A stretch of DNA of 29,115 bases from a virus (taxonomy: Duplodnaviria > Caudoviricetes), in IMG/VR virus record IMGVR_UViG_3300017752_004479, positions 1 through 29,115 of that record, one strand, 5' to 3'. Position numbers and translations under genes: made by a program. A model generated the notes under the pieces. It was given only the letters and a program-made list of their open reading frames with translations. It ran no database searches and was not told where the DNA came from. Of the stretch, positions 1 to 29,115 are shown in pieces; position 1 is the stretch's first letter; every line of letters begins with the position of its first letter.

Positions 1-2
1 AT

Positions 3-923
3 TATTTACATGAAATAGGTAAAAATTGGTATGATTTCTTAGTTGATGGTGGTGTAGAATTTTTATGGGAAACTAAAGTAACATCTATTGATTTTGATAA
101 TAATGAATTATTTATTGGTGAAGAAGAATCTTTTGTAAATCCAAAAAATTGGCCTATTTCATATGATACACTTATCTTTGGTGTAGGTAAAAGTGGTATT
201 GATTTTGGTAAACAACTAGCTGAACAATATGATTTACCAACTGAACCCAAACCAGTACAAATAGGTGTTAGATTTGAAGCACCACAAAAACACTTTCAAA
301 AATTAATTGATATAAGTTATGATTTTAAATTATATAGAAAATTTGAGGAAGCAGGAGTATCACTTCGTTCCTTTTGTACTAATAACAATGCAGCTTATGT
401 AGCTGTAGAAGAAACATACGGTAACCATTCATATAATGGTCACGCTAAAAAAGACGAAAAGTTTAGAAACGATATGACCAATTTTGGTATTCTAATGGAA
501 GTTAGAGGTATTGATAAACCATTTGAATGGTCTAGAGATGTAGTAAATAAATTACAAAAAGATGGCACAGGATTATATTATAGTCCAACTAGAGAACCAT
601 CAACTACATCAGAAGGTGTAAATGTATCAGCAATTAAAGTAGATACAATGCATGAAATAACTAAAGCGATGCAACCATATTTTTGGTATGTATTGGATTT
701 TATTGAAGACATGAAAAAAGTATTTCCAACACTTAAAGATGATTGGGGTATTTATGTGCCTGAAGTAAAATACCTTTCTCCTGAGCCGCTTGTCGATTAT
801 ACCAATTTAGCCCTCACCAAGTATCCTAACGTTCACTTTGTTGGCGATGCATTATCAGCTAGAGGTATAACGGTAAGCGGCGCACAAGGAACATATGTTG
901 CTGAATCACTTTTGGAAAATTAA
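3..923 (+). CDS. FAD-dependent oxidoreductase/dehydrogenase (COG2509-like), 5'-truncated by the window edge
   Basis: Frame of the 474..923 ORF is open back to nt 3 (YLHEIGKNWYDFL...). Motifs IFGVGKSG, IGVRFE, RSFCTN, YNGHA, TNFGIL, PEVKY and C-terminal FAD-binding HFVGDALSARGITVSGAQG. Confidence 0.8.
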   Translation, partial: YLHEIGKNWYDFLVDGGVEFLWETKVTSIDFDNNELFIGEEESFVNPKNWPISYDTLIFGVGKSGIDFGKQLAEQYDLPTEPKPVQIGVRFEAPQKHFQKLIDISYDFKLYRKFEEAGVSLRSFCTNNNAAYVAVEETYGNHSYNGHAKKDEKFRNDMTNFGILMEVRGIDKPFEWSRDVVNKLQKDGTGLYYSPTREPSTTSEGVNVSAIKVDTMHEITKAMQPYFWYVLDFIEDMKKVFPTLKDDWGIYVPEVKYLSPEPLVDYTNLALTKYPNVHFVGDALSARGITVSGAQGTYVAESLLEN

Positions 924-941
924 AATAAATTTCGTATATTA
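911..941 (+). promoter_or_regulatory. Putative host-type (early/middle) promoter TTTGG-N18-GTATATTA
   Basis: Same two boxes with identical spacing at 21500-21530; resembles the Bacteroidota primary sigma consensus TTTG-N19/21-TAnnTTTG. Confidence 0.55.
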
Positions 942-956
942 TAATAAATAAAAATT

Positions 957-1217
957 ATGACACCAAAAACACCATTTCCACAGAGTAGAAAATTAAAAAA
1001 GGCAGACGGAACCATTGCTTATGTATGGGACGGTAAATTACATAATTGGGAGGGACATGCTTTAATTCCTGAGGGCAATGAAAAAAAAGGAGAATATCAT
1101 TTATATGGTATTAAACATACTAAAGAAGAATGGAGTGAGGCTAGATCTCAAAGAGAAGGATTACCTTATTATAAAAACCAATCAATGAAAGCACACCTTT
1201 CAGATTATAGAAATTAA
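957..1217 (+). CDS. Hypothetical phage protein with GKLHxxxGxALI motif
   Basis: 86 aa ORF with A-rich start context; WDGKLHNWEGHALIPEG resembles the LHRxDGPA repeat unit of small phage proteins. Confidence 0.6.
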   Translation: MTPKTPFPQSRKLKKADGTIAYVWDGKLHNWEGHALIPEGNEKKGEYHLYGIKHTKEEWSEARSQREGLPYYKNQSMKAHLSDYRN

Positions 1218-1220
1218 GAT

Positions 1221-1751
1221 ATGAAAATAGGTTTATGTGGTACAATGAGTGTAGGTAAAACTACATTAGTTAATGCTTTAAAAGAAACAAAACAATTTAA
1301 AGATTATATGTTTAGAACAGAACGTTCTAAGTTTTTAATGGAACAGGGTATTCCATTAAATACTGATTCAACATTAAAGGGTCAAACTGTATTTTTAGCT
1401 GAACGTTGTGCTGAATTAATTCAAACAGATATTATCACAGATAGAACAGTAATAGATGTTATGGCATTTACTTTAAACGCAAAATCAATTCCTTATCAAG
1501 ATAAGGAAGCATTTGAAGAATATGCTAAAGAATTTATTAGAGAGTATGATTATATATTTTACATTTCTCCTTATGGAATAGATATTGAAGATAATGGAGT
1601 AAGAGAAACAGATGAACATTATAGAGATCTAATTGATTTTACTATCACTACATTAATTAAAAGATATGGACATAAAGCGGGTAAAATAGAAAAAATATCT
1701 GGATCTACAGAGGAACGTATTCAACAAATATTAAATATTACAGGCCTTTAA
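1221..1751 (+). CDS. P-loop NTPase / nucleotide-kinase-like protein (AAA_28/NadR-like)
   Basis: N-terminal KIGLCGTMSVGKTTL Walker A; IITDRTVID; YDYIFYI; IEDNGVR. Confidence 0.75.
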   Translation: MKIGLCGTMSVGKTTLVNALKETKQFKDYMFRTERSKFLMEQGIPLNTDSTLKGQTVFLAERCAELIQTDIITDRTVIDVMAFTLNAKSIPYQDKEAFEEYAKEFIREYDYIFYISPYGIDIEDNGVRETDEHYRDLIDFTITTLIKRYGHKAGKIEKISGSTEERIQQILNITGL

Positions 1752-1752
1752 C

Positions 1753-1766
1753 ATATTTATAATAAA
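1753..1766 (+). promoter_or_regulatory. Putative phage late promoter ATATTTATAATAAA
   Basis: Exact 14-mer found 9 times in intergenic gaps just upstream of start codons. Confidence 0.7.
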
Positions 1767-1777
1767 ACCCTATTATA

Positions 1778-2335
1778 ATGAAAAAATCTGAATTAAAAAA
1801 TTATATCAGAGAAAATATTATTTCTACCCTATCTGAGGATACTGATGCAGAAATTGCTAAAACTAAAGAATTAACTGCAGCTATCCAAGATCTTGAAGCA
1901 GCTAAAAAAGAAGCTGGTATTGAAGAAGATGCTACACCAAAAGGTGAAGACTTTTTTTATGATTATTTAGACATTGGCATGTTTTATTTAGAAGGATTTG
2001 GTAAAAAACATTCTTTAGATGATACCCAGTTAGAAAAACTAGGTAAAAAAATAGTAGACCAATTATATAAAGGTGATGTTGGTAAAGCATATGATGCTAT
2101 TGTTAAAAGAGGTGCAATGAAAGAAGATGAAGATAAAGAACCATCTAAAGCAGATCTTAAAAAAACAAAAGGTTTAGCTAAAGCAAAAGAAGAATTAGCT
2201 TTATTAACTCGTGAAATGAAGTCATTAGCTAAAAAGTATTCTAAAGCTGAAGGTTTAGAAAAAGAAATGGTATTAAATTTATTAAAATCTAAAACTAAAT
2301 TAAAAAAGGAATTAGAAGCTATTATAGATAAGTAA
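1778..2335 (+). CDS. Putative internal head protein (Glu/Lys-rich, gp21-type cleavage sites)
   Basis: N-terminus MKKSELKNYIRENIISTLSE; hydrophobic-x-E sites IRE, LSE, IEE, MKE; late motif upstream. Confidence 0.5.
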   Translation: MKKSELKNYIRENIISTLSEDTDAEIAKTKELTAAIQDLEAAKKEAGIEEDATPKGEDFFYDYLDIGMFYLEGFGKKHSLDDTQLEKLGKKIVDQLYKGDVGKAYDAIVKRGAMKEDEDKEPSKADLKKTKGLAKAKEELALLTREMKSLAKKYSKAEGLEKEMVLNLLKSKTKLKKELEAIIDK

Positions 2336-2339
2336 AAGA

Positions 2340-2717
2340 ATGTGGTTAAAAAAAAATCTTAACCTATTAGTTATATTAGGAGCTTGTATCATAATTTTTA
2401 CCTTTTTTGAAAAAAGAGAAGATTATGTAGAAGAATATAATGCTAAGATAATAGCATTAGAACAAAAAGTTGATTCGTTACATCATGAAAATGACGAATT
2501 GACTTTTAAAATCGACACATTAAATGTGGAGATAAGCAAATTAGATCAACAACTTGATCTTAAAGATGACAGAATAAACAACTTAAGATATGAAATTAGT
2601 ACCAAAGTTGATGCTGTTGATAGCTTTAATGATGATGAGCTCGAAAAGTTTTTCACAAAACGTTACGGACAGTACCTCGATTCAATTAAAGAGACCAATA
2701 GCCAAATTAGTAATTAA
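2340..2717 (+). CDS. Membrane-anchored coiled-coil protein, i-spanin (Rz)-like
   Basis: N-terminal TM (LNLLVILGACIIIFTFF) followed by heptad-rich helix; overlaps the next gene in another frame. Confidence 0.55.
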   Translation: MWLKKNLNLLVILGACIIIFTFFEKREDYVEEYNAKIIALEQKVDSLHHENDELTFKIDTLNVEISKLDQQLDLKDDRINNLRYEISTKVDAVDSFNDDELEKFFTKRYGQYLDSIKETNSQISN

Positions 2718-3003
2718 AGATCTTATTACTGGAGATGGAATTAAAAATGAATTAGCTCTTACTTTAGATAAGATTAAACTTTTTGAACAAAAATTAGTTT
2801 TAAAAGATAGTGTTATATTTAATTTAAATAATAAAGTTAATAACTTTAACTCTATCCTACTAACAAAATCAGATCAATTACTCTTATCCCAAAAATTGTC
2901 AAAAAAGTTAGAAACAGATTTAAAGGCACAAAAAATAAAAACTAAACTTATGGGTGGAGCAGGTATAGTAGCTGTTTTAGGGGTAATATTTTTACTAAAA
3001 TAA
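2590..3003 (+). CDS. Exported coiled-coil protein with signal peptide and C-terminal hydrophobic segment, spanin-partner-like
   Basis: MKLVPKLMLLIALMMMSSKSFS|QN signal peptide, coiled coil, C-terminal LMGGAGIVAVLGVIFLLK; 128-nt overlap with upstream gene. Confidence 0.5.
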   Translation: MKLVPKLMLLIALMMMSSKSFSQNVTDSTSIQLKRPIAKLVIKDLITGDGIKNELALTLDKIKLFEQKLVLKDSVIFNLNNKVNNFNSILLTKSDQLLLSQKLSKKLETDLKAQKIKTKLMGGAGIVAVLGVIFLLK

Positions 3004-3006
3004 CAT

Positions 3007-4578
3007 ATGGCTGATCTTAAAAAGGTAATACGTCAAGAATATTTAAAATGTGCTAGAGACCCAGTGCATTTTATGCGTAAATACTGTTATATACAGCACC
3101 CACAAAGAGGACGTATACAGTTTAATTTATATCCATTCCAAGAAAAAGTATTAACGCTAATGCGCGATAATCCTTATTCAATTATTTTAAAATCTAGACA
3201 GTTAGGAATATCAACGTTATCCGCAGGTTATTCTTTATGGTTAATGATATTTCATAAGGATAAAAATATTCTTTGTATTGCAACAAAACAAGAAACAGCT
3301 AAAAACATGGTTACAAAAGTAAAGTTCATGTATGAAAATTTACCTTCATGGCTTAAAGTAGATGCAGCTGAAAATAATAAATTAACCTTAAGGTTAGTAA
3401 ATGGGTCCCAAATAAAGGCAACATCAGCTTCAAGTGATGCAGGTAGATCTGAAGCAGTATCTCTACTACTTATTGATGAAGCAGCTTTTATTGATAATAT
3501 TGGAGAAATTTGGGCATCAGCACAACAAACATTAGCAACTGGGGGTGGTTGTATAGCATTATCAACCCCTTATGGTACTGGTAATTGGTTTCATCAAACA
3601 TGGGTTAGAGCAGAATCTAGTGAAAATCAATTTTTACCTATTAAATTACCTTGGTTTGTCCACCCAGAACGAGATCAAAAATGGAGAGATCAACAAGATG
3701 AATTACTAGGTGATCCTAGAATGGCGGCACAGGAATGTGACTGTGACTTTAGCACATCAGGTGATATTGTATTTTATCCTGAATATATAGATTTTTATGA
3801 AAAAACCTATGCAAAAGACCCTATGGAAAGAAGAGGTGCAGACCAAAATTTATGGGTTTGGGAATCACCTGATTATACAAGAGATTATGTAGTAGTAGCT
3901 GATGTTGCTCGTGGAGATGGTAAAGATTATTCAGCATGTCATGTAATTGATGTATCAAATAATGTACAAGTTGCAGAATATAAAGGGCAATTAGGTACAA
4001 AAGAATTTGGACACTTATTAGTTGGTTTAGCTACTGAATATAATGAAGCAATGTTAGTAATAGAAAATGCTAATATTGGCTGGGCAACTATACAAGTTGC
4101 TCTAGATAGGCAATATCCTAACCTTTACTATTCACAAAAGAGTGATTCCCCAAATGCTAGTTCGTATTTTGATAAGTACCAAGATCATTCAAAAATGGTA
4201 GCTGGTTTTACAATGTCATCTAGAACACGCCCTATGGTAATAGGTAAATTTCAAGAATACATTAGTGATAAAGGAGTAACAATACAATCAAAAAGGTTAA
4301 TTGAAGAAATGAAAACCTTTATATGGAAAAATAATAGAGCAGAAGCTCAAAGTGGATATAATGATGATTTAGTAATGTCTTTTGGTATTGCTATGTATAT
4401 TAGAGATACTGCTTTAAGATTAAGACAAAAAGGTTTAGACGGAGCTAAAAATGCATTGAGTAATATGTCAGTTAATAGAACACCTTACCAAGGGGGTTAT
4501 GGAAGTAACCCATATAATAAAAATCCATATGAACAAAACTTTGGAAATGGTAAGGAAGACATTAGATGGCTTTTCTAA
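3007..4578 (+). CDS. terL: Terminase large subunit (T4 gp17-like)
   Basis: LYPFQ, Walker A LKSRQLGIST, Walker B LLLIDEAAFI, coupling motif LSTPYG, nuclease ADVARGDGKDYS and DDLVMS. Confidence 0.97.
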   Translation: MADLKKVIRQEYLKCARDPVHFMRKYCYIQHPQRGRIQFNLYPFQEKVLTLMRDNPYSIILKSRQLGISTLSAGYSLWLMIFHKDKNILCIATKQETAKNMVTKVKFMYENLPSWLKVDAAENNKLTLRLVNGSQIKATSASSDAGRSEAVSLLLIDEAAFIDNIGEIWASAQQTLATGGGCIALSTPYGTGNWFHQTWVRAESSENQFLPIKLPWFVHPERDQKWRDQQDELLGDPRMAAQECDCDFSTSGDIVFYPEYIDFYEKTYAKDPMERRGADQNLWVWESPDYTRDYVVVADVARGDGKDYSACHVIDVSNNVQVAEYKGQLGTKEFGHLLVGLATEYNEAMLVIENANIGWATIQVALDRQYPNLYYSQKSDSPNASSYFDKYQDHSKMVAGFTMSSRTRPMVIGKFQEYISDKGVTIQSKRLIEEMKTFIWKNNRAEAQSGYNDDLVMSFGIAMYIRDTALRLRQKGLDGAKNALSNMSVNRTPYQGGYGSNPYNKNPYEQNFGNGKEDIRWLF

Positions 4579-4581
4579 ATC

Positions 4582-4594
4582 ATATTTATAATAA
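4582..4594 (+). promoter_or_regulatory. Putative phage late promoter
   Basis: ATATTTATAATAA 12 nt before portal ATG. Confidence 0.65.
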
Positions 4595-4606
4595 TAACAA
4601 CACATT

Positions 4607-6535
4607 ATGGCTGATAAAAGCGTATTTTCAAGATTAAAAAGATTATTTTCAACTGATGTTGTAATAAGAAATGTAGGTGGAAACCAAGTTAAAGTAATTG
4701 ATAGTGGTAAAATACAATCCACAGGAGAAATTGCTACAAATTCGTTAGTTGATAGATATAATAGAATATATTCTACTAGTCCTACTTCATTATATGGTGC
4801 TCAATTTAACATGAACTACCAGTACCTTAGACCACAATTATATTCTGAATATGATTTGATGGATCAAGATGCTATTATTGCTTCTGCTTTAGATGTATTA
4901 GCAGATGAATCAACTTTAAAAAATGATATGGGTGAAGTACTTCAAATTAGAAGTGCTAACGAAGATATACAAAAAATATTATATAACCTATTTTATGATG
5001 TATTAAACATTGAGTTTAATCTTTGGATGTGGGTTCGTCAAATGTGTAAATATGGAGATTTCTTTTTAAAACTAGAAATAGCCGAAAAATATGGGGTTTA
5101 TAATGTTATCCCTTACACAGCATATCATATTGAAAGGCAAGAAGCATTTGACCCAGATAACCCATCAGCAATAAGATACAGGTATGCTCCTGATGGGATG
5201 GATAATTTAAGTTCTGGTATGTACCCTGTACCTGGAGCTGGTGGTGGAAATTTAATGAATGAAACTGGTATATTCTTTGATAACTATGAAATGGCTCATT
5301 TTAGACTTATATCAGATGTTAATTATCTTCCTTATGGTAGAGCTTATATCGAACCCGCACGTAAACTTTACAAACAATATGTGTTAATGGAGGATGCAAT
5401 GTTAATTCATAGAATTGCTCGTGCTCCTGAAAAGCGTATTTTTTATATGAATGTTGGGTCTATCCCTCCAAATGAAATAGAAACGTTTATGCAAAAAACT
5501 ATTTCACAACTTAAGCGCACGCCATTTCAAGATAATAAAACTGGTGAGTATAATTTAAAGTATAACATGCAAAACATGTTAGAAGATTTTTATATTCCAA
5601 TTAGAGGCAATGATGCTACCACAAAAATAGAAACTACACCTGGGCTACAGTATGATGGAATTCAAGATGTGGAATATTTAAGAGGTAAATTATTTGCAGC
5701 ACTTAAAATACCTAAAGCCTTTTTAGGTTATGAAGAAGGAGTAGAGGGTAAAGCTACATTAGCACAACAAGATATTAGATTTGCTCGTACTATAGAAAGA
5801 CTACAAAGAATAGTATTATCAGAATTAAATAAAATTGCTTTAGTCCACCTATATACTCAAGGATACACAGACGAAACATTAACTAATTTTACATTAGAAA
5901 TGGCTAGTCCATCTATTGTATTAGAACAAGAAAAAATTGAGTTACTTAAATCTAAAACTGAATTAGCTGGGACATTACTAGAACAAAATTTAGTACCATC
6001 TGATTGGATTTATGATAATGTATATCAATTTAGTGAAGACCAATATGATGAATACAGAGATTTATCTAGAGAAGATGCTAAACGTAAATTTAGAATAACA
6101 CAAATTGAAGCAGAAGGTAACGACCCAGTTGAAACGGGTAAATCATATGGTACACCTCATGATTTGGCTTCATTATATGGTAGTGGAAGAATGTATACAA
6201 ACCCAGGTGGTGTCCCAGATCCAGAAAAATATGCTGCAGATGATCCTAAATTAGGTAGGCCAAAAGACACTAATGTAAAACGTAATACACAAGATGATAA
6301 TTTTGGTAAAGATAGATTAGGAGTTAAACGTATGAAGGATAAGGATAAAAATGATTCTAATTCTATTAAACCTAAATTTAATGGAGGACCATTAGCACTT
6401 GAAAGTGCTCATATAACATATTTAAAAAATAAGGATATGTTTAAAAACATCCCCCAACCTAGTAAAAAACAATTAGTATTTGAGGAAGATAAAGATAGTA
6501 CTTCACTATTAGATGAGAAACAATTAAAGAAGTAA
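4607..6535 (+). CDS. Portal protein (T4 gp20-like)
   Basis: LMEDAMLIHRIARAPEKRIFYMNVG, MLEDFYIP, IETTPG, DVEYLRGKLFAALKIP, DIRFARTIERLQ; directly follows TerL. Confidence 0.96.
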   Translation: MADKSVFSRLKRLFSTDVVIRNVGGNQVKVIDSGKIQSTGEIATNSLVDRYNRIYSTSPTSLYGAQFNMNYQYLRPQLYSEYDLMDQDAIIASALDVLADESTLKNDMGEVLQIRSANEDIQKILYNLFYDVLNIEFNLWMWVRQMCKYGDFFLKLEIAEKYGVYNVIPYTAYHIERQEAFDPDNPSAIRYRYAPDGMDNLSSGMYPVPGAGGGNLMNETGIFFDNYEMAHFRLISDVNYLPYGRAYIEPARKLYKQYVLMEDAMLIHRIARAPEKRIFYMNVGSIPPNEIETFMQKTISQLKRTPFQDNKTGEYNLKYNMQNMLEDFYIPIRGNDATTKIETTPGLQYDGIQDVEYLRGKLFAALKIPKAFLGYEEGVEGKATLAQQDIRFARTIERLQRIVLSELNKIALVHLYTQGYTDETLTNFTLEMASPSIVLEQEKIELLKSKTELAGTLLEQNLVPSDWIYDNVYQFSEDQYDEYRDLSREDAKRKFRITQIEAEGNDPVETGKSYGTPHDLASLYGSGRMYTNPGGVPDPEKYAADDPKLGRPKDTNVKRNTQDDNFGKDRLGVKRMKDKDKNDSNSIKPKFNGGPLALESAHITYLKNKDMFKNIPQPSKKQLVFEEDKDSTSLLDEKQLKK

Positions 6536-6545
6536 ATTCCTCCTA

Positions 6546-6560
6546 ATATTTATAAATAAA
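6546..6560 (+). promoter_or_regulatory. Putative phage late promoter variant
   Basis: ATATTTATAAATAAA, which contains the T4 late consensus TATAAATA at 6551-6558. Confidence 0.6.
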
Positions 6561-6571
6561 TATATTTTTTG

Positions 6572-7435
6572 ATGAAAATAAAACACTCAAAGTACAAAAA
6601 TACAGGTATATTATTTGAACTGTTAGTACGTCAAATTACCGCTGATACTTTAAAAGGTGGTAATTCACCAGCAATAGATATACTAAAAGAATATTTTGTT
6701 AATACTTCTTTAGGTAAAGAATATAAACTTTATGAGTCTATATTAAAATCAAAAGTAATAACTGAAGGTAGAGCTACATTAGTAATTGATACCTTACTAG
6801 AAGCATCTACTAAATTTAACAGAAAATCTTTAAAAAAACAAAAGTATAATCTAATTAATGAAATTAAAAAACATTATAATTTAGAATCCTTTTTTGGTTC
6901 TAAAATATCTGATTATAAAGAATTAGCTGCTTTATATACTTTAATTGAAGGAATTAATAGTAAAGAAATATCCCACCCTAAACAACTAGTTGATAATAAA
7001 ATTACTTTATTAGAACATCTAACTAAAAAAGAAATTAAACAAGATGCTAAACAAACAGTACTTGAAGAATTTTCTGGGTATGATAAAGATGTAAGAACCT
7101 TAACATACAGAGTATTACTAGAAAAATTTAACGATAAATATGATTCATTGACTAATGATCAAAAACAAGTACTTAAAGAATATATTAATTCAGTAGATTC
7201 AACCCCTGATTTAAGAAATTTTTATAATAATAAAATTAATGAATTAAAAAATACTTTAGTTAAAGAAACTAAAAATATTAAAGATAAAGCTACCCAAATA
7301 AAAATTACTGAGGTATCTAAATTTTTAACTGAATTAAAGAAAACTGATAAAGTTGGAGATGATAATTTAGTTGATTTGTTACGTTATTATCAATTAATAA
7401 ATGAAATACAAGTAGCAAATGGCGTACAAGTATAA
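6572..7435 (+). CDS. Head-region protein of unknown function (KHSKYKNTGILFELLVRQI N-terminus)
   Basis: Long helical ORF between portal and protease; ATG at 6572 preferred over TTG at 6569. Confidence 0.7.
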   Translation: MKIKHSKYKNTGILFELLVRQITADTLKGGNSPAIDILKEYFVNTSLGKEYKLYESILKSKVITEGRATLVIDTLLEASTKFNRKSLKKQKYNLINEIKKHYNLESFFGSKISDYKELAALYTLIEGINSKEISHPKQLVDNKITLLEHLTKKEIKQDAKQTVLEEFSGYDKDVRTLTYRVLLEKFNDKYDSLTNDQKQVLKEYINSVDSTPDLRNFYNNKINELKNTLVKETKNIKDKATQIKITEVSKFLTELKKTDKVGDDNLVDLLRYYQLINEIQVANGVQV

Positions 7436-8663
7436 ACTTAGTGAAATGTCTAAAACTGCTTCTCCTGAAGCGGCTGAAAAGGAAACAGGAATTCCAAAAG
7501 ATGACCAACGTGTAGGAAAAGTTACTTATAGTAAAGATGGTGATACCAAATTTACTGTTACTAATATAAATCCTGAAACGGGTCAAATATCTTGGAAAAT
7601 TACTAACCTCCCTGCTTTTGATAAATTACTTGATGATGCTGATGCATTAATTTCTACTTCTAAAGGTGTTTACACTAAAACCAAAGACGATGAAAAATTC
7701 AGAGAGTTTTACGAAGAAGCAAGATCGATAAGAAATAAAATCAGAAAACACCTTAGAAACGAATACCCAGACGAATATAAAAGAATACAAATGTTTGGGG
7801 AAGCTTATAGTGGATTTTTAAGAAACCCAGAAGACCCAGATTCAAAACCATTTGAACCAAAAGGAGCAGTGTCTGAATTTAGAGAAGAGTTAAGAGCATT
7901 ATTTGGTAAATTTAAAGGTGATCTAAAAAACCCAGAGTTTATAAAAGGAGTAGCTCAAATAATGGTTAATTGGAAATCACTTTTAAGAAGTCAAATGGAT
8001 GAAGCTGATGTAGACGAAGCGTCAATGTCAGGTGCAGCTGGTGCTTATAATACACCTTATGCTTTTAGAAAAAAAGGTTCTAAACCTAATGTAGGTGCTT
8101 TAACTAAATTAGGATATAAATTAGTTAAAAAAGATAAAGAGGATATAAATGAAGAAAAAGCTATTACATTTAGACCCGGTACTTTGGATGATATAGAATT
8201 ATCAACACGAATATTAGATAAATTTGGAATTAAATATAAAATAAATAATTATGATCTAATATTATCAAATGACGATTATTTAGTTGTTTTAGACTATTTA
8301 AAAGGTGGAAATAATGTTAATGTTAATTTATCAAATTCAATATTAAATGAAAATGAATCACCATCATTAAATGCTAAAACATATGCTGAAGATATGATGA
8401 GACAATATCGTAAAATGTTTAGAATTGTTGACGGTAACTTTGGTAAAGAAGCAGCAGAAGAATTTAAAAATATTGTAAAGTCTAAAATGGCTCAATTACA
8501 AGAAGGAGTAGGCGCTAGTTTAGGCCCTGGTCCCAAAGCAGGTCCTGATGGGGTTACTGATAGCGCTTATACAAAACAATTTAAATATAAATTAGTTCCT
8601 AAAACAAAAGATGGTACATATGTACAAAAAGGATCAGGAATGGTAGTTAAAAAACTATTTTAA
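7419..8663 (+). CDS. Putative internal head protein / protease-processed polyprotein
   Basis: 414 aa; many hydrophobic-x-E sites (LSE, VSE, MDE, VDE, INE, LNE, LQE); GAYNTPYAF motif; lies in the head module. Confidence 0.55.
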   Translation: MAYKYKLSEMSKTASPEAAEKETGIPKDDQRVGKVTYSKDGDTKFTVTNINPETGQISWKITNLPAFDKLLDDADALISTSKGVYTKTKDDEKFREFYEEARSIRNKIRKHLRNEYPDEYKRIQMFGEAYSGFLRNPEDPDSKPFEPKGAVSEFREELRALFGKFKGDLKNPEFIKGVAQIMVNWKSLLRSQMDEADVDEASMSGAAGAYNTPYAFRKKGSKPNVGALTKLGYKLVKKDKEDINEEKAITFRPGTLDDIELSTRILDKFGIKYKINNYDLILSNDDYLVVLDYLKGGNNVNVNLSNSILNENESPSLNAKTYAEDMMRQYRKMFRIVDGNFGKEAAEEFKNIVKSKMAQLQEGVGASLGPGPKAGPDGVTDSAYTKQFKYKLVPKTKDGTYVQKGSGMVVKKLF

Positions 8664-8664
8664 T

Positions 8665-8898
8665 ATGTATAACCGTAATATAAAAGAAAACAAAAATAAA
8701 GCATCTAAATTTCATGAGGAACGTATAGAAGCTTTTAATAAATTAGAAGCTAGATTTGAGGATATTAAAAAATCAATCAAATTAGCTAAAATAGAAACAA
8801 TAAAATATTACAGAGATAATCCAGAAAGCTTTGCTGTCGTAATTGGGACAGATATGATTAACGATTATTTTAACGATATAGAAACATTATTACAATAA
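8665..8898 (+). CDS. Hypothetical helical protein, head module
   Basis: 77 aa ORF tightly packed between neighbours; promoter-like ATATGTATAA overlaps its start (8663-8672). Confidence 0.6.
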   Translation: MYNRNIKENKNKASKFHEERIEAFNKLEARFEDIKKSIKLAKIETIKYYRDNPESFAVVIGTDMINDYFNDIETLLQ

Positions 8899-8905
8899 TA
8901 TAATT

Positions 8906-10483
8906 ATGAAACAAACACCAAATCAATTATTCGAACAACTTTCAAAGGAATTTAGTCCTAAAAAAGATAAAGAATTAATCAACGAGGAATTAGGTCAAGT
9001 AATAACATTAAAACCTATTAATACTATTGAAGCAAGCCCAAAAGAACCATTTTGGACTAAATTTGAAAACTTTCTTGCTGAAGGTGGGGCATTAGAACCA
9101 ATTGTTAATACCGAAGAAAAAACTAATACTTTAGAAGCAGAGGAAAAAGTAAAAGCTGATTCTAAATTAAAATACGAAATGGACAGTAAATTAGCGGGTT
9201 CATATAAAATTTCTGATGGTGTAGAAAACATTGCTTCTCATAACTATGATTATGATACTACTGTAGAAAATATTAATAATGTAAATGGAGAAGAATTATT
9301 AAAAGGAGTCCAGTTAGAAATTAAGTATAATGAAGAATTATCTCTTGATGAAGCTAAAGAACTTGTTATCAAAAACTTAGCTAAAAATCCTTTACATTAT
9401 GTAGAAGAAGGTCAATTTGGTGTTAAAGGTTTAGGATACACAGAAGGTAAACAACAACAAAATGATGGTGAAACTTATGGTGGAAGTGGATTTAGTGAAA
9501 AATTAAAAGATGGTGGTGATTCTATGGAATTAGTAAAAGAATCATTAGGCCAAGTAGTAACTTCAGGAAATCCAAATTCATTAGCAGCTCAATCAGGAAA
9601 TATTATTCGTCAAATGATGGCTGAAAAAGAAGAAGCTCCACTACCAATGGATGAAATGGAAGATGAAGGTACAGCTGTATCTTATTCTGATACTACTATG
9701 GAAGCTAAAGGAAAAGATCATGATGGTGACGGTGATGTAGATTCGGACGATTATATGGCAGCTAGAGATAAAGCTATTAAAGCAGCTAAAGCTAAAAAAC
9801 CTAAAAAAGAATCAATCGATTCTAAATTAGCTGAAATTGGCAAGGCAGGTGATATTACTAAAATGGAGGCTCAGTTAGAATTTTTATCAAATTATATATC
9901 TGAAAAATCAGATAGAGTAAATTCAATATCCGAAGATGAAAATTTATCTGAATTAGTTGATAAAAAGAAAATGAAAGATATGCAGAGAGAAATCAAGCTT
10001 TTAGAAAAAAGAAAAGGCAAGATGGAAAAAATGTATGAAAAAATGTGTGGTAAAAAATACAAAAAAGCTGAAATGGTAGACGAAATGGATGCTGTAAGCT
10101 GGAATGAAAAAAATAACCCAACTAGAGGTGCTGCTGGAGAAAGAGATCCTAAAAAAGTAGGTCAATCAACATCTGCTTATGCTATTAACGAAATGGCAGC
10201 CGGTGGTTTAAAAGAAAAAAGTGCTGGTAAAAAACTTTTTGCAGCTTTTAAAAAAGATGGTTTAAAACCTAATTATATAGCAGATGTAAGAAAAGTATCT
10301 AGTGATGGAGAAGCTAAAGATATGGTACACATTGAACCAGGAGAAGGTTCGGTAGAGGTATCATCTTCTTCTAATCAAGATAAAATTGCTCAAGCCATTA
10401 AATCCGCAGGATTTAATATTTCAAAAGAAGAAGATAATGTAGGTAACTATAAATTATCAGTATTTACTATAGATATTAAATAA
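8906..10483 (+). CDS. Putative internal head/prohead core protein (acidic; DUF5661-like segment, EF-hand-like loop)
   Basis: 525 aa, Glu-rich; KGVQLE...EAKELVIKNLAKNPLHY segment; DHDGDGDVDSDDY; directly upstream of the protease. Confidence 0.55.
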   Translation: MKQTPNQLFEQLSKEFSPKKDKELINEELGQVITLKPINTIEASPKEPFWTKFENFLAEGGALEPIVNTEEKTNTLEAEEKVKADSKLKYEMDSKLAGSYKISDGVENIASHNYDYDTTVENINNVNGEELLKGVQLEIKYNEELSLDEAKELVIKNLAKNPLHYVEEGQFGVKGLGYTEGKQQQNDGETYGGSGFSEKLKDGGDSMELVKESLGQVVTSGNPNSLAAQSGNIIRQMMAEKEEAPLPMDEMEDEGTAVSYSDTTMEAKGKDHDGDGDVDSDDYMAARDKAIKAAKAKKPKKESIDSKLAEIGKAGDITKMEAQLEFLSNYISEKSDRVNSISEDENLSELVDKKKMKDMQREIKLLEKRKGKMEKMYEKMCGKKYKKAEMVDEMDAVSWNEKNNPTRGAAGERDPKKVGQSTSAYAINEMAAGGLKEKSAGKKLFAAFKKDGLKPNYIADVRKVSSDGEAKDMVHIEPGEGSVEVSSSSNQDKIAQAIKSAGFNISKEEDNVGNYKLSVFTIDIK

Positions 10484-10484
10484 T

Positions 10485-11090
10485 ATGAGTAAAAAACTCT
10501 TAATTGAAACTCATACTGTTAAGATTTCCCCTTCTCAATTAACTGAAAACGTTAATACAGATAATGGAAATTTAATGGTAGAAGGTATTTTAGCTACGGC
10601 TGAAGTAAAAAATGGTAATGGTCGTTACTATTCAAAAGCTCTATGGAATAGAGAAATGGATAAATATAATGAACTTATTGAACAAAGACGTTCAATGGGA
10701 GAATTAGATCACCCTGAATCTACTGTTATAAACTTAAAAAATGTTTCACATTTAATTACCGATTATTTTTGGGATGGAGATAATGTAATGGGTAAAATAG
10801 AAGTTCTACCAACCCCATCAGGTAATATATTAAAGGAACTTATTAAAAGTGGCATTACAGTAGGTGTATCATCTCGTGGTATGGGCTCTTTAGAAGATAA
10901 AGGTGGTGTAATGGAAGTACAAGATGACTTTGAATTATTATGTTGGGATTTTGTCTCAACACCATCAAATCCAGGTTCCTATATGCATACCTTAAATGAA
11001 GGTAAAAATGTAGTTACATATGATTACACTAACGTAAATAAAGTAGTACACGAAATTCTTTGCTCTAAAGGAAGTTGTCCTATTTTTTAA
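10485..11090 (+). CDS. Prohead protease (T4 gp21-like)
   Basis: NGNGRYY, GELDHP, VSHLIT, PTPSG, GVSSRGMGSL, WDFVSTPS motifs. Confidence 0.96.
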   Translation: MSKKLLIETHTVKISPSQLTENVNTDNGNLMVEGILATAEVKNGNGRYYSKALWNREMDKYNELIEQRRSMGELDHPESTVINLKNVSHLITDYFWDGDNVMGKIEVLPTPSGNILKELIKSGITVGVSSRGMGSLEDKGGVMEVQDDFELLCWDFVSTPSNPGSYMHTLNEGKNVVTYDYTNVNKVVHEILCSKGSCPIF

Positions 11091-11108
11091 TTTTTACTTA
11101 ATTTGCAT

Positions 11109-11119
11109 ATACGTATAAT
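11109..11119 (+). promoter_or_regulatory. Putative late promoter variant ATACGTATAAT for scaffold-capsid
   Basis: Fits ATA(T/C)(T/G)TATAA consensus; about 97 nt upstream of scaffold ATG. Confidence 0.5.
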
Positions 11120-11125
11120 CGCAAT

Positions 11126-11191
11126 GTGTCATGAGTACCTTATATGACACCGATATAAAATTATTCCCTATTACGATTCTTAATAATCGTA
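11126..11191 (+). promoter_or_regulatory. Two stem-loops in the scaffold 5' leader
   Basis: GTGTCAT(11126-32)/ATGACAC(11144-50) and TACGATT(11172-78)/AATCGTA(11185-91). Confidence 0.5.
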
Positions 11192-11216
11192 TTTCACAAA
11201 CTTAAATTTTGAGATT

Positions 11217-12347
11217 ATGGCAAACAATGATTTGTTAAAAGAAGCAATTGCCGATGCTAAAGCTGTTAAAGAAACTGCTATCGCAAATGCTAAACTCGCT
11301 CTTGAGGAAGCTTTTACACCTCATCTGAAATCTATGCTTTCAGCAAAATTAGAAGAAATGGACAAAGAAGATGTTGACGAAGGATACGACGAAGACATGA
11401 AAGAAGAAATGGACTCTAAAGATGATATGAAAGAAGGAGATGATGAAATGTATGAAGAAAAAGAAGAGCTTGACGAGATTAACCTAGACGAATTACTTGC
11501 TGAACTTGAATTGGATGAAGACAAACGTACAGATGCTGAACAAGAAGGCTATAAGGACGGATTCGAAGACGCTAAAGACGACATCGAAAAAGAACTTAAA
11601 TCTATGAAAGTATCAGAAGAAGTATCCGAAGAAATTACTGAAGATGCTAGAACTGATGCTGAAGAAGAAGGCTACAAAGACGGTATGAAGGACGAAAAAG
11701 AAGACATGGAAGATGATATGGACGACGAGGAAATTGACCTTGAAGACATGTCAGAAGATGACTTAAAAGGATTCATTGAGGATGTTATTAAAGATTTAGT
11801 AGCAGACGGAACAATTGAAGCAGGCGAAGACTTCGAAGAGGAAGATATGGAAATGATGGATGTGGAAGATGTTGAAGATGTAGATGTTGATGTAGAAATC
11901 GACGAAGCAGCTCACATGGATAAAGGTGAAACTGGTGTTGGAAACGAAGACGGAGACAGAGATGACTCTGAAGTCGAAAAAGAAACCGAAAAAATGAGAT
12001 TCAAAGAAGCACTTGATGAAATCAATGAGCTTAAAAAAGAATTGAATGAAGTTAACCTTTTAAATGCTAAACTTCTTTACACAAACAAAGTTTTTAAATC
12101 TAAAAACTTAACTGAAGACAAAAAAGTTAGAGTGCTTAAAGCATTTGACAAAGCGTCAACAGTAAAAGAAGCTAAAGTTATTTTTGAAACATTAAACGAA
12201 GGTTTAGTATCAAAAACAGAAGCAACTGCAAGACCAAAAGGAATTGCATCTAAAGCTACTGGAACAATAACTGAAGCTAAAAAACAACCAATAATTGAAT
12301 CCAATGATGTTTACAATAGAATGCGTAAACTTGCTGGATTAATTTAA
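11217..12347 (+). CDS. Prohead scaffolding/core protein (T4 gp22 equivalent)
   Basis: Very acidic coiled-coil protein between protease and capsid; LLKEAIADAKAVKETA N-terminus, LNEVNLLNAKLLYTNK, C-terminal RMRKLAGL. Confidence 0.88.
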   Translation: MANNDLLKEAIADAKAVKETAIANAKLALEEAFTPHLKSMLSAKLEEMDKEDVDEGYDEDMKEEMDSKDDMKEGDDEMYEEKEELDEINLDELLAELELDEDKRTDAEQEGYKDGFEDAKDDIEKELKSMKVSEEVSEEITEDARTDAEEEGYKDGMKDEKEDMEDDMDDEEIDLEDMSEDDLKGFIEDVIKDLVADGTIEAGEDFEEEDMEMMDVEDVEDVDVDVEIDEAAHMDKGETGVGNEDGDRDDSEVEKETEKMRFKEALDEINELKKELNEVNLLNAKLLYTNKVFKSKNLTEDKKVRVLKAFDKASTVKEAKVIFETLNEGLVSKTEATARPKGIASKATGTITEAKKQPIIESNDVYNRMRKLAGLI

Positions 12348-12383
12348 AAAACTATTAATTAACCCTATTAAAACTTAAAAAAA

Positions 12384-14069
12384 ATGAGCTTAAATACTCT
12401 TTTAGAAAGCGCGAACCCATACCAGTCTTTACAGTCTGACGCGGCTAGATTAGCTAGCAAATGGGAAAAGACAGGTTTATTGGAAGGAATGAATGGTGCC
12501 CAGAAAAATAACATGGGAATGATTCTTGAAAACCAAGCTAAACAACTTGTCGTTGAATCATCACAAACTAGTGGTGGTGTAAGTGGTGGTGGTACATTTC
12601 AGTCACAAACTAGCGTAAACGTTGGTGGACAGTGGGCTGGTGTAGCTTTACCATTAGTACGTAAAGTATTTGGTCAAATTGCTGCACAGGAATTTGTATC
12701 AGTACAACCAATGAACTTGCCTTCTGGCCTTGTATTCTTTTTAGATTTCCAATATGGATCTGCTAAGTCTCCATTTGCTGCTGGTGGTTCTTTATATGGT
12801 GACAAAGGTGGTAACAACCCTTTTGGTAACACAAACACAGGTGGTCTTTATGGATCTGGTCGTTTCGGATATTCTATCCAAAACACTGAATCAGCTGTAA
12901 CTGCTACTCTTGTTGAGGATGCTGAGTGGGATGATCTTAACTTTAACAGTGATTTTTCTGCTTCTGTTGCTGCTGGTCTTTACCAAGTAATTTCTGTAGC
13001 TGCTTCAGATTTAGATTTTGCTGATTTAGAAGGTGTTAAAGGATTCCAATTATTTACAGGATCCTTATCTACTTCTGTAATTACAGGATCTGATGGAACT
13101 GTTGCTGGTAAACAATTATCAGAATTTACAAAGTACGATGGTACAAGTGTTAAATTTGTAGCTCTTGATGCTGATATCTTAGCTAATAGTAATGATCAAG
13201 TACTTGTAAATTACCAAATTCAACCTCAAGATAATGCTAGAGGTGATTTTGAAGCTGGTAATTCAACTCCAAATACATTTAACGATGAAGGAACTCCTGA
13301 GCAAGTTATTCCAGAAATCAACATCCAGATGCAATCATCTGCTATTGTTGCTAAAACTAGAAAACTTAAAGCTGTATGGACTCCAGAATTCGCACAGGAT
13401 TTAAATGCATACCATGCATTAGATGCTGAAGCTGAATTAACTTCTATCCTTAGTGAGTACATTTCATTAGAAATTGACCTAGAAATTCTTTCTATGTTGA
13501 TTGAAAGTGCTGCTGCTGGAACAGAAGTATGGTCAGCTGTAAATAACCAAGCCATTACAGGTGGAGGTGCTACTGTACCTGCACAATCTGACTTAGGATT
13601 TTACAATTCTCAAGGACAATGGTTCCAAACACTTGGAACTAAAATCCAAAAATTGAGCAACATCATCCACCAGAAAACTTTACGTGGTGGTGCTAACTTT
13701 ATGGTTGTTTCCCCAACTGTAGCTACTATCTTGGAATCTATTCCTGGATTTGCTGCTGATTCAGATGGAGATACTGCTAAAGCAAGTTACGCATTTGGTG
13801 TACAAAAAGTTGGTGCTTTAAATAGCCGCCAAAAAGTATACAAAAACCCTTACATGACTGCTAACACAATCCTATTAGGATACCGTGGTACTCAGTTCTT
13901 AGAAAGTGGTGCTGTATTCGCTCCTTACATTCCGTTAATCATGACTCCTCTTGTATACGATCCAGATACGTTCGTACCAAGAAAAGGTCTATTAACTAGA
14001 TATGCTAAGAAAATGGTTCGTCCAGAATTCTATGGTACTATCAATGTAGCAGGTTTAAATACTCTATAA
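12384..14069 (+). CDS. Major capsid protein (T4 gp23-like)
   Basis: LPLVRKVF, VSVQPMNLPSGLVFFL, AKTRKLKAVWTPEFAQDLNAYH, EIDLEIL, RGGANF, APYIPL, FVPRKGLLTRY. Confidence 0.98.
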   Translation: MSLNTLLESANPYQSLQSDAARLASKWEKTGLLEGMNGAQKNNMGMILENQAKQLVVESSQTSGGVSGGGTFQSQTSVNVGGQWAGVALPLVRKVFGQIAAQEFVSVQPMNLPSGLVFFLDFQYGSAKSPFAAGGSLYGDKGGNNPFGNTNTGGLYGSGRFGYSIQNTESAVTATLVEDAEWDDLNFNSDFSASVAAGLYQVISVAASDLDFADLEGVKGFQLFTGSLSTSVITGSDGTVAGKQLSEFTKYDGTSVKFVALDADILANSNDQVLVNYQIQPQDNARGDFEAGNSTPNTFNDEGTPEQVIPEINIQMQSSAIVAKTRKLKAVWTPEFAQDLNAYHALDAEAELTSILSEYISLEIDLEILSMLIESAAAGTEVWSAVNNQAITGGGATVPAQSDLGFYNSQGQWFQTLGTKIQKLSNIIHQKTLRGGANFMVVSPTVATILESIPGFAADSDGDTAKASYAFGVQKVGALNSRQKVYKNPYMTANTILLGYRGTQFLESGAVFAPYIPLIMTPLVYDPDTFVPRKGLLTRYAKKMVRPEFYGTINVAGLNTL

Positions 14070-14097
14070 TTAGATATTTAACTTTTCTTAATAAATT

Positions 14098-14123
14098 AAC
14101 CCGGTCTTTGACCGGGTTTTTTT
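14098..14123 (+). terminator. Rho-independent terminator after the major capsid gene
   Basis: AACCCGGTC-TTT-GACCGGGTT stem-loop followed by a T run. Confidence 0.9.
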
Positions 14124-14132
14124 ATGCTTTTA

Positions 14133-14146
14133 ATATGTATAATAAA
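14133..14146 (+). promoter_or_regulatory. Putative late promoter variant ATATGTATAATAAA
   Basis: One mismatch to the 14-mer; immediately after the capsid terminator. Confidence 0.6.
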
Positions 14147-14265
14147 ATGCGTTATATTAAAACTATATTTATCTCATTATATAGCTATATTAAAATTCTA
14201 CGGTTTTTTAACGTATTTACCACGGTTTTATTCAATCAATATGTAATCCCTAATTTCAAGAATTT

Positions 14266-15003
14266 ATGGCAAGTAAACCCCATACGGATGATGTATATCG
14301 TCCTAAGAGAATTCCTAAGAACCCAATTAAGTTCAAACTCCAACTTAATGACGAACAAAAAGACGCTAAAAAACACATCCTGGAAAACACAATTACCCTC
14401 TTGGGAGGAGGGGCAGGTAGTGGAAAAACATTACTTGCATGTAATGTTGCCCTAGATGGTCTTTTACGAAGACAATATGATAAAATCATAATCACCAGAC
14501 CTACTGTATCAAAAGAAGAAATAGGATTTTTACCTGGTGATTTAAGAGAAAAAATGGACCCATGGGTTCAACCTATTTATCAAAATTTCTTTGCTTTATA
14601 TGATAAAGTTAAAGTTGAAAAGTTAGTTAATGATGGTAAAATAGAAATTGTACCTGTATCATTTATGAGAGGTAGAACATTTATGGATTCAATGATTATA
14701 GTTGATGAAGCACAAAATGTTACTCATGAACAAATGGAAATGATTACTTCTAGAATAGGTTTAAGAAGTAAAATGATGATATGTGGAGATGCACATCAAA
14801 CAGATCTTAAAAAGAAATCAGATTCTGGGTTTAAATTTTTATACACAGCTGCTAGAAAAATTAAAAATTTGGAGGCAATTACATTAACTACTAACCATAG
14901 AAATGAGATAGTTGAAGCTTTATTAGATTATTATAATGAAGCAGTTGATAAGGGGGTAAGTATTACTACTTCTGGTTCATATATTTATAATAGTAAGAAT
15001 TAA
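14266..15003 (+). CDS. phoH: PhoH family ATPase
   Basis: GGAGSGKT, IIITRP, IGFLPGDLREKMDPW, FMRGRTF, IVDEAQN, CGDAHQTD, NHR motifs. Confidence 0.96.
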   Translation: MASKPHTDDVYRPKRIPKNPIKFKLQLNDEQKDAKKHILENTITLLGGGAGSGKTLLACNVALDGLLRRQYDKIIITRPTVSKEEIGFLPGDLREKMDPWVQPIYQNFFALYDKVKVEKLVNDGKIEIVPVSFMRGRTFMDSMIIVDEAQNVTHEQMEMITSRIGLRSKMMICGDAHQTDLKKKSDSGFKFLYTAARKIKNLEAITLTTNHRNEIVEALLDYYNEAVDKGVSITTSGSYIYNSKN

Positions 15004-15007
15004 TTTC

Positions 15008-15021
15008 ATATTTATAATAAA
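15008..15021 (+). promoter_or_regulatory. Putative phage late promoter ATATTTATAATAAA
   Basis: Exact 14-mer; a second partial copy lies at 14981-14992 in the phoH 3' end. Confidence 0.7.
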
Positions 15022-15029
15022 ATAGTATT

Positions 15030-15572
15030 ATGGCATTATGTACTCCTACTGGATCATTAGAGGTATTTATAAAAGAAAGCATAACTTTACCAAATGGTAA
15101 TGAAGAAGTAGCAACTAATAGTATAAAAATTCCTGGTGTAAACCAATTAGTAAGAAGAATAGATACAATTTCTTCACATTGGGAAGGCACTGGAGTTGAA
15201 ATTTTAAGATTTGTAGATGATGAAGCATCTCAAATAGCAGGATCATTCGTAAGAGATACTGTCAAATATTTAAGATTTACTAATTTAGATTGTACTAATT
15301 ATCTTTCTTTATATTTAATCCAAGATAGCCCAGATGCTCAATCACCCAACACAGGTAATGTAGGATCAGGAGATGAAGGTGTATTTAAAATAGACCCAGG
15401 AAAATCAATGATGTTGTCAAATGCACAATTTGAAAGTAGTAATTATTATGATTATGTAGTAGATGGATATGTAGATATTCAATATTATTCATCATTTTCA
15501 TCATTATACAGTATAAAGGCAAAGGCAAATAACTCGGATATTAGGATAGAATACCTAGTAGGTTCTTCTTAA
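15030..15572 (+). CDS. Hypothetical beta-rich protein, probably virion-associated
   Basis: 180 aa with its own late motif; VKYLRFTNLD and FKIDPGKSMML segments; lies among structural genes. Confidence 0.6.
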   Translation: MALCTPTGSLEVFIKESITLPNGNEEVATNSIKIPGVNQLVRRIDTISSHWEGTGVEILRFVDDEASQIAGSFVRDTVKYLRFTNLDCTNYLSLYLIQDSPDAQSPNTGNVGSGDEGVFKIDPGKSMMLSNAQFESSNYYDYVVDGYVDIQYYSSFSSLYSIKAKANNSDIRIEYLVGSS

Positions 15573-15585
15573 TATTTATAATAAA
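15572..15585 (+). promoter_or_regulatory. Putative phage late promoter ATATTTATAATAAA
   Basis: Exact 14-mer, 8 nt before ATG. Confidence 0.7.
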
Positions 15586-15593
15586 ATTAAAAA

Positions 15594-15893
15594 ATGGCAT
15601 TAACATTTAGAACAGGATCAGGAGGAAAAGGTTCCGCTTTAACAATTGAAGAACTAGATAATAATTTTAGACATTTTTCTGGTTCCCACACAGTAACTGG
15701 AACTTTAACTATTGACTATGATAATGTAGGGGGTTACGCTCTATATATAACTAGCTCAGATTCTTATCAAACCCCGGTACTAATCGAAAGTTTACCTACT
15801 ACAGAACCTTTGGTAACTGGTTCATTATGGCTATCGGGTAGTGGAGCAGGTAATGCTTCAGGATCTCAATATTTAATGGTATTTAATGGGTAA
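15594..15893 (+). CDS. Short fibre/decoration protein with KGSALTIEELDNNF anchor domain
   Basis: N-terminal ~32 aa nearly identical to the next gene; C-terminal LPTTEP..GSLW motif typical of fibre ends. Confidence 0.65.
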   Translation: MALTFRTGSGGKGSALTIEELDNNFRHFSGSHTVTGTLTIDYDNVGGYALYITSSDSYQTPVLIESLPTTEPLVTGSLWLSGSGAGNASGSQYLMVFNG

Positions 15894-15895
15894 CT

Positions 15896-16948
15896 ATGGG
15901 ATTAACATTTAGAACAGGTTCAGGCGGCAAAGGATCCGCTCTAACAATAGAAGAATTAGATAATAATTTTAGATACTTTACAGGATCACATCCTATAACT
16001 GGATCTTTTACTATATCCGGCTCGTTAGATGTAGAGGGAAATATAACAGCTTCTGGTAATATAAGTGCCAGTAAATTAACTGTTAATACAGCCTCTATAA
16101 GTAAAATTGTAGATGGTCCAGACGGTAATGCTAATGCTGGAATTACAATAATTACTTCTGATAATACAAGTTTAGAGTTTTCGGATACTATTGTAGGAAG
16201 CACTGAAGAGTATGATTTAACTCTAACTTCTGGGGGTGCTTTAAAAATTAATAATGCTGGTTCAAAATTCTCGGGTTCAGCAGGTAATATAACAGCATCA
16301 GCTAATATAAGTGCAAGTGGAAATATAATCTCAAATTTATCACTTGTTAACACCTCAACATTAGACCCAACAGTAGATGATGATGCAAAACTAACAGTAT
16401 TTGGTAATGCTATATTTGGAGAAGGTGCAAACGGAAAAGTAATATTATCTGATGATTATCTTGGTGGTGAATTAGGAGTAATGACAGTTAGTGACCATAC
16501 AATAGCAGCTAAATTTACAGGAGAAGGTTATAGATATGGAGGATTATATGGAGCGGAGCCTTTAAGAATAGCAGATAATGGAAGAGTGGGTATAGGTGTA
16601 GCTGTCCCTGATGAAAAATTAGATATAAATGGAAATGTTAAAATTGGAGAAGGTACTGTTGGCTATGTAATAGTAGGCGATGATCATATTGGCGGTGAAT
16701 TAGGTTTAGTAGATTTCAATACTGATAATTTTATAGCTGTAGTAAAGAGTGATGGTTCTTTTCAATATGGTGGTACGTCTGATAATGCTCTAACTATATC
16801 TTCAAGTAATGTAAGTGCTAGTGGTAACATTACTGGTCAAACCGGTTCTTTTGTTGGTGGTTTAGTATTAACATCCCCTAATGGAACTGAATATGTATTT
16901 ACAACAAACAATGATGGACACTTATCATTAACAGGTAGTGCAGTATAA
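15896..16948 (+). CDS. Fibre protein (head/neck/tail fibre-like)
   Basis: Same anchor N-terminus; GNITASGNISAS repeats; GRVGIGVAVPDEKLDINGN; C-terminal LVLTSPNGTEY. Confidence 0.75.
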   Translation: MGLTFRTGSGGKGSALTIEELDNNFRYFTGSHPITGSFTISGSLDVEGNITASGNISASKLTVNTASISKIVDGPDGNANAGITIITSDNTSLEFSDTIVGSTEEYDLTLTSGGALKINNAGSKFSGSAGNITASANISASGNIISNLSLVNTSTLDPTVDDDAKLTVFGNAIFGEGANGKVILSDDYLGGELGVMTVSDHTIAAKFTGEGYRYGGLYGAEPLRIADNGRVGIGVAVPDEKLDINGNVKIGEGTVGYVIVGDDHIGGELGLVDFNTDNFIAVVKSDGSFQYGGTSDNALTISSSNVSASGNITGQTGSFVGGLVLTSPNGTEYVFTTNNDGHLSLTGSAV

Positions 16949-16984
16949 TTTTAATAAAACACTATTATTTAATAAAAAGAATTT

Positions 16985-17010
16985 AGACCTCAATTTGAGG
17001 TCTTTTTTTT
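16985..17010 (+). terminator. Rho-independent terminator
   Basis: AGACCTC-AATTT-GAGGTCT followed by a T run. Confidence 0.85.
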
Positions 17011-17011
17011 C

Positions 17012-17025
17012 ATATTTATAATAAA
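17012..17025 (+). promoter_or_regulatory. Putative phage late promoter ATATTTATAATAAA
   Basis: Exact 14-mer directly after the terminator. Confidence 0.7.
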
Positions 17026-17037
17026 ACTGAATACAAT

Positions 17038-18237
17038 ATGAATATTCCAATTTATGATGGTGATCCATTATGGAACCCAAATGCAACAGCTTTTGGATTT
17101 TACAATAATGATATTGAATTTCAAGAAGATTGTATTAAAGTAGCAAGATTTGTAACTACACGTTTAGGTTATCCCTTAATGGATGTTGAATTACAAACAG
17201 GATCTATTTTTACTGCCTTTGAAGAAGCTATAACTACCTATGGTAATGAATTATATGCTTATTTAATTCGAGAAAATGTATTAGATTTAACTGGTTTACC
17301 TTATGAAAATATTAATTTAAATGATGTTATAGTTACTCCTAATTTTGAGACTATAATTAGATTATCCGAACAATATGGTGAAGAAGCTGGAGTTGGAGGT
17401 AATGTTCCTTGGTATAAAGGATTTATTCCTTTAACATCTAGTGTTCAAGACTATGATTTAAAAGTTTGGGCTAAAGACCAAGGTATAACAGGTAGTATAG
17501 AAATAAAAAGAGTATTTTACCAAGAACCAATCCCAGCATCCGCAAGATATTTAGATCCTTTTGATGGGTTTGGATTTGGTGGTGTAGCAGCTGCAGGAAT
17601 GATGGGCTTAGGTGGATTTGGAGGTTCAATGGGTTATTTAATGATGCCACTTAACTATGATATGCAAGTTATTCAAGCCATTGAAATGAATGAAATGGTT
17701 AGATTATCAAACTATAGTTTTGAAGTACATAACAACGTAATTAGAATATTCCCAATACCCGGACCTTATGAAGTTAGTGGTGTAGGAGATATAGCTGAAG
17801 ATGGTGGTGGTTCATTTAATTGTGGGAATTTATGGTTTGAATACATTAAAAGAGATGATAGAATTGAAAGTAGTTTAATTTGTGCTGAAGATAAGGTAAC
17901 AAATGTTTCTAATATGCCATACCAAAACCCAACATATTCATTAATCAATTCAGTAGGAAGACAATGGATTTTTGAATACACGTTAGCTATTTGTAAGGAA
18001 ATTTTAGGGTATGTTCGTGGTAAATATAGTACGGTACCAATTCCAAATGCGGATATGACGTTAAATCAAGCGGATTTATTAGCAGCGGCAACAGCAGAAA
18101 AAACAGCTTTACTAGAAAGATTAAGAGCATATTTTGATGAAAATTCACGTGCTTCACTATTAGAAAGAAAAGTAAGAGAAGCAGATGCAGTACTAAGAGA
18201 ATTGGACCAAGTTCCAAGAGTAATTTATATAGGATAA
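17038..18237 (+). CDS. Neck / head-tail adaptor protein (T4 gp13-like)
   Basis: RLGYPLMDVEL N-terminal motif; WIFEYTLAICKEILGYVRGKY..P....TLN C-terminal motif; ends IYIG. Confidence 0.8.
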   Translation: MNIPIYDGDPLWNPNATAFGFYNNDIEFQEDCIKVARFVTTRLGYPLMDVELQTGSIFTAFEEAITTYGNELYAYLIRENVLDLTGLPYENINLNDVIVTPNFETIIRLSEQYGEEAGVGGNVPWYKGFIPLTSSVQDYDLKVWAKDQGITGSIEIKRVFYQEPIPASARYLDPFDGFGFGGVAAAGMMGLGGFGGSMGYLMMPLNYDMQVIQAIEMNEMVRLSNYSFEVHNNVIRIFPIPGPYEVSGVGDIAEDGGGSFNCGNLWFEYIKRDDRIESSLICAEDKVTNVSNMPYQNPTYSLINSVGRQWIFEYTLAICKEILGYVRGKYSTVPIPNADMTLNQADLLAAATAEKTALLERLRAYFDENSRASLLERKVREADAVLRELDQVPRVIYIG

Positions 18238-18238
18238 T

Positions 18239-18769
18239 ATGGCAATGTTCGCAAGACAGAGAGATGTCTCTCTGGTAAGACACTTAAATAGAGAAGTTAT
18301 GGGTAATGTAATTACCCAACAAGCTGCCTTCTACCAATTTAAATTAGAAGAAACTAAAGTAAACATATATGGTGAGGCAGCAGCAGAAAAGTTTTATAAT
18401 GGCCCTTTCTTATTTAATTGTTTAATTGATAGAGGAGATCAGGAATATCCCGAAAATGCTGAAGGTATACAATTTGAACAACCTATTAATTTTTATTTCT
18501 TGAGAGATGATTTAGTTGATGCAGATGTAGTACCTGATGTTGGTGATATAATATTATATCAAGAAGGATACTATGGAGTACAAGGTACAATATCAAACCA
18601 ATACTGGAGTGGCAAAAACCCAGATTACCCAAATAATGATTCAGATGGTACACCAAATCCTTTAAATCCTAATCTACAATTATTTGGAACTAATTTATCA
18701 ATATTAGTATCAACATATTATATATCAGCAGATAAACCAGGAATATCACCTTATAAAGAAAGATTTTAA
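18239..18769 (+). CDS. Neck / head-closure protein (T4 gp14-like)
   Basis: NIYGEA, PDVGDIILY motifs; synteny after the gp13-like gene. Confidence 0.65.
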   Translation: MAMFARQRDVSLVRHLNREVMGNVITQQAAFYQFKLEETKVNIYGEAAAEKFYNGPFLFNCLIDRGDQEYPENAEGIQFEQPINFYFLRDDLVDADVVPDVGDIILYQEGYYGVQGTISNQYWSGKNPDYPNNDSDGTPNPLNPNLQLFGTNLSILVSTYYISADKPGISPYKERF

Positions 18770-19752
18770 TGTCAGTAAGAAAACCTATACCTAAAACCCA
18801 AAAACAAATAAGCATAGATCAGCAAAGACCTACTGATCCAAGGTATGGTAATCCTAATATACCATTACCAACTAATGAAAACGAAACTGGTATACCCTTT
18901 AATAGGTCAGAAAAATTATCTTGGAAAGGTGATGATACTAAACCTTTATCAATTGGTATACAAGATTTAGATGAAGCAGTATTTTATTACTTTCAAAATG
19001 TTATTAAACCTTTTGTTTATCAAAATGGAGAAAGAAGAGAAGTACCAGTAATATATGGTGACCCTGAAAGATGGAAATCATTTCAACGTGATGGATATTA
19101 TAGAGATAAAAAGGGATCTATTATGTTACCTATTATTGTTATTAAAAGAAATACAATAACAAAAGATAGAACAGTATATAATAAATTAGATGCTAATAGT
19201 CCTAACTTATATGGTACTTTTCAACGTGCTTACAATCCTAAAAACTTCTATAATAATTGGGCAGCAATCAAAAACAAAATACCAGCTAAACAGTTTTATG
19301 CCGTAGCAGTTCCAGATTTTGTAAATCTAGAATATAGTGTTATAGCCCAAACTTATTACATGGAACAATTAAATAAAATAATTGAATCATGTGAATATGC
19401 TTCTGATGCATATTGGGGAGATCCTGAAAGATTTAAATTCAGAGCTTTTATAGATAGTTTTACAACGGCAACAGAATTAACTACAGGTAGAGATAGGTTA
19501 GTAAAAGGAACATTTAATATAAGATTAAGAGGATATATAATTCCGGATACTATACAAAAAGACTTAAATTCTATTTCTAAATATAATTCTAAATCTAAGT
19601 TTATAGTACAGATGGAAACAACATCTAATTCAGAAATATTTGAAACAGGGGTTACAAAAACAAGAGATGGAAGGGTAAGAAAAGATAGAGATATTGATGG
19701 TAATATAGCAAATATTGGGGATGTAACCCCTGGAACTCAATTAAAAAATTAA
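18769..19752 (+). CDS. Tail completion / sheath stabiliser (T4 gp15-like)
   Basis: VPVIYGDPERW, MLPIIVI, VPDFVNLEY, FNIRLRGYI motifs; TAATG coupling; synteny. Confidence 0.7.
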   Translation: MSVRKPIPKTQKQISIDQQRPTDPRYGNPNIPLPTNENETGIPFNRSEKLSWKGDDTKPLSIGIQDLDEAVFYYFQNVIKPFVYQNGERREVPVIYGDPERWKSFQRDGYYRDKKGSIMLPIIVIKRNTITKDRTVYNKLDANSPNLYGTFQRAYNPKNFYNNWAAIKNKIPAKQFYAVAVPDFVNLEYSVIAQTYYMEQLNKIIESCEYASDAYWGDPERFKFRAFIDSFTTATELTTGRDRLVKGTFNIRLRGYIIPDTIQKDLNSISKYNSKSKFIVQMETTSNSEIFETGVTKTRDGRVRKDRDIDGNIANIGDVTPGTQLKN

Positions 19753-19764
19753 AAATAAAAAATA

Positions 19765-21069
19765 ATGGCTAATAACGTTAGATTTGTAGACTCCCTTAAA
19801 GCAGGACAATATAAAGGCAATCCAGGTCCACAAGGACCAGTTGGGCCTTCAGGTTCAGCTTTTCCTTTTACGGGTTCGGCTGGAATAACAGGTAGTTTAG
19901 ATTTAACTGGTAGTTTTAACGCATCAGGTAGTACACATGCAATTACAGGACAAATAACTTTTGGAGGAGTCAATGTAACATCCTTAAACTCAGGCGGAGG
20001 TCTAAACCAACTATCTCTTAATGTAGCAGATTCCAATGATAGTAACAACCCAGATAATTATTTACTTCATTTAGATAATCTTGGAGATGGAATGTTTTAT
20101 GCTAAAAGTTTAGAATTAGGAGATGGTGAAGGAGTTTTCAATGGAACAAACCTTCAGATTGATTCTCCAAATAATCAATTTTTATTTGAAAATGGTAATG
20201 TAGGGATTGGAACTGGTAGTCCTAGTGAAAAATTACAAGTTGAAGGAAATATAAGTGCAAGTGGATTTATTCAAAGTAATCAAATAAATAGTAATCAAAT
20301 AACTGGAAGTAATTTAGCTATAGGTACAGACTATAATTCCCTTCCTAATGACCCCGGATATACAGGTATAATTTCAAGATTTGATGGTGGTGTATTTTTT
20401 AATATTAAAGAAGAAGCATTAAAGACTTTTGGTATTAATAGTGCAGCAGTAGGAGACGGCATTTTACAAATTGATACTGATCCAAACCATTTTTTACTAG
20501 ACCCGACAGGTAATGTTGAGTTAAAAGTAGGATTAGGAGTTGTATCTCCCTCAGCTTCTTTAGATATAGTAGGAAATATCCAAGCTTCGAGTCATATAAC
20601 AGCATCTGGTAATATCAGTGCAAGTGGAGATCTTTCTGCTGCTAACATAAATGTCCCAACTAATGGTACTACATCATTTGGCTCAAACGTAACTTTTACA
20701 GCAAACCAGTCTACAACTTTTGCTTCTAATACAATTGCTAGTGGATACCCACTAAATATAATTCCAAGCAATGGTGTTTTTATTAAATCCGCATTACTGT
20801 TTGGTGAAAATATTGCAGCGTTTAATAATAATGGTTCTGTTGATTTATATTATGATAACTCAAAGAAATTTGAAACTACTACAGCTGGTATAAATGTAAC
20901 AGGAAATATTACAGCTTCGGCTAATATAAGTGGAAGTGGTACTGGTAGTTTAGGTAGTTTATTAGTTGACGGCTCTTCTATCGATTTTACTAATATTCCA
21001 ATTTCTGATCCTGGGGTTGCTGGAAGATTATGGAGAGATGGAACAGATTTAAAAATATCTGTGGGGTAA
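19765..21069 (+). CDS. Fibre protein with short collagen-like segment
   Basis: GNPGPQGPVGPSG; FPFTGSAGITGSL; GNVGIGTGSPSEKLQVEGN; ITASGNISASG; GSVDLYYDNSKKFETT; C-terminal PISDPGVAGRLWRDG. Confidence 0.8.
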   Translation: MANNVRFVDSLKAGQYKGNPGPQGPVGPSGSAFPFTGSAGITGSLDLTGSFNASGSTHAITGQITFGGVNVTSLNSGGGLNQLSLNVADSNDSNNPDNYLLHLDNLGDGMFYAKSLELGDGEGVFNGTNLQIDSPNNQFLFENGNVGIGTGSPSEKLQVEGNISASGFIQSNQINSNQITGSNLAIGTDYNSLPNDPGYTGIISRFDGGVFFNIKEEALKTFGINSAAVGDGILQIDTDPNHFLLDPTGNVELKVGLGVVSPSASLDIVGNIQASSHITASGNISASGDLSAANINVPTNGTTSFGSNVTFTANQSTTFASNTIASGYPLNIIPSNGVFIKSALLFGENIAAFNNNGSVDLYYDNSKKFETTTAGINVTGNITASANISGSGTGSLGSLLVDGSSIDFTNIPISDPGVAGRLWRDGTDLKISVG

Positions 21070-21107
21070 TAAATAATAAATAATAAATAATTTTAGAATA
21101 TTCTAAA
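21067..21107. repeat. (TAATAAA)x3.5 tandem repeat plus 16-bp palindrome
   Basis: TAATAAA units at 21067-21091; TTTAGAATATTCTAAA at 21092-21107. Confidence 0.6.
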
Positions 21108-21124
21108 TTTTGCTTTTAAATTAC

Positions 21125-21138
21125 ATATTTATAATAAA
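21125..21138 (+). promoter_or_regulatory. Putative phage late promoter ATATTTATAATAAA
   Basis: Exact 14-mer. Confidence 0.7.
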
Positions 21139-21150
21139 TAAAAATAACAA

Positions 21151-21465
21151 ATGAAACATATTTGGAAAATATACAATCTTGAAAGAATAAAGGCAGATGG
21201 TTTTGTTACTGATGTAACATATGCCTGTGAGTCATCAGATAATAATATATCTACTAGATTAATTGGAGATTTAACTTTATCAGGTTCAACAGAAGAACCA
21301 GGATTTGTCCCTTACGAAAATCTTACTGAAAGTGAGGTTTTAGGTTGGGTAAATGCTAGTATAGATGAGGCTGCTGTCGAAACAGCAAATTCTGCTTCAA
21401 TTGCTGCTATGGCTATAGCTAGAGCGGCTATTACAAGTTCTAATGGGATACCTTGGCTAGAATAA
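21151..21465 (+). CDS. Small fibre-associated protein (WKIxxLER...FVPYENLTExEVLGWV family)
   Basis: Motif pattern typical of small proteins encoded next to phage fibres; ends GIPW. Confidence 0.65.
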   Translation: MKHIWKIYNLERIKADGFVTDVTYACESSDNNISTRLIGDLTLSGSTEEPGFVPYENLTESEVLGWVNASIDEAAVETANSASIAAMAIARAAITSSNGIPWLE

Positions 21466-21499
21466 AAATTAAAGATTTTTTGATGCTCTTTTAAAATTT

Positions 21500-21530
21500 T
21501 TTGGGAGTACTAAATTATTTTTGTATATTA
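21500..21530 (+). promoter_or_regulatory. Putative host-type (early/middle) promoter TTTGG-N18-GTATATTA
   Basis: Matches 911-941 in both boxes and spacing; 20 nt before the glycosyltransferase ATG; no late motif in this gap. Confidence 0.55.
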
Positions 21531-21550
21531 GTTATAGTAAAAAGTTATAG

Positions 21551-22429
21551 ATGAATATTTTATTCCAAATAGATGGGGGCTTAGGCAAATCAATCATGGC
21601 AACTGCAATGGTTAAGGTTATAAAAAAACGTTATAAAAACGCTAACCTTATAGTCGTTACTGCTTACCCCGATGTGTTTTTAAATAATCCTAGTGTTAGT
21701 AAAGTTTATAATACTAATAACATAAATGGTTTTTATTTAAAATATGTTAAGGATCAAAAATGTAAAATTTTTGTTGAAGATCCTTATAGAAATGAGGATT
21801 TTATTCTAGATAAACCCATAAAATTACTTAAAACTTGGTGTGAATTATATGGTTTACGTTACAATAACGAACAACCCGAACTTCACCTTACCCAACCAGA
21901 ATTAGATTATTTTAAACCGTATTATACTACAGATAAACCAATATTAGCTATTCAAACTAATGGAGGACCAGCAGGTATAGGATACCAATATGCTTGGACA
22001 AGAGATATCCCAGAACCAACCATTTTAGAGTTAATAAACCATTATAAGGATGATTATACTATAATTCATATAAAAAGAGAAGATCAAAAAATATATCCTG
22101 ATACAATGCAAGCACTGGATGGTTATAGAAGTATAGCTATATTACTTCTTTTATCTTCAAAAAGATTATTAATGGATAGCTTTGCACAACATATGGCTGC
22201 AGCTCTAAATAAAAAATCTACAGTTTGTTGGGTTAGCACAAAACCAGAAATATTTGGGTATAAAATACATGATAATATAAAATCAAATCCATTTACTAAA
22301 GAACCCTCTTTACATGAAGCAGCTTATCAACCATTTGCTTTATCGCAAGATATACATTCAATACCTTATAATGATTTAAAAGAAATATTTAGTACGAATA
22401 AAATTATAGAATCGATAAATAATCAATAA
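21551..22429 (+). CDS. Glycosyltransferase, GT-B fold, GT9/heptosyltransferase-like
   Basis: GGLGKSIMATAMVKVIKKRY..ANLIV...PDVFLNNP N-terminus; MDSFAQHMAAALNKKSTVCW matches the GT9 DSG..HLAAA motif. Confidence 0.8.
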   Translation: MNILFQIDGGLGKSIMATAMVKVIKKRYKNANLIVVTAYPDVFLNNPSVSKVYNTNNINGFYLKYVKDQKCKIFVEDPYRNEDFILDKPIKLLKTWCELYGLRYNNEQPELHLTQPELDYFKPYYTTDKPILAIQTNGGPAGIGYQYAWTRDIPEPTILELINHYKDDYTIIHIKREDQKIYPDTMQALDGYRSIAILLLLSSKRLLMDSFAQHMAAALNKKSTVCWVSTKPEIFGYKIHDNIKSNPFTKEPSLHEAAYQPFALSQDIHSIPYNDLKEIFSTNKIIESINNQ

Positions 22430-23247
22430 TGGAAGAAATATTTTTTCAATCTTCATTACCTAGAGCAGGTAGTACTTTATTGCAAAATATATTGGGTCAA
22501 AATCCTGATTTTTATGTAACCCCCACATCAGGCGTATTAGAATTATTATATGCAGCTAGACAAAATTATACAAATGATAATGCCTTTAGAGCTCAGGATT
22601 CTAAACTAATGAAAAAGGGATGGCTTAATTTTTGCAATCAAGGTTTAGAAGGATTTTATAAAGGCATAACACATAAAAAATTTATTGTAGATAAAAGTAG
22701 AGGATGGGGTATACATTATAATTTTTTAAATTCATTTTATTCAAATCCAAAAATAGTTTGTATGGTAAGAGATTTAAGATCTATTTATACATCTATGGAA
22801 AAAAATTTTAGAAAAAACCCCGAAAAAGATGATGGGACTGTAAATTGGAGTAAAATGAAAGGTACTACAACTGCTAAAAGAATTGATATTTGGGCTGACT
22901 CACCTCCAATAGGAATTGCAATTGAAAGACTTCAACAAATAATTAATGAAGGGATAGATAAAAAAATTCATTTTCTCCGTTTTGAAGATCTAACCTCAAA
23001 TCCACAAGAAGAATTAAATAAAATTTATAATTTTTTCCAAATAAAAGAATATAGTCATGATTTTGACAATGTTAAACAATTAACACAAGAAGATGATACA
23101 GTACATGGTATGTTTGGGGATCATAAAATTAAAAAACAAGTAAAACCTATACCCCTTACGTATAATGAAATTTTAGGACCACAACTTTCACAAAACATAG
23201 TTAATACTTATCCCTGGTTTTATGAATATTTTAATTACAAAATATGA
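22429..23247 (+). CDS. PAPS-dependent sulfotransferase
   Basis: 5'-PSB loop SLPRAGSTLLQNILGQNP; VDKSR; 3'-PB MVRDLRSIYTS; LRFEDLTSNP. Confidence 0.92.
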   Translation: MEEIFFQSSLPRAGSTLLQNILGQNPDFYVTPTSGVLELLYAARQNYTNDNAFRAQDSKLMKKGWLNFCNQGLEGFYKGITHKKFIVDKSRGWGIHYNFLNSFYSNPKIVCMVRDLRSIYTSMEKNFRKNPEKDDGTVNWSKMKGTTTAKRIDIWADSPPIGIAIERLQQIINEGIDKKIHFLRFEDLTSNPQEELNKIYNFFQIKEYSHDFDNVKQLTQEDDTVHGMFGDHKIKKQVKPIPLTYNEILGPQLSQNIVNTYPWFYEYFNYKI

Positions 23248-23714
23248 TATACTGGTTTACAGGACAGCCTGGTTCAGGCAAAACAGTTTTAGCAAATCTA
23301 CTCAAAGAAAAGTACTTACCTCATGCTTATCGTATAGATGGAGATGAAATGAGAGAATTATTTACAAATAAAGATTACTCTATTAAAGGTAGAATAACAA
23401 ATGTAGATGCAGCACAAAAAATTGCACATTATTTACATAATCAAGGTAAAGATGTAATTGTATCTTTAGTTTCTCCTTATTTAGACCAAAGAAAAGAATT
23501 TAAGGACATAATGGAGTGGCAATTACAAGAAATTTTTGTATATTATGATGTAGATAAAGGGCTTAGAGGTAGAGAAAATTATCATGTTATGCAATTCCAA
23601 AAACCGGATTTAGATTACATTGATATTGATACTACAAAACAAACCCCAGAAGAATCATTAAAGGTAATAGCTAAAAAATCTGGTTTAGATATGATATATT
23701 CTAAAGGATTATGA
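23244..23714 (+). CDS. cysC: Adenylyl-sulfate (APS) kinase
   Basis: IYWFTGQPGSGKT, IDGDEMR, GR..N, VIVSLVSPY...R; compact version with a shortened lid region. Confidence 0.85.
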   Translation: MIYWFTGQPGSGKTVLANLLKEKYLPHAYRIDGDEMRELFTNKDYSIKGRITNVDAAQKIAHYLHNQGKDVIVSLVSPYLDQRKEFKDIMEWQLQEIFVYYDVDKGLRGRENYHVMQFQKPDLDYIDIDTTKQTPEESLKVIAKKSGLDMIYSKGL

Positions 23715-24070
23715 GTAAAAAATATTCAATGTTTATTGGAAGGTGGCAACCCTTACATCAAGGTCATCTTTGGTTAATCAATCAAAGATTACAAGAAGGA
23801 AAGAATGTATGTTTAGCAATTAGAGATGTTGAACTAAATGAAAATCAACCTTGGACCGCTAAAGAAATAGAAAAGATGGTTCATGAGGGTGAGTTAAAAG
23901 GATTGATACAAGATGGTAGAGTTATTACAACAATAATACCTGATATTGAATCAATTAATTATGGTAGAGGTGTTGGGTATGAAGTTATTGAACATATACC
24001 ACCAACGGAAATAGGTGAAATATCAGCTACAAAAATTAGAGAACAAATGAGAAAAGATGGTAAGTTATAA
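23711..24070 (+). CDS. Minimal HxGH nucleotidyltransferase (cytidylyltransferase-like superfamily)
   Basis: FIGRWQPLHQGH and C-terminal ISATKIR motifs; 119 aa; ATGA-coupled to cysC. Confidence 0.85.
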   Translation: MSKKYSMFIGRWQPLHQGHLWLINQRLQEGKNVCLAIRDVELNENQPWTAKEIEKMVHEGELKGLIQDGRVITTIIPDIESINYGRGVGYEVIEHIPPTEIGEISATKIREQMRKDGKL

Positions 24071-24269
24071 AAGACACATTGCAAAAACAATATCATGGAG
24101 AATAATAGGAACAATAGACACAGTAATTATTTCAGGACTTATAACGGGTTCTTGGGGAGCAGGGTTAGCTATAGGAGGGGTAGAAATTATCTCCAAAATG
24201 GTGCTTTACTTTCTACACGAAAGAATGTGGTATAAATTTAGTAAATTTGGGGTAAATAAAAATAATTAA
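24057..24269 (+). CDS. DUF2061-like small membrane protein
   Basis: KRHIAKTISWRIIGTIDT...K..LYFLHERMW signature; two hydrophobic helices. Confidence 0.85.
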   Translation: MVSYKRHIAKTISWRIIGTIDTVIISGLITGSWGAGLAIGGVEIISKMVLYFLHERMWYKFSKFGVNKNN

Positions 24270-24283
24270 ATATTTATAATAAA
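24270..24283 (+). promoter_or_regulatory. Putative phage late promoter ATATTTATAATAAA
   Basis: Exact 14-mer; marks the return to late transcription after the cassette. Confidence 0.7.
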
Positions 24284-24294
24284 ATAAAAATAAA

Positions 24295-24555
24295 ATGAGT
24301 AAAAAAGAAATTATTAAGTTATCAGAAGAGGAATTAACAATTCTTAAAGGTTATCAAAAAAAACAAAATCAAATTACTTTTAATTTAGGTAATGTTGATA
24401 TACAAAAAGCTATTCTTGAGGGACAAAGAAGTCAAATATTAGAAAATTTAGCTAATTTACAAGAAGAATCTAATAAAACAGCTAAGAAACTTCAAGATAA
24501 ATATGGTGATGGGAATATTGATTTAGAAACTGGTGAATTTACTATTGTAGAATAA
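24295..24555 (+). CDS. Small coiled-coil protein (KYGDGNIDLETGEF C-terminus), possible assembly chaperone
   Basis: 86 aa helical hairpin with C-terminal beta-hairpin motif; own late motif. Confidence 0.6.
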   Translation: MSKKEIIKLSEEELTILKGYQKKQNQITFNLGNVDIQKAILEGQRSQILENLANLQEESNKTAKKLQDKYGDGNIDLETGEFTIVE

Positions 24556-24586
24556 TTTTAAAGTTTTAACTATAATATATTTGTTT

Positions 24587-24600
24587 ATATTTATAATAAA
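24587..24600 (+). promoter_or_regulatory. Putative phage late promoter ATATTTATAATAAA
   Basis: Exact 14-mer before sheath 1. Confidence 0.7.
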
Positions 24601-24609
24601 ATATTATAG

Positions 24610-26973
24610 ATGGCAGAAACATTAATATCCCCAGGTGTATTATCCTCAGAAAATGATCAATCCTTTGTTACCTTAAGACCCCAAGATAGAGGAGCAGCGA
24701 TTATAGGACCAACAGTTTTAGGCCCAGTAGAAAAACCTACTTTAGTTGGGTCGTTTAGTGCTTATCAGGCAATTTTTGGTGGTGCTTTAGAAAGTGGTTC
24801 TAATGAATACACTTATCTTACCTCAATAGCGGCTAATAATTACTTTCAGAACGGTGGAACATCTTTATTAGTAACTCGTGTAGTTTCAGGTTCATTTACC
24901 TCAGCAACAAGTTCATTTGTAAATTCAGTAGATGGTGAACCTTTATTAATTGGTGCGGATGCTGCATTATTTGCTAATGGAGTATTTGCAGGGTCAAATT
25001 TTACTGGATCAGTTGATGGAGGAACATCTTACAGAATCACTAGTGCAGTATTTACAACAAATGGTAGTGGAACCGGAGGTGTAATTAATTTAGATATTGA
25101 TACAGGAGTTCCTAATGGGGTAGGTGTAACTACAGCGGGAACAGGGTATGAAGTAGGAGATACATTAACATTTTCTACAAATGATAATTATGGTTCACCA
25201 TTAATTTCAACTTCAATTCTTAATGCTGTTACAATAAACACCTTTAATACAAATACAGATCCATCTACTACTTTTGATGGAACTTATAGATTTCAAAGTG
25301 GTAGTACTGCTGCTACAGATTTAATAGTAAGTAATGGAGGTACTGCAACAGGAGTAGAACTTGAGGTAACTATTTTAAATGGAGCAATTACTAATGTAGT
25401 ACCATATGTTGCTGGATCTGGTGAAGGTGAAGGATCAATAGTAGGTACAACATTTGAAATTTCAGAAGATGCTATAAATGCTCAAACTGGAGACGCAAAC
25501 GGAACAGGTAAGCTTACATTAGTGATTACAGAAGCTGAACTAAGCGCAGGAACTTTTACAATAACTTTAGAAGCAGAAAATCTAGAATCTTCACTATCAT
25601 CATTGGAGTTAGAAACAATTTCTGAAGGAGAAGTAATGAATACTGGAACAAGCGAATTATCAAATGGAGCTTTAGCTAGTGGGTCTGCTCAAAATTTAAG
25701 GTGGGAAATTACATCAGCTAATACATCATCAGGAGTATTTTCACTTGCAGTAAGAAGAGGAGATGATACTAATAATAATAAAATAATTTTAGAAACTTTT
25801 AATAATATTTCATTAGATCCCTTTGCCCCAAATTATATTTCAAAAGCAATTGGTGATATTTCAACCCAATTAGTAACAGAAGGAGTTGATACATTTTTAC
25901 AAGAAAGTGGTTCTTTTCCTCAAATATCAAACTATGTAAGAGTTAAATCTGTAAGAAAAACTCCATATTATTTTAATAATGATGGATCAGCAAAAGATCA
26001 ATTTACAGGTAGCCTACCATCAGTATCATCAGGTTCATTTGGTGGTGCTGTAGGATCAAATACTCCAGCTGATAGAGCAGCTAATTTTTACCAAAATATT
26101 AATGATTCAGATACACAAGGATTAAAAGGATTTGATTATAATGATGCAATCTCTTTATTATCAAATAAAGAAAATTATCAATATAACATAATATCTGTTC
26201 CCGGTTTATCGGTTCAATACCAAAATGCCCAAGTTACAAGTATAATAAATAACTCTATTTCTAGAGGTGATAATATAGCTGTAGTAGATTTAGTAGGATA
26301 TAACCAATCTATTAATACAGTAATTAATAAAGCTTCTGGAATAGATAATAGCTATGCTTCTACCTATTGGCCATGGTTACAAACAATTGATCCTAATTCA
26401 GGACAATTAGTGTTTATACCAGCTTCAACATTTATACCAGGGGCATATGTCTTTACAGATAAGTCGGCAGGTTCTTGGTTTGCTCCTGCGGGAAAAATTA
26501 GAGGGAAAATGGGGCAAGTTGTTAGAGCTGAAAGAAAATTATCATCTACAAACAAAGATACTTTGTATGAGGCAAATGTTAATCCTATAACTACTATGCC
26601 TAATAAAGATGTAATTATATATGGACAAAAAACACTACAAAAGGCAGCTTCTGCATTAGACAGAGTAAACGTGCGTAGATTATTGATAATATTAAAAGAT
26701 TACATATCCCAAATATCAGATACTTTAGTATTTGAACAAAATACAATCTCAACACGAAATAATTTTTTAACTCAAGTTAATCCTTATTTAGAAAATATTA
26801 AACAAAAACAGGGACTATATGATTTTAAAGTGATAATGGATGAAACAAATAACACCCCTGATGTTATAGATAGAAACGAGTTAGTAGGACAAATATTTCT
26901 AAAACCAACAAAAACAATTGAATTTGTAATTCTTGATTTTAACATACTACCTACGGGAGCAATTTTTCCTTAA
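24610..26973 (+). CDS. Tail sheath protein paralogue 1 (T4 gp18-like) with ~230-aa insertion
   Basis: LISPGV, YFQNGG, YWPW, WFAPAG, GQKTL, LDRVNVRRLL, VFEQN, DETNNTPDVIDRNEL motifs. Confidence 0.95.
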   Translation: MAETLISPGVLSSENDQSFVTLRPQDRGAAIIGPTVLGPVEKPTLVGSFSAYQAIFGGALESGSNEYTYLTSIAANNYFQNGGTSLLVTRVVSGSFTSATSSFVNSVDGEPLLIGADAALFANGVFAGSNFTGSVDGGTSYRITSAVFTTNGSGTGGVINLDIDTGVPNGVGVTTAGTGYEVGDTLTFSTNDNYGSPLISTSILNAVTINTFNTNTDPSTTFDGTYRFQSGSTAATDLIVSNGGTATGVELEVTILNGAITNVVPYVAGSGEGEGSIVGTTFEISEDAINAQTGDANGTGKLTLVITEAELSAGTFTITLEAENLESSLSSLELETISEGEVMNTGTSELSNGALASGSAQNLRWEITSANTSSGVFSLAVRRGDDTNNNKIILETFNNISLDPFAPNYISKAIGDISTQLVTEGVDTFLQESGSFPQISNYVRVKSVRKTPYYFNNDGSAKDQFTGSLPSVSSGSFGGAVGSNTPADRAANFYQNINDSDTQGLKGFDYNDAISLLSNKENYQYNIISVPGLSVQYQNAQVTSIINNSISRGDNIAVVDLVGYNQSINTVINKASGIDNSYASTYWPWLQTIDPNSGQLVFIPASTFIPGAYVFTDKSAGSWFAPAGKIRGKMGQVVRAERKLSSTNKDTLYEANVNPITTMPNKDVIIYGQKTLQKAASALDRVNVRRLLIILKDYISQISDTLVFEQNTISTRNNFLTQVNPYLENIKQKQGLYDFKVIMDETNNTPDVIDRNELVGQIFLKPTKTIEFVILDFNILPTGAIFP

Positions 26974-27011
26974 ATCTACTTTTACTAAAATAATTTTTGA
27001 AAAAATTTCTA

Positions 27012-27025
27012 ATATTTATAATAAA
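27012..27025 (+). promoter_or_regulatory. Putative phage late promoter ATATTTATAATAAA
   Basis: Exact 14-mer before sheath 2. Confidence 0.7.
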
Positions 27026-27049
27026 ACAATATTAAAATAACAAAATAAA

Positions 27050-28762
27050 ATGGCAGAAACATTAATATCTCCAGGAGTATTAGCAAGAGAAAACGATCAA
27101 TCTTTTGTTACATCCCAACCAGCTGAAAGAGGTGCGGCAATTATAGGCCCAACTGTATTAGGTCCTGTTGAAAGACCTACATTAATTAGTTCATTTAGTT
27201 CTTATCAAGCAATATTTGGTGGGACATTAGAAAGTGGTTCTGGTGAATTTACGTACCTTACTTCTATTGCAGCCAATCAATATTTCCAAAATGGAGGAAC
27301 GTCTTTATTAGTAACTAGAGTAACTTCAGGTTCATTTACCGCAGCAACAAGTTCAGCAATTAATAATTTTGATGCAAATAATGCTTTTGAATTAGAAACT
27401 ATTTCTGAGGGTGAAATAATGAATACTGGAGTTGATGAAATATCAAATGGAGCTTTAGAAACTGGTTCTTCTTATAATGTTAGATGGGAAGTAGCTGCAG
27501 TTAATACATCTTCTGGTGTATTTAGTTTATTAGTTAGAAGAGGTGATGATACTAATAGTAATAAAGTAGTATTAGAATCTTATAATAATATTTCATTAGA
27601 TCCCTTTGCTTCAAATTATATTTCTAGAGCAATTGGTGATATTTCTACTACTTTAGTAACAGAAGGAGCTGATACATTTTTACAAGAAAGTGGTTCTTTT
27701 CCTAATATTTCTAACTATGTAAGAGTTAAAGAAGTTAAAACCCCAACTCCTTACTATTTCAATAATGACGGATCAGCAAAAGACCAATTTACAGGGAGCA
27801 TGCCAATAATTGGTTCTGGTTCTTTTAATGGAGCAGATGGTTCAAATATCCCAACAGGTAGAGTAGCTAATTTTTACCAAAACATTAATGCTACAGATAC
27901 ACAAGGGTTAGTTGGAGATGATTATGATAATGCAATAGCATTATTAGCAAATCAAGATGATTATCAATTCAATGTAATATCAGTACCAGGTTTATCAAAC
28001 CAACACCAAGCATCTCAAATTACTAGTGTAATGAATAACTCAATTTCACGAGGTGATAGTATTGCTGTAATTGATTTAGTTGGATATAACCAACTAATTG
28101 GAACAGTAACAAACCAAGCAGCTGGGATTGATAACAGTTACACAGCTACATATTGGCCTTGGTTACAAACCGTAGATCCAAGTTCAGGTATGTTAGTATA
28201 TATACCAACTTCAACATTTATACCAGGAGTATATGCGTTTACAGATGCTTCAAGTGATCCATGGTTTGCACCAGCAGGTATTACTAGAGGTGGAATGGGA
28301 CAGGTTGTTAGAGCTGAAAGAAAATTAACTTCTACAAATAGAGATACTTTATATGAAGCAAATGTAAACCCAATTGCAACATTCCCATCACAAGGAGTTG
28401 TAGTATTTGGTCAGAAAACATTACAAAAGGCAGCTTCTGCATTAGACAGAGTAAATGTACGTAGATTGTTAATTACACTTAAGAGTTTTATCTCTCAAAT
28501 TGCAGATAATTTAGTATTTGAACAAAATACAATTGCAACAAGACAAAACTTTTTAACACAAGTAAATCCATATTTGGAAAGTGTTCAACAAAGACAAGGA
28601 TTATATGCCTTTAAGGTAGTAATGGATGAAAGCAATAATACACCAGATGTTATAGATAGAAACGAGTTAGTAGGACAAATTTTCTTACAACCAACTAGAA
28701 CAGCTGAATTTATATTACTAGATTTCAATGTATTACCAACTGGAGCAACATTCCCAGCATAA
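27050..28762 (+). CDS. Tail sheath protein paralogue 2 (T4 gp18-like, canonical)
   Basis: Same sheath motifs with canonical PWFAPAGITRG, VNPIATFP, QPTRTAEFI; adjacent to tail tube. Confidence 0.97.
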   Translation: MAETLISPGVLARENDQSFVTSQPAERGAAIIGPTVLGPVERPTLISSFSSYQAIFGGTLESGSGEFTYLTSIAANQYFQNGGTSLLVTRVTSGSFTAATSSAINNFDANNAFELETISEGEIMNTGVDEISNGALETGSSYNVRWEVAAVNTSSGVFSLLVRRGDDTNSNKVVLESYNNISLDPFASNYISRAIGDISTTLVTEGADTFLQESGSFPNISNYVRVKEVKTPTPYYFNNDGSAKDQFTGSMPIIGSGSFNGADGSNIPTGRVANFYQNINATDTQGLVGDDYDNAIALLANQDDYQFNVISVPGLSNQHQASQITSVMNNSISRGDSIAVIDLVGYNQLIGTVTNQAAGIDNSYTATYWPWLQTVDPSSGMLVYIPTSTFIPGVYAFTDASSDPWFAPAGITRGGMGQVVRAERKLTSTNRDTLYEANVNPIATFPSQGVVVFGQKTLQKAASALDRVNVRRLLITLKSFISQIADNLVFEQNTIATRQNFLTQVNPYLESVQQRQGLYAFKVVMDESNNTPDVIDRNELVGQIFLQPTRTAEFILLDFNVLPTGATFPA

Positions 28763-28777
28763 AAACTAAAAAGATAA

Positions 28778-28791
28778 ATATTTATAATAAA
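28778..28791 (+). promoter_or_regulatory. Putative phage late promoter ATATTTATAATAAA
   Basis: Exact 14-mer before the tail tube. Confidence 0.7.
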
Positions 28792-28804
28792 ATAAAAAAA
28801 TAAA

Positions 28805-29115
28805 ATGGCAGTATTAAACCCAAACGAAATATTTTTCACAGCATTTGAACCAAAACAAAAGAATAGATTTATCTGTTTTGTAGATGGATTCCCAGCTTAC
28901 ATTATGAAAGGTGTAGGAGCTGTAACTGTATCACAAGGAACAGTACCTTTGAATCACATTAATGTTCAAAGATTTGTAAAAGGTAAAACAACTTGGGGTA
29001 CTATTCAGTTTACATTATTTGATCCAATCACTCCATCTGGTGCACAATCAGTAATGGAATGGGTTAGATTACACCACGAATCAGTAACTGGTAGAGATGG
29101 TTATAGTGATTTCTA
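28805..29115 (+). CDS. Tail tube protein (T4 gp19-like), 3'-truncated; absent from the supplied ORF track
   Basis: Manual translation MAVLNPNEIFFTAFEPKQKNRFICFVDGFPAYIMK...VKGKTTWGTIQFTLFDPITPSGAQSVMEWVRLHHESVTGRDGYSDF, open to the window end; follows sheath. Confidence 0.9.
   Translation, partial: MAVLNPNEIFFTAFEPKQKNRFICFVDGFPAYIMKGVGAVTVSQGTVPLNHINVQRFVKGKTTWGTIQFTLFDPITPSGAQSVMEWVRLHHESVTGRDGYSDF

Follow-up and report, generated by a model that had tools for sequence, protein, structure and literature searches.

A 119-amino-acid HxGH nucleotidyltransferase encoded by a marine-type phage is predicted, with good confidence, to belong to an undescribed, non-orthologous family of ATP sulfurylases. 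Its gene lies at 23711..24070 (+ strand) of the window, that is, the whole stretch of DNA analysed, a linear T4-like virus record of 29,115 bases that is about 20% complete. The original prediction for this gene held that its context suggests APS supply by a minimal adenylyltransferase, and such a predicted activity agrees with the linkage of the family to CysC and APS reductase and with its alternation with cysDN in two phyla.

The window encodes a major head protein and tail sheath proteins according to family matches, and terminase-like and portal-like ORFs as judged by eye. The tail sheath genes are tandem paralogues (24610-26973 and 27050-28762; 72% identical over 490 aa), the first with an insertion of ~220 aa. 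Two acidic scaffold-like proteins (11217-12347 and 8906-10483), one of them with a repeated RTDAE.EGY.DG unit, are encoded ahead of the major head gene. The adjacent genes 15594-15893 and 15896-16948 have a common N-terminus of 40 residues (82% identity), and several fibre-like ORFs near them contain many GNI(S/T)ASG-type repeats.

The HxGH gene is part of a cassette of tightly overlapping genes in the order GT9-like, sulfotransferase, cysC, HxGH and DUF2061, all on the + strand. The 292-aa GT9-like glycosyltransferase (21551..22429), which has no Pfam match, should be taken as a lead from an Atlas structure match to a GT9 cluster (TM 0.80). The 272-aa sulfotransferase (22429..23247; PF13469, E 4.6e-17; PF00685, E 2.4e-12) is likely a consumer of PAPS. 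The following ORF (23244..23714) encodes a short CysC-like APS kinase of 156 aa (Pfam PF01583, APS_kinase, 61.9 bits, E 9e-17) with a P-loop, a DGD..R motif and a shortened lid; its best PDB sequence matches are APS kinases only, and its scores lie under the NCBIfam CysC cut-offs (59.8 versus 138.7 and 59.5 versus 127 bits). ATGA overlaps flank this ORF at both ends, which bears out the coupling of the HxGH gene to APS kinase noted at the outset. The last gene, for a small DUF2061 membrane protein of 70 aa (24057..24269; PF09834, E 1e-21), starts 14 nt before the end of the HxGH ORF and had been overlooked in the original prediction. As that prediction also stated, neither sat nor cysD/cysN is seen in the cassette; a six-frame search of the window, about 20% of a complete genome, with home-made queries and no positive control gave no match to Sat or CysD. 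A promoter and terminator scan of 21000-24700 revealed no excess over shuffled sequences (28 versus 25.1).

Translation of 23711-24070 yields the 119-aa product (P0001) described before, with GRWQPLHQGH at residues 10-19 and ISATKIR at residues 104-110. The strand opposite the ORF is full of stops. Because the codon changes with respect to five relatives are mostly synonymous (40-48 synonymous, 11-17 non-synonymous), the ORF is a real gene. The protein matches Pfam CTP_transf_like with 26.5 bits (cut-off 21) and shows the traits of the HxGH superfamily, namely HxGH after strand 1, a Rossmann-like fold and a C-terminal SxT..R helix. Its AlphaFold model is confident (pLDDT 91.9). A fold search of viral models with the protein gave nothing at E 0.001 or better, and an Atlas search returned unnamed or cytidylyltransferase-like clusters only; database names of its relatives are "cytidyltransferase-like" or NMNAT. 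Among the scored candidates of similar length, 7999 of 8000 pass E 0.001, and in the full library the family comprises 1067 clusters at 50% identity, the weakest of which may include NMNATs. An alignment of 50 diverse members shows near-invariance of G10, R11, H16, G18, H19, R38, P47, P77, G85, R86, V88, G89, Y90, S105, T107, I109 and R110; they include the four conserved arginines of the family (R11, R38, R86 and R110), and Q13 is also listed among the conserved residues. The window protein groups with members from Marinisomatota, to which it is up to 85% identical. The Nitrospirales and Flavobacteriales proteins, 48-50% identical to it and with the same invariant residues, form one sub-clade with a support of 98. 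The tree was a quick one, unresolved at 51 of its 99 branches, and only this sub-clade is taken from it. Four longer matches (P0140, P0144, P0151 and P0193) carry endonuclease-like segments ahead of the HxGH domain (NUMOD3 in P0151, PF02945 in P0193), some of which may be read-through gene calls.

By sequence and fold the protein is a cut-down NMN adenylyltransferase and not a Sat. Foldseek placed NMNATs first, and VIA-align gave Z-scores of 10.1 for PPAT, 10.1 over 111 residues for the M. jannaschii NMNAT (1f9a) and 9.9 for NadM, compared with 8.0 for Thermus Sat 1v47 (rmsd 3.4, 115 residues aligned). The structural comparison with Sat and NMNAT proposed earlier thus supports the common superfamily fold of HxGH and HxxH enzymes, including Sat, and places NMNAT closer. 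Profile comparison by hhalign gave a probability of 98.6 with archaeal NMNAT; with six Sat domains the alignment was confined to the C-terminal 41 columns (probability 79), and an origin of the protein as a trimmed Sat was rejected on that account. The protein nevertheless stands outside the Sat, CysD, NMNAT and PPAT families. It scores far below the NMNAT family cut-offs (40 versus 127 bits for NF002243, 25.6 versus 181 for TIGR01527), misses those of PPAT (CoaD; 15-16 versus 103-104 bits), and has no CysD family match in NCBIfam and no PF01747 match at E 0.1.

With the archaeal and NadM-type NMNATs (PDB 1ej2, 1f9a, 2qjt, 2qjo) the protein has in common the fold and the GRxQPxHxGH, NP[FW], PDI and SxT..R motifs; R11, H16, H19 and R136 of 1ej2 align with its R11, H16, H19 and R110. 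It differs in being ~50 residues shorter, with two helices (~17 and ~8 residues) missing, in reading RD for GS and YGR for SGN, so that R38 and R86 replace G/S and N, and in having sulfate-pathway rather than NAD genes as neighbours. The helical segment after strand 3 of NMNAT is deleted and the SGN loop is replaced by YGR; both segments are presumably part of the NMN pocket.

Sat (PF01747; PDB 1v47, 1j70, 2gks) shares with the protein the HxxH superfamily fold, the HXXH motif, represented by H16-x-G-H19, and the predicted reaction. Partners are also alike, since Sat and the Sat-CysC or PAPS synthase fusions likewise go with CysC, APS reductase and CysQ, and both proteins occur fused to CysC in either order. 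In contrast to the ~390 residues of Sat, whose PF01747 domain of ~210 aa sits in a multi-domain chain, the HxGH protein has 119 aa and lacks the N-terminal domain, GxxKxxD and an intact VGRDHAG. In passages on the Sat motifs, QXRN is given as the phosphosulfate-binding motif before HXXH (PMC3779200, PMC6607087), and HXXH (PMC6607087) and VGRDHAG, the GRD loop (PMC3779200, PMC6607087), are defined. QXRN is absent from the HxGH protein, which reads GR[WYF]Q in the same register. VGRDHAG is only echoed, as GRGVG in the window protein; in this register GR[G/D/K]VG[YW] is conserved, with D87 in 9 of the 50 diverse members, and hhalign leaves the segment unaligned with Sat and matches it to SGN..AGY of NMNAT minus a helix. 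CysD/CysN (and NodP/NodQ) show no sequence match to the HxGH protein, a single small chain that has no GTPase subunit, and share with it operon slots behind APS reductase (Nitrospirales) and behind cysC (Flavobacteriales). PHROG 10255 ("kinase"; for example phages Salvo, Sano and DLP6) has a profile that spans the kinase and then the HxGH domain, and its members are annotated as kinase or hypothetical only.

The HxGH gene is closely tied to genes for APS-consuming enzymes. Among the best 80 of 453 viral loci, which were analysed for same-strand ORFs and, being 64-100% identical to the query, are not independent, 76 contain cysC (adjacent in 53, one gene away in 20, further in 3); in the other four the upstream DNA ends within 261 nt. 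Seven loci from a viral scan with one divergent fusion as query all had the kinase fused or adjacent. Of the best 80 of 252 cellular loci, 75 tie the HxGH gene to CysC or APS reductase: cysC is adjacent in 45, fused in 22 and elsewhere in the locus in 3, and the gene is directly behind APS reductase in 5. The genomes of the five remaining loci all have cysC elsewhere, beside cysQ in three, and three of the five show neither CysD nor Sat. Metagenome loci obtained with a Nitrospirales query (best 80 of 514) comprised 68 with cysC, 4 with APS reductase, 7 without upstream DNA and 1 other. The cellular partner is often a full-length CysC (~240 bits), and CysQ and sulfotransferases are among the cellular neighbours. 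The association of homologues with cysC and sulfotransferases, which the original prediction had made a test of its reading, holds for cysC (76/80 viral and 70/80 cellular loci) and extends to a sulfotransferase in only 20/80 viral and 35/80 cellular loci as detected with home-made profiles. In five long viral records chosen for having no sulfotransferase nearby, one had a PF13469 match anywhere. The suggested search for CysC fusions retrieved both orders: by motif, the 120 listed of 212 longer homologues are 68 kinase-HxGH, 19 HxGH-kinase and 33 proteins without a kinase motif, and kinase-HxGH fusions are present in the cultured phages Salvo and DLP6.

Several further genes accompany the family. 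DUF2061 is found in 63 of the best 80 viral loci and is fused to an HxGH domain in P0174; DUF2061-like ORFs, read from their N-termini, precede cysC-cysD-cysN in two Flavobacteriales loci (L241, L245). DUF2061 therefore accompanies sulfate activation in both forms, HxGH and cysD-cysN, and may be a small protein that transports sulfate or PAPS or acts as an anchor. A PNKP-like HAD phosphatase of 112 aa (for example L028:4667-5005 and L024:4240-5001), a candidate pyrophosphatase or PAP phosphatase, is encoded between cysC and HxGH in 21 viral loci; two more have it fused to CysC. In phage Salvo, a 192-aa ORF (L081:4233-4811) two genes before the kinase-HxGH fusion has no Pfam match and an N-terminus that by eye resembles a sulfotransferase PAPS-binding loop.

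In cells the HxGH gene alternates with cysDN in lineages of two phyla, within Nitrospirales and Flavobacteriales. Five of 61 Nitrospirales genomes carry the family, each in the order sulfite reductase, APS reductase, HxGH (preceded by rrf2 in L139 and L154); the APS-type reductase next to HxGH scores 272 bits against TIGR02055 (cut-off 235). CysD is present in 0/5 carriers versus 54/56 non-carriers, and the two non-carriers without CysD are also without a full APS reductase. Judged from coordinates, cysD lies within ~2 kb downstream of APS reductase in 54/54 non-carriers, directly after it or after a trpD-like gene. Strict complementarity of Sat/CysD and HxGH was not found in Nitrospirales, as all five carriers hold a Sat-CysC fusion elsewhere. 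The motifs of these fusions are intact in one genome (G002), changed once in another (G003) and changed several times in three (G001, G004, G005); this graded loss of QXRN, HXXH and GRD (L164-L168) suggests, from sequence, that the fusions are decaying to kinase-only proteins.

Within one Flavobacteriales family, the best 30 of 53 cysC matches are followed by HxGH in 13 and by cysD in 17 cases, and by both in none. The 13 HxGH carriers have no CysD or Sat genome-wide, and the HxGH family was found in 0/5 tested cysD genomes, searched without a positive genome among them but with a profile that found members elsewhere. In 121 Marinisomatota genomes, cysC is present in 77 and the HxGH family in 3, all already-known carriers; among the 77, Sat or CysD occurs in 0/3 carriers versus 70/74 non-carriers. 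A further 50 carrier genomes, drawn from the other 75 cellular loci (contigs of at least 15 kb, one per genome, two left out), include 5 with CysD and 4 with Sat, which makes 8 with at least one of the two and 42 with neither. On this evidence the family accompanies genes of APS consumption and complements Sat/CysD, with the Nitrospirales Sat-CysC fusions and 8 of the 50 carriers as exceptions. The genomes are often incomplete, and many are small MAGs or SAGs for which no completeness is stated; since completeness is not shown and the carriers are related, these counts mark a few events rather than many, and Fisher values overstate independence because carriers cluster by descent.

APS is the one metabolite consumed by both CysC and APS reductase. 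As its synthesis is moreover missing in most carriers, we infer that the HxGH protein would join the AMP of ATP to sulfate, yielding APS and PPi. A small anionic acceptor would fit the protein because its ATP site is intact, its acceptor side is shortened and two extra arginines are conserved. ATP would be bound by H16, H19, R11 and the SxT..R110 helix, as in the superfamily, and sulfate would be held by R38 and R86, both specific to the family, at the position that NMN takes in NMNAT. Coupling to CysC, which makes PAPS, would pull the unfavourable synthesis of APS, as would pyrophosphate hydrolysis. The phage sulfotransferase would then spend PAPS on a sugar or other acceptor, perhaps a sugar made by the GT9-like enzyme, and in the Nitrospirales relatives APS would feed APS reductase and sulfite reductase instead. 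In phages without a sulfotransferase nearby, the PAPS consumer may be divergent or encoded by the host, or the module may have a different purpose.

Evidence against an ATP sulfurylase comes from the absent Sat motifs, from NMNAT and PPAT as best matches, from the Sat-CysC fusions retained in Nitrospirales, from the 8/50 carriers with Sat or CysD and from the minority of loci that have a sulfotransferase nearby. Incomplete genomes and the shared descent of carriers also count against it, as does the fact that the Nitrospirales and Flavobacteriales proteins make up a single sub-clade with just 48-50% identity to the window protein. Some of these points could be accommodated by a role in the APS/PAPS pathway without sulfate adenylation, be it APS + PPi -> ATP, recycling of APS or PAP, or partnership, accessory or regulatory, with APS-consuming enzymes. 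The link to both CysC and APS reductase, the persistence of Sat-CysC in the five Nitrospirales carriers (one with intact motifs) and the missing sulfate-binding motif of Sat are all compatible with such a role. It is nonetheless unlikely, as the HxGH and SxT..R elements of the ATP site are conserved in full, an accessory function leaves unexplained why Sat/CysD are mostly absent in carriers and present in non-carriers, and APS + PPi -> ATP is the reverse direction of the same enzyme activity. Somewhat less probable still is adenylation of another oxyanion or phosphorylated acceptor (phosphonate, sulfonate, selenate) that a CysC-like kinase would then 3'-phosphorylate in the manner of CoaD/CoaE. 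The sub-threshold scores of the short window kinase, the absence of a sulfotransferase within 5 kb in most phage loci and the tie of PPAT for best fold match would suit this idea, which is at odds with the full-length CysC or, in a sulfite-reductase operon, the APS reductase that often partners the protein in cells, and with the CysQ and sulfotransferases nearby.

A role in phage NAD+ salvage, with the protein acting as NMN adenylyltransferase, is very improbable despite its best sequence and fold matches and the common GRxQPxHxGH and NP[FW] motifs: the low family score, the two missing helices and the GS to RD and SGN to YGR exchanges speak against it, as do the lack of any NAD-salvage gene among the annotated neighbour clusters and a separate full NMNAT in one carrier archaeon. 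The activation of a sugar- or polyol-phosphate donor (NDP-sugar or CDP-glycerol type) for the GT9-like glycosyltransferase, which the original prediction had offered as an alternative, fares worst and is highly improbable. The cytidylyltransferase-like Pfam label and the GT9-like gene in the cassette speak for it, but with home-made profiles a GT9-like gene was detected near HxGH in just 18/80 viral and 3/80 cellular loci, far fewer than have cysC nearby, and in the fold search cytidylyltransferases and HldC come out lower, at Z 6.7-8.5.

Sulfate adenylation thus being the preferred reading, we consider it likely that the HxGH proteins are a third ATP sulfurylase family that arose independently from NMNAT by helix deletion and the gain of two arginines, and that works as a single chain of 110-160 residues without a GTPase subunit. 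On the same reading, marine and freshwater phages would spread it as a self-contained PAPS module, it would have taken over from cysDN in lineages of Nitrospirota and Bacteroidota, and it would make up for the missing step in streamlined Marinisomatota, Omnitrophota and marine archaea. The predicted reaction is itself a known one, and Sat belongs to the same superfamily; what is probably new is a predicted, non-orthologous third enzyme for it. Generally recognised families of ATP sulfurylase number two, Sat and CysDN. No description of the HxGH family was found in the literature searched, which took in few subscription papers and no supplements. Viral cysC has been described as an auxiliary gene common in marine and freshwater samples (bioRxiv 2021.01.05.425418), and the passages on viral cysC in that preprint (12 of 21) give no role to the HxGH domain.

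If the prediction is true, this third ATP sulfurylase would be only some third as large as Sat. It would make available a very small enzyme with which to regenerate PAPS, and would be a clear-cut example of a switch of substrate within the HxGH superfamily. It would supply the missing first step in many genomes that have cysC or APS reductase but no source of APS, and viral cysC would be half of a complete PAPS synthase rather than a lone auxiliary gene.
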